Positions 1 through 64,000 of a stretch of DNA of 64,000 nucleotides are shown one piece after another. The notes beneath the pieces were generated by a model. That model had not been told where the DNA came from. It did not search any database and worked only from the letters and a program-made list of their open reading frames with translations. Source of the DNA: Mobula hypostoma. Taxonomy: Eukaryota. The position numbers and the translations under genes were made by a program. The DNA is taken from NCBI RefSeq assembly GCF_963921235.1, contig NC_086108.1, forward strand, positions 55,864,001 through 55,928,000, given 5' to 3'. How positions within the stretch are numbered: the first letter of the stretch is position 1; every line of letters begins with the position of its first letter.

Positions 1-1860
1 CATGGACCCTTCAGAAAAGTTGCTCACCACCCAAAGATTTGGTCTAATTTGATGTTAATTCTGAGAAAATACCTGGATCATATGTTAGGATAATGAAAGA
101 ATCCTAGGATTGTATAGATGAAAGGAAGCAGTAAACTTTCTTTGGATCAAACATGCAAAAAAAAACACAAAAATGATACATCCCCATAATGTCAGTTAGC
201 ATTTTTTAAACTCATTCACACCACATCCTTTGGGAATTAGGATCTGTTTATTGGGAAATGTAAGGGATTTTTCTGCTGGAAATGTTCTGGGAGTTATGTC
301 ATGTCATTTTCCAGGTTGTCAAAGCAGATGCATGTGCCAAGCTCAGACCTTTGTAGAAAGACACGAGTTTCATTAGGAATTGTGATTTCTTGTGTAACTT
401 AGCAGCTTGGATTCCAGTCTTTTTAGTTCAAAGAAAGCTCTTAATCCCTTTAGAACATTTTCTTTTTGGTTTCTGCATTAGTGATATATGCTGGAAAATT
501 GTTAGTTAATGTTTATTACCAGCAGTGTTAATAAGTTCAAATAAATTGTGGGCTAATTTTGATTTAATTAACAAATGAATTATATGACATCACCAGGATC
601 AAGTAAAAATTATCTTTTCTTTTTTTCTCTTTTTACTTTTCAAAATGGAAACTTTTGATTAGGAAGAGGTTTCAGCTCTATTTTCATAATTTCACTTCTT
701 AAAAACTGGTATTTTGGCGCACACATATTGCCTGATCCATGATAGGCCAAAATTTTTCAAACACACATTACCAATGTTAGGTATGATCACCCACAATTAT
801 AAATTGTCTTTTCAAACGGTAATATTTCACTGGATAATTGGGTAGTTGGAGGGCGTTGGAAGAGCATGGCGATGCCTTCCTCCTTTGCTTATACTCTGAA
901 ACCATGGCACCACTTTTCATTGTTCCTATTCATGATCTTAACAGTCATAGAAAAACATTGTCTATGTGCAGGTACTTCTAACCAACAATTTTAGAACAAA
1001 CTCTGGCAACATGAGTTTGTATTAGGAGACCTTGGTGAGCATTTAGATTTTTTACATGTATCATGTAGAACTAAGAGACTGTTCACTTGAATGCTTTTAT
1101 CCTTTAATTTATTTAGGTGTCTTGCCATTCTTCATCAGCTTGGGCATCTTTTGTATAGCATTGCAACCATATTCTTAGAACACATCCATTTTCTATTTAG
1201 AGCTCTGTATTTATACCATGTACATACTGTATAATGTTTGCTGTAAATTATTAATTTATACAGGTACATTAACATTGCCTTTAAAGTGGTGGTGTTGCTG
1301 TGTAGAAAATTTCAGGTGAAAATTCCCTTTTTACCTTTTTTTTAATAATGGTGTAATATAGAATAACCTGAACAGTGGTGATAAAGAGACATATGGAACC
1401 CAGAGGTCACAGATATTAAAGTTTTTCAGTTATCTGAAGTAATCCACCATAGATTCCAGTTTAAAACTATTCAATGTGCAACTATGAAGCAATGTCTGGG
1501 ATAACTGTTAAAAAGATAAAGCAACAAAACACAAAAAAAAAATTGCAGTCTGATGTCAGTACCTTTTAAAATACGTTTTAAGCTTTTGGTCCAAATTGTG
1601 TTAAAAAACAGTTCAACAGATTGAAACGTCTGCATGAGTAATGGGTTTATATGTCTGTTAAACATTGCAATGTTTCAGGTGGTGATTTCCTTAATGTTTT
1701 CTGAGTCTCACACAATGTATGGTACAGTATTGTATATTGTGTTCAGAAACCTTTTAAGAGATTTTTATATGAAGTGATTAAACAAAAGCATGGATATATT
1801 TTATGTTCCTTCAATTTTATTGCATTTTGGAAGTTATTAAATAGCACGATTGGTGCTTTT
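1..1860 (+). other. Possible 3' UTR / terminal region of an upstream host gene (TE-free, AT-rich)
   Basis: No recognisable repeat, U-rich tracts, TGTACATA (Pumilio-type element) at 1219-1226, several AATAAA/ATTAAA hexamers. No coding exon visible; inference only. Confidence 0.3.
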
Positions 1861-4465
1861 AAACTCAGTGAGTATAATACTCTGCATTTTAATTATTTTT
1901 CTCGTCATGTCCTCTTTTTATCCTGGTCACCCAGCATGCTTCACTCATTGTAATCTCTCCAGTTGCTATTCTTTATTGTCCACTCTAATTGCTCTCCAGA
2001 AGTTTGGCCTCCTTGAACCACTGCAGTCCTTGTACTGAGGCTACTGCTGTGAAGCAGCTTAACAGGGAACGGAAGAATTTTGCTGCAGCAGAACTGAAAG
2101 ATCCAGTGTATTTCCAGTTCAGAATAGCGTGCTGGTTGCATTGAGATGCTGTTCCCGTATACTGCCTTTAGCCTTCCGTCACAATAGATTTCATTCTTTG
2201 TTTCTCAGTGAGTTTCTGCATTTTATTATTGTTGCACATTGGAGTCATGGACTACTGAAAATGAAGGGAGAAAGTGTTTAAGGCAGGGGTTTGAATACCT
2301 GAATAAGGTTAAGATGTTGAAGTACTAATGGGACTGGCACGTAAAGAGTTTCCCATAGTATGGTTTGTGCATTGTAAATGGTGGAACGGCAATGGCAAAT
2401 GGAAAGTTAAGCCTGTTTTTGCAGAGTATCAAGTTTCTCCTTAGTGATGACCCCAGGCTGTTGAGGGAGTTAAATCTGAAGGTAGTACCTTTAAATGGTA
2501 GGTGATTTGTGGATGTATTATAGGAAATGTCCATTGGCCATGTCCATGTCCGAATGTTATTTGATAGCTTTCATTGCAAATTAGGCCATGCTGTGTGAGG
2601 GCACAGCATGTCCCCTTACCTGTTGAACTACAGGTGAAACAGATCAGCCAACAGTAAACTCAAATGTTGTCCTTTGTGCAAACTGAATTCTACCCATTTC
2701 CCAAATACTTCAGTTCTGCCAGGACGTCTCAGCTAAATGCTGTCTTGAAGTCAAGTCTCATTTCTGAAGTTTGGTGTCATCGGTCTTCTTCCTCCTGCCA
2801 CCACGTATATCTGTGACTTTCCAAACAAGGATTGTTGGCAAAGTTTGCCACTGGACTTTCATAGCTGATGTTCATATGGAGAGTATTACTGAATGCTAGT
2901 CAGCAATGGGAAGACTGGTTGATTTTCTTTATTTGTTCTGTGGTTATCAATAGAATTCGTATGTTGCCTTGTTAAACTGGGTAAGCAAAGACAGATTGTA
3001 AAAAGTAGTTTTAGTCTGTGATGCTTAGTTTTACGTGACTGATTTACCAACTTGAATGCTCAGGAATTCTTCTCAACTTCTGGAAAGCACTAACCATTTG
3101 TAACTCTGGTTATGTTTCTGGAGGTCACAAATAGGCAATGTGCTCAAACACAATAAGGAGTCATATAGAGTTGTACGACATAATATCAGGCTCTTCTGCC
3201 CATTGTGTAATGCTGACTATCATGCTTATCTATATTAATCTTATTTGCCTGCACTAATTCCATAGCTTTTCACATGCCTTGCACACACAAGTACTTGTCC
3301 AGATGTTGTTACTGTTTCAAAGTTCAAAGTAAATGCATGAACAAAGCACATATATGTCACTATATACAACCCTGAAATTCACTTTCTTGTGGGCATACTC
3401 AATAAATCCATTATAGAATAATAGCCATAATATAATCACCGAAAGACCGCACCAATATGGGCATTCAACCAGTGTGCAGAATACAATAAACAATGCAAAT
3501 ACAAAAAGAAACAAATAAATATCAAGAACATGAGATGATGAGTCCTTGAAAGTAAGTCCATAGGTTGTGGGAATATTTCAATGATGGGACACATGAAGTT
3601 GAGTGAAATGAACCCTTTGACACAACAGCCTGATTATTGAGGGGTATTAACTCTTTCTGAAACTGGTGATGTAAGCTCCTGTACCTTCATCCTGATGGCA
3701 GTGGTGAGGAGAAAGCATAACCTGATTGGTGGGAGTCCCTGATGACGGATGCTGCTTCCCTGCAACAAGGTTTTATGTAGATGTGCTCAATAGTGGGGAG
3801 GGCTTTACTCATGATGGACTGGGCTGTATCCTCTACTTTTTGCAGGGTTTTCAATTCAAGGCCATTGGTGTTTCCAGACCAGGCCGTGATGCAACCAGTC
3901 ATTACACTCTCTACTACACATCTGTAGAAGTTTCCCAAGGTTTTATATGTAGTGCTGAATCTCTGCAAACTCCTAAGGAAGTAGAGGCGTTCCCATGCTT
4001 TCTTTGTAATTGCACTCATGTGCTGGATCCAGGACAGATCCTCCAAAATAATAACACCAAGGAGTTTAGACTCTCTCTACCTCTGATTTTCCAGTGAGGG
4101 TTGGCTCAGGAACCTCTGGTTTCCTTCTCCTGAAGTCAATAATCAGCTCCTTAGTCGTGCTGACTTTGAGTAGGAGGATGACATCGTGGCACTCAGCCAG
4201 ATTTTCAGTCTCCTTCCTACATGCTGATACATTACCACCTTTGATTTGGTGTCACCAGCAAATTTGAATTTGGCATCAGAGCTATGCTTAGGTATACAGT
4301 CATAAGTGGAAAGTGAATAGAGCAAGGGCTAAGCACACAGCTTTGTTGTGCACCTGTGCTGTTGGAGATCATGGAGGAAATCTTGTTGCCAATCCAAACT
4401 GACTGGATCTGCGAGTGAGGAAATCGAGGATCCAATTGCACAAGGAGTATTGAGGCCAAGGTCTT

Positions 4466-4880
4466 TCTCCTCTCCTTCTTACCCCATCCCTTGTTTATTT
4501 TTATTCCCCCCCTTTCTTTTTTTTCTCTCTCTGTCCCTCTCATAATCACTCCTTGCCTGCTCTCCATCTTCCTCTGGGCTCCCCTCTCCCTTTCCTTCTC
4601 CCTGGGCCTCCTGTCCCATGATCCTCCCCCTTCTCCAACTCTGCATCCCTTTTGCCAATCAACTTTCCAGCTTTTAGCTTCATCCCTCCCCCTTCTGTCT
4701 TCTCCTATCATTTCGGATTTCCCCCTCCCCCTCCCCCTCCCACTTTCAGATCTCTTACTATCTCTTCTTTCAGTTAGTCCTGACGAAGGGTCTCAGCCTG
4801 AAATGTCGACTGTACTTCTTCCTATAGATGCTGCCTGGCCTGCTGTGTTCCATCAGTATTTTGTTTGTGTGTTGCTTGAA
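4466..4880 (+). mobile_element. Penelope-like element 3' (pLTR) fragment inserted in the Rex1 RT
   Basis: Pyrimidine-rich tract followed by AGTCCTGACGAAGGG...GAAATGTCGACT and GATGCTGCCTGGCCTGCTG tail, as at the end of the RT/GIY-YIG copy at 61220-62764. Rex1 sequence resumes at TTGAAGC. Confidence 0.85.
4776..4811 (+). ncRNA. Minimal type I hammerhead ribozyme motif (Penelope-associated)
   Basis: AGTC-CTGACGA-A-GGG TCTCAG CCT-GAAA-TG-TC-GACT: stem I AGTC/GACT, core CUGANGA and GAAA, GUC triplet. Confidence 0.7.
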
Positions 4881-5397
4881 GCTTAATGATTAGTTTTGAG
4901 AGGATGATGGTATTGATTGCTGAGCTGTCGTCAATAAAGAGCATCCTGATATAAGCACCTTTGCTGTCCAGATGTTCTAGGGTTGAGTGAAGAGCCAATG
5001 CGATGGTATCTGCTGTGGACCTGTTGTCAGGGTAGGCAAAATGGAGCGGATCCAAGTTGCTCCTCAGGCAGGAGTTAATATTTCATCACCAACTTCTCAA
5101 AACACTGACTCAATCACCTCTTCTGACAACTCATTCCAGTTATATGTACCAGGTATTCTGTGTGAAAAGATTGTCCCTTGTATCTCTTCTAAACCCTTAT
5201 TGTCCCGCATAAAAATCAATGCCTTCTAGTTTTAGATACCCTACTATGGGAAACAGATTCTGCCTATCTAGCCTATCAAGGCCTCCCATAATTTCATGTA
5301 CATTTATCAAGTTATCCCTGAGTCTCCTTTGCTCCGGGGAAAACGGACTCAGCCTATTCAATCTCTCACTATAACCCCAAGATCACCAGTGTAAACA

Positions 5398-7618
5398 GCA
5401 TCATCTGCATCCCCTTTCTTAATCTCCCTCACCTCTCTCCACTATTTCGATCTCTCTGTCTCCATCTCTGGAGCCAAAGTGTCAATCGACACCTTTCATA
5501 AACTGATCGATTCCCACCATAATCTTGACTATACCTCTTCCCACCCTGTCTCCGAACAATGTTATTCCTTTTCTCAGATCCTTTGTATCCACCATATCTG
5601 TTCCTAGGATGAGGCTTTCCCTTCCAGGCATCAGAGATGTCCTCATTCATCAGAGAACGAGGTAGCCCTTCCTCCACCATTGATGCTGCCCTCTTCCATT
5701 TCCCAAACATCCATGCTCACCCCATCTTCCCACCACCTTAACAGTGATGATGGTGTTTTCAGGTGATAGGAAGATTGGTGCAGGGGTAGGAAATGGTGAG
5801 GAAGCAATGCAGCGCTTAGACAAATTGGAAGAATAGGCAAAAAAAGTGGCAGATGGAATACGGTGAGAAATGTATGATAATGCATATTGGTAAAAGGAAC
5901 AATAGTGCAGACTATAAATGGGGAGAAAATTCAAACATCAGAGGTGCAAAGGAACTCGTGCAAGACTTACAGAAGGTTAATTCACAGGTTGAGTCTGTGG
6001 TAGAGAAGGCAGATTCAATGTTGGCATTTATTTCAAGGGGAATAGAATATAAAAACAAGGAGATAATGCTGAATCTTTATAAGACACTAAGCAGGCTACT
6101 TTTGGAGTATTGCCAACAGTTTTGGGACCCTTATCTCAGAAAGGATGTGTTGTCATTGGAGAGTCCAGAGAAAGTTCACGATGATTCCGGGAATGAAGGG
6201 GTTAACATACGAGGAGTGCTTGACAGCTTTGGATCTGTATTCACCGGAATTTAGAAGAATGTGGGGGAATCTCATTGAAACCTACCGAATGTTGAAAGTA
6301 CTAGATAAGGTGGATGTGGAGAGGATGTTTCCCCTGGTGGGGGGATATCCAGAACTAGAGGACACAGCCTCAGAACTGAGGGGCAATCTTTTAGAACAGA
6401 GATAAGGAGGAATTTTTTAGCGAAGGAGTGGTGAATCTGTGGAATGATGCCCCACAGACTGCTGTGGTGGCCAAGTCCGTGGGTATATTTAAAGCGCAGG
6501 TTGACAAATTACTGATTGGTCAGGGCCTCAAGGGATATGGTGAGAGGGCAGGTATATGGGGTTGAATGGAATCCGGGATCAGCCATGATGAAATGGTGGA
6601 ATGGACTCGATGGGCTGAATGGCCTAATTCTGCTCCTATGTCTTATGGTCTCTTGTTCTTACCTACCATCCCGTGGCCTCCACATCCAACACAACATCAA
6701 CATTTTCCACAACTTCCACCATCTCCTTAGGATGCCTACCACCAGGCATATCTTTACCTTACACCCCCTGCCCCCCATTTTCCACAAGGATCGCTCCCTC
6801 CATGATTCCCTTGGAATTTATCCTTCTCCAATAATCTCCCTGCAGACATTTATCCCTGTAGATGGCTAAAGTGCTACATCTGCCCTTTCACCACCTCAAT
6901 CACCTCTATTCAGGGCCCCAGGCAATCCTTCCAGGTTAGGAAACCTTCACGTGTGAATCTCCTGGGGTCATCTATTGTGTCTGGTGCTCCCAATGCAGCC
7001 TCCTCTATATTGATGAGATCCATCATAAATTGGGGAATCACTTCATCAAGCACCTCCGCTCCATGTGCCAAAAGCGGAACATCCTGGTGGCCAAACACTT
7101 TAATTTCAACTTCCATTCCTGTTCCTCTTGTTCCAAGATGAGGCCACCTGCAAGGTGAAGGAGAAACACCTTATATTCCTTCTGGGTAGCCTCCAAACTG
7201 ATGGCATGAATATAGATTTCTCCTTCTGGTAAAAAAAATTCTCCCCCCACCTCCTTTTCTTCTATTCCCCACTCTGGCCTCTTAACTCTTCTTGAGTCTA
7301 TCCTGTCTATCACCTCCCCTTGGTTCCCTCCTCTGTCCCTTTTTTCTCTGGTTCCCTCTCCTCTCCTATCAGATTCCCTTCTCTCTGGCTCTTTATCTTT
7401 CCTACCCACCTATCTTCACCCATCACCTTCTTGCTACCCTCCTCCCCCCACCCCCCACCTTTCTATTCTGGCATCTTTCCCTTCCTTTTCAATCCCGAAG
7501 AAGGGTGTCAGACCAAAGCATCGACAGTTTATTCATTTCCATAGATGCTGCCTGGCTTTCTGTGTTCCTCCAGCATTTTGTGTGTGTGTGTGTGTTGCTT
7601 TGGATTTCCAGAATCTGT
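5398..7618 (+). mobile_element. Penelope-like element (RT thumb + GIY-YIG remnant + tail), split by a CR1 insertion
   Basis: Collinear with the 61220-62764 copy; GGGGTCATCTATTGTGTCTGGTGCTCCCAATGCAGCCTCCTCTATATTG (~6964-7012) encodes a GVIYC..CSQC.LLYI GIY-YIG motif; degenerate hammerhead near 7490-7527. Confidence 0.8.
5751..6650 (+). mobile_element. CR1 LINE 3' fragment
   Basis: LAFISRGIEYK...LEYCQQFWDPYLRKD peptide; terminal hairpin plus TCTTATGG tail. Confidence 0.9.
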
Positions 7619-8809
7619 CGACTTTAATGTGCTTATCATCTACATGTGATATATACAATGTTAATATACAAAAATGTAGTCAATTCCTCACTCCTATCAA
7701 TATTGTCCAACTTACACATCAGAAACCTGAACCCAATGTACTTTATTGCCCAGAGAATGTTCTGCAGAAACTGTTGTATTTTAAAGATCAACACAGACCT
7801 CCACTCTATGACCATTTACACATCCATTATTCAAGACTAGCTAGTTGTTTCCCACTCAGCACTGTCATGGTCCCAGCAGCCCTGGAAACCACTCTGTGTA
7901 AGGGAGCATTTCATCCACATTGTCTCTTATTTTCCTAATAAACTCTAATTCTATTAGAAGCCAGACAGTTTTCCAGCATCTCTTTGAGGGGATTTGTTGA
8001 CATAGAAATACTGCTTTGCTGCAAAGTTTGCATCTTTCAAGTACCCAAGGGGGCTAAAGTATTATCACAGTACAGTGGCTGCACTGAATACTAACTGAAA
8101 CAGTAAAAGGGAAGCAAGAGGAACATTAAAAAAGCATTTGGGGAATTCCAATTTAAAGAGAAATAAAATAAATGAACACTAGCTCTAGATGTGTGAGGTA
8201 TCACTGAAATATATGTCTGTCTAAATTTTCTTCATTATTCACAATTACTGCTGTATTGTCAAAAGGAACTGCTGACTGATTTTCCACAGAAAGGATCAAA
8301 TTAATATCAGCTAAATCAGAATGTACCTATTGCTAATCATTTGAGCTAAATATGGCCTCCAGGTAATTAAAGCCTTGACACATCATCTGGTGGTTCTATA
8401 ATGATTTTGACGATGAACTGAATCTTTCATCCAACACCAAGGAAAAACAGAGGTAAAGGCCCTCATACACTACCTTCAAGATCATGCTATTTCAATTCTG
8501 CCATGTTTGCACACATTTGTCACACATTTATAGGCACCAAGGCCTCAAGTGTTGGGATAGTTTCTCCGAAAGATTTTCTCTTCCTATTTCAAATTTTTAA
8601 AACTCTTTTCCCCTCTGATGCCCTCCTTAAAATCTAACCAGCCAAGCAGTTGGTTTTTAATATCTTTGATCAATGAGATTGAAATGTTTTGAGACAGTTC
8701 ACAATGCAAGCCAAATTGTGAAGCTGTTTATTGGGCAGATGCAAAATTAGGGAGCAACACAGAGATAAATTGGATGTAGGACCAGAGCCATTGGGTATGT
8801 CAAAGTATT

Positions 8810-9480
8810 CTAAGTCCATTTATTATCGAACTTGTATGCAGCATGCAACCTCGAGATTCGTCTTCCCCACAGACAGTCACGAAACAAAGAAGAACCATGG
8901 AACCCGTTCAAAAAAATCCATCTAACTTCCCTTCTCCCACATGCAAAAAAACCGTGCAAACGGCAACAAAAAATGAGCAAAAAGCACAGAATATAAAACA
9001 CAAAATCAAAAGCCATATTTCAGTTCAGCTCAGTATTCCTTATCTACAGGATGCCCTGATTTAACATTTGCCTAAGCTATCAACAAAAAAAAATAGGAGA
9101 GACCAGATAAACTAGAAATAAACATAGTGAGAACTATCCAATCCACAAAACTGCATAGATTAAACCTTGCTCCAGCACTGTCCTCTGACAACATCGAGGG
9201 AGAGAAAGAGAGAGAGAGATCATTCAAATACAAGGGCCTTCCCTTGGGAGCAGCAAGTAAAAGGGAGAGAGAGAGACCATCACACACAGGCATCTTTCTC
9301 AAGCAGCAGTGAGCGAGAGGCAGGTAGACAGTGTTGAACACTCGTTCAGCCTCTTCACCTGCCTTGACAACTTCAAACTTGGCGTTTCATTCGGTGAGAT
9401 CGGTGAGAAATGGAGTCAATCCTGGGCCGGCACTGCATCTCCTGCCTTCCTGTCCTCTAAGCTGCACACTTCACTCACAG
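8810..9480 (-). mobile_element. Non-coding LINE-tail-like repeat (Rex1/L2-type 3' end), decayed
   Basis: TTTATTATC...CAACCTCGAGATTCGTCTTC resembles the tail at 3317-3400; right boundary uncertain. Confidence 0.45.
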
Positions 9481-9489
9481 CCTCAAAAA

Positions 9490-9625
9490 GCCTCCACCTT
9501 TTAAATCTACTCCTCAGCTTTTCCCTCCAGCCCTGCCAAAGGGGTTCGGCCCGAAACGTTGACTGTGCTCTTCTATTAGATGCTGCCTGACCTGCTGAGT
9601 TCCTCCAGCATTTTGTGAGTGTTTC
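9490..9625 (+). mobile_element. Penelope 3' fragment with degenerate hammerhead
   Basis: CAGCCCTGCCAAAGGGGTTCGGCCCGAAACGTTGACTG followed by GATGCTGCCTGACCTGCTGAGTTCCTCCAGCA. Confidence 0.75.
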
Positions 9626-9629
9626 TCAA

Positions 9630-12150
9630 CTTCTGTATTCAATTCCCTGATAGGTGATGGCTAATGTGTCAAATGTTTCCTTCACCACCTTATTTAACTG
9701 TGACACCATCTTCAGTGAGCTATGAATTTGCACTTCTCAGTCTGTCTGTCACAATGCTCCTCTTGGCCCTACAGTCACTGTGCAAGTCTTACCCTGGTTT
9801 GATCTCCTAATACACTCTACCGCTCATTTATCTGATTGAAAGTCATTTGTTAATCCTCAACCCACATACCTCACTCATAAAGATCTCACTCTAATGCTTC
9901 ATAATCTTCTAGATTGTCTTCAAGACCACATATTTTAGAATCATCTGCAAACTTACTTGCCTTGTATATTCACATCCAAGTCATTTATATAAATTACAAA
10001 CGACAAAGGTCCCAACACTGACACCTGTGGGATACCATTAGACACAGGCTTCCATTCCAGAAAAAAGCCTCAACTCAGCTTCCAATCACTGAGACAATTA
10101 TGAATCCAATCAGCTATGCCCCCTAGATTCTATGTGATCTAATCTTACAGTGTAGCTTGCCATGAGGGACGGTGTCAAAGCTCTTGCTAAAATCCGTATA
10201 AAAAAACTTCCACTGCACTATCCTCTCGGTTACTTCCTCAAAGAATTCTAACGTCAGACATAATTTCCCACGCATAAAGCTGCACTAGCTCTCCTGAATC
10301 CAACCCTGACACTCCAAATGCATGTAGATCTTGTCCTTCAGAATCTCTTCCAGCAATTTATCCAACACGATGTCAGATTCACTAGGCTGTAGTTTCCTAT
10401 CTTGTTTTTGTAACCCTTTTTAAATAATGGTACTACATTGGCCTCCACATTTGTGGCCAGAGATGAAGCAAAAATCTCTGTACGGTCCCCCGCAATTTCT
10501 TCTCTGGTTTCCCACTAGGTTTGAGAATCTACCAGGTTTATCCATTTCAATAGACTAAGGCTTCCAATACCTTCTTCTTGCTAATTTGTATATGGCCCAA
10601 CACAGCACCACGCTCAGCCATTTCCTTAGCTTGTATTGTTTTCTCCACAGTACAAATTGTTGAGAAATATTTATTAAAAATCATTCCCATTTCTTTTGGC
10701 TCCACACACAGAAGAGCCTCAATATCTTTTACCCTAAATGTGCCAGCCTTCCTGTTCACCCTAACAGAAGCACACAGATCCTGCACTCTTGACATCACTC
10801 GTCTAAAAACTTGCCACTTTGCAGATGTTCATTTCCCTGCAAGCAATCTCCCCCACTCATCCTCTGCAAGATTCTGCCTATTGGCTCCAAAATTTGTTCT
10901 GTCCCATTTCAACACCCTAACTTATGAAATGGTCATAACCTTCTCCAAAACTCTTTTAAAACTAAATGTATTATGGTCTCTGAATCCAAAATGCTCACTA
11001 ACACAAACTTCCACCACTTGTCCAACCTCATTCCCCAGGAGGAGGTCCAGTGTGGTTCTCTCTTTAGTAGGTCCTTCCTTATATTGATAAAGGAACATTT
11101 CAAAGGTTTCAAAGGTACATTTAATGTCAGAGAAATGTGTATGATATACATCCTGAAATGCTTTTTGCAACCATCCATGCAAACAAAGGAGTGCCCCCAA
11201 AGAATGAATAACAGTTAAAAATTAGAGCCCTAAAGTACCTCCCCCCCACCGGCTCCCCTCTCTCCTGCACGTAAGTGGCAGCAAGCAACGATCCACCCTC
11301 CCCAACCAGCAAAAATAAAGCATCGGCACCCACCACTGAGCACTTAAGCGGGCAGCGAAGCAACAGCAAAGACACAGACTTGCAGTACCCCAAAGACTGC
11401 TCGTTCACCACAGGCTCTCTCTCTCCCTAATAAGAGAGAAAGAGATGTCTCCGTTTCACAGCGAGAGGAGAGACATAACAAACAACTTGCTGGTTTATGA
11501 TGTTAGAAGTCCATTGCATCACTTTTTCTGAGCTCTGTGACTAAACTTCTCAGGTCTCTGGGCACACAGCCATAAATCTTCCAACTCCCATGGTCTCCTG
11601 CTGGGACACTGACCTTCTATCCGCCCGTCTCCAGAGCCACAAGATCTTGGCCCTCCAAAGGCAATCTGAGCTCTTGTGGGTTCCATTCCCGCAAAGAACT
11701 GAAGTCAGCATGTAACTCCAGGTCAGGTTCTTCAAAAGAACCCTGAAAGAGAAATAGAGTTGTTTCCGAAGATGCAAGCAAAGGAGTCACTGGTAGGTGC
11801 CATTGTCTCTCCTAAGCTCCTCCTGGACACGTTTCACAAATTCTATTCATTCCACTTCTTACAGTATAGTTGGATGAGCCAATATGAGGGAAGTGATAAC
11901 CTCCCATTGATACAACCCTGTTACGATTACAACTAGCTGCAATCTCTCTACATATCTGCTCCTCTAATTCCAGCTGACTTTTGGTGGGGGTATAATACAA
12001 TCCCAGTATTCCATACTTTGTACCCATTTGGCCTTACTGGATGACCTCCCAAAGGACATTTGTTATGACCTCCTTTATCAAGAAGCCAACACACCCCCCT
12101 CCCACTCCCACCAGGGCATTTGTCACACTGAAACATCTGTATTACCTATT
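9630..12150 (-). mobile_element. Old fragmented CR1 LINE (EN and RT remnants)
   Basis: Minus-strand peptides NKYFSTICTVEK, PTKERTTLDLLLGNEVGQV...GFRDHN and LEEQICREIAASCNRNRVV. Confidence 0.8.
11100..11810 (-). mobile_element. Non-autonomous LINE-tail-bearing element nested in CR1
   Basis: Interrupts CR1 EN homology; (TTTCAAAGG)2 tail at left and a tail region resembling 3317-3400; no coding capacity. Confidence 0.55.
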
Positions 12151-12164
12151 GTGAGAAAATAATA

Positions 12165-13752
12165 AGCTGGATAGACAAAGCAGAATTGGTGGATGTGGTG
12201 TACTTGTATTTTTAGAAGGCCTTTGACAAGGTGCTGCACATGAGGCTGCCTAGCAAGATAAGAGCCCGTGGATATCAGGAAAGATATTAGCACGAATAGA
12301 CCACTGGCTGTTTGGCAGGAGACAAACAGTGGGAATAAAGGGAGCCCTTTTTTATTGGCTGCCAGTGTCTAGTGATGTTCAGCAGGGGTCAATGTTGGGA
12401 CCATTTTTTTTAATGTTGTTTGCTTGACTGCTATGTGCCGTGTTGTATGATGTAGGCGATCATGGTCTTTCCATGATCATGATTGTTCTTGGAAAATTCT
12501 CCTATAGAAGTGGTTTACCATTGCTGCCTTCTAAGCAGTGTCTTTACAAGACTTGTGACTCCAGCCATTATCAAATCTAGCTGGCACCAGTGGTCGCTTA
12601 TGCATCAGCTGCTCATACAACCATCAACCACCTGCTCCCATGGCTTCATATGACCCTGGTTGGGGGCGGGGAAGCCAAGCAGGTGCTACAACTTGCCCAA
12701 GGGTGACTTGATGGCAAGTGAACGGAAGGAGCATCTTGAACCTCCTTTGGTAGAGACATATCTCCACCCCGCCATCCACGTTGTACGTCAATGATTTGGA
12801 TGACGGAACTGATGGCTTTGTGGCCAAGTTTGTGGACGATATAGTGATTGGTGGAGGGGCAGGTAATGTTGAGGAAGCATTGAGGCAGCAGAAGGACTTA
12901 GGAGAGTGGGCAAAGAAGTGGCAGACGGAATACAGCATGAGGAGGCCTATGGTCACGCACTTTGATAGAAGGAATAAAAGCCTAGACTATTTTCTAAATG
13001 GAGAAAGTTCAAAACTCTGTGGTGCAAAGGGACTTGGGAATCCTCGTGCAGTATTTCCTAGATGTTAACTTGCTGGTGAGTCATTGGTGAGGAAAGCAAA
13101 TGTAATGTTAGCATTCATTTCAAGAGAACTAGAAAATAAAAGCAAGGATGTAATGCTGAGGCTTTATAAAGCACTGGTGAGGCCTCACTTAGCATATTGT
13201 GAGCAGCTTTGGCTCCTTATCTAAGAAAGAATATGCTGACATTGGAGAGGGTTCAAAGGAGGTTCATGAAAATGATTCCAGGAATGAAAGGCTTATGATA
13301 TGAGGAGTGTTTGATGGCTCTAAGCCTGCACTCAGTTGAACTTAGAAGAATGAGGTGGCGGGGGGATCTCATTGAAACCTATTGTATGTTGAAAAACCTA
13401 GATGGAGTGGATGTGGAGAGGACGTTTCCTATAGTGGGTGAGTTCAGGACCAGAGGTCCCAGCCTCAGAATAGAAGGAGATCCATTTGGAATGCAGATGA
13501 GATGGAATTTCTTTAGTCAGAGGGTGGTGAAATGGTGGAATTCGTTGCCACAGGCGGCTGTGAAGGCCAGGTCATTGGGGATATTTACGGTAGAGGTTGA
13601 TAGATTCTGGGTAAGTCAAGGTGTGAAAGGTTACAGGCAAAAGGCAGGAGAATGGGGTTGGGAGGGAAACGGCTCAGCCATGATGAAATAGCAGAGTAGA
13701 CTCGATGGACCGAATGGTCAAATTCTGCTCCTATGTCTTATGGTCTTATGGT
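12165..13752 (+). mobile_element. CR1 LINE 3' half (RT domain to tail)
   Basis: DVVYL.F.KAFDKV region, YVNDLDDGTDGFVAKFVDD, (TCTTATGG)2 tail at ~13736-13751. Confidence 0.9.
12420..12777 (-). mobile_element. RTE-tailed SINE-like element nested in CR1
   Basis: Flanked by imperfect TSD ATGTTGT (12413-19) / ACGTTGT (12778-84); contains AGAAGTGGTTTACCATTGC, similar to RTE/Sauria-SINE-type sequence. Confidence 0.6.
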
Positions 13753-14160
13753 ATCCTGGATCACTGAGCTGCCAGTCCTTGCCTTCCTTCAGCCATGTTT
13801 CTATTATGCCTGTGATATCCGAATCCTCAGATCCAATCCAAGCCTCAGTTCATCCACCTTCTAAATCAAACCTTTTGCATTGAAATAGATGCAGTTTAAA
13901 GCAGTGGGCTTTTGTCTCTCTTCGTGCTCCTACCTATCCTGACAACTAAACATGCTCTCATTGACAACAGTATTATCCCGATTTCTCATCAGCTATTCAA
14001 CAGCTCAGCTCAGAGTCCCACACCTCTACCACTCCTTTTTAAATGTTCCTAAGTAGCACTAAAATATCTCCCAGCCAGAATATTGGTGTTTAGTAACAGT
14101 AATGTGTTAGTTACCTAAGGTTGATGGAAAGGAGAATTTGGTGCAAGTTACCATACACAT

Positions 14161-14348
14161 GATGTGATTTAAGTGACTTTAACCATGAAATGATTGTTGG
14201 TTTGAGCATCTCAGAAACTGCTGACTTCTTGGATTTTCACACATTATTGAGAATTTACAGAGAAAGGTTTGAGAAGCAAAAAACATCTAATGAGCTGCAG
14301 TTCTGTGGATGAAAGCACCTTGTTAACAACAGAGGTCAGAAGAGAACA
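14161..14348 (+). mobile_element. Tc1-family DNA transposon fragment (transposase N-terminal HTH)
   Basis: GATTTAAGTGACTTT...ATGATTGTTGGT...AGCATCTCAGAAACTGCTGACTTCTTGGATTTTCA reads, across one frameshift, as a decayed DLSDF...MIVG..SISETAD.LGFS Tc1 DNA-binding region. Confidence 0.7.
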
Positions 14349-14734
14349 GCGAGGCCCTGTGGGCTTATCCATCTTAATGCATTTCAGAAGAGCCAGCCAC
14401 TACTTCCTCATTAATCTCAAAATGTCCCAGCACATTAGCACACCCCACTCTGTTTTCACTATCTTCTAAATCCTTCTCCTTGGTAAATAGTGACACAAAG
14501 TTCTCATTGAATACCCGAGTCTTCAAGCACAAAATCCCTGCACCCTTGAGTAGTCCTACCCTCGCCTTAGTTATCCTCTTTTTCTTAATGTATGTATGAA
14601 ATTCCTAGGCATTCCCCAGATCCTGCTTCCCAAGGATATTGCATGGTCCCTTCAGTCTTCCTAGTTGCCTGTTTGAGCACTTTGCTGTTAACTTTATGCT
14701 CCACAAAGGCCCAGTTTGATTTTAGCTTCGGAAA

Positions 14735-16085
14735 CCTTATGTATAAGGATAAGACATGAGAGAATAGGACCAATCAACTGTGACAGTGGAAAAGTGTGTA
14801 TGGAACCGGAGGAGACAGCAGAGGTACTTTATGAATACTTTGCTTCAGTGTTCACTACAGAAAAGGATCTTCGCGATTGTAGGGATGACTTACGGTGGTT
14901 TGAAAAGCTTGAGCAGATAGACATTAAGAAAGAGGATGTGCTGGAGCTGTTGGAAAGTATCAAGTTGGATAAGTCTCCGGGACTGGGTGAGATGAACCCC
15001 AGGCTACTGTGGGAGGTGATTGCTGAGCCTTGGGCAATGATCAATGGAGAGGTTCCAGAGGATAGGAGGGTTGCAGATGCTGTTCCCTTATTCAAGAAAG
15101 GGAGCAGAGATAGCCTCGGAAATTATAGACTAGTGAGTCTATAATGAGGAAGTGGAGGGATGGGTTAGTAAATTTGCTGGTGACACAAAGGTTGGGGGTG
15201 TTGTGGATAGTGTGGAGGGCTGTCAGAGGTTACAGTGGGACATCGATGGGGTGTAAAACTGGGCTGAGAAGTGGCAGATGGAGTTCAACCCAGATAAGTG
15301 TGAGGTGGTTCATTTTGGTAGGTCAAATATGATGGCAGAGTATAGTATTAATGGTAACACTCTTGACAGTGTGGAGGGTCAGGGGGATCTTGGGGTCCGA
15401 GTCCATAGGACGCTCAAAGTTGCTACGTGGGTTGACTCTGTGGTTAAGAAGGCAAACGGTGCATTGGCCTTCATCAACCGTGGGATTGAGTTTAAGAGCC
15501 GAGAAGTAATGTTGCAGTAATGTAGGACCCTGGTCAGACCCCACTTGGAGTACTGTGCTCAGTTCTGGTCACCTCACTACAGGAAGGATGTGGAAACCAT
15601 AGAAAGGGTGCAGAGGTGATCTACAAGGATGTTGGCTGGATTGGGGAGCATGCCTTATGAGAATAGGTTGAGTGAACTCTGCCTTTTCTCCTTGGAATGG
15701 CAGAGGATAAGAGGTGACCTGACAGAGGTGTATAAGATGATCAGAGACATTGATCATGTGGATAGTCAGAGGCTTTTTCCCAGGGTTGAAGTGTCTAACA
15801 CGAGAGGGCACAGTTTTAAGGTGCTTGGAAGTAGGTACAGAGGAGATATCAGGGGTAAGTATTTTTACGTAGAGCGTGGTGAGTGCATGGAATGGGCTGC
15901 TGGTGACGGCGGTGGAGGCGGATACAATAGAGTCATTTAAAAGACTCTTAGATAGGTACAGGGAGCTTAGAAAAATAGAGAGCTATGTGTAACCCTAGGT
16001 AATTTCTAAAGTAAGTACAGGTTCGGCTTAGCATTGTGGGCTGAAGGGCCTGTATTGTGCTGTGGGTTTTCTAAGTTTCTATGTA
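14735..16085 (+). mobile_element. CR1 LINE (internally deleted ORF2 3' part), same subfamily as 34716-39423
   Basis: EYFASVFTTEK...DKSPG...NYRLVSL joined to KFAGDTK...; TTTCTA(A/T)G tail; closely similar to 37060-39423. Inserted into an older minus-strand CR1 (~14390-17500). Confidence 0.9.
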
Positions 16086-16584
16086 AACTTCTTTTTTCCT
16101 TCCTGACTAAATTTAGGCTCTCTCAGGTCAGTCAAGTTTCCCTTATCTCACCATCCTTGTCCTTACTTCTTCAAAGACTATGCTGATCATGAACTTTAAT
16201 CATCTGGTCTTTAAACATCTCTCATGTGTCAGATGTAGACTTGTCTGACAGCGGCTGCTCCCAATCAATGTCCTTTAGCTCCTATTTCATTCTGCCATAA
16301 TTTGACCTTCCTTATTTAGTATCTTCCAGAAAGATCCAGTTTGATTACCCACATAACTATTTTAAAACATAATTAGTTGTGGTCACTAATCACAAAATGC
16401 TCATCCACTATCAGGTCTGTCACCTGGCCTGGCTCATTTCCTAGCAGATTCTCTCCTCTTGTTGAACTGTCTACATACTATTTCAGAAAGCCTCCTGGAT
16501 GCACTGAATAAATCCCAAGTCTCTTGTATTAAGGAAGTTTCAGTTAATACTAAGGAAATTAAAGTCTTGCACAATGACTACCCT

Positions 16585-17015
16585 GGTGCTCCTGCTTTCT
16601 TGCTTACTGCCCGTTAAGCTGCTGACATTTACAGCAGCAACAAAGGTCCTCTACCTCTGTCTGTCGGTGTTCAAGGCTTCCTTCATTGTGCCAGAGGCTT
16701 CCTCTTGGTTTTCACTACTGTCAACCACGCATGTTCCAGGTGGAGACTCTAGAACTCCATCACACACAGATGTAGACGAACTCTTCATTGCTGTTCTATG
16801 GGTTTTGTTTGACTAGTCAGGGTTGTTAGCTCTGAGCTGAATCCCCAGACCTGGAGGAGCCGTCGTCCACACTTTGTCTGGCATCTACTCTTTGACCTGT
16901 TTGGCACAGGTAACCCCACTAAGAGCCAAAGACCTGACTCCAGCCAAAATCGTGCTCTGGGTCATTGAAGCACACAAGCCTTCAAACCACGGCAAGGCTA
17001 TGGTCCTCTTGGAGG
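16585..17015 (-). mobile_element. RTE/Expander-type non-autonomous element
   Basis: Minus strand begins CCTTGCCGTGGTTTGAAGGCTTGTGTGCTTCAATGACCC...AAACAGGTCAAAGAGTAG, resembling RTE 5' UTRs; interrupts the CR1 remnant. Confidence 0.5.
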
Positions 17016-18168
17016 TATTGTTCCTGCATCTCTTCATAATCTGTCTACATATCTGTCCCTCCACCTCTCAGTGGCTATTGGAAGAGGGGTCATATAATAT
17101 AATTCCATCAGCATAATTAAACCTCTCCTATTTCTGAATTCCACCTAAATTGCCCTCCAGTACTGCTATGACATTCTCCTTTATCAGCAGTGCAACCCCC
17201 ACCTCTTTTATTCCCCCTCTCTGTCATGTCTAACGCAGAAAAACGCAGGAACACTGAGCTGCCAGTCTTGCCCCTCACACAACCAGGTCTCTGTAATGGT
17301 AACAAGATTCCATACACTGATGCAGGATGTAAATTCATCCTCCTTATGCATAATCCTGCTAACACTGAAATGAGCACAGTTCAGCCGATCAGTCCCAACA
17401 CATTTATTAGCCTGTGCCTTGCTGGCCTTCTTTTCAGTCTTATCTTCATTGCCTCATTGCCCTCAATCCTATCACTTGTTGTCCTGCTGTGGTTCCCATC
17501 CCCCTACATATGTACTGTGCATTTGTGCAGGAAATTCTGATTTCTGAAATGCAGGGATGACATCAATTTATCATCCCTAACAGCAGGGTATAGAATGTAC
17601 CAGCATAAGCATTTTTAAGCCTTTAAGGAAGAAGATGAAAATGTTGGTTTGTTGTTTAGATGTGTCGATTTTAACGCAAAGACTATTAAGAGTAAGGCGA
17701 CAAACTTAGAGTATGAATCAGTGTATGGAACAATGACATGGTGACAATAACAGAGACCTGATTGAGAGAGCGACAAGACTAACCGCTTAACATTCCAGGA
17801 TTTTGATGTTTTAGAAGAGATAGAAAGGGTGGTAAAGGTGGTAAAGGGGTTGAATTACCTTTGAAGAGCAATATCACAGCTGGATTCCGAGGGTAAGAAA
17901 TGAAGGGTTCATCGACTGAATCTAAATGGGTAGTCTAAGATCTAAGGGGTAATGGGTAATCTAAGCTCCAAACTTGGGCCTTAGCACTCAGATCTGCAGC
18001 TGGATCTTCAACTTTCTCACAGACAGAACCCAGGCTGTAAAAATAGAGGACAAGCTCTCCTCTACAATCACTCTGAGCACCGGTGCCCCACAAGGCTGTG
18101 TACTCAGCCCCCTGATGTACTCCCTGTACACCCATGATTGTGTAGCCAAGTTTCCATCAAACTCAATA

Positions 18169-19700
18169 CAGCTGTCCCCCGCTTTTCAAACGTTCACTTT
18201 ACGAAACCTCACTGTTACAAAAGAACTACATTAGTACCCTGTTTTCGCTTTCAGACGGTGTCTTCACTGTTACGAAGAAAGGCAGCGCGCGATAAAGAAT
18301 CAGCGCGCGAAAAAATCAGCGCGCGATATAAGGCAGCGCGCGCCCCGAGCGGCCGCTCGCCCCCGGATTCGGAACGGCATTGCTTAAACACGTGCCTGTG
18401 AGCAGCCGTTAGCAAGATGGGTTCTAAGGTATCGGAGAAGCCTAAAAGAGCTCGTAAGGGTGTTACACTTAGTGTAAAACTAGACATAATTAAGGGTTTC
18501 GATCGTGGTGAACGAAGCAAGGACAAAGTGAGTTTGGCTTGTGGAAACTGACAAAGATGATGTTGAAGAGGTTTTGGCATCCCATGACCAAGAACTGATA
18601 GATGAAGAGCTGATGCAATTGGAAGAGGAAAGGATAACAATCGAAACCGAATGCAGAAGGTGAAACAACTGCGTGAGATTTTCGCTGCAATGATAAAGCA
18701 CAACTTTAATTTTGAAAGGGTACTTAGGTTTAGGGGATACTTGCAGGATGGTTTGAGTCCTTACAAACAAACTGAAAAATGCGCGAGGCTCAGCAGTCAA
18801 GCAAGCCTTCCACATCAGCCACAACAGACAACGAACCTCGACCTTCGACATCGAGGCGGGCAGTCATAGGAGAAGATGAGCTGCCTGCCCTGATCGACGA
18901 TGAGATGACACCCCCGTGTCCCACCACCCCAACACCCGGGCCCCGGACAGATACTGTACCGAATCGCGGAGAATGCAACAGTAGCCGGGAGACACAGCAC
19001 ATCTTTAAGAAAAAAGCCGAAATAAACAAGCTAATTAATTAGGTGCCACCGACACGTAATCGTCGCCCCAGATCAGTGCCGATTTCCGATTGCATCGCCT
19101 CTGATCTGGGCCGACAATTACGTGTCGGTGGCACCTAATTAATTAGCATGTTTATTTCGGCTTTTTTCTTAAAGATGTGCTGTGTGGCTCCCGGCTACTG
19201 CTGTGTTCTTCGCGGCAACGTATCGGGTCGGTGGCCCGGAGGGTGGGGGCCACTGCACCACCCAAACTGCGACGACTCAGTCTAGCACACCATCATCAGT
19301 GCGCTCCGCGCTGTCTTCCCGATTCGGTAAGTGATACTACATTGTATATACATTATGTCTACTTTATATAGGCTGTGCATTTTTACGTGTTATTTGGTAG
19401 ATTCGGCAGCTTCGTAGTTTAAAGATTATTGGAGAGAGTGTTCTTGCCAACAGCGCTTGCGTGAGACACGTGAGATTTTCGCTACGGAGATCTCATATCA
19501 TTCCTGCTTGTACTATATGTTACTGTTATTTTAGGTTTTATGTGTTATTTGTCATGATTTGGTAGGTTATTTTTGGGTCTGCGAACGCTCACAAAATTTT
19601 CCCATATAAATAAATGGTAATAGCTTCTTCACTTTACAACATTTCGGCTTACGAACCGTTTCATAGGAATGCTCTACCTTCGGATGGCGGGGGAAACCTG
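18169..19700 (+). mobile_element. Tigger/pogo-family DNA transposon, internally deleted (non-autonomous)
   Basis: TA TSD (18167-68, 19701-02); TIRs CAGCTGTCCCCCGC / revcomp CAGGTTTCCCCCGC; MGSKVSEKPKRARKGVTLSVKLDIIKGFDRGE (CENP-B-like HTH start, 18418) joined to acidic C-terminal DDVEEVLASHDQELIDEELMQLEEE. Confidence 0.9.
18965..19214. repeat. Long inverted repeat (about 112-bp arms, 24-bp spacer) inside Tigger
   Basis: 18965-19076 is the near-perfect reverse complement of 19101-19214. Confidence 0.95.
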
Positions 19701-20967
19701 TATTTAAGTTTGCTGATGACATTACAATTGTAGGCCGTATCTCAGGTAATGATGAGTTTGAGTACAGAGAGGAAATTAAGAACCTGGTGGCATGGTGCGA
19801 AGACAATAACTTATCCCTCAACGTCAGCAAGATGAAGGAATTGGTTGCCGACTTCAGAAGGAGTAGGGGACCGCACAACCCAATTTACATCGGTGGTGCT
19901 CAAGTGGAACAGGTCAAAAGCTTTAAGTTCCTCAGGGTCAATATCACAAATGACCTGACCTGGTCCAACCAAGCAGAGTTCACTGCCAAGAAGGCCCACC
20001 AGCACCTTTACTTCCTGAGAAAACTAAAGAAATTTGGCCTGTCCCCTAAAACCCTCACTAATTTTTATAGATGCACCGTAGAAAGCATTCTTCTAGGGTG
20101 CATCACAACCTGTTATGGAAGTTGTCCTGTCCAAGACCGAAAGAAGCAGCAGAAGATCGTGAACACAGCCCAGCACATCACACAAACCAATCTTCTGTCG
20201 GTGGACTCACTTTACACTGCACACTGTCGGAGCAGTGCTGCCAGGATAATCAAGGACACGACCCACCCAGCCAACACACTTTTCGTCCCTCTTCCCTCCG
20301 GGAGAAGGCTCAGGAGCTTGAAGACTTGTGTGGCCAGATTTGGGAACAGTTTCTTTCCAACTGTGATAAGACTGCTGAACAGATCCTGACCTGGATCTGG
20401 GCCGTACCTTCCAAATATCTGGACCTGCATCTCATTTTTTTTTGCACTACCTTACTTTCCATTTTTCTATTTTCTATTTATGATTTATAATTTGAATTTT
20501 TAATATTTATTATCGATTTGTAATCCAGGGAGCGGGAAGCACAGAATCAAATATCGCTGTGATGATTGTACGTTCTAATATCAATTGTTTGGTGACAATA
20601 AAGTATAAAGTAAGGTAAAGAACTCAAACATAAGATTGGAGCCATCACACTGATGGGTTTATACCACAGACCACATTTAGCCTTAGAGGTACTGAGGTGC
20701 AGTGAAGTGAAGAATAAGAAGGGCAGAATATACAGAATGAAAGGCACGGCCCTCAACTGTATTGGAGAATAGAGGGCCAAGGTGTACAAGTCTGAGTATC
20801 ATTGCAGATGTCAGCACAAGTAGGCAAGATGGTTAAGAAAGCATATGGCATACTAACCTTCATTAGACAAGGTACAGAGTTTAAGAGTAGGGGTATTTAT
20901 TGTACAACTTTATAAACAATTGATTAGGTGGTCAGCCGGAGTACCCTGTGCAACTCTGGTTGCCACA

Positions 20968-21795
20968 CCATAAGACCATAAGACATAGGAGCAGAATTAG
21001 GCCCACCAGCCCATCGAGTTAGCTCTGCCATTCCACTCTGGCTGGTCCTGGATCCCACTCAACTTCATACACTTGCCTTCTCATCATATCCTTCTCACCA
21101 GTCCTGACAAAGGGTCTCGACCCGAAACATCGACTGTACTTCTTCCTATTGATGCTGCTTGGCCTGCTGCATTCCACCAGCAATTTTGTGCGTGTTGCTT
21201 GAAATTCCAGCATCTGCAGATTTTCTCGTGTTTGCGCCATATCCTTTGAAGCCCTGACCAATTACGAAATGAGTAACTGCCACGTTAAATATACGCACAG
21301 ACTTGGCCTCCACCGCAGTCTGTGGCAGAGCATTCCACAGATTCACTACTCTTTGGCTAAAAAAATTCTTCCTTTCCTTTCTCCTAAAGGGTCACCCCTC
21401 AACTTTGAGGATGTGCCCTTAAGTTCTGGATACCCCCACCATAGGAAACATCCTCTCTGTATCCACCTTATCTAGTCCTTTCAACATTTGGTTGGTTTCA
21501 ATGAGATCCTCCCTTATCCTTCTAAATTCCAGTGAGTACAGGCCCAAAGCTGCCAAACGCTTCTCATATATTAACCCCTTCATTCCCAAAATCATCCTAA
21601 TGAACCTCCTCTGAACTCTCTCCAATGACAACACATCCTTTCTGAGATACGGGGCCCAAAACTGTTAACAATACTCTAGTTGCCACCTGACTAGTGTCTT
21701 ATAAAGGCTCAACATTATCTCCTTGCTTTTATATTCTATTCCCCTTGAAATAAATGCCAACATTGCATTTGCCTTCTTTACTGCAGACTCAACTT
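20968..21795 (-). mobile_element. CR1 LINE 3' fragment
   Basis: CCATAAGA tail repeats at left; LSLERVQRRFIRMILGMKGL peptide. Confidence 0.9.
21094..21234 (+). mobile_element. About 140-bp Penelope terminal fragment (hammerhead + tail) with TSD
   Basis: CATATCCTT duplicated at 21085-93 and 21238-46; CAGTC-CTGACAA-AGGGTCTCGACCC-GAAA-CATC-GACTG. Confidence 0.85.
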
Positions 21796-22149
21796 AGGAT
21801 TTCCTTGGGATGGAACATTTCAGCTATGAGGAGAAAATGGATACACTGGGTTTGTTTTGCTTGAAGTGGAGGAGGCTGAAAGGGGAACCTGATGGAGATA
21901 TACAAAATTATGAGGGGCATAGATAATGTAAATCATGTATAACTTCTCTCCATAAAGGAGATATCTGAAGCCAGAGGCCAGAGGGTTGCTATAAGTGGTA
22001 AGAAGTTTAAAGGGATTGGAGGAATGTTTTTTTCCCTTCCACCCAGAGGGTGGTTGGAATCTGGACATACTGGGTGCTGAAAGCAAAGACTCATGATTTA
22101 ACAAGCATCTAGGCAAGCATGAGTCGCCATTGCATTATAGGCTACAGCC

Positions 22150-24080
22150 CAGTAGCCACTGGGACATTGAGGAACAGACATGCAGGCTGATTAAAGAAAG
22201 TTGTAAAAACAATTCGACTGTCGGCATGGGGCACTTCAACTTCCATAATATAAACTGGGACCTTCTTAGTGCAAGAAGTTCAGATGGAGCAGAATTTATC
22301 AGGTGCATCCAAGAGGGTTTCTTAAATCAATATGTAGATAGTCCAACAAGAGGGAGAGCTGTGCTGGACCTGGTGTTCAGAAATGATCCCGGCCAGGTAA
22401 CCGACCTCAGTGGGAATAGTGACGTCTTTAAGCTTTAAGTTAGCTATAGATGAGTTTAACTATGGACCTTGCAGGAGAGTATTAAATTGGAGCAGGGCAA
22501 ATTACAAGAGCATTAGGCAGGAACTAGAGATATTTACTTGGAAATGGTTGTTTTTGGGCAAGTCCACGACGGGCATGTGGAGGATATTTAAAGACCAACT
22601 GCACAGAGTACAGGACAGGTGTGTTCCAGTCAGAGGGAAGGATAAAGATGACAAGGTGAGGGAATATTGGATTTTGGGAGAGGTGATGAATTTAGTCAAG
22701 ATGGAAAAGGGAAAGTATATAAAGTTTTGGAAGCTAGAATCAAACAGATCCCTTGAAGATTATAAAGAAGCTAGAAAACAGCTCAGAAAGGGAATTAAGA
22801 AAGCCAGGAGGGGCTATGAAAAGTCCTTGGCAAGTAGGATTAAAGAGAATCTCAAGGCATTCTATATCAAGAGCAGGAGGATAACTAGGGTGAGGGTAGG
22901 ACCACTCAAGCATAGGTGGGGGGGACTTTTGCTTGGATGTGGATGAGGTCTTGAATGAGTACTTTACATCAGTATTTACCGTTGAGAAGGTAGTGTGTAA
23001 TGATATGCTAGGACATTTCAATATAAAGGAGGAGGTAGTGCTGGGCCTTGTAAAGAGCATTAAGGTGGATAAGTCCATGGGATCTGATGGAATTTACCCA
23101 ATGTTATTGAGAAAGGCAAGAGATAAGATTTCTGGGGCCTTGCCCAATATCTTCGTGCCCTCTTGAGCCACATGCAAGCTCCTGGAGGACTGGTAAGTAG
23201 CTAATGTTTTCCTATTTTTCAAGAAGGAAACTAGGGATAAACTACAGACCGGCGAGTCTCAGAGCAGTGGTAGAGAAGTTACTGCAGGATATTCGTAGGG
23301 ATAGGATTTATGAGCATTTGGAACCATGACCTAATTAGGGAGGGCCAGCATGGCTTTATGCAGGACAAGTCGTATCCTACTAACTTGATTGAGTTTTTTG
23401 ATGAGGTGACGAGGGTGATTGATGAAGGTACAGTTGTGGATGCTGTCTACATGTACTTTAATAAGATGTTTGACATAGTCCTTCATGGAAGGAAGTCATG
23501 ATGCAGTTCTATAAAACTCTCGTTAGACTGTATCTGGAGTATGGAACACAGTTCTGGTCACCCCATTGTAGGAAAGATTTTGAGGCTTTGGAAAGAGTGC
23601 AGAAGAGGTTTACCAGGATGTTGTCTGGATCAGAGGGCATGTGCTATACTGAAAGGTTAGACAAATTCATTTATTTTTGTCTCTGTACTAGCAGAGGCTG
23701 AGGAGAAATCTGAAAGAGATTTACATAACATGAGAGGCATAGATAGAGTAGACAGACAGTATCTTTTTCTCCCCAGTGTTGAAATGTCTAATTCCAGAGG
23801 GCATGCATTTAAGGTGAGAGAGGGCAATTTCAAAGGAGACGTGAGAGGCAAGTTTATTACACAGAGCGGTGGGTACCTGGAAAGCACTGCCTGGAGTGCT
23901 GGTAGAGGCAGATATTACGGATTTTTTAAGATAAGCACATGCTTGTGAGGACAATGGAAAGATATGAACATTGTGTAGGCAGATGAGATTAGTTTACTAG
24001 GCCATTTGATTACTAATTTAATCGGTTTAGCATAACATTGTGGGCAGAAGGGCCTGTTCCTGTTCCTACGTTCTCTGCTC
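22150..24080 (+). mobile_element. CR1 LINE ORF2 (EN-RT), decayed with internal deletion
   Basis: GHFNFHNINW, QYVDSPTRGRAVLDLV, NEYFTSVFTVEK, QHGF...NLIEFFDEVT, LERVQKRFTRML. Confidence 0.9.
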
Positions 24081-25843
24081 TACAGCCTGAGTGCTAGAAA
24101 ATGGGATTGGTGTACAGAGATAGTTAATGGCTAGCATGGGCATGGACAATTAGAAGGCCTGTTTGGTGCTGAATGGCTGAATGTGACAAAATCTTGTTCA
24201 TGGTGTCTTTCTTTCTCTAAACTGAGCTCTTTGAACAGGCATAAGCAATTTCTGTTCCACCCCACCCATTTCTAACTGCAGCCAATGTTTCCCCACCCAC
24301 TGCAGCCCACACCTGGTTTTAGTCACAGCAAATGTCTACATAAGCAACTCCTCAATTTCCTGCTGGTTTCTCTGCCCCTTCATTCCTTGTTTTCTTTTCC
24401 ATTTACAACTAGTGCCTCTGCCAATGATCAGGTTTTCACTTACCAGTTGTCCTCAATTCCTTGCCATTGTTGGCCTCACAATTTACTTTGTCGCCACTTT
24501 AGTATCAAGGTCTAACTCTGCAAACTTAGATGAAGGCCTGTTTAATTGCCTAGAAACCTTATAAGCCAAATAACTCATTGTAAAGTTGCTGGAATTAACC
24601 ACATTTCCAACTTATTTTTGTACTGTCCAGAAAGGAAATTTTAATTTCCTACACTCAGTACTTTGATGAATAAAAGTGTCCAATCAATAATGTTTTTCTT
24701 TATTTCTGCTGTTTGCAATTTTTTTCTCCTCCAACATTTAATCTTCCAATGTTTGTATTTTAGAGGAGGCATTGTCAGTTGGCAATGAAAAAATGCCATT
24801 GTGCTAATTTGAAGCTCGCAGTAAATTTCACACAGCCCAGTGTGGGCAGATGGTGCTAAAAATAAAATTTCACTGGCACTCTCTTGTCACTTAATAAATT
24901 GGCACAAGTTTTAAACCCCACACAGAGCCATCTGCAAGAAGCAATCTCCATAGTTTGTTGAAATATATTTAACTTATTAAACTCAAATGAGTCATCTGAT
25001 GGAGTACGTGCCGCATTAATTGGAGCAGCTTTCACCCCGTCACCCAAACGTGGTGCTGTTCTAACGAGGAGATATTTTGTTTCCCTATTACAACTGGATC
25101 CAGAATTGAAAGGAATTGTCTGCTAATTAAAAGTTTTCGATAGCAAAATAAGTTATGATTATACTGCCTAACTCATATGTGACATTTCCCAACCATAAAT
25201 CTTTGTGGAATACTTGCTACATACATAATTTGAATTAAAACTGATGATCAGTTCTACCACACACAGTCATTTCAATATTCACGAAGCGAATGCCTTGGTG
25301 TCAGATTTACTCATTAGTGATCTGTACTTAAACCCACACAGTGAAAACAGCCGCAAGCTGATAAGAGAATTTATGGTTGAAGAATCTATAAATCACTGGG
25401 ATGCAGAGGCGAGTGAATTACTTCTGGTGGAGAGGAGAATACCCAGTTCTGTACTATCAATTCATATGGAGTTTAAGAACACGTGTAGGTCATTTAACTT
25501 CTTATTTCTGTTATGATATTCAACGAGATCTGCAACCTAATTCCATGTGCTTTTGCTCAATAATCCTCAGTATGTTTGCTTAATAAAAATCTATCAATTT
25601 AAAATTAACATATGATGAAACTTTAACTGTCACTTCCAAAAGAGTTCTTAAATTCCACAATCCATGCATGTCAAAATGCTTCGCGGCATTTCTCTCCAAA
25701 GGGTGTGGCTCTTATTTTTTGAAGTATTCTTTCTCCCCACACATCCCTGCACCCACTCGCCTCCCTGGAAATAATCCAAAATGGTAATAACATCTCCTTA
25801 ACATATCGAAAATCACGAATCAAATCTTGTAAAAGTTTCAGAA

Positions 25844-26165
25844 TGTTATGAAACCCACCCATCCACGCACACCAGCTTCCGAGATTCAAATGCTCTAACT
25901 CCCCGGAGAATGGATAGCTGACTCGGCCCTTTAAAGATTCAGGCCATTCTTGCAAATTGGTAGTCACGTCTTGGGGGTTAACGATTGAGCATTTAAGGAA
26001 CTCCTGAACTAGGGTTCAGTGTATAATTGTAAACCTATTCATGATTTTGTCTAGTGTTTGTCTTGTGCTCAGATTCTCGATTCAGTTTGAAACCGTGTCT
26101 TGATCCTAGCCCCGGATACTCCAGCACTTAGGTCCAAGTCATTCTTGTCAAGAACTCTCGTCATA
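25844..26165 (+). repeat. 5' LTR of the Sushi-like Gypsy
   Basis: Starts TGTT, ends TCGTCATA; shares start (ACCCATCC..CACCAGCTTCC) and end (CAGTTTGAAACC...ACTCTYGTCA) with the 3' LTR. Confidence 0.8.
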
Positions 26166-27211
26166 GTACGACTAAACCAGCATGGACCCAGCTGGGTATC
26201 AGAGTCTTTCATCTGCTGAGACCAGCCACAATGAAAATACTTCCCATCAAAGCCTGGAGATACATGACCTCCAGGTAGCCATAGGTCAACTTTTGCAAGG
26301 AGGAAGCCAGAGTCACCTGGGAGAATCAGTCGGTACCACTGCCGAGCCAGGACATCTTCCAGCCCCAGAGAGATTTGACAGTGACCTCGGTTCTTGCTGC
26401 AGCTTCCTCATCCAGTGCTTGTTAGTGTTTGAGCTCCAGCTGTCCCGACTCCCTTCAGTGCACCGAGTCGTGGCCTTCATTATTTCTCTTCTGACTGGGA
26501 GCCCTGGCCTGGGCCACTGTGCATTGGGAATGCAGGTTGAAGATTTTCTCGCACTCAGAGAAATTCATGGACGTCATGAGGGAGGTGCTTCATCACCCTA
26601 TCGGAACCGGTTGCACTTTGGCCTGCCTGATGAAGGTTTGACGGGGGGATGGACAGAGGCCAACTATACGATCAAATTTCAGACCATGGCCCAGGTGAGT
26701 GGTTGGAATGGGGAGGCCTTAGAAATGTAATACTGCCACAGGCTCTGAGAAACTGAAAGATGCCCTCACCTTGGGAGAGCCAGCAGAGAAATTAGAAGGT
26801 TTCATCGACCGGTCCATTTGTCTCGATCTCTCTGGCAAAGCGTAAGTGGAACTACATCATGAGGTCAAGGAGGGCTAGCCCAAGCCCAAACTCAATGCAT
26901 CATTGATCCACTCTCCAACCTTGGACCACGACCAGCCCGTAAAGATCCTGTTGAACCCATGCAGGTTGGTTGCACTGGACTCTGTCGCTGAGAGGTCCCC
27001 GTGCCGGAATCAAGGTTGCTGCTTTTACTGTGGGGAAGCAGGTCACCTACAGGCCAAATGTTCAAAGCTGCAGCCACCTGGGGAACTGCTAAGTCTGTCA
27101 AATACTGCAAGGGCTGTGATGGTAGCAGCCATTACACCCAACTCCACGGATTCTGGTTTTGTGCTAAAGGTGCAGTTTACCTGGGGTCAGAACTTGAGGC
27201 AGGTCAAGGCT

Positions 27212-27271
27212 TATAAGACCATGAGGTATAGGAGCAGAAGTAGGCCATTCGGCCCACCAAGTCTGCTCCGA
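27212..27271 (-). mobile_element. About 60-bp CR1 3'-terminal hairpin insertion in the Gypsy protease
   Basis: ATAAGACCATGAGGTATAGGAGCAGAAGTAGGCCATTCGGCCCACCAAGTCTGCTCC splits QVKA|.VDSGA. Confidence 0.8.
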
Positions 27272-28235
27272 CTCTGTAGACTCCGGAGCAGTGGGTAATT
27301 TTCTGGATAGAGGAACTACTAGCTGGTTTGACATACCACTGTGAAAGTTTAGTCAGTCCTTGCTTGCAACTGTCTTGGACAGCTGCCCACTAGGTAGCAG
27401 GCAGATCCTGCAACAGACTGGAATTGCAGATGAGGATAGAGGATCAAGTGGAAGACATTAGTTCCTACATTATTGACTCTCCATTCATACCCCTGATCCT
27501 TGGGTGCCTTTGGCTATTCCAACATAACCCATCCAAGGACAGGAGGGAGGGGAGAATCTCTACCTGGTCCAACCATTGAAAGAGGGATTGTTTTCAACCC
27601 CAGACTCTCCCAAGACCAACAGCCAATGACTTCTGCTCAGAGTAACCTGGAGCCTTCAGAAAACCCAGTCCTACCTTCCAGGGAAGACAAGCTGGCTCAG
27701 GTGAATAGGCCTGTGCGAGTCCTGATCCATTACAGTCAGGCATGCGCTACAACGAGATCACTAGCTCAGGAGCAAATGAGGGAGGTGCCCAAGCACCATG
27801 GAACTCTAGCAGCTAAGCCAATGGCCTCCAGTTAACAAGTCCTCTCCAAGGGGGAAGGCTCCAAATTGAAGATCCTTGAAAAACTATTCCCAGGAACAAA
27901 AGGACCTTTTGGCGTACCTCACTGCTGATGTCTGAGGAGATGGATGAGGATTTCGATTGTGATTGACTTCTGTTTTCACTAGACTCTTGTGGACCTATGG
28001 GGGAGACTCTGGGATCTGCCGAAGCACCCCCGCCATCGGGAGAGTCTCAGAAGTCATCCTCAGAGGAAGGTTTGGGGGTAATTGCAGCACCTGAGTGGGT
28101 AGAAATCCCTTCCCTCTACAAGGATTTGGAAGGGGCCTACAACTGAGCAATAGATCTACTGCCAGGTACTTGTCCTCCGCGGGGTCAATTATACACACTC
28201 TCAGGCCTGGAGAGAAGCTCTGTGGAGGAGTATAT

Positions 28236-31200
28236 TAAGACCATAAGACATAGCAGCAGAAATAGGCCTGCTGCTATGCCTTATGGTCTCAATGTGTACT
28301 TAAGAATGTATAAATAATTGTAGTTTTATACATATAAAAAAATGGAAAAGGTTATATGTGTGAAAAAAGTACATGATAATTGTGAACTCCTTATCCAAGT
28401 AAAAATAAAATTAAAAAAAAAAGAAATAGGCCATTTGGTCCATTGAGTCTGCTCCGCCATTTAATCATGGCCGATCATTTTCTCCCCTCCTCAGCCCCAC
28501 TCCCCGGCCTTCTCCCCATAACCTTTGATGCCGTGTCCAATCCAGAGCCTATCAAGCACTGCCTTAAATACTCCCAACAGCCTAACCTCCACAACTGCCT
28601 GTGGCAATAAATTCCACAAATTTACCACCCTCTGGCTAGAGAAATTTCGCCACATTTCTGTTTTAAATGAACATCCCTTTGTCTTAAGGCTGTGCCCTCT
28701 TGTCCTAGACTCTCCCACCATGGGCAACACCCTTTCCATATCTACTCTGTCTAGGCCTTTCAACATTCAAAAAGTTTCAATGAGATCCCGCCCCATCCTT
28801 CTAAATTCCAGCGAGTACAGACCCAGAGCTGTCAAACATTCCTCGTATGATAACCCTTTCATTCCCAGAACCATTTTTGTGAACCTCCTCTGAAACCTCT
28901 CCAATACCAGCACCATCTTTTCTTAGATGAGAAGCCCAAAGCTGTTCACAATACTCAAGGTGAGGCCTCACCAGTGCCTTATAAAGCCTCAATATTACAC
29001 CCCTGTTCTTGTATTTTAGACCACTTGAAATGATTGCTCACATTGTATTTGCCTTCCTCACTACAGATTCTACTTGCAAGTTAACCTTTAGGGTGTTCTG
29101 CACAAGGACTCCCAAGTCCCTCTGCATCTCAAATTTTTGGATTTTCTCCCTGTTTAGAAAATAGTCTGTACATTTATATCTACTAGCAAAGTGAATGGCC
29201 ATGCATTTTCCAATACTGTATTTCATTTGCCACTCTTTTACCCATTCTCCTAATCTGTCTAAGTCCTTCTGGTTCCTACCAGTTTCCTCAACACTAGCTG
29301 TCACTCCACCAATCTTCATATCATGTGCAAACTTGGCAACAAAGTTGATCTGTTCCACCATCTAAATCATAGGTATACAGCATAAAAAGAAGTGTCCCAA
29401 CACTGACCCCTGCAGAACACCACTAGTCTTTGGCAGACAAGGATCCTTTTATTCACACTCACTGCTTCCTACCAATCAGCCTTTGCTCTAACCATGTTAG
29501 TAACTTTCCTGTAATACCAAGAGCACTTAACTTGGTAAGCAGCCTCATGTGTGGCACCTTCTCAAAGGCTTTCTGAAAGTCCAAATATACAACATCAACT
29601 ACATCCCCTTTATCTATCCTACTTGTAATCTCCTCAAAGAATTCCAACAGGTTCATCAGGCAGGATTTTCTTTTAAGAAAACTATGCTGACTTTGTCCTA
29701 TCATGTCCTGTGTCACCAAGTACTCCATGGCCTCATCCTTAACAATTGATTCCAACATCTTCCCAACCACTGGGGTCAGTCTAACTGGTCTATAATTTCT
29801 TTCAGCTGCTTTCCTCCTTAGAGAGTGGAGTGACATTTGCAATTTTCCCGTCCTCTGGGAGCATGCCAAAGTCTAACAATTTTTGAAAGATCATTACTAA
29901 TGCCTCCACAATCACTACCACTACATCTTTCAGAACCCTGGGGTGCAGTTCATCTGGTCTGGGTGACTTATGTTCCTTCAGGTCAACAACATCTGGCACC
30001 CTTCAACATCTGGCACACTGCTAGTGTCTTCCACAGTGAAGCCTGATACAAAATACTCAATGTCCCCTGTTACTATTTTCTAGTGGTCCTATACCTACTC
30101 ATCTCTCTTTTATTTTTTACATATTTGAAAAAGCTCTTACTATCTACTTCAATATTTTTTGCTAGTTTTCTTTCATATTTCATCTTTTCCCTCCTAATAA
30201 TTCCTTTGTAGCTGTCAGTAGGGATTTAAAAGCATCCCAATCCTCTGTCTTCCCACTAATTTTTGCTTTGTTGTATGCTGTTTCTTTTCCTTTGTCATGA
30301 GCTTTCAGCCATGGTTGTACTACTTTGCCATTTGAGCATTTCTTTGTTTTTGGAATACATCTATCCTGCATCTTCCTCATTTTTCCCAGTAGCTCACACC
30401 ATTGCTGCTCTGCTGTCATCCCTGCCAGCATCTCCTTCCAATTTATCTCTCTCATACCACTGTAATTTCCTTTACTCCACTTAATTACTGCTACATCAGG
30501 CTTTACTTCCTCCCTATCAAATTTCAAGTTAAACTCAATCATATTATGATGACTGCCTCCTAAGGGTTCTTTTACCTTCAGCTCCCTAATCACCTCCAGT
30601 TCATTACATAACACCAATCCAGTATAGCTGATTCCCTAGTAGGCTCAATGAAAAACTGCTCTAAAAAGCCATCTTGTAGGCATTCAATCAACTCACTCTC
30701 CTGGGATCCACTTCCAACCTGATTTTCCCAATCGAGCAGCATGTTGAAATCTCCCATGACAATCCTTTGCCCTTTTGACATGCTTTTTCTATTTCATGTT
30801 GCAATCTGTGGTCTACATCCCAGCTACTGTTGGCAGGCCTGTATATAACTGCCATCAGGGTCCTTTTACCCTTATAGTTTCCTAACTCAACCCACGAAGA
30901 TTCAACATCTCCAATCCTTGTCATATCCTTCTACTGATTTGATGCCATCTTTTACCAGCAGAGCCATGCCACCCCCTCTGCTGACCTTTCTATCCCTCCG
31001 ATACAAAGTGTAACCTTGGACATTCAGCTCCCAACTACAACCATGCCTCAGCCATGATTCAGTGATGGCCACAACATGATACCTGACAATCTGTAAAAGT
31101 GCAATAAGATCATCCACCTTATTTTTTATACGCTGGTGCACTGAGATATAACACTTTGAGTGCTGTATTTGCTAACCTTTTTGAATCTGCATCCCTAATA

Positions 31201-32487
31201 CACTGGTACCCTGCTGGCTGTAATTATGTCCTATCATCTGCCTGCCCTTCCTGACAGTCTGACTGCATGCTATCTTTGCTTCCTATCCTGACTCCCTTCA
31301 CTCTGGCTCCCAACCCCTTGTCAAATTAGTTTAAACCCTCCCCAAAACTTCTAACAAACCCGCCTGCAAGAATATTGGTTCCCCTCGGGTTCAGGTGCAA
31401 CCCGTCACTTTTGAAGGGGTCATACCTACCCCAGAAGAAATCCCAATGATCCAAGAACCTGAATCCCTGCCCCCTGCACAGGTTCTCAGCCACATATTAA
31501 TTTGCCAAATCATCCTGTTTCTACTGTCATGGGTGCATGGCACAGGCAGCAATCCAGAAGTTACTACCAGGTGGTCCTGCTTCTTAGCTTTATACCCAGC
31601 TTTCTAAATTCTCCTTTCAGGACTTCTTCACTTTTCCTTCCTATGTCATTGATACCTATATGTAACAAGACTGTTGGCTGCGCTCCCTCGCTCTCCAAAA
31701 TGTTGTGGACACGATCCAAGGTTGCCCTAACCCTGACACCTGGGAGGCAACATATCATCTGGGTGTCCTGTTCATATCCATAGAATCTCCTGTCTGTTCC
31801 CCTGACTGTTGAGTCCCCTATCACTACCGCTCCACTCTTCTCCCTCTTTCCCTTCTGCACCATGGTGGCATGCTCAGCACCAGTAACTCAGTCTCCATGG
31901 CATTCCCCTGGAAGGTCATCTCCCACAACAGTATCCAAAGTAGTATACATTTTCGAAGGGAATGGCTGCAGGGGTGCTCTGTGCTAACTGTCTATTCACA
32001 TTTCCATTCCTTCTCCCGACAGTCAGCCAGCTGCTCACCTCCTGCAACTTAGGGGTGACTACTCCCCTGTAACTCTGAGTGACTATCTCTCACTCTCCTG
32101 TACAAGCGGAAGGTCATCCAGCTGCTGCTCCAGATCCCTAACATAGTTTTCAAGGAGCTGCAGCTGGATGCTCTTCCTGCAGGTGTAGTTCCCTGGGAGA
32201 ATCTGGGTCTCCCAGGACTCCAACATCCGGCATGAAGAACACATTTACTACACTAGGTAGAACAAGAGAGAGAGGAAAAAAGGGGGAACCCAAACGAAGT
32301 TTACCCAGAACCAACACCTTTTTCGAGCCAAAGCCTCTTTTGAGACAAAGCCGAACACTCCTACTCTCACCACTAGCCTACTCCCAACAATGGCTGCCCC
32401 AACAGTGGCCACCCAGCTTGTCCCTTCTGTACTTTTAAACAAGCGTTGCGACCTGCGAGAAACCTCATCGCTGTGGCCTGCTCCTGC
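28236..32487 (-). mobile_element. Near full-length CR1 LINE (ORF1 esterase + ORF2 EN-RT), decayed
   Basis: ORF1 VIGDSTVRG...HIGINDIG (SGNH-like, 31564-31863); EN VVAITESWL; RT YLDFQKAFEKV and KFAHD; tail at 28236. Gypsy frame (EEYI | ALALGFIRP) resumes on both sides. Confidence 0.92.
28269..28421 (+). mobile_element. Short poly(A)-tailed retrocopy (L1-mediated) with 11-bp TSD
   Basis: AGAAATAGGCC at 28258-68 and 28422-32; AATAAA at 28404-09 followed by an A-run. Confidence 0.75.
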
Positions 32488-34933
32488 CGCTCTTGCCCTG
32501 GGATTCATTCGGCCCTCTAACTCTCCAGCTGGCTCTGGCTTTTTCTTGGTACAGAAGAAGGATGGGAGTCTGCGGCCTTGCTTTGATTATAGAGGGCTGA
32601 ACTGTTACCCTCTTCCATCAGGAACACTGATTTCAAGATTCTCCAAGGGGCACGAGTATTCTCGAAGCCAGACTTGCGGAGTGCATACAACATGGTTCAC
32701 ATAAAGGAGGCCGACAAGTGGAAGACGGCATTCAACACACCAATAGGACAGTGAGCATCTGGTCATGCCCTTTAGCCTTGTGACCTCTCCAGCTGTTTTA
32801 CAGGCCTTTATAAGTGACCTGAACTGGGATGCTCTCCATAAGTATGCCTTCGTCTACTTGGATGACATCCCAATTTACTTGAAGTCGATGGAGGAGAATA
32901 TTGCTCATGTCAGAGATATCCAAAGGTGGCGTCTTGAACATGGAGTTTACATCAAGCTGGAGAAGTCTGAATTTCACAAAACCACGAATCTTTTTTTTTG
33001 TGCTTCATCATAAATAATGGTAATCTCAAAATGGACTTAGTAAGATTTTGCCCACCACCATCCAGTGTGAAGTAGGGCTAACAATTCCTGGGATTTGTCA
33101 TCTTTTCTCAAAAGTTTATCAGAAGCTTCAGCCCAGTAGTGACTCCACTGACAGCACTAACCGAGAGATCGATGAGCCCTTTTGTTTGGACTACCAAAGC
33201 GGAGGCTGTTTTCACAGAGCTCAAACGGCAGTTCAAGACAGCTCCCATTTTGGTCGCCAGACCTCCCCTTCATCGTGGAAATGGACACCTGGGTTGTTGA
33301 AGTGGGGCAGTGTTGTCTCAGCAGACACCTTTGGCCAATGACTGCACCCGTATGCGTTCTTTTCCAGGTGACTATCCCGGCAGAGGTATATTACAACAGA
33401 GTAGAGAGCTGCTCACAGTCAAGTTGGCTCTGGAGGAATGGCACCTCTGGCTCACAGGGGGCCAAGAACCCTTTTATCGTCTGGATAGAGCACAAGAATC
33501 TGGCTTATATTCAGGAGGCCAAGAGACTAAATTCCAGGCAGGCCAGGTGATCTCTTTTCTTTCACTGTTTTAATTTCATCCTGATTTATCGACTGGGATC
33601 AACCAGAACCCAGATGCCTTGACCCCTCAGTTTGACAAAACCGAACAAGAGAAGCAGCCTACCACCATTTTGCCCCAAGCCAAGGCGATAGCTCCAATTC
33701 ATTAGGGGATCAACACACTTGTTTGCAGGGCTCAGGCAGAAGGAGGGATTCCTCTGATTGGCCCTCCAGGAAGCTGTTCATTCCTAGTCCCGTACAGTTT
33801 CTGGTTCTTCAGTGGGGACATGTATCGAGATTGACATCTCACCCAGGGATTGTCCAGACCCTCGAGTTCATTAAGAAAAGATATTGGTGGCCTGGAATGG
33901 TGAGGGAGGACCATCAATGTGTGCCAGCATGCAAGGTGTGAGCCTAGAACAAGGATCCTTGCACCCAACCTCAAGGGCTCCTTCATTCTCTGCCTGTTCC
34001 GGAAAGACCAGGGGCTCACAACTCCATGAACTTGGTCATGTGTCTTCCTCCTTCCAAGAGGAAAACCATTATCATGGCAATTGTGGATTATTTTTCAGGG
34101 GCCTGCAAATTCATTGCCTTAGACAGACTTCCATCTGAGGTGGAGAGGGCCAAGATTGTCCTGAGGCAGGCCTTCAGGATCCATGGTTTTCCAGTGGACA
34201 TTGTGTGGGATTGTGGTCCACAATTCGCATCATGTTTCTGGAGGGCAATTTGCAAACTGATTGGGGCAACAGCGAGTCTTTCCTGGGGGTTTCACCCAAA
34301 GTCCAAATGCCATATGGAACAGAACCAAGATATGGAATGTACTGTAAAATGCCTGGCCTCTGAAAGTCTGAACAAGTGGAGCAATCATTTGATGTGGGCA
34401 GAGGTCACTCACAACGCTTTACAGCATTCGGTGCATTGGATGTTTCCTTTCACATGCCAATTTGGGTATTCTCCGCCACTCTTCCCTGAACAGGAGGCAC
34501 AGGTTGGTGTTCCCGCAGCTAAAGATCTCATCCGATGCTGCAAGGAGAGATGGACTAGGGCAAGGGTAAGATTTTGTTAGTTTCTACCTGGAAGCAAGAA
34601 GTAAAGGCTAACTGCAAGAGAAGATGGGGACCAGTTTTGCAGCCTGGGCAACAGGTCTGGCTGTCAACTCAGGATTTGCCTCTCCAGGTGGAGAGTAGGA
34701 AATTAGCGTCCAAGTCAGCGAGTTAGAACTGCGAGAAGAGTTTAAAAAGAGGTAGTTATTTCTTCAGCGGTTTGATCGAGGCACGACTGCGCAAGCGTGT
34801 GGTCATCAGCGAGTTAGAAAGAAGACAGCTTTACAGAGCGGTGGATGAAGTAGGAGGACTTTGGTTCAACGGGGCTTCGTTGATAACGGGTCGAGGCCAG
34901 GTACGCTACCTGTGAAGAATATAAACAGGAAGT

Positions 34934-35845
34934 ATGTCTGTGAGGCCAGTGTTCTGTACTGGATGTCAGATGTGGGAAGTCCGGGAGACTCCCAGCCTCT
35001 CGGAAAGCCACAACTGCGCTAGGTGCATCAAGTTGCAACTCCTTAGAGACTGCGTTAGAGAACTGGAGATGCAGCTCGATAACCTTCATCTGGTCAGGAA
35101 GAGTGAGGAGGTGATAGAGAGGAGCTATAGGCAAGTGGTCACACCAGAGCCTTGGGAGACAGATAAGTGGATAACAATCAGGAGAGGGAAGGGCAAGAGT
35201 CAGATACTAGAGAGTACCCCTGTGGCTGTCCCCCTTAACAATAAGTACTCCTGTTTGAGTACTGTTGGGGGGAACGACCTAACTGGGGGAAGCAACAGTG
35301 GCCACGCCTCTGGCACAGAGTCTGGCCCTGTGCCTCAGAAAGGTAGGGAAAGGAAGAGGATGGCAGCAGTAACAAGGGACTCTATAGTTAGGGGGTCAGA
35401 CAGGCAATTCTGTGGACGCAGGAAAGAAACACGGATGGTAGTTTGCCTTCCAGCTGCCAGGGTCCGGGATGTTGCTGATTGCATCCACGATATCCTGAAG
35501 TGGGAAGGAGAACAGCCAGGGGTCATGGCACATATTGGTACCAACGACATAGGTAGGAAAAGGGAGGAGGTCCTGAAAACAGACTACAGGGAGTTAGGAA
35601 GGAAGTTGAGAAGCAGGACCTTAATGGTAGCAATTTCAGGATTCCTGCCTGTGCCACGTGACAGTGAGTATAGGAATAGCGTGAGGTGGAGGATAAATGT
35701 GTGGCTGAGGCATTGGAGCAGGGGGCAGGGATTCAGATTTCTGGATCATTGGGACCTCTTTTGGGGCAGGCATGACCTGTACAAAAAGGATGGGTTGCAC
35801 TTGAATGCGGGGGTGGGGGGCAATATCCTGGGAGAGGTTTGCTAA
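34934..35845 (+). CDS. CR1 ORF1 protein (Cys cluster + coiled coil + SGNH esterase-like), open 303 aa
   Basis: CTGC...CARC, LRDCVRELEMQLDNL heptads, RDSIVRG, HIGTNDIG and DGLHLN motifs. Confidence 0.8.
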   Translation: MSVRPVFCTGCQMWEVRETPSLSESHNCARCIKLQLLRDCVRELEMQLDNLHLVRKSEEVIERSYRQVVTPEPWETDKWITIRRGKGKSQILESTPVAVPLNNKYSCLSTVGGNDLTGGSNSGHASGTESGPVPQKGRERKRMAAVTRDSIVRGSDRQFCGRRKETRMVVCLPAARVRDVADCIHDILKWEGEQPGVMAHIGTNDIGRKREEVLKTDYRELGRKLRSRTLMVAISGFLPVPRDSEYRNSVRWRINVWLRHWSRGQGFRFLDHWDLFWGRHDLYKKDGLHLNAGVGGNILGEVC

Positions 35846-38318
35846 GGCTACTGGGGAGAGTTTAAACAAGAATTGCTGGGGGGTGGGAACTGAACTGAAG
35901 AGATGGAGGAAGGGGCGGTTGGCTCACAAATATAGAAAGCTTGTAGACAGTGTGAGAGGGAGAATAGGCAGGTAATAGAGAAGGGATACGCTCAGACCGA
36001 TGGGTGAGATGTGTCTATTTCAATGCAAAGAGTGTTATAAACAAAGTGGATGAGCTTAGAGCGTGGATCAGTACTTGGAGCTATGATGTTGTGGCCATTA
36101 CAGAGACTTGTATGACTCAGGTGCAGGAATGGTTACTTAGAATGCCAGGCTATAGATGTTTCAGAAAGGACAGGGAGGGAGGCAAAAGAGGTGGGGGCAT
36201 GGCACTGCTGTTCAGAGATAGAGTCACGGCGGCAGAAAAGCAGGAAGCTATGGTGCGATTGTCCACTGAATCTCTGTAGATGGAAGTTAGGAATAGGAAA
36301 GGGTCAATAACTCTACTGGGTGTATTTTATAGAACTCCCAATAGTAACAGGGACATTGAGGAGCAGATAGAGAGACAGATTCTGGAAAGGTGTAATAATA
36401 ACAGGGTTGCTGTGGTGGGAGATTTTAATTTCCCAAATATTGATTGGCATCTCCCTAGAGCAAAGGGTTTAGATGGGGTTGAGTTTGTTAGGTGTGTTTA
36501 GGAAGGTTTCTTGACACAATATGTAGATAAGCCTACAAGAGGAGAGCTGTACTTGATTTGGTATTGGGAAATGAATCTGGTCAGGTGTCAGGTCTCTCAG
36601 TGGGAGAGCATTTTGGAGATAGTGATCAAAATTCTATTTCCTTTACAATAGCATTAGAGAGGGATAGGAACAGACAAGTTAGGAAAGCATTTAATTTGAG
36701 TAAGGGGAAATATGAGGCTATCAGGCAGGAAATTGGAAGCATAAGCTGGGAACAGATGTTCTCAGGGAAATGTACGGCAGAAGTGTGGCAAATGTTCGGG
36801 AGATATTTGCGTGGAGTTCTGCATAGGTATGTTTCAAGGATGGTAGGGTACAGGAACCATGGTGGACAAAGGCTGTGGAAAATCTAGTCAAGGAGAAAAG
36901 AAAAACTTATGAAAGGTTCAAAAAACTAGGTAATGACAGAGATTTAGAAGATTTTAAGGCTAGCAGGAAGGAGCTTAAAAATGAAATTAGGAGAACCAGA
37001 AGGGGCCATGAGCAGGTCATGGTGGGCAGGATAAAGGAAATCCCCAAGTCATTCTACAAGTATGTGAAGAGCAAGAGGATAAGTTGTAAGAGAATAGGAC
37101 CAATCAAGTATGACAGTGAAGAAGTGTGTATGGAACTGGAGGGGATCACAGAGAAACTTAATGAATACTTTGCTTCAGTATTCACTACTGAAAAGGGTCT
37201 TGGCAATTGTAGGGATGACTTACAGTGGACTGAAAAGCTTGAGCATATAGATATTAAGAAAGAGGGTGTGCTGGAGCTTTTGGAAAGCATCAAGTTGGAT
37301 AAGTCACTGGGACCGGACAAGATGTACCCCAGGCTAATGTGGGAGGGGAGGGAGGAGATCGCTGAGCCTCTGGCAATGATCTTTGCATCATCAGTGGGGG
37401 CAGGAGAGGTTCCGGAGGATTGGAGGGTTGCAGATGTTGTTCCCTTATTCAAAAAAGGGAGTAGAGATCGGCCAGGAAATTATAGACCAGTGAGTCTGAC
37501 TTCAGTGTTGGTAAGTTGATGGAGAAGATCCTGAGAGGCAGGATTTATGAACGTTTCGAGAGGTATAATATGATTAGGAATAGTCAGCATGGCTTTGTCA
37601 AAGGCAGGTCGTGCCTTACGAGCCTGATTGAATTTTTTGAGGATGTGACTAAACACATTGATGGTAGTGGAGCAGTAGACGTAGTATATATGGATTTTAG
37701 CGAGGCATTTGATAAGGTACCCCATGCAAGGCTTATTGAGAAAGTAAGGAGGCACGGGATCCAAGGGCACATTGCCTTTTGAATCCAGAATTGACTTGCC
37801 CACAGAAGGCCAAGAGTGGCTGTAGATGGGTCATATTCTGCATGGAGGTTGTTGACCAGCGGTGTGCCTCAGGGATCTGTTCTGGGACACCTTCTCTTCA
37901 TGATTTTTATAAATGACCTGGATGAAGAAGTGGAGGAATGGGTTAGTAAATTTGCTGATGACACAAAGGTTGGGGGTGTTGTGGATAGTGTGGAGGGCTG
38001 TCAGAGGTTACAGCAGGACATCGATAGGATGTAAAACTGGGCTGAGAAGTGGCAGATGGAGCTCAACCCAGATAAGTGTGAGGTGATTCATTTTGGTAGG
38101 TCAAATATGATGGCAGAATATAGTATTAATGGTAAGACTCTGGCAATCCTTGGAGTAATGGCAGTGTGGAGGATCAGAGGGATCTTGGGGTCCGAGTCCA
38201 CAGGACACTCAAAGCTGCTGTGTAGGTTGACTCTGTGGTTAAGAAAACACACGGTGCATTGGCCGTCATCAAACGTGGGATTGAGTTTAAGAGCTGAGAT
38301 GTAATGTTACAGCTATAT

Positions 38319-38887
38319 GTTGTTGTTCGTCCATCATTGACGCCGATGAGGACCTCGACACCATTATGATGGTGTCGAGACTAGCGCGTGATGTGGATTT
38401 AAGTGAGGGAGAGTTGCGCAGCATCGGTCTCACTCTCTCTTCCCAATTCCCATCTGGATCCAGTGGCAAGACAGAATCTAGACGACTGGAGATGGGACTA
38501 GGTGCAGTGGATGACCAGGACGTCTTCTGTGTCTTGTCCTGCTCTACATGTTCCACGACGCTTGCAGAGACCGCCTTCTTGACCGTTGGACCTTCCGCTG
38601 GTCTCGTCCGCTCAATCCGCCGGAGTCTGTCTTCACATGCTGGGATAGACAACTCCCTATCTCACCGAGGGTTTGAGACCCGTCGGCTACCCTCACCTGG
38701 TTTAGCCGGCTTGTCGAAGCCGTTGCCTGGGATGTGGCCGCTGTCGCATGCAAACAGCTACGGGGAGCCACAGGTGAGAGCTGAGTGCCAGGTGGGGACC
38801 AAAGGTGGACTAACCGCCCTGAAAAGGACGCAACATGATCCCCCACCAGAGGTGCTACCCCTCCCTGACACCCCATGTACCCCTATA
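38319..38887 (-). mobile_element. RTE-type non-autonomous retroelement (569 bp) with 11-bp TSD and (AAC)n tail
   Basis: TACAGCTATAT at 38308-18 and 38888-98; minus-strand 3' end GATGGACGAACAACAAC; CpG-rich, so probably young. Confidence 0.85.
38692..38874 (-). ncRNA. HDV-like self-cleaving ribozyme fold
   Basis: P1 GGGGUGU (38874-68)/ACAUCCC (38735-29); P2 CUCACCUG/CAGGUGAG; P3 GGC/GCC with UCC after it; then AGG-CAA; P4 CGGCUU-CGAC-AAGCCG; G-CUAA with putative catalytic C at 38705. Confidence 0.7.
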
Positions 38888-39772
38888 TACAGCTATATAG
38901 GACCCTGGTCAGACCCCACTTGGAGCACTGTGCTCCGTTCTGGTCACCTCACTGCAGGAAGGATGTGGAAACTATAGAAAGGGTGCAGAGGAGATTTACA
39001 AGGATGTTGCCTGAATTGGGGAGCATGCCTTATGAGAATAGGTTGAGTGAACTTGGCCTTTCCTCCTTGGAGTGACGGAGGATGAGAGGTGACCTGATAG
39101 AGGTGCATAAGATGATGAGAGGCATTGATCGTGTGGATAGTCAGAGGCTTTTTCCCAGGGCTGAAGTGGCTAACATGACAGGACACAGTTTTAAGGTACA
39201 GAGGAGATGTTAGGGGTAAGTTTTTTCACAGAGGTAAGTGCATGGAATGTGTTGCCGATGATAGTGTTGGAGGCGGTTACGATAGGGTCTTTTAAGAGAC
39301 TCCTGGAGCTTAGAAAAATAGAGGACTATGGATAACCTTTGGTAATTTCTAAAGTAAGCAAAAGTTCGACACAGCATTGTGGGCTGAAGGGCCTGTATTG
39401 TACTGTAGGTTTTCTGTGTTTCTAAGTTCATTGGATCCTTCAGGATTGTCAGGAAAGTAAAACCAGTGGCTGTCACCCAGCAGCTTCCCAACACCCTCAA
39501 GATTATTCCCACTTTCCATGTTTCCAAGTTAAGCCTGTGAACACCAGCCCTTTAGCCCCACCCTGGTTTATTGATGGGGAACAGGTTTTCACCGTGAGAA
39601 AACTTTTGGTCTCGTGTACAATTCGAGGTGTTTGGCAGTATCTCGTGGACTGTGAAGGACTGGACCGGAGGGGAGGTCCTGGGCACCTGGATCTGGCTGT
39701 CATCCACGACTGCAACCATTATCCCTCTGATCAGCCAGGTCCATCAGGAGTTGACCATGGGGTAGGGGATCC

Positions 39773-39902
39773 TGTTACGACATGCTACCCATCCGCACCA
39801 GCTTCCAGGTTTGGGAATCCAGTTTGAAACCATGTCTCGATCCTTGTCTCGCATGCTCCAGCATTTGGGTCCAAGCCCGCCTCATCAAGGACTCTTGTCA
39901 CA
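39773..39902 (+). repeat. 3' LTR of the Sushi-like Gypsy (internally shorter)
   Basis: TGTT...TCACA, preceded by PPT, followed by TSD CAGAT. Confidence 0.8.
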
Positions 39903-40149
39903 CAGATACCAGTTTCTGTAATTTCTCGTTGCTATTTAACTCTTAAGAGACTAAGTTTCATTCTGTAAATTAGGGGCTGCTGTTGTTGGGTAAGCCCACA
40001 ACTGACAGAGACCGGCTGGTTGGAATTGAGGGCCCAACGTTTTCCCATGGGAAAGACAGACAAAGCTGGCAAGGTTTGGGAAGCTTGGCTGATGAAAGAT
40101 ATTTCTAATTTAGTCAAAAAGGAAAAGTAAGCATACTTAAGTTTTAACA

Positions 40150-40480
40150 TAGAATAAATACATATAATTTTACAGCATAAGAACAGGAACTTCTGCCCAC
40201 GATGTAATGCCAAACAAATTAAACTAGTAATTAAATACCTAACTAAACTAATCCCTTCTGCCTACACAATGTCGATATCCCTTCATTCTCTGTATATTCC
40301 TGTACATATCTAAGAGCCTCTTCAATGCTTTACTCCATTAACACACCTGGCAATGCATCCCAGTCATGACCTCTCCCTCTATGTAAAACAAAACATGCCT
40401 GAACATCTCCCTCTCTCCTTTCATCTTAAATGCATGCCCTCTAGTACCGTATGTCTACTCTATGCCCCTCATAATCTTAG
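40150..40480 (-). mobile_element. Old CR1 3' fragments
   Basis: TCTTAAATGCATGCCCTCTAG and CTCTATGCCCCTCATAAT match the minus-strand CR1 3' region. Confidence 0.65.
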
Positions 40481-41094
40481 TTTCAAGCAGCATGACTATG
40501 TACAAGGAAGCTTGACATTGACTTGTCTTATTGATTCCATAGGACCAGATTCACCTGTGGTCCTTGTGGATGTAGTTCATGTGATGAAGTGTTTATACAG
40601 TATATACATCATGGTTGTTGGTCAGAAAGAACTGTAATCTACAAAGCAGTAAATAGGAATGAGGCAAGGGCAGTGGTAAAAGACAAAGCAAAAGTTTTTG
40701 TTCTTCTCATGGAGGCTGCCATCTTGTAAGACTGTCCTTGCAGCCACCATTGTGTGCACTGTTTGGTGAATTGGTTTTTGATGAGGGGTAGCTTAATCAG
40801 AGCAATTGAACGTGGAAGCAGGCATATAATGCTGATGATCTGCGAAACCTGAGGCCACTCTCAGATAAAGAGCTGTTTATTATGTAAAATATCAGGCTTA
40901 TAGAAGGAAAAATCTGTGATCTGATTATATCTGCCCAATGCTTAGCTAACCTGGTTGAACTATTTTCAACCAGTCTGTATTGGAAAGAATAAAAGAAATT
41001 ATCTAAGGCACAAGACTAGAGGAAAGAGCCATAAAGCAATACGCTGTACCCTTGGGGCATATCTGTAATAAAAACATTGCATCCAGTGTGCTGA

Positions 41095-41112
41095 ATCCTG
41101 CCAACTACACCA
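41095..41112 (-). promoter_or_regulatory. Second tRNA-Ser PBS copy, downstream of the 3' LTR
   Basis: Minus strand TGGTGTAGTTGGCAGGAT after the same AAAT spacer. Confidence 0.8.
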
Positions 41113-41116
41113 ATTT

Positions 41117-41598
41117 TGTAATAAAAAAAATTTTAAATTTCATTATGGGTTATTTCTTTATTCAGCTCAGGGTATTTGCATAGACATCTGCAAACAAAGG
41201 AGACACTTCACATGTATTCATCCACAAGAAAACACGTTATTAGAACTAGCACAAGAAAAACAAATATCTACAGCAGTAGTAGCAGTACAGAAAGTCGATC
41301 TCTACTATATCGGAGAGGACCACAAATCTGACAATCTTACGCATCTCTCTCTCTCTCTTTCTCTCTCTCTCGCTCTCTCGCTCTTGCTCTGGCACTTCAG
41401 TCTAGACACATAATTTAGGAAAACAGGGACATCAGGTCCGCAAGAAGGAAAAGATCATTCATTATCACATCTCTGGGAAGTGCATTCCTGCACACCTCCA
41501 GACAATCACAACATTTCAAATTGACATAATTTTGTCTTTGAACTTCCATTTTATTCTGGCATGTACCAAGGAGGAATCCAATTAACTCTTTCCTTACA
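41117..41598 (-). repeat. ERV 3' LTR
   Basis: TGTAA...TTACA; PPT (minus strand GGAATCAAGGGGTGGCA) at 41599-41615; homologous to 52566-53290; (CT)n at ~41344-41390 lies where the other LTR has a central segment. Confidence 0.85.
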
Positions 41599-42681
41599 TG
41601 CCACCCCTTGATTCCTCATTGGTACTATACGTTATACAAAATTTACGGTAATTATAGGTTAACTAGAATTATTACAATATAATATCTTAAGCAGAGGGAT
41701 TATAATATGAATGCTATATAAGCAAGAAGCTAAAACAAATTGCACTATAAGCTCCACTAATATAATCAGATTAGTTCACATACACAATTAGTTCTCTGAA
41801 TCGCAATCGCAATTAATCATGATTAAATTTCACAAATGTGTGTGTTGTTATCGGAAGACATCTTTTATAGCTGGCTTGTGTGTGTTCTTCCCACATGTTC
41901 ACATGGTGATCTCTACTCAAGGGAAGGTCCTTGCCATTGACAAAATTAAATCTAGGACTGATATTGGAAGAAAGCAAAGTATCTGTTATTATCAGTCTTA
42001 CACAAATTCATATCATTCTCATTTGGTCAATATCTCCCTGTTTAAACACACCAGATGATCTTTCCTTTGTACTGATACCCCAGTAAATATTACCATCTCC
42101 ATTTGCTACAATCTCTTCCTTGCAAACTGGAGAATTTGGAATATGACCCCAAACTTTCTTTCCTATCCTGTGAGCCCTTTCTTCAGTGCCTCTTTCCTCC
42201 TCTGGTCTGACCATTGGCAATGCTTGGAGTAATGTTGTTCAGTTTGTACAAGGCAGGGGATAATACAGTCAGCCACCCCTAAAAGGTATGAATTGGTGTC
42301 ATTAAACACATTTGTTGTTTTAATAGTCTATTCATTCTTTCGATCAACCCTGATACTTGGGTGCGTATGATACACCCAACAAATGCCTCTATTAGCAACA
42401 GTCTCTCATAGCCTGTCCCAAGGAATGAGACCCATTATCTGATTGTATCACTTGAGGATCTTCATAGCAACCAATTAACTTCTGCAATCCCTTTTATGTA
42501 TGTATCTGGTCAGCTCTGGTGCAAGGAATTGCCCTGGTCAGCAAATATTTAAATCATTGGTGCTGTGGCAGGGGTCTGATGTAATCAATTTGCCATATCT
42601 GAGCTGGACCAGCTGTGCATTTTAATGTGAACGGTCAGCTTCTCGGGAGTGCTCCCCTTTTAACCTGCTGACAAATATCAC

Positions 42682-45470
42682 CATGAGACCATAAGACAAA
42701 GGAGCAGGAGTAGGCCATTCGGCCCATCGAGTCTGCTCCGCCATTTTATCATGAGCTGATCCATTTTATCCTATTTAGTCCCACTGCCCCGCCTTCTCAC
42801 CATAACCTTTGATGCCCTGGCTACTCAGATACCTATCAATCTCTGCCTTAAGACACCCAATGACTTGGCCTCCACTGCTGCCCGTGGCAACAAATTCCAT
42901 AGATTCACCACCCTCTGACTAAAAAAATTTTTTCGCATTTCTGTTCTGAAAGGGCGCCCTTCAATCCTGAAGTCATGCCCTCTCGTACTAGACTCCCCCA
43001 TCATGGGAAACAACTTTGCCACATCCACTCTGTCCATGCCTTTTAACATTCGAAATGTTCCTATGAGGTCTCCCCTCATTCTTCTAAACTCCAAGGAATA
43101 CAGTCCAAGAGCGGACAAACGTTCCTCATATGTTAACCCTCTCATTCCCGGAATCATTCTAGTGAATCTTCTCTGTACCCTCTCCAACGTCAGCACATCC
43201 TTCCTTAAATAAGGAGACCAAAACTGCCCACAGTACTCCAAGTGAGGTCTCACCAGTGCCTTATAGAGCCTCAACATCACATCCCTGCTCCTATACTCTA
43301 TTCCTCTAGAAATGAATGCCAACATTGCATTCGCCTTCTTCACTACCGACTCAACCTGGAGGTTAACTTTAAGGGAATCCTGTACGAGGACTCCCAAGTC
43401 CCGTTGCATCTCAGAACTTTGAATTCTTTCCCCATTTAAATAATAGTCTGCCCGTTTATTTTTTCTGCCAAAGTGCATAACCATACACTTTCCAACATTG
43501 TACTTCATTTGCCACTTCTCTGTCCATTCTTCCAATCTATCCAAGTCTCTCTGCAGACTCTCCGTTTCCTCAGCACTACCGGCCCCTCCACCTATCTTCG
43601 TATCGTCAGCAAACTTAGCCACAAAGCCTTCTATTCCATAATCCAAATCGTTGATGTACAATGTAAAAAGAAGCGGCCCCAACACTGATCCCTGTGGAAC
43701 ACCGCTGGTATCGGCAGCCAACCAGAATATGATCCCTTTATTCTCACTCTTTGTTTCCTGCCAATCAGCCAACGCTCTATCCACATATGTAACTTTCCTG
43801 TAATTCCATGGGCTCTTATCTTGTTAAGCAGCCTCATATGTGGCACCTTGTCAAAGGCCTTCTGAAAATCCAGATATACAACATCCACTGCATCTCCCTT
43901 GTCTAGCCTACTGGTAATTTCCTCAAAAAATTGTAATAGGTTTGTCAGGCAGGATTTTCCTTGAAGGAATCCATGCTGAGTTCTGCCTATCTTGTCATAT
44001 GCCTCCAGGTACTCTGTAACCTCAGCCTTGACAATCGACTCCAACAACCGACGTCAAGCTAACAGGTCTATAATTTCCTTTTTGCTTCTTTGCCCCCTTC
44101 TTAAATAGCGGAGTGACATTTGCAATCTTCCAGTCCTCCGGAACCATGCCAGAATCTATCGACTTTTGAAAGATGATCGCTAATGCCTCCGCAATCTCCA
44201 CAGCTACTTCCTTCAGAACACGAGGGTGCATTCCATCTGGTCCAGGAGATTTATCGACCTTTAGCCTATTCAGCTTCCTGAGTACTTTCTCTGTCGTAAT
44301 TGTGACTGCGCACACTTCTCTTCCCTGTCACCCTTGAGTGTCCGGTATCCTGCTGATGTCTTCCTCAGTGAAGACTGATGCAAAATACTTTTTTGCTTCC
44401 TTGTATGCCCTCTCCTTAGCTTTAACTTTGGCTTTGACTTCTCTTGTCAACCACGGTTGCATCCTTTTTCCACTCGAAAATTTCTCCTTTTTTGGAATAT
44501 ACCTGTCTTGCACATTCCTCATTTCTCGCATAAACTCCAGCCACTGCCGCTCTGCTATCTTTCCCGCCAGTGTCTCTTTCCAGTCAACTTTGGCCAGTTC
44601 CTCTCTCATGCCACTGTAGTTTCCTTTACTCCACTGAAACACTGACACATCAGATTTTGGCTTCTCTTTTTCTAATTTCACAGTGAACTCAATCATGTTA
44701 TGATCACTGCCTCCTAAGGGTTCCTTCACCTCAATCTCTCCAATCACCTCCGGTTCATTACACAATACCCAATCCAGTACAGCCGATCCCCTAGTGGGCT
44801 CAACAACAAGCTGTTCTAAAAAGCCATCTCGCAGACATTCTACAAATTCTCTCTCTTGAGATCCAGTGCCGACCTGATTTTTCCAATCTACTCGCATGTT
44901 AAAATCCCCCACAATTATCATAACACTGCCCTTCTGATAAGCCTTTTCTATTTCCAGTTGTAATTTGTAGTCCACATCCCTGCAGCTGTTTGGAGGCCTA
45001 TAAATAACTGCCATCAGGGTCCTTTTACCCCTCCTATTCCTTAGCTCAACCCATAAAGATTCTGCACCTTCCGATCCTATATCACCTCTTTCTAATGATT
45101 TAATATCATTTCTTACCAATAAAGCCACGCCTCCCCCTCTGTCTACCTTCCTATCCTTCCGATACACCGTGTATCCTTGGACGTTCAGCTCCCAGAGACA
45201 TGCATCCTTTAGCCAGGTCTCAGTGATGGCCACAATATCATACCTGCCAATCTGTAGCTGTACAACTAGATCATCCACCTTATTTCTTATGCTGTGTGCA
45301 TTTAAGTACAACACCTTAAGACCAGTATTTGATACTTTTTGCTTTGATTTCACTGCAACTTTATTGCACTGCAACTCATCCCAATGGCTACACATTTGCC
45401 CCATCACCTGCCTGTCTTTCCTGACATCTTTACTGCTCACTATCTTAGATTTATTTCTATCTTAGATTTA
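42682..45470 (-). mobile_element. Relatively young CR1 LINE (ORF2 with internal deletion) inserted in the ERV integrase zinc finger
   Basis: Long ORFs 44328-45440 (EN) and 42825-43784 (RT: GVPQGSVLGP, KFADDTK); AATATCAC duplicated at 42674-81 and 45479-86. Confidence 0.93.
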
Positions 45471-45924
45471 TCACACACAATATCACACACAGTAACAACT
45501 TCTTTAGTCATTACTACAGGCAGTTGTACACCTCGTTGTCTAGTCCATTCAATTGTACCAGGCATTCCCAGATGACCAGTCATATTTTGTGCCCATTGAC
45601 CCAGTGCATGGAATTCAGGGGTGTTGGCCTGGCATACCCAGATTAACTGGTCCACTTTATTTTTAAGGGTGAAAGTCTGTTCCCGCGTTCAGATGTGGCC
45701 AAGAGGAAGAGAGGGACACTGATGCTGGTCAATAGTTCATAGATTTTAATGTGAACAGGATTTTAAGGGAAAGGAAAACAATAAACGCTAGGGCAGGTGG
45801 GGCCATTAACCATAACTCTCAAATGGAAAACTAAACGCCAGCACTATGGCTGAAAGAAAAATCTAAACATAAAATCCTTCCTAACGTGCTGCACCAGACA
45901 GTCAGTCATTCTGGTCTGGCGCGT

Positions 45925-46132
45925 GGTGTCAGGATTGGTCTCCTTTCGGATTAACTGGGTCACGATATGAACGTTCCTGACTCGACCCTTGTTTTTTACA
46001 AGGCCGAGTGGCTAGCTCGATGCTCAACCCGGCACAGATGGAAAACGTGCTCGGGGGGTGGTCCAACTTGGATCCGAACTCGGGAGCCTTCACTTCGATG
46101 TCCAGCGCTGATACCACTGCACCACCAGCCGG
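45925..46132 (-). mobile_element. tRNA-derived SINE
   Basis: Minus-strand head with A box TGGTGCAGTGG and B box GAGTTCGGATCC. Confidence 0.7.
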
Positions 46133-46330
46133 TCAAGATAAAATGGATACTGCTCATCTCTAGTGTAAGTCAAACTGATTGTCCACTTCCTCGGATAAGG
46201 CTGAATGCAAGCAGGCAGTGTAACATTGCTGTGCTTTGCTCAAATCTCAACAAGTACTACAATGCAAAGAAGGGAGTTAAACACCACCATAATGAAACAG
46301 TAATTAGCTGAAATGTTTGTATTCACGAGC

Positions 46331-49300
46331 TGTGGTAAACCATATATATATGTTGTAACTGGGTTACCTGTCTGGACACACCCCTCTGCTGACTGCTCCT
46401 GTGGCGATTGTGCCATTGCTTCTCCTCTCAGTCCAGGGCAGATACTCAGCATGGTCGAGGTCACACTTTACTACTAATAAAAGCCTTTCAGTATTTACTC
46501 TACTTCCAGTCTTTTGGAGTAATTGATAGTGCATCAATTTTATTAGCAGTAATTCTAAAGCATGGAACACGTGCTGAGACCCGACAAGTTAGACCTTGAC
46601 CCGCAAACACCGTCTATGCACGACATCACTTAGCAACGTGGCAGCAGCAGCCCGGAGAGTCGAGCACTGAATTTGTTTGGGCACTACAGACACATGTGCA
46701 GACCTGCAATTGCTAGGGGCTGACATCTGAACGGCATGCGGAGCTCCTAGTAAGAGACGCCGTCGTCACGGGGACCAAGTCAGTGTATGTGCGTCAGCTG
46801 GGACCCGCCAATCTTATCTTATGTTTGGTGATTGAGCTGGCTGACAAGCTGGAGGCCGCTCTGTACATCTCTGACGCTCTCCAGGCACGCGATCTCCCAA
46901 CGGCCTCGTGGACACTGCAGACCCCACAACCCGCCAGCAAATCGACCACGGCTGCTGCCAGTCGCACGTCCGTGAAGTGCTACTTCTGCGGACTCGAGAA
47001 GCACCCCCAGAAACGCTCTCCGGCCCGAGAAGCTACCTGCTCCAGCTGCGGAAAGAAGGGCCACTTCGCCAAGGCCTGTAAGTCCAAACCGCGAGCGGGA
47101 TCGAGCAGCGCCGCATGCGAGGCGTGGGGGTCGTCATCTTGCCTGCACGCCGCCACCATGTGCGAGACATGGGGGCGGCCATCTTGGTCGACGCCACCTC
47201 ACACCGCCTACGACCCACGGGTGCTCACGAGGCACCCCACCATGCCGGACCAAGACAACGACTCAACTCTGGCCTCCGTGACCCTCGACCAAAGTGCTTC
47301 CCACCAGCTCGCAAGGTCATTGATGGACATCCTGGTGGAGGGGTGCAGGACAAGCTGCCTGTTTGACACAGGCAGCACGGAGAGTTTTATCCACGCGGAC
47401 ACGGTGCAGCATTGCGGACTCATGATATGGCCGGTAAGTCAAAGGGTCACCATGGCTTCCGGGTCGCATACAACAGACATCCGGGGGGTTTGTGTAGCGA
47501 CGCTAGTGGTGCAGGGCACAGAATATCGAGACTTTACGTTACTGGTCATGCCTCAACAGTGTGCCCCTGTGCTATTGGGGCTCGACTTCCAGAGCCACCT
47601 GAAAAGCGTGACAATGAAGTATGATGGGCCCCTCCCACCAATCACTGTCATAAATTCCCAGTTTTGTAGGGATACGTCACATACCCCGCTACTGACCACA
47701 CACACACTCCAACCCGCACATCCCATCCAACACCATGTCAACTGCTGCAGCACCGACGCCACTTGCGGCCTCTCCACCCTCAAGATCCCTCCTCCACCGC
47801 TGTTTGCCAACCTGACCCCCGACTGTAAACCTGTGGCAACTAAAAGCAGGAGGTACAGCGCGGGGGACAGAGCCTTCATTAAGTCGGAGGTGCAGCGGCT
47901 GCTCAGGGAGGGGGTCATTGAGGCAAGCACAAGTCCTTGGAGGGCGCAGGTGATCGTTGTTCAGAATGGGCAGAAAAATAGGATGGTCGTGGACTATAGC
48001 CAGACCATCAATAGTTTCACGCTGCTCGACGCGTACCCTCTACCCCGCATCGCAGATATGGTCAATCAGATAGCACAGTACAAGGTGTACTCGACCATAG
48101 ACCTAAAATCTGCTTACCATCAGCTCCCCATCCACCGGGAGGATCGCCCTTACACCGCCTTCGAGGCGGACGGCAGGCTTTATCACTTCCTGTGGGCCCC
48201 CTTTGGTGTCACAAATGGTGTATCTGTCTTCCAGAGGGAACTGGACCGGATGATGGACCAGTGCCAACTGAAGGCCACACTCCCCTATCTGGATAACATC
48301 ACCATCTGTGGTCACGACCGGCAGGATCACGACAACACCTCCAAAAATTTCTCCAAGCGGCCAAAGCTTTCAACCTCACCTATAACAAGGACAAGTGTGT
48401 ATTTGGGACCACCCAACTTGCTATCCTTGGGTGTGTCGTGGAGAACGGAGTCATTGGCCCTGTCCCCGACCGTATGCGCCCCCTGTTGGAACTCCCTCTT
48501 CCCAACACCCTCAGAGCCCTCAAAAGGTGCCTGGGCTTCTTTTCATATTACGCCCAATGGGTCTCTAACTATACAAACAAGGCCCACCCCCTGCTCAAGT
48601 CCACCACATTCCCACTCTCAGCCGAGGCCCGCGCGGCCTTCAGCCGCATAAAAGGAGACATTGCCAAAGCAGCAATGCATGCGGTGGACGAGGCCATTCC
48701 CTTCCAAGTAGAGTGACGCCTCCGACCGGCTATATGCCCTACATGTAGATCTTTGCCACCCGGGGATCCCTCGGCTTTACCACTTCGTGAAAGCCCGGAA
48801 CCTGCCTTACTCCCTTGAGGAGATCAGGACGATGACCAGGGATTGCCAAGTCTGCGCAGAGTGCAAACCGCACTTCTACCGACCCGAAAAGGCACAACTC
48901 ATCAAGGCCGCCCGCCCTTTTGAGCAACTGAGTGTTGACTATAAGGGCCCCCTTCCCTTCACCGACCGCAATGTGTACTTTCTTAATGTTATCGACAAGT
49001 ACTCGCGGTTCCCCTTCGGCATCCCCTACCCCGATACCACTACCATGTCAGTTATAAAAGCCCTGCGCAAGCTCTTCACTCTGTTCGGATACCCATGCTA
49101 TACCCACAGTTGCAGAGGGTCCTCGTTTATGAGTGACGAGCTGCGCCAATATCTACTGGCTAGGGAAATTGCAACTAGTAGGACCATGAGCTATAATCCC
49201 CGGGGGAATGGACAGATGGAGAAGGAGAATGGCATGGTGTGGAAAGCCACACTCTTAGCCCTCAGGTCAAAGGGACTGCCAGTCTCTCGCTAGCAGGAAG

Positions 49301-50171
49301 TCCTTCCCGAGGCACTCCACTCCATCCGCTCCCTGTTATGCACAGCCACCAATGCCAGCCCTCATGAGCGACTCTTTTCTTTTCCCAGAAAGTCGACCAC
49401 TGGGACCACCCTACCAACTTGGCTGACGTCTCTGGGGCCAGTGCTGCTCCGGAAACATGTGAGGAGCAATAAATACTCCCCGATAGTCGAGAGGGTTCAC
49501 TTACTTCATGTGAACTCCCAGTATGCCTATGTGGTTTTATCTGATGGGCAGGAGGACACGGTCTCCATCCGCGACCTGGCGCCCGCAGGAGCACCGGGCC
49601 CCTACCCTGAACACTCTGTGGTGACTATTGACCCCGTACCCACCGATGTATGTACCCACGAGACACCGCACACTCCAAACCCTACACAGACACAACACGA
49701 CACTCCCATACCGGGCGCGATGCACACACACGAGGGATTAACAACGCCTAACGTGCTGGCACCTGAAGTCAGGCCGGAGCCAGCACAACCGCCATCGCCG
49801 GTGCAATTACCACCGGTGTTACGTAGATCACAGCGACGGACTCGACCGCCTGATAGACTTGACCTGTAAATATACCTGTTTTAAATATTGTCAGTCACTT
49901 CACCCCGCAGGACTCTTTTTAAAAAAAAAGGAGGGGTGAATGTGGTAAACTATATATATGTTGTAAATGGGTTACCTGTCTGGACACGCCCCTCTGCTGA
50001 CTGCTCCTGTGGCTCCTCCCACAGACCCCTGAATAAAGGCGATTGTGCCATTGCTCCTCCTCTCAGTCCAGGGCGGATACTCAGCATGGTCGAGGTCACA
50101 TTTTACTGCTAATAAAAGCCTTTCAGTATTTACTCTATTTCCAGTCTTTTGGAGTAATTGATAGTGCATCA
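46331..50171 (+). mobile_element. Ty3/Gypsy LTR retrotransposon, relatively young, with internal deletions
   Basis: LTRs 46331-46536 and 49941-50171 (TG...CA), perfect TSD CGAGC, PPT AAAAAAAAAGGAGGGGTGAA. Confidence 0.96.
46783..49869 (+). pseudogene. Gypsy gag-pol (zinc knuckle, protease, RT, truncated RNase H, integrase)
   Basis: CSSCGKKGHFAKAC, LFDTGS, RMVVDYSQTIN, DLKSAYHQ, YLDN; frameshift near 48340; RNase H cut off after VESDASD-like motif (~48726); integrase SVDYKGPLP...GNGQMEKEN with stop at 49291-93. Confidence 0.92.
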
Positions 50172-52209
50172 CGAGCACAATTGTGGGAGTGCACAAACCC
50201 TGCAGCCATGTCTGTGGTTGTGACTGAGGCATCTTTCTGGTGAGTGTCTACATGAAACATAGTGATGATCATTCCATGGGCCCCCTATCAAATCTTTTCC
50301 CAGAGTGCTTGTCTCTGTATCTGCCAGCTTTCTTGTTGCCATCCTATCACACGCTAGCAAGTCCATTCGCAACTGCGCATGAGACTGTGCATGTGTGCAC
50401 CTGACTCGTTTCAAGCTGCAATGGTAAAGTGATTACTACCAGTTCAGCTAGCTGGCTGGAACCGTTCTCTCCCTGTTGCTGAAAAACCGTTTCTGTGACT
50501 GGATTCAAAGCAGCTGCTGTCCACCCCTGGACACTGGCTGTTCTGTGACTAAACCAGGCGTGGTGTTTGTCTGCTACAGACAACTGCTCATATGATACGC
50601 CCCTTGTAACAAGAGAGCGAGGCACAGGTGTGAGGGGTTTAGTAGTTTCAGTACATTTTTAGCCATGGGCATGTGAGCAATACTTTTGTGTAACTTACTG
50701 ACCCCCTCCCAGACCTTGTTTGTCCGTTCTCCAAGGCACCACTTCCATTTCACAATAGAAGTTTGCTGCACCCTCCCGCACCTAGTTAGTGGAGGTCTCC
50801 ATGAACACCCGCGTCATAATGAGGGGGTCAGATCTCATAGTGACTTCGCTTCCCTCGGTGGCAGCCTCCATTCCCAGGGAGCAGGCTGGTAGCTGTCTTT
50901 CAGAAGGTGTGTGTCAAACAGCAGCATCAGGCTGGGTGCAGGACCAGAACCCTAGAGAGTGCGCACCCCATTCTGTCTCTGCCTTAAATTTCATAGAGTG
51001 CTGTTCTGATGTACGAACACTTGTAGCTCGAAGGGGAATCTGGGTGAACGAGAAGCCCCAGGCAGGACCTGAGCCATGGCTTCCTTTGCAGCCTTGAATG
51101 CCTGTTATTATTCTGCACCCCACTCAAAAGTTTCTTTCTCCCAAGTTACTTCATATAAGGGTCGCAACAGGACAATTAGGTGTGGTAAGTGCCACCTTAT
51201 GTAGCCCAATAGTCTCACAAACCTTTGGATCTCCTGCTTATTGGGGTTGGGCAGGGTAGGCATTTCATTTTTATTATTCTGTACTTTGTTTGGGATTACT
51301 TAATGTCCTGAGACCCACTGGATACCTAGAAACTGGACTGACAGGCTCCGCCCTGTGTTTTCTGTGGATTCACCATCCATTCTTGGCCTCTCATGTGGCT
51401 TACCAGCACATCCAGGGCTTCAGCTGCCCCCTCTTCAGTGGATCCACTTTGCATGCTGTTATTGATATAGTGGGATACCTGTATGCCTGCTGAGAGAGTA
51501 CATGTATTACGGTCTCTCACTATCAGTCTATAACACAAGGTAGGGCTATGCATATACCCCTGAGGCAATCTGATACCTCCCCATGTGAAGGCAAATTGGT
51601 TCTGTGACTCTGGCGACAGGGGAATAGGTAAAAATGTGTTGGCCAAATCTATTACAATGTACCATTTTCTGTCTCCCTGTGAAATTTGGAGGGAGGATCA
51701 CACTTATTCAACTGGCAATAATCAACTGTCACCTTCCAGCTGCCATCCAATTTCTTCACAGGCTAGACAGGATTGTTGTGCTCTAAAGTTGCATACCTGA
51801 TCACACCTTGTTTAAACAACTCTGTTACAGTGTCTGAGATTTCCGAATATCCTCCCAGTATTCGGTACTGTTTCACACAAACCACGGCACTCAGTGGAGG
51901 TATTGTAAAAAGCTCCCACTTCGCTAGCCCCACTAAAATTGTTGCTATTAAACTATCCAATGTGAACTTCCCCAATTTAGTTTGCATTATCTGTCCCTGC
52001 AGCACATTCACTCCAATTGTATTTTCAGATAACAGGGCTATCAGTATTTGGTCTCCCTCCCCAGTAGCCAATCGGACCATTGCTCATTTTCCATGGTTTT
52101 ATTATATTCCCTTCTAACACTCCACTCACACCAGCAGCTGCTGGTGCTGGTCAGGGTTTCTGCTTATAACTGAATGCTCTGCATCCATGTCTAGCCTCCA
52201 GCAAACCCA

Positions 52210-52419
52210 GGTCTAAATGGACATTGAACCCATGAACACTACCTCAATACTTTCATTTCTGTTTTTGCACTACCTATTTTAACTTAACTATTCAATATAT
52301 ATATGTAATTATTGTAATTCAGTTGTTTTAAATATTTATCATGTATTGCTTGTACAGCTGCCGCAAAGTTAACAAACTTCATGACATATGCCAGTGATAT
52401 TAAACCTGATTCTGATTCT
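52210..52419 (+). mobile_element. Rex1/L2-type LINE 3' tail inserted in the ERV gag region
   Basis: ...TTCATGACATATGCCAGTGATATTAAACCTGATTCTGATTCT terminal repeat. Confidence 0.7.
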
Positions 52420-52543
52420 ACCAATGCCTTGCAATGGACAATATGTTAGCCATTGAAGTAAAACCATAGGTTTTGTCTGTCCACACCAGTACCTTAATAT
52501 CAGTCTCATCCTCCGGTTCGTCATATTGTTTGCAAAACACAGA

Positions 52544-52561
52544 ATCCTGCCGACTACACCA
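52544..52561 (-). promoter_or_regulatory. Primer-binding site complementary to tRNA-Ser
   Basis: Minus strand TGGTGTAGTCGGCAGGAT versus vertebrate tRNA-Ser 3' end ATCCTGCCGACTACGCCA (1 CpG-type mismatch). Confidence 0.88.
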
Positions 52562-52565
52562 ATTT

Positions 52566-53290
52566 TGTAACAAAACATTATTTCAAATTTAGATATGAGT
52601 TACTTCCTTATTCACTCAGGGTATTTGCATATGCATCTGCAAACACAGGAGGCACTTCACACGTATTCAACCACAAGAAAACACTTTACTATAATTAGTA
52701 CAAAATACAACATAGAAAGAGAAACAAATGCCTACAAATGTAGCAGTACAGGAATCAAAATAATACCTATCATTCATTAAACAACCTAATCCCTGTTATA
52801 TCTGAGAGGGCCACAGATCTGACAATCTTACATGCAACCTGTTGCCCTTATGTCTGTCTGTCTGTCTGTCTTTAACTCTAACGTACACTAACTCTGACTC
52901 AGCATAGTTCCTTCTCTCAACACCAACCCTGACCCAGCTTAAGACAGAACTCTCTTTCACTTCCACAAAGTAAGTGACCCTTTTTTATACCCTTTCAGAT
53001 TTGCTCAAAGCACAACATAATTATCACCTCAGTACTTTCCCATCTCTGGGTCGTACCAGCTGCATTTCCTTATCACCTGTGACTTTCAGGCCAAACACAT
53101 AATTTAGGAAAGCAGGGACAACAGGTCTGTAAGGAGAAAAACATCATTCATTATTTCATCTCTGGAAGGTGCACTCATGCACACCTCCAGATAATCACAA
53201 CATCTCAAACTAACATAATTCCATCTTTGAACTTCCATGTTTTTTTCTGGCTTGTACCAAGAAGTAATCACAATAAACTTTTTCTTTACA
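52566..53290 (-). repeat. ERV 5' LTR
   Basis: TGTAA...TTACA; minus-strand TATAAAAAA at ~52981-89; followed on the minus strand by the PBS. Confidence 0.85.
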
Positions 53291-54099
53291 ACATCCAATG
53301 AGAAGTTGACACAGGTCAATCTTATGAGCTTGAGCCAGTGAAATTGAAACTTCATAGATTGATCTGATAAGGAAATAAATAAGGCTGGAGGATCTTGGGA
53401 GCATAGACAGTGACAACTCTGTGGAGACCAGCCATCATAGAAATGGATGATTCCACCCTGGAAACATGGAGATTACAATGGGATCAAGAAGAATCCTAGT
53501 CAGCATCAACTTCCTTTCCTGGGTATTACATCTCTCTCCTTTGACCACTCATGCAGGGTCAGTGAAACCTGGTGGATCTGCACATATGTACTTAGGTTTG
53601 TAAATTCATGTGTTTGTAATTGAACAATAAAGGACTTGTCAGTAAATAAAGATTCTCTCTGTGCCTAACTGATCACTATTGTTGAGGGTTAAAACTTGTA
53701 ACTGTGTGGGTTTGCTGGAATCAAATGTTTCTGCTCCTGAACTGAAACTGGTCATTTGATGGTCAGTGTGGACTTGTTAGCCAAAGAGCCTCTTTCTCTG
53801 CTGTATGATTCCATGACTGACGTCGTGAAGGAGAAATGACTCATCTTGAAAAGACATATTAACGTTCCAGCATAAACTCAGCTTGTTATTTGAAGTGTTC
53901 ATTTTGAAATAAACAGATTATCCACCGAGGAAAGATTGGACAGGCTAAGCTTGTATCTACTGAAAATCAGAAGAGTGACAAGTGACTAGATTGAAACGCA
54001 GAAGTTCCTGATGATTCTTGACAGAGCATATGTGGGTAAATCCTTAAAAATAAGAAGTGCCTATTAGTGGTTTGCTGGTTTGGTCTCTTGCCTGTCCTT

Positions 54100-54355
54100 G
54101 CTCTTACTCTTGCTAGATGTCATATGGCATCTCGGAGTCAGAGATGCCCTGGGTTCAATTCCACCACTAACTGTAAGGAGTTTGTACGTTCTTCCCATGA
54201 CTGTGTCGATTTCCTCTGGGTGCTGTGGCTTCCTTGCACATTCCAAAGATGTACAGGTGAGTAGGTTAATTGGTCACTTTGGTGTAACCGGGTGCTGTGG
54301 GCTCATTGGGCTGGAAGGGCCTGTCACTGTGCTCTATCTCTAAATTAATAAAAAA
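54100..54355 (+). mobile_element. HE1/V-SINE-like tRNA-derived SINE
   Basis: B box GGGTTCAATTCC, V-core-like GGAGTTTGTACGTTCTTCCC...TTTCCTCTGGGTGCT...CATTCCAAAGA, CR1-like tail GAAGGGCCTGT and A-run. Confidence 0.8.
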
Positions 54356-56103
54356 GGGGCTGAGAGGTGTTCGTTTTTTTACATAGAAGGTGGTGAATAT
54401 ATGGAAAGAGCTGCCTGAGGATATGGAGGAAGCAGGTATAATTATGACATTTCAGAGACATTCAGACTAATGCCAACACTGTTGTCCCTGCAGCTTATCT
54501 CAATAAACTCATCTGCAACTCTGCGAAACTCCTTAATATCTCAATACCATTTCCAGAAAAGCCACAACTCTCATTACCTTATCAAAAGTAAGGTTTGTTT
54601 TGTTATTTTTTCATGGCTATACACTAATCTGTCACTTGATGCTCCAAGGACATACCAAAGTTTCCTTGCTGGTACCTCAAATTGACAAGGTAATCCTTAA
54701 TTGCCTCCACTGTATTTGGTTATGAGCATCAAATGAATAGGTCTGAAGTGTTTTGGTCGGTTGAAGTGCAGAAAAGGAAATGCTTTTTGACTTCTTTTGT
54801 CTTTAAGTCTTTCAGTATCTCACAGAACTAATATCAATTTTTGTTTTGCTGGCCCTAATCTCTTCACAAACTCTTTCAGACTAATCATATTATCTTTTCA
54901 ACACAGCCTCTATTATTGGAGTAAGCCACGATGATCATGTTAAAACAGAAAACACTGGAAACACACCACAGGTCAGGGAACATTTGTGGAAAAATAAACA
55001 GTTAATGTTCAGACCATGGTTCCTGTTTATAATTTGCTTGTGTTTCAGATTTCCACTATCTACAGCTGCAGGAATGCAGCTGGGTAGTTTAAAGTAAAGA
55101 TAACTCTGAAACTACAGGACCATGATTGACTTTGGTAGGTTAGGACTGGTCCAACTTGACCAAGTAGGAGCATTAAACCATTCTCGTCCACTTACAGATA
55201 AGGCCTGCCATTCATGATTGCGTTAACATCATAGCTTTGGCTGAAACTTCAATGTACAGAGCGATCTGTTGACCCTTGCTTAGGCTGTCCAGCTCCACCA
55301 TGCCGTCACCTCTTATCAACACCGGTATTGGTTATGATTAGTTTAATTAGCTATCTGTCAGAGACAGATGACTGCAGTTTGTTCCCTTGGTGTATTAGTA
55401 AGATGAGCATTGATAGACTTGGCTCCACACAAAAAAGCAGTATACCCCAGCACTAGTTCTTTTCCTCTTTGGACACCAAGCTTTGGGTTAAGCCAGACAA
55501 TTTCCAACTCTGACCTGCTGTCTGACTTGCCAGTGAGTTTGTGATCCTGCATTACTTCCAACAAATTCCCTCTCCCCTCCCCTGCTCTTCCCACCATGCT
55601 TGTCAAAGTCTACTTCCATGCCCATATTACCTCTTGAATTAGTTGTTGAGTATTGCCCAAACTGGCTCCCCAGACAAAGGCTCTAACTCATTCAAGACCA
55701 GTGTCTTGATGTTACTTCCTTCATTACAATCGGTTCCTCTATCGCCACTCTTCTTACTGACCTCAAAGCTCCCATGTTTCCTATTTAAAACATATTCCAT
55801 TCTTTGTGCTCTCATTCTTCCCCTTTTCTCAGCCTTATAGTTTCCCACTCGACCATGACTGTTTCAGCTGTCTCTTGTTCACCTCCATCTCATCACTGCA
55901 AACTGTATTTCAGGTGCTGTATTTCAGACTCTGTAATAGTCTTCCAAACTCTCTCCAATTCTTCATCTCCATCTTCTTTTAGGTTCCCCCTTAAAATGCA
56001 CGACCATCATCAAATTTGATCGTCATCTTTCCACATATCTCCTCTTTAGGCATAAGATAGTTTTGCTTCTGATTTACACATGTTTGTGGAATACCTAGAT
56101 ACA

Positions 56104-59100
56104 TTTTCATTTTCATTTTTAAATCTTTTTTATTAATTATTATTGAAGATCAACAAAAAATACATTAAAGTAATCAAGTCAACATGTCAATATGTACAAT
56201 GAGAAATTAAATTATCAAATAACTGATTAACAAAGCTAAACAACATATCAATGATAATAAGAAAAAGTAAAATGTTAAAACTTTTCTTTGGAAAAAAGAA
56301 AGAAGGTAAAAAGAACCCCTACTAACTAAAACAAGAAAAACCCTACTAACAAAAAGAAAAGAAAAAAACCATTGGGAGCACAACCCCGGAGCTATATGCC
56401 GTACAAGCTTCCATAAAAGAAAAACATCAATCTGCCAACTCAAGTCCATTTAAATAAGAATCAGAAGGGAACCATCTTAACGAATTCAAATCAAATGATA
56501 GTAGCGGGCAAAAGAACCCCACCTTTTCTCAAAGTCAAATCGAGGATCAAAAGTTCGACTTCTGATTTTCTCCAAACTAAGACATAGCATCACCTAAGAG
56601 AACCACTGTATCAAAGTGGGAGCAGAGGCATCTTTCCATTTCAATAAAATAGCCCTTCTGGCCAATAATGTGACAAATGCAATTACATGTTGGTCTAATA
56701 TAGAAATACCATGAATATATTGAGGGATTATACTGAACAAAACTGTCAATTTATTAGGTTGTAAATTAATTTTTAAAGCTTTAGGAATTGTAGAATACAG
56801 AACATGACCAAAACATATGTGTCAATGTAGCTGTCTCAGGTTTACATCTATCACACTCACTATCAACAATAGGAAATATTTTACACAGTCTCTCCTTTGT
56901 CAAATAGTAACGATGTACAATTTTAAATTGAATTAAAGAGTGACTGGCACAAATCAAGGAAGAGTTAACCAACTTCAAAATTTGCAACTAATCCTCTGTT
57001 ATCAAGGTCATGTTAAGGTCTCTTTCCCAATCTTGCTTAATCTTAAGTAAAGCATTATTGTACTGTTGTAATAGTAATTTATAAATTTTCCCAATAAAAC
57101 CTTTCACTAAAGGATTCATTTTTAAAATAATGTATAACAGGTCAGAACCTTGTATATATGGAAAATTACTTAAATATTCTTGTAAGAAATGTCTGACCTG
57201 AAGATATTGCAAGAAATGTGAGTATGAGAGAGAGTATTTAGTTACTAATTTCTCAAAAGACATCAATCGGCCTTCTTGGAACAGATCCATGAAGGAATAG
57301 ACTCCTTTATTTCTCCAAAGAAAAAAGGTAGGATCACTTAGTGATGGTTTAAATAAATAATTTCAATAAATTAAACTAAGAAGGTTAATTTTTTGGGGAT
57401 TAAAAAAATTACGAAACTGGTACCAAATTGGTAATGACGGTTTAATCATGAGATATAAATTTAGATTAGAAATTTTGGCCAGTTGTACAGGTAAAGAAGC
57501 TTCCAATAACAAAGTTAAGTAAAATTGTTTCACAGCTTTCAATTCCAAATCCACCCAAGGTGGTCGTTCATTTTTATCAGTCCAATATAACCAAGAACAC
57601 ACATAACGTACATTAACAGCCCAATAATACATTCTTAAATTAGGCAGAGCAAGACCTCCATCTTTTTTTAATTTTTGTAAATGATATTTTCCAATTCTTG
57701 GTCTTTTATTATTCCAAACAAAAGATGAAATAATAGAATCAACCTGATCAAAAAACTTCTTAGTTAAAAAAATAGGAATATTTTGAATACATATAAAAAT
57801 TTTGATAAAATCATCATTTCAACTGCATGAATTTGGCCAGCTAACGAAAGTGTAAGTGGATTCCATCTACAAAATAATTGCTTCATAAAATCCACTAAAG
57901 GAACCAAATTAGCTCTATAAAGATCTCAGTAATTTTTAGTGATGATAATACCTAAATATTTAAAAGAGTCCGTAACTTTAAAAGGAATGTCATCATATAT
58001 AGAAGCAGAATCATTTAGAGGAAATAATTCACTTTTATAAAAGTTTAGATTATATCCCAAAAACTTTCCAAATTCATTTAATAATTTCAATAAACTAAGA
58101 ATGGATTCTTCAGGATTCGAAACATAAACTAAGAGATCATCAGCATAAAGGGAGATCTTATGAATAGTCCCATTTATGAAAATTCCGTGGATGTCTTTAG
58201 CTTCACGAAGTGCAATGGCCAAGGGTTCCAACACCAAATTAAATAACGGGACTTAGTGGACATCCTTGCCTCGTACCCCGCGAAAGTCGATAAAAAGGAG
58301 ATTTGCAATTATTAGTAATAACAGTAGCAATAGGGCTTTTATATATCATTCTAATCCACTTATTAAAGTTAGTACCAAAGTTGAATTTCTCTGAAACATT
58401 AAATATGTATTTCCATTCAACTCTATCAAATGCCTTTTCAGCATCAAGAGAAACAACACATTGGGGAGTCTTAGAAAAGGATGGGTATATAACATTTAAC
58501 AGTCTCCAAGTATTAGAGAAGGAATAACGGCCTTTTATAAAACCTGTTTGGTCCTGAGAAATAATCTTAGCTAGAATATTCTCCAGTTGATTAGCCATAA
58601 TTTTTGAAAGAATTTTAGCATCCACCTTTAATAATGAAATAGGTCTGTATGAAGCGCAGTCAGTAGGGTCTTTATCTTTCTTAAAAATTAAAGAAATAGA
58701 AGCTTCATAAAATATGGGAGGTAACTCTCCTAACAAAAAAGAATCTTTAAGTGTTTCCAACATATATGGAGAAAGCAATCTTTCAAATGTTTTATAAAAT
58801 CCTACAGAAAAACCATCCAATCCAGGTGCTTTACCAGATTGCATTGAAAGAATAGCTTTCTGAATTTCTTTTTCAGTAATAGGAGTATCAAGATTTTGTT
58901 GATTTTCAACAGATATTCTAGGAAAATCAATCTTTTGTAAAAAAGCAATCATTTTAGAAGGATCAGCTGGAAACAGATTTATAAAGTTCACTGTAACAGT
59001 CTTGAAAATTTTTATTAATGTCTTCATAATTACAAGCTAAACTACCGTCTCCCTTACGAATTTTTAAAAATTGTCTTTTAGCTCTAGCCGCCTTTAATTG

Positions 59101-59395
59101 GGATGCTAACAGCTTATTATTTTTATCTCCAAACACATAAAATTGACTTTTCAATGTAGGCAAATTTCGTTCAATAGGATAAGTTAATTGTAAATTATAT
59201 TGTGATTGAAGTTCAACCCTTTGTTTAAATAAATGAATGTTAGGAGAGATTGCATAAATATTATCCAAGTCTTTAATTTGTTTTGAAATCTTATCTAACT
59301 CTAGTTTCGTCTGTTTCTTAAGCTTAGCTAAATAGGAGATTATCTGACCTCGCAAATATGCTTTAAATGTATCCCATATAACCAATTTCGACATA
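56104..59395 (-). mobile_element. L1 LINE, 5'-truncated ORF2 (RT to Cys-rich C-terminus) plus 3' UTR
   Basis: WDTFKAYLRGQII, KAPGLDG, YRPISLL, SLDAEKAFDRVEW, RGTRQGCPLSP, SLYADD, CDRC...HMFWSC; minus-strand AATAAA and A-rich tail at 56104-56133. Confidence 0.93.
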
Positions 59396-59399
59396 TAAT

Positions 59400-60060
59400 T
59401 AATTTTAACCCCTTCACTCTCCTGACTGTCTGAGTGTCACCCAGTTTTCCTGTGCCCTGTATCTTGGGTGTAATTACCTCTATGAGGGATGATTGACAAG
59501 TTTGTGGCCTACAGTAGAAGGAGTCAATTTTAGAAAACCTAGCACATTTATTTTTCAACATAGTCCCCTCCTACATTTACACACTTAGTCCAGCAGTCAT
59601 GGAGCATATGGATCTTGGACCTCCAGAAAGTGTCCACAGATGGGCGATTGATAAGTTTGTGGTCTAAGGCAGAAACAGATGAGTTATACAGCTCCCGTTA
59701 CATGCACATGCAGGTCAACACTTTGAGTGATTATGCAGAAAGTTTGAAGTTAATAACTAATCTCCTTCTACCTTAGGCTACGAACTTATCAATCACCCCT
59801 CGTATATATGCCCAGTCTATCACCCCCTCAGCCTCCTGAATGATCCAGAGTTCAGCCAGTTCCATCTCCAACTTCTTAACGTGAAGTGTTGCAGCTGGAT
59901 GCACTTCTTGCAGGAGAAGACATCAGGGACACTGCAGGTCTCTCTGCCTTCCCAAATCCTGCTAAAGGAGCATTCAACTCTCCTGCTTGGCATCCCTACT
60001 GCTCTAACTGTGCAATTATAAAGAAGGAAACAATAAATAAACTGGAAAAAAATCTATCTA
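59400..60060 (-). mobile_element. CR1 ORF1 5' fragment, interrupted by a MITE
   Basis: Homologous to 32000-32235 (GCAGCTGGATGCACTTCTTGCAGG). Confidence 0.7.
59483..59802. mobile_element. Mariner/Tc1-type MITE (320 bp)
   Basis: TA TSD (59481-82, 59803-04); about 40-bp TIRs YGAGGG.TGATTGAYAAGTTYGTRGCCTA..GTAGAAGGAG. Confidence 0.85.
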
Positions 60061-61219
60061 CAGCTTTTCACCTTGTCTCACTGATGCTTCTCCTTGCTGA
60101 AACCTCAAATTCCCACTTTAACACTGTCCACTCCAACAAATATTGCTCCACTTGCCCCTACGTTATTTTTTTTTTGCCCTTGCTAATGAATCCCAATCTC
60201 TGATTGGGCGCTTTTCATAATATGTTATAATTATCCCAGAATACAAGCTATTCATAATGTCAACTCATGCAAATGGACGTTGTTTAGAAACTCTTTAAAT
60301 AATTAATTTTCAGCTATTGCTATTTTTTGGTTGTGTGAAGGGAAGTCAGTCCCCTATCTCCTCCATTCTTTTAGTGAATGATATATGTAGACGATGGAGT
60401 TATTTCTTGGAATGACAAACTCCTATTCTGCTACAAATACATTATTCATTTTATATCATGCACAAACAAGACAGCAAATTGTTAGAAAAAATGCAATGAA
60501 AATCTTAAGGCTTGCACAAGGCTTTGGTACCAACTGAAACTTCCTCATATCTTCCACACCATTGTCATGGCATTAACAGTCTTGAGAGCTAGTTACAGGT
60601 TAGCTTTGGTATGTGAAAACAGCCTTGCTTGAACATACTCATCCATGAGTCCACTTACAAACCTGGTCTTACAACATTGCAAAGTTATAATGCCTTAATA
60701 AATTCTTTAATTTAATTATGGTTATAATTACCATTTCCCTTTTGATTAAGCTGAGGTTCATCTTTTGCATAGACGTTCTTTTCATATGAAGTTCCCAAGT
60801 TCGATCAGTCTAACTTTCTGTAGTCTGTCTTTGCAGCCTTGCCGATGTATTATCTGGGTTCTCTGATTGGCAGTTGAATGAAGAGATAAACCATCTCATC
60901 AAAACTCACTATCTCAGACATTTAGTTCTGTGAGGGTCTGGAAGTTTCTACAAATCGTGCCACAGCTCACAGAAAAGTAAGCCACATATTACAGCAGCAG
61001 CCTTGCAGCAACAATACTATTCACACTCTTTCTGCTTGTAACTGAATACTCATTCTCCTTATAAATACTTGCTATACCAACTGTGGTGCATCAACTAAAT
61101 GGTGAAGTCATAGCTCTCTTTGTTGTACAGTTATGTCCCACCAACTACAACCTTACGAGAGTAAAATGGCATCTATAGTCTCTGTTGTCTTGAATACAAA
61201 ACAATCATTAGATTTTGCT

Positions 61220-62764
61220 AACACAAAATACTCTGTAGATGCTGGGGTCAAAGCAACACTCACAACACGCTGGAGGAACTCAGCAGGTCGAGCAGCATCC
61301 GTGGAAACGATCAGTCAACATTTCGGGCCGGAACCCTTCGTCAGGACTGAAGAGGGAAGGGGCAGAGGCCCTATAAAGAAGGTGGGGGGGGAGGGTGGGA
61401 AGGAGAAGGCTGGTAGGTTCCAGGTGAAAAACCAGTAAGGAGAAAGATAAAGGGGTGGGGGAGGGGAAGCAGGGAGGTGATAGGCAGGAAGGGGTGAAGA
61501 AGGAACAGGGAAAAACACAATGGGTAGTAGAAGGAGGCAGAACCATGAGGGAGGTGATAGGCAGCTGGGGGAGGGGGCAGAGTGAAATAGGGACAGGGGA
61601 AGAGAGGGGGAGGGAATTCCCGGAAGTTGGAGAATTCCATGTTCATACCAAGGGGCTGGAGACTACCTAGACGGTATATGAGTTGTTGCTCCTCCAACCT
61701 GAGTTTAGCCTCATCATGGCAGCAGAGGAGGCCATGTATGGACATATCCGAATGGGAATGGGAAGCAGAGTTGAAGTAGGTGGCTACCGGGAGATCCTAT
61801 CTGCTGTGGCGGACAGAGCGGAGGTGCTCGATGAAGCGGTCCCCCAATCTGCGTTGGGTTTCGCCGATGCAAAGGAGGCCACACTGGGAGCACCGGATGC
61901 AATAGATGACCCCAACAGACTTACAAGTGAAGTGTTGCCTCACCTGGAAGGACTGTTTGGGGCCCTGAATGGTGGCAAGAGAGGAGGACAGGTGTAGCAC
62001 TTACGCTTACAGGGATAAGTGCCGGGTGGGAGATCCGTGGGGAGGGACGTGTGGATCAGGGAGCCGCGGAGGGACCAATCCCTGCGGAAAGCAGAGAGGG
62101 GTGGAGAGGGAAAGATGTGCTTAGTGGTGGGGTCCTGTTGAAGGTGGCAGAAGTTGCAGAGGATAATGTGCCGGATCCAGAGGCTGGTGGGGTGGTAGGT
62201 GAGGACAAGGGGAACTCTGTCCCTGTTGTGGTGGCGAGAGGATGGGGTGAGGGCCGAAGTGTGGGAAATGGAGGAGATGCGAGTGAGAGCATCATTGATG
62301 ACAGCAGAAGGGAAACCACAATCCTTAAAGAAAGAGGACATTTGAGATGCCCTGGAACAGAAAGCCCCATCCTGGGAGCAGATGTGGCGGAGACGGAGGA
62401 ACTGGGAATAGGGAATGACATTTTTGCATGTGGCGAGGTGGGAAGAGGTATAGTCGAGGTAGTTATGAGAGTCAGTGGGCTTGTAGAAGATGTCAGTGGA
62501 CAGTCTGTCTCCAGAGATGGAGACCGAGAGATCGAGAAAGGAGAGAGAAGTGTCCGAGATAGACCAAGTGAATTTCAGGGCTGGGGGGAAGTTTGAAGTA
62601 AAATTGATGAAATTGACGAGCTCAGCATGGGTGCAGGAAGCAGCAACCAATGTAGTCGTCAATGTAGTGAAGGAAAAGTTGGGGAGAAGTACCAGAATAG
62701 GTTTGGAGCACAGACTGTTCCACATAACCAACGAAGAGGCAGGCATAGCTGGGGCCCATGCGAG
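61220..62764 (-). mobile_element. Penelope-like element, 5'-truncated (RT C-terminal half + GIY-YIG + tail)
   Basis: RMGPSYACLFVG...FLHYIDDYIG, FLDLSV, FYKPTDSHNYL, GVIYCIRCSQCGLLCIGETQRRLGDRFIEH; TSD TTTTGCT (61213-19, 62765-71). Confidence 0.95.
61312..61349 (-). ncRNA. Minimal type I hammerhead ribozyme motif
   Basis: CAGUC-CUGACGA-A-GGG UUCCGG CCC-GAAA-UG-UU-GACUG: 5-bp stem I, intact core, GUU triplet. Confidence 0.75.
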
Positions 62765-63149
62765 TTTTGCTGCTTTCCCATAATTGCAAAGCTAATTTAA
62801 CGTTCCTCAACCTCCAAGTGGCTTTAAAAAAAAAACAAAGATCTCACATCATCTGACAACACTTTTATCTATGCTGAAGATTTCTTTTTAGTGGATCATC
62901 TGGACTCACTTGAGAAGCTTCATAGATCATTCACTTGTAGTGGAAATCTTGGCCATCTCACAAGATGTTTGTAGTAATTCCTTAGAACAACTTCCTGCCG
63001 GTGCACAATTATCTAAAGGATTTCAGGACAGTCATGTTCAACAGTGATGATCGAGTGATCTGTGCTCATATTTTGTTGAAATACATGCTGGCATTTTTCT
63101 CTACAGCTGCCCGTTTTCCAGGATGATCAGTTATGACAATGGTTCTGTA

Positions 63150-63900
63150 CTCTCCTAACTACAGCCTGTACAGACTTTGGCCAAAAATCTGAAGTACTAT
63201 GCAAATTCTTCTTCTGCAGGTAAGAGACTCCTTACCTCTGCACTTCTGTCATGGTACTTTTTTTCATTTTTAATAGTTTGTTCTATATTTTGGTTTTCAC
63301 TTTGGGAAGGTAAGATTTAAAGGTGGCTTCAATTTCTTTGCCCGTAAGTAACTCTACAGGAGATGGTGTAGCTATAGACTATAGTATTATGAACAGGAAC
63401 TGAGACACTTAGTTTTCAATGCTGCTTCCTTGCACTTTCTTGGTTCCTTCTTTGAAAGTCTAAACGGCTCTCCTCACTTAAATCATTAGAGAAAAGATGA
63501 ACTGGACAGATGTTGCATAAATTTTGCCATTTTGTTTCTTCGGTGTGCTTCTTAACAACTTCAACCATGCTTGTGAAGCAACTTCCATTGTCTGATACAA
63601 ACATATGAGATAATCACGGCACTGAAAATTTGTCTCATCCTTCAGTTTTGACACTTGACACTAAAGCATTCATTGGGCATACAGCATCAAGAATAGCTGA
63701 CCTACAAAAAGTCTCGACTGTAGGTACTCGGACAATTCAAAAGTATGCAAGGAAGAAGAATCAGGTATTTTTCTGTTTTTGCTCAAGACTACACTTCTTG
63801 TTCAATGCAGTTGAGATCAATTATTCTCTACAGCTGCCTGTGTTTTGGCATACACCCTGGTGACCTTTCAGGTAATCTTCCATTCAATGGGAATCACAGC
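63150..63900 (-). mobile_element. Old Gypsy-type integrase remnant
   Basis: FVSDNGSCFTS ... PVHLFSNDLSE resembles integrase VSDNG..FTS / PYHP.SNGLAE motifs; boundaries vague. Confidence 0.6.
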
Positions 63901-64000
63901 ACAAATGCCTTATGGTAATACCTCACAAGATAGGATTAACTTTTGATCAGTAGTGTAGTAGATGAGCTATCAACAGCCTATATATTTCTTTGGAATGCAC

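Follow-up and report, generated by a model that had tools for sequence, protein, structure and literature searches.

HDV-like ribozymes are known at the 5′ ends of RTE retrotransposons (Ruminski et al. 2011, as cited in PMC3774820, PMC5786205, and PMC6765202), where cleavage is stated to occur at the 5′ junction of the element (PMC3774820). Such ribozyme heads, bipartite RTE derivatives, and ribozyme-headed SIDEs have all been described (PMC6765202, PMC5786205, PMC7245038, PMC4844689, PMC3414825, and PMC3774820). The natural insertions known in HDV-like ribozymes are located in J1/2 and in P4 (PMC4908430 and PMC3774820). R2 ribozymes often have mispaired bases at the distal end of P1 (PMC3774820). 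The drz-Agam-2 ribozyme is sped by a layout that combines a long P2 with a P1.2 helix and short linkers (Webb et al. 2016, PMC4908430).

The window analyzed here is a 64,000-nt stretch of Mobula hypostoma contig NC_086108.1. It contains, on the minus strand, what is quite probably a single, decayed copy of an RTE derivative that is 565 nt long and arose by internal deletion; its first ~195 nt form a predicted HDV-like ribozyme, with a likely hairpin in L3, that would cut before position 38883. The skate RTE ribozyme that Ruminski and colleagues reportedly included in their 2011 work could belong to this same family. The element and its surroundings comprise the following parts.

38319..38883, minus strand: bipartite non-autonomous RTE copy, 565 nt, delimited by genome copies and the partner locus L192
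38888..38898, minus strand: 5′ copy of the 11-bp TSD, identical to 38318-38308
38884..38887, minus strand: 4 nt separating the TSD from the element, likely non-templated, not conserved among copies
38368..38883, minus strand: part derived from an RTE 5′ UTR, 94.9% identical to L192 over query positions 55-523
38319..38366, minus strand: part derived from an RTE 3′ UTR, with a CAA tail, 79-87% identical to the 3′ ends of 7 loci of the RTE family X
38354..38379, minus strand: junction hairpin pairing the last bases of the 5′ UTR piece with the first of the 3′ UTR piece, with the deletion breakpoint in its loop

The original prediction had placed 13 nt between the TSD and position 38874. The 11-bp TSD is indeed present, and nine of the 13 nt belong to the element while the other four do not; comparable extra bases separate TSD and element in 17 of 34 TSD-bearing copies. 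The element was inserted into a different abundant repeat, which carries RT-like frames on the opposite strand. No tRNA head, B box, or Rfam match is found in the element, which contains one A-box-like word at element position 194. Judging from its sequence, it does not qualify as a SINE, a class transcribed by Pol III in which the A and B boxes lie in a head of tRNA, 5S, or 7SL type. The element was proposed to be promoter-less, but it may have an internal Pol II promoter.

A search of the same genome with this element returned 3,351 first-look candidates, and the top 39 other matches are full length at 95-97% identity. Copies carry CAA tails and, in 34 of 45 cases, a TSD of 7-13 bp; 5′ truncations are seen in 18 of the 57 copies of sets B and C, which were not chosen by full-length likeness. 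The A at 38728, earlier suspected to be CpG decay, is indeed decayed: 26 of 30 copies have G there, and 29 of 30 have C at 38732. With these majority letters, the family has a P1.1 of 2 bp and a P1′ made up of Watson-Crick pairs throughout. With its 5-bp P1 (two mismatches, at the distal end) and 1-bp P1.1, the window copy itself is probably weak or dead as a ribozyme. The junction loop is interrupted by similar sequence in three copies (L112, L122, and L129), possibly by another short element inserting there.

The element had been predicted to be of the RTE type and non-autonomous, and its partner supports this. The partner, family X, was located with a pattern for an RTE C-terminal motif, and its 3′ end matches the element in 7 of 30 loci. 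In L192, the 5′ UTR is joined to broken endonuclease and RT frames (an RVT_1 match and a sub-threshold Exo_endo_phos match) and to the same 3′ end. Another 30 X loci were compared: 29 contain the UTR, and the ones extending to the 5′ end share the ribozyme and the start; the autonomous loci L205-L232 contain the full 5′ UTR. Compared with L192 and L205-L232, the element thus has the 5′ UTR and 3′ end of an autonomous RTE with the ORF deleted. Because L192 and the X loci carry the same head and 3′ end, it is an internal-deletion derivative that inherited its ribozyme from the autonomous RTE. Domain matches and likeness to the RTE-1_PSi UTR assign the partner to the RTE clade with an APE endonuclease and RT; the published alignments of RTE-1_PSi and RTE-3_AMi (supplement of PMC5786205) resemble the UTR part and the 3′ end of the element. 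The notion of a separate SINE-like family was overstated, in that the autonomous RTE carries the same ribozyme and ribozyme-headed deletion elements had already been described (Kojima 2018; Eickbush 2012).

Other routes to the partner were less productive. A DUF6451 search led to other RTE families with different 3′ ends, which were set aside, and 3′-anchored and exclusion-pattern searches returned non-autonomous copies only. An intact RTE-like reading frame of 1,000 codons, belonging to a different family, is found in L081 (positions 1757-4759), with no HDV core in the stretch of that locus that was read. A sister RTE family of the same genome, family Y (L184-L191), shares the UTR only from query position ~239 and has variable GC-rich heads upstream. 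No HDV core is found upstream in the 6 family Y loci viewed, so this head is not needed for an RTE to spread.

Two older families of the Mobula genome, Z1 and Z2, came to light through letter differences seen in contigs from other organisms. An 18-mer for Z1/Z2 has 965 exact matches, and 34 (Z1) and 12 (Z2) loci were used; identity to the family's own majority is 87.6% in Z1, 92.2% in Z2, and 96.5% in family N, that of the window copy. Z1 and Z2 (L344-L373, L341, and L366) have the same ribozyme head on different RTE-type tails, so that three non-autonomous families in this genome share one head and differ in their tails. The same ribozyme is also carried by L233 and L258; both belong to a set of RTE loci on metagenome contigs, made up of the best 80 out of 464.

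All the HDV-fold segments named in the original prediction are found on the minus strand where it had placed them, with the pairing role of one of them, the 5′ strand of P1, revised as described below. The fold consists of the following segments.

38877..38883, minus strand: P1 5′ strand (corrected), with predicted cleavage 5′ of 38883, placed by the family 5′ boundary, covariation with P1′ in L233 and L258, and energies
38783..38873, minus strand: structured J1/2 domain with P1.2, whose 5′ arm (38873-38864) pairs with 38792-38783, from the MFE fold and pair counts
38771..38781, minus strand: P2 5′ strand, 11 bp
38767..38769, minus strand: P3 5′ strand
38739..38766, minus strand: L3, 28 nt, a canonical 8-nt start followed by an insert, with the U/G signature as in PMC3386971
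38740..38758, minus strand: hairpin at the 3′ end of L3, 5-6 bp with a 7-9 nt loop, arms 38758-38754 and 38744-38740
38727..38738, minus strand: P3′ (38738-38736), P1′ (38735-38729), and P1.1 (38728-38727, with 38728 decayed from G to A)
38707..38722, minus strand: P4 hairpin
38700..38706, minus strand: J4/2 with the catalytic-position C38705
38689..38699, minus strand: P2 3′ strand, from pair counts

Pairing was counted with a structure-guided script (MAFFT misplaces gaps in the hairpin and at the 5′ end of L258) in five lineages that are related to each other, namely the majorities of N, Z1, and Z2 and the single contigs L233 and L258. In the terminal register, P1 is paired in 35 of 35 cells with 2 double changes, although in L258 the base counted first in P1 may belong to the flank. 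P1.2 is paired in 33 of 35 cells, with 2 double changes in its first 7 bp, and covaries in Z1 and L258. P2 (55 of 55 cells after a 1-nt bulge in L233 is taken out) has 1 double change, and P4 (24 of 25) has 6. P3 (15 of 15) and P1.1 (10 of 10) are fully paired and, like the catalytic-position C, invariant. The covariation proposed as a check of P1-P4 and the L3 hairpin is therefore present in P1, P2, and P4, and in P1.2 as well, whereas P3 does not vary and the L3 hairpin shows one-sided changes only.

A descriptor scan of both strands of the window finds this locus as its single match when L3 is allowed 10-40 nt and finds nothing at 7-9 nt; a descriptor limited in L3 length does miss it, as had been expected. 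Dinucleotide shuffles of the 260-nt segment match the descriptor in 0 of 500 cases. A GC-rich UTR that resembled the HDV fold by chance would agree with the weak pseudoknot-free fold (z score of -1.73, with 10 of 200 shuffles equally stable) and with the lack of an Rfam match, whether in the window, in the region, or in 6 loci. Two of these loci, L274 and L237, are RTE ribozymes with a canonical 7-nt L3, so L3 is not what makes Rfam miss this locus. Chance is nevertheless extremely improbable: the shuffles and the covariation already largely refute it, and a relaxed descriptor recovers canonical HDV folds from 7 of 75 related RTE UTRs and from none of their shuffles, one per UTR. An HDV-like fold is present at this locus and is not a product of chance.

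The fold has P1-P4 and P1.1 in nested double-pseudoknot order. L3 starts with U38766 and G38761 at the spacing of HDV U20 and G25, with CC for P1.1; these U20/G25 equivalents, the catalytic C, and the A that follows it in J4/2 are invariant in all five lineages. The layout of J4/2 is the same in the canonical RTE ribozymes L237, L247, L262, L267, and L279. L3 departs from the usual 7-8 nt, the best fold giving 26-28 nt. We know of no source that treats L3 length as a strict criterion for HDV-like ribozymes. With every tested defining feature except L3 length in place, the locus can be classified as a predicted ribozyme.

At the 5′ end of the family there are two near-identical G-rich 7-mers, 9 nt apart, each able to pair with P1′. 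The original prediction chose the inner one (38874-38868) as P1 and placed cleavage before 38874. The conserved partner of P1′ is the terminal one, 38883-38877. The 5′ region is reached by 104 copies, of which 63 start at 38883 and 12 at 38882 (75 together), 22 at 38881-38875, 1 at 38874, and 6 further in; set A of these was picked by full-length likeness, and the same pattern is seen in the other four sets. No sequence 5′ of 38883 is conserved among copies, apart from a T bias at position -1. The exact 20-mer from 38874 has 1,928 matches genome-wide, and the exact upstream 9-mer is also present in 970 of them; cleavage at 38874 would lose those 9 nt from the template. In L233, P1′ is altered together with the terminal 7-mer, and the second repeat no longer fits it; the originally proposed register accordingly pairs in 30 of 35 cells and fails in L233. 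The second repeat is instead the base of the covarying J1/2 helix, the 5′ arm of P1.2 including the strand first taken for P1. In each of 8 sequences, the terminal register comes out 8-15 kcal/mol more stable by the summed nearest-neighbor energies of P1 and J1/2, which exclude pseudoknot terms.

Cleavage could still take place before 38874 if each insertion regained the upstream 9 nt through re-copying, or if uncleaved RNA preserved them. In N, Z1, and Z2, the second repeat can give a P1 of 7 perfect pairs, and taken alone it makes the stronger P1 in the window copy and in a subfamily with a mismatched P1. This reading is very unlikely, given the single copy that starts there, its impossibility in L233, and the cost of the P1.2 helix; the upstream 9-mer, moreover, is not an exact repeat, so that re-copying would not make it. 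The predicted cleavage site is likely the shared first base of the copies, 38883, nine bases upstream of 38874: judging from the copy 5′ ends, the first base of P1 stands at the element's 5′ end for 38883 and not for 38874. Copy 5′ ends unrelated to 38874 had been named in advance as evidence against the ribozyme; they are indeed unrelated to it, but they move the site to 38883 and leave the ribozyme in place. The correction matters for assays, since a construct starting at 38874 would be the wrong RNA.

The mismatched subfamily (L002-L030), which includes the window copy, has an A at P1 position 6 (38878), giving an A-C mismatch with an unchanged P1′. It accounts for 15 of the first 100 matches listed and has spread with its 5′ end complete, which shows that P1 need not be perfect. 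Some autonomous copies differ in the second repeat instead of P1 position 6. A T directly 5′ of the first G (window position 38884) is found in 32 of 45 copies, in 11 of 17 where the TSD abuts and in 12 of 17 after extra bases; it might perhaps reflect a non-templated A on the cDNA.

The enlarged L3 of about 28 nt with its own hairpin, part of the original prediction, is supported but not proven. A 26-28 nt L3 with a 5-bp hairpin is likely kept in all five lineages: the hairpin has pairs in all 25 cells, with an invariant 5′ arm and a loop that varies in letters and in length, from 7 to 9 nt. The grading follows from the changes seen, which are two one-sided ones to G-U and no double change. 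In the HDV loop, a bulged, least conserved base lies two bases after the G25 equivalent (PMC3386971). The insert is located at this position, suggesting that the hairpin would be sterically plausible. A hairpin similar to the L3 insert, with a possible double change, is found in L236 (positions 350-440), perhaps a decayed or rearranged ribozyme; it was left out of the counts for want of a fitting P1 or P2.

The same sequence might be an active ribozyme with a canonical 8-nt L3, in which 38758-38756 would serve as P3′ and a 20-nt insert would separate P3′ from P1′, or the two folds might alternate as a switch. This triplet, the first three bases of the hairpin 5′ arm, stands where the hairpin-less L237 has P3′, straight after a 7-nt L3, and it is invariant in the five lineages along with the whole arm; the absence of double changes in the hairpin also fits. 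Such a fold is unlikely: P3′ and P1′ are contiguous in every canonical match, and it is less stable (-1.2 kcal/mol, against -4.9 kcal/mol with the hairpin; 3-4.5 kcal/mol weaker across sequences). It gives no reason for the complete complementarity of the 3′ arm next to a loop of changing length, and it leaves the invariance of the downstream triplet unexplained.

Similarly doubtful is the view of the fold as a relic, with the ribozyme inactivated by the L3 insert and the sharp 5′ end produced by an internal promoter or another nuclease. The spread of the mismatched-P1 subfamily and of family Y, which has no core, could be read in this way, and the trypanosome 77-nt head is both promoter and ribozyme (PMC3383444). 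However, double compensatory changes in P1, P1.2, P2, and P4 fall within the hairpin-bearing lineages, the core bases are invariant, and the 5′ end agrees with P1 to the base. A G at -1 is the mark of a capped start, and it is rare here (3 of 45 copies). A predicted family ribozyme with a likely L3 hairpin remains the preferred reading.

Besides the seven canonical folds (L237, L247, L262, L267, L274, L279, and L281), the relaxed descriptor found the hairpin form in 2 of the 75 related RTE UTRs, with 1 long-L3 match in the shuffles; L233 was counted as the hairpin form by a special rule for its P2 bulge. Four of the six long-L3 rows were spurious and were dropped (two from L252, an alternative parse of L274, and one from L279). 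Canonical folds were also seen by eye in L239, L285, and L286. Five canonical RTE ribozymes share with the window locus an 11-bp P2 and a bulged pyrimidine beside P3. Searches of viral contigs gave no pattern match and no RTE relative. Prokaryote contigs yielded one pattern match, L343, which has no P1′, P2, or P4 and was taken as chance.

Z2 has autonomous members with an endonuclease of a distant lineage. In a tree of 27 endonuclease domains, hairpin heads are found on three separate lineages (X with L233, Z2, and L258), each standing beside elements with a canonical L3. Grouping the hairpin-head lineages together was rejected (AU P = 1.5e-7) in a test with 16 rows and a quick tree, run after the first tree had been seen. 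The heads of N and Z2 are 81% identical over 385 nt while the endonucleases are 50% identical, which fits head swapping better than repeated loss. The presence of the same head on three RTE protein lineages is thus likely due to head swapping.

The junction hairpin of the window copy has 11 bp, and its arms are ~2.9 kb apart in L192 (positions 1472 and 4386). Corresponding arms are found in L187 (892 and 4428) and also in L233, L236, L244, and L247. With both arms fixed by homology, 15 of 41 elements tried were usable, and in 6 of these 15, 8-10 of the 10 positions are paired, by letters that differ between elements; the mean is reached in 4 of 20,000 permutations, after the register had been moved by one base before the final run (329 of 20,000 in the earlier register). 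A one-sided test is weakly positive (8 of 22 versus 13 of 442), and in an unanchored test the cross 95th percentile is exceeded by 0 of 37 elements. A covarying 5′ UTR-3′ UTR helix, holding the deletion breakpoint, is accordingly only a lead, given the null unanchored test, the weak one-sided one, the corrected register, and the relatedness of the elements. It would offer an answer to why RTEs make bipartite derivatives, a question left open in Kojima 2018, and would bear on the design of RTE templates for gene insertion (PMC13708176).

The most likely sequence of events starts with transcription of the copy by read-through from outside. P1.2 would fold first and P1 would then dock, P1.2 and the 11-bp P2 perhaps speeding the folding as in drz-Agam-2. 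The L3 hairpin would project from the bulged 3′ end of L3, leaving the U/G pair and P1.1 undisturbed, and C38705 might act as the general acid. Cleavage before the first G (38883) would give an uncapped RNA that starts at the first base of the element. An RTE protein acting in trans could then bind the 3′ end and insert the RNA by target-primed reverse transcription. A bolder proposal, which we hold tentatively and with less than even confidence, combines an active HDV-like subtype with an L3 hairpin, swappable as a head among at least three RTE protein lineages, with RTE RNAs looped through the 5′ UTR-3′ UTR helix so as to form the end recognized by the RT. If it is true, a non-autonomous element that works arises once the looped-out ORF is deleted, and this would be why RTE makes bipartite elements.

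If tolerated, a hairpin in L3 beside the active site would be a third point of expansion in HDV-like ribozymes and a site for grafting aptamers, and searches with a fixed L3 length would undercount such ribozymes (here the 2 hairpin forms versus the 7 canonical ones). No natural L3 hairpin was found in the published work searched, including the available text of PMC10879173, PMC9901934, PMC6326823, PMC11331408, and PMC13708176; Ruminski 2011, Webb 2009, and their supplements lie outside this coverage and may show one.

In the available descriptions, the RTE-head ribozymes and drz-Agam-2 share with this locus the five-helix nested double pseudoknot, the U/G signature of L3, the catalytic-position C in J4/2, a structured J1/2 (P1.2), a long P2, and cleavage at the first base of the element, which is predicted here. 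They differ in having an L3 of 7-8 nt, in contrast to 26-28 nt with a 5-bp hairpin, and the locus has a near-duplicate of the P1 strand buried in P1.2. The bipartite RTE elements RTESINE, WALLSI3, and RTE-N1/N2_Lch (Kojima 2018, PMC5786205; Kojima 2020, PMC7245038) likewise consist of a 5′ UTR and the last ~50 nt, with no ORF and no small-RNA head, whereas the element described here keeps a full ribozyme head that three families share. R2 SIDEs (Eickbush and Eickbush 2012, PMC3414825) and NARTc/RIME also combine the ribozyme head with the 3′ end of a partner, and in hybrid R2 SIDEs the head has moved onto the tail of another element, as it appears to have done here. Unlike R2 SIDEs, this family belongs to the RTE clade, has dispersed rather than rDNA-specific insertions with TSDs of 7-13 bp, and carries an insert in L3. 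Bodies of plant RTE LINEs exchange their 5′ UTRs as well (Hartig et al. 2022, bioRxiv 10.1101/2022.11.04.512097), but the module exchanged there is read as a promoter, whereas here it is a predicted ribozyme-bearing head.

Follow-up and report, generated by a model that had tools for sequence, protein, structure and literature searches.

Self-priming of reverse transcription with the element's own RNA has been proven in fission-yeast Tf1 and is usually taken as a mark of the Tf1/sushi group, with one predicted case amongst plant copia elements. According to the accessible text of the respective reports, the Tf1 self-primer is 11 bases long and is cut by RNase H (PMC7175516), while two extra duplexes flank the primer helix in a pretzel-like arrangement (bioRxiv 10.1101/2022.12.06.519325). 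Self-priming has also been reported for Tj1 of S. japonicus (PMC4600332), as well as for Tf1/sushi, Tcn1 and the plant copia TAR lineage (PMC6317226), and the accessible part of PMC3601003 states only that some chromoviruses use hairpin priming. The accessible text on Skipper of Dictyostelium describes an element without TGG, yet with no such complement in its LTR (PMC5006619).

The window, the 64 kb stretch of Mobula hypostoma DNA that was analysed, contains one LTR element, a decayed Gypsy copy at 46331-50171 on the plus strand (Table 1). The LTR limits were set by the CGAGC duplication and by public contigs, which have loose ends at 46330/46331 and 46536, and the two LTRs differ by 7 substitutions over 204 aligned bases and by two indels. 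Pfam analysis indicated a zinc knuckle, a protease, a reverse transcriptase (RT) and an integrase in Gypsy order, with a partly deleted RNase H, but no chromodomain, and the copy has no env. The features expected of Ty3/Gypsy elements are therefore all represented: TG...CA LTRs, a target duplication, a polypurine tract and the order gag-PR-RT-RH-IN. The copy is dead: parts of Gag and RNase H are deleted, and the frame is interrupted by stops and two frameshifts. Near its start, the gag-pol frame has a deletion and a frameshift at ~46600 and a stop at ~46715, followed further 3' by a frameshift at ~48340, a deletion of ~120 codons in RNase H at ~48716 and a stop at ~49292. A 27-bp segment of the 3' LTR (50011-50037) is missing from the 5' LTR, which must have lost it because relatives carry it; this segment holds a second AATAAA, 80 nt upstream of the arm end, which is not kept in another organism.

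Table 1. Coordinates of the Gypsy copy and of its presumed priming elements in the window
Feature	Position	Strand	Remarks
Left target-site duplication, CGAGC	46326..46330	+	5 bp
5' LTR, TG...CA	46331..46536	+	206 bp; without the 27-bp segment found in the 3' LTR
LTR arm (presumed self-primer)	46468..46482	+	pairs with the primer site at 14/15 positions; ends in AATAAAA, with AATAAA at 46476-46481
Presumed cut	between 46482 and the following GCC	+	predicted position
Spacer between the CA of the LTR and the primer site	46537..46537	+	1 nt; 1 nt in 51/51 anchored loci
Primer-binding site without TGG	46538..46552	+	complementary to the LTR arm
Decayed single gag-pol frame	46562..49869	+	Gag with double zinc knuckle, protease, RT, RNase H, integrase
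Polypurine tract	49921..49940	+	final GAA adjoins the TG of the LTR
3' LTR, TG...CA	49941..50171	+	231 bp
Arm copy in the 3' LTR	50103..50117	+	pairs with the primer site at 15/15 positions; no primer site downstream
Right target-site duplication, CGAGC	50172..50176	+	5 bp

Several other repeats were observed in the window. A decayed retrovirus-like pol on the minus strand (45440-45688 and 50172-52117) is apparently the target into which the Gypsy element inserted; one side shows a weak RT match at ~51340-51680 (Pfam RVT_1, E 5e-8, and E 1e-6 in a second scan), and the other side features a frame resembling an integrase zinc finger by eye, with no Pfam match. An inverted repeat of ~250 bp at 18965-19214, 88% self-alike, is probably the remnant of a small DNA transposon. 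Many decayed LINE-like endonuclease/RT copies, CR1-type by our own reading, lie at 42700-45460 and elsewhere.

The preliminary description of this locus had reported that no TGG follows the 5' LTR and that the sequence standing in its place is complementary to a segment of both LTRs that includes AATAAA. Its coordinates and sequences are correct, with an exact match to the 3' LTR and a single mismatch to the 5' LTR (Table 1), and the first TGG is 26 nt away, inside the ATGG of gag. When up to two mismatches were allowed, each 15-mer was found on the plus strand of the window at these places only, and the window holds no second copy of the Gypsy element. The longest reverse-complement match between the 25 nt past the LTR and a dinucleotide-shuffled 3' LTR was 12 in 5000 shuffles, versus 15 observed. 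The mismatch in the 5' LTR, an A at 46473, is private to the window copy, as contigs of four public runs read mostly G at this position (depth of G 211/222, 192/192, 759/815 and 1772/1772).

Related loci, 87 in all, were fetched: the 80 best among 520 confirmed metagenome stretches, and 7 of 7 from genome bins, which were taken as host DNA. Together with the window copy, 58 of these had a usable gag start, including one with too little upstream DNA, such that 57 were scored and 31 remained unscored. A helix was called at a score of at least 10 between the pre-gag leader and the LTR, helices being picked at first on Watson-Crick pairs. Complementarity is kept in related copies: 51 of the 57 scorable loci, window copy included, carry the helix, and 47 of these 51 beat all 40 of their own shuffles. 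In all 51 the primer site is anchored 1 nt after the CA (an inward shift of at most 4 nt was allowed), and none has a TGG primer site. Six scored loci gave no helix. One is a decayed copy with an imperfect helix (L053), one is without an upstream LTR (L063) and one looks degenerate (L055); the remaining three (L034, L040 and L042) fall inside the clade with no helix found upstream of gag, and may be truncated or decayed, or may have changed their priming.

The protein matches closest to the window copy, amongst 120 listed of 1622, come from rays and sharks (Hypanus at 90%, Mobula, Scyliorhinus and Narcine), while more distant named matches within the same 120, at 59-66%, come from cnidarians, insects and one nematode. 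Intact relatives encode one ORF of ~1200 aa between LTRs of ~150-230 bp and are ~4 kb overall, and a Gag double zinc knuckle is present in 48 of 55 full-length stored proteins. Judged from the 57 scorable loci, the self-pairing layout is lineage-wide.

As controls, 40 regions were drawn from bins in which clade loci also occur, and yielded 18 LTR elements of other groups with clear LTR pairs; these come from three assemblies that hold clade loci, and many of them are mutually related. None of the 18 shows such a helix, the best score at the LTR end being 7. A TGG lies within 7 nt of the LTR end in 16 of them, and the other two have the same type of site, either mutated or beyond a mis-set boundary. 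These data bear on the possibility that the helix is a chance inverted repeat in AT-rich DNA. The arms are indeed AT-rich and the fold of the whole 270-nt leader reaches a z-score of only -2.1, but none of the 5000 shuffles gave a match of 13 or more, nearly all of the conserved helices exceed every one of their shuffles and the controls have none. Chance is extremely improbable as an explanation, and the register conserved across these loci refutes it.

The preliminary description had looked to an alignment of family members for compensatory changes, and the LTR arm and the primer site do covary. Removal of near-duplicates left 32 non-redundant families, which carry 31 distinct 13-nt arms. 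Over positions -1 to -13, a total of 416 cells, 403 are Watson-Crick pairs, 4 are G-U pairs and 9 are unpaired; the families are related, so these cells are not independent events, and the scarcity of G-U pairs partly reflects the initial choice of helices on Watson-Crick pairs. An arm pairs with its own site at 12.6 of 13 positions on average, versus 8.3 of 13 when arm and site are taken from different families. Watson-Crick pairing is found in 28-32 of the 32 families at each position from -1 to -13 and declines to 23, 19 and 18 families at -14, -15 and -16, while pairing at -17 to -24 (7-10 of 31 families) corresponds to background. An independent MAFFT alignment of 16 of the family sequences showed two-sided changes at 10 of 13 pairs; its covariation score was 0.647, versus 0.156 for shuffled alignments (0/500) and at most 0.122 for slid ones, although relatedness inflates such scores.

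The same behaviour is seen between close copies. Over 818 sites, L022 shows 11-12 differences from two sister copies, yet it carries the same change in both LTR arms together with the matching change in the site. In L018 a change is present in both LTRs while the site is unchanged, a pattern that would be the expected intermediate if the site is rewritten from the LTR. Amongst the variants listed, two DNA-sized runs from related organisms read 46546 G>A and 46549 G>A in the site almost throughout; the arm partner of the first, 46474 C>T, is listed in these runs, and the partner of the second, at 46471, is implied by loose ends. Two other runs carry 46545 A>C, whose partner is implied by a single contig.

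Since the site follows its own LTR through 31 forms, a fixed host tRNA cannot be its partner. A less usual host RNA, such as a tRNA half, an internal tRNA fragment or a small RNA, might still bind the site, leaving the LTR match as a competing structure; half-tRNA primers exist in Ty1/copia lineages according to the accessible text of PMC6317226, and several arm positions are conserved across families. Such a primer would have to accommodate the 31 matching site forms of the 32 families and to track the LTR even between copies ~1.4% apart, and no Rfam match was found in 46300-46620 at E<=1, making this explanation very unlikely. ARAGORN found no tRNA genes in the 64 kb window. The proposal in the preliminary description that this element primes without a tRNA is strongly supported by sequence comparison, through the CA+1 register, the covariation in 32 families and the 18 helix-free controls.

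The 3' end of the primer defines the LTR end in retroelements, and the primer must therefore bind where this site lies. We consider it likely that elements of this lineage use part of their own RNA to prime reverse transcription, in a manner similar to Tf1. Transcription would start ~11-16 nt upstream of the arm end, and the arm would then fold onto the primer site, 1 nt past the CA of the LTR. RNase H would cut where the final AAA meets a short RCC hairpin (in Tf1, the cut follows base 11), and the freed 3' end would prime minus-strand DNA. Plus-strand synthesis would finally copy the primer into a new primer site, so that site and LTR would change together. If the primer is copied back in each cycle in this way, exact complementarity, few G-U pairs and the patterns of L022 and L018 would all follow.

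Features at the arm end are compatible with such a cut. The AAA at the end of the arm is nearly invariant and is followed by RCC (G/A in 30, C in 29 and C in 28 of 32 families). Pairing of this RCC(T/A) start with a loop segment gives a short hairpin, with a mean of 4.3 pairs versus 2.9 in shuffled sequences (0/300). The hairpin (4-7 nt after the arm; 46483-46487 in the window) is weak in the window copy, with 2 pairs under the same rule. G-U pairs make up 18 of 139 pairs in the RCC hairpin versus 4 of 416 cells in the helix, a difference that partly reflects how each was scored.

The 5' end of the predicted primer is less sharply marked. An initiator-like motif, Y-N-[A/T]-G-Y, places its A/T at -11 in 20 of 31 families and at any other offset from -6 to -29 in at most five, and this position would match the length of the Tf1 primer; the arm of the window copy itself does not match the motif. 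At each offset from 25 to 70 nt upstream of the arm end, no more than one family has a TATA box. The arm itself was considered as a TATA box and rejected, as in L012 and L087 only 23 nt remain to the LTR end, which would leave no R or U5. Contig stops at ~46425-46427, near an initiator-like TCAGTC in two presumed-RNA runs, were rejected as a start because contigs cannot show starts and the family branches there. Contigs of L001 and L028 that begin at or just before the arm were also rejected as evidence of a start, since their distances of 77 and 55 nt from the LTR end are usual assembler word lengths. No poly(A) tails were seen in the clade loci.

Because pairing spans 13-16 nt and so extends past -11, a single start at -11 does not fit, and under the folding-back model the starts must be scattered or lie further upstream. 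Priming from the arm copy in the 3' LTR, or from the RNA of a dimer partner, would offer another solution: the 3' region of the RNA, once trimmed or cut after AAA, would pair with the primer site over the length of the genome or in trans. Both LTRs carry the arm, pairing past -11 would be explained without scattered starts and the Tf1 pretzel is not seen. On the other hand, use of the 3' copy would consume the strand-transfer template in the same RNA, and the initiator-like motif at -11 points to transcription beginning at the arm. We know of no precedent for self-priming from a 3' copy or in trans, and regard it as improbable here.

The preliminary description had also suggested that the duplex hides AATAAA at the 5' LTR only and so prevents premature polyadenylation. 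RNA structure is known to occlude the 5' poly(A) signal in the HIV-1 polyA hairpin. As in HIV-1, a hexamer would be taken up by a helix at the 5' end; unlike in HIV-1, the second strand of the helix in this clade comes from the primer site, beyond the LTR, and the hexamer is not present in all families. Since this second strand lies outside the LTR, the helix can form only at the 5' end. Predicted folds of the window copy place the hexamer in a duplex at the 5' LTR and leave it mostly unpaired at the 3' LTR. For 5' leaders starting 16 or 60 nt before the arm end, the helix is predicted to form with a mean pairing probability of 0.96-0.97. Hiding of the signal is thus structurally possible according to these models, and masking could be a side benefit of the priming helix where the arm ends in AATAAA or ATTAAA.

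However, the helix does not owe its conservation to masking. Of the 32 families, 8 have an arm ending in AATAAA and 10 one ending in ATTAAA, and 14 have neither, such that masking is not needed to explain the helix. Only three of these 14 hexamer-free arms are accompanied by a canonical hexamer in the loop, leaving 11 of 32 families with none in arm or loop. These counts also weigh on the converse explanation, in which the helix serves mainly to hide the poly(A) signal of the 5' LTR and priming uses something else. That explanation can draw on the 18 of 32 arms that do end in a hexamer, on the predicted stability of the helix in 5' leaders and on the largely open hexamer in the 3' context of the window. 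It fails to account for the families without a canonical hexamer, it requires neither the fixed CA+1 register nor the near-absence of G-U pairs, and it leaves aside that a primer must bind beside the LTR end, exactly where the helix sits without TGG; we judge it quite improbable. A real dual role in both priming and poly(A) masking is possible, albeit doubtful, while self-priming as such remains the favoured function of the helix.

In the literature searched, there was no report of self-priming for a non-chromovirus animal Gypsy lineage; an earlier note of this feature in Repbase Reports, GyDB, subscription papers or preprint supplements, which were outside the scope of that search, is quite possible. 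The most far-reaching reading would be that self-priming arose independently in a large, widespread group of animal Gypsy elements that are not chromoviruses, with a primer built from their own poly(A) signal, where a single duplex both primes and blocks polyadenylation at the 5' LTR, the cut is set by the RCC hairpin with no pretzel, and the site is rewritten in each cycle. We put this composite forward tentatively and think it rather unlikely to hold in every part. If true, a second, apparently independent animal lineage would mean that escape from tRNA priming arises repeatedly, which bears on whether hairpin priming is ancestral or derived, a question discussed in the accessible part of PMC3601003. 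Such elements would also be without the tRNA site that host tRNA fragments target, as described in the accessible text of PMC7472051. The short leader could provide a simple system for studying how RNase H chooses its cut, and whether priming and control of 5' polyadenylation share one helix. LTR finders with tRNA-based primer-site filters would probably miss the lineage.

The position of the clade was assessed with a quick, unrooted RT-RNase H tree of 69 rows, in which the controls were named by our own reading and no chromovirus is included. The 32 helix families fall into one clade with 11 stored proteins and with five clade loci that have no scored helix; this clade is set apart from 21 controls with an SH-aLRT of 100 and a stem of 1.66. 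In agreement with the preliminary description, which had noted no chromodomain in this element, neither a chromodomain nor a Tf2-type SH3 domain was found in any of 42 aligned members (Pfam, E<=0.01), and no chromodomain appears amongst the precomputed domains of the 120 listed proteins (of 1622 matches). Compared with Ty3 over RT-RNase H, an intact clade member scores 189 bits and four tRNA-primed animal controls 213-317 bits; for RT fragments, the window copy scores 77 bits and a Mag-type fragment 75 bits. The low Ty3 score argues against a chromovirus placement, although a long branch could hide derivation, and an origin of self-priming independent of the chromoviruses seems likely.

Candidates for a chromovirus outgroup were rejected: the SH3 matches that were checked sit in elements with the integrase before RT, and a chromodomain match belongs, by our own reading, to a Polinton-like integrase. 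Several of the bacterial genome bins examined (G001-G005, L083-L171) contain much animal-type DNA. LTR-type RNase H matches number 109 in G001 and 150 in G003, many of them in elements with the integrase before RT. At L168 (1495-2607) and L169, an integrase ending in a chromodomain lies beside a small unrelated ORF, which by our own reading has the look of a Polinton/Maverick, and L119 features a SCAN domain in Gag. Scans of viral contigs found nothing, and an atlas search with Gag named no clade.

Amongst tRNA-primed animal elements, Mag/SURL-type Gypsy elements share with the clade a single ORF of ~1200 aa, short LTRs and a length of ~4 kb, and a control with a TGG site, taken as Mag-type, is 24% identical to the clade over 856 aa from Gag to RNase H. 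A double CCHC array in Gag is a feature of the Mag lineage. The difference lies in priming and divergence, as the Mag-type control has a TGG and no helix, whereas the helix clade has TGG in 0 of 51 loci and a long stem in the RT tree. From its size and single ORF, we take Cigr-1 of Ciona intestinalis to be a candidate named member. A Cigr-1 clade has been reported in molluscs and annelids (accessible text of PMC6238403 and PMC8556966), and Cigr-1 appears under 'Mag' in the supplement of PMC6238403; a search of the accessible supplement text found the labels, while three peptide motifs were absent from it.

The plant TAR lineage (Houba, Osr-1) is comparable in that self-priming has been predicted from complementarity between LTR and site outside the chromoviruses (PMC6317226), which, on the accessible text, indicates that self-priming arose more than once. 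It differs in belonging to the Ty1/copia superfamily, in its plant hosts and in having the integrase before RT. The closest resemblance in layout is to Tf1/Tf2, Tj1 and the Tf1/sushi group, including plant Tcn1, which, as far as the accessible descriptions go, share the absence of a tRNA site, the Ty3/gypsy domain order and an LTR segment of ~11 or more bases complementary to a site just past the CA. Differences from Tf1/sushi elements include the pairing length of 13-16 nt, an arm that ends in a poly(A)-like hexamer followed by the RCC hairpin, and a Gag with a double zinc knuckle. The flanking duplexes of the Tf1 pretzel are not enriched in the clade, as 118/300 and 31/300 shuffles scored as high in a crude longest-helix test. 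Two marks of the Tf1/sushi group, the chromodomain and the pretzel, are thus missing from this clade, but it possesses another, a primer site beside the CA that is complementary to its own LTR.
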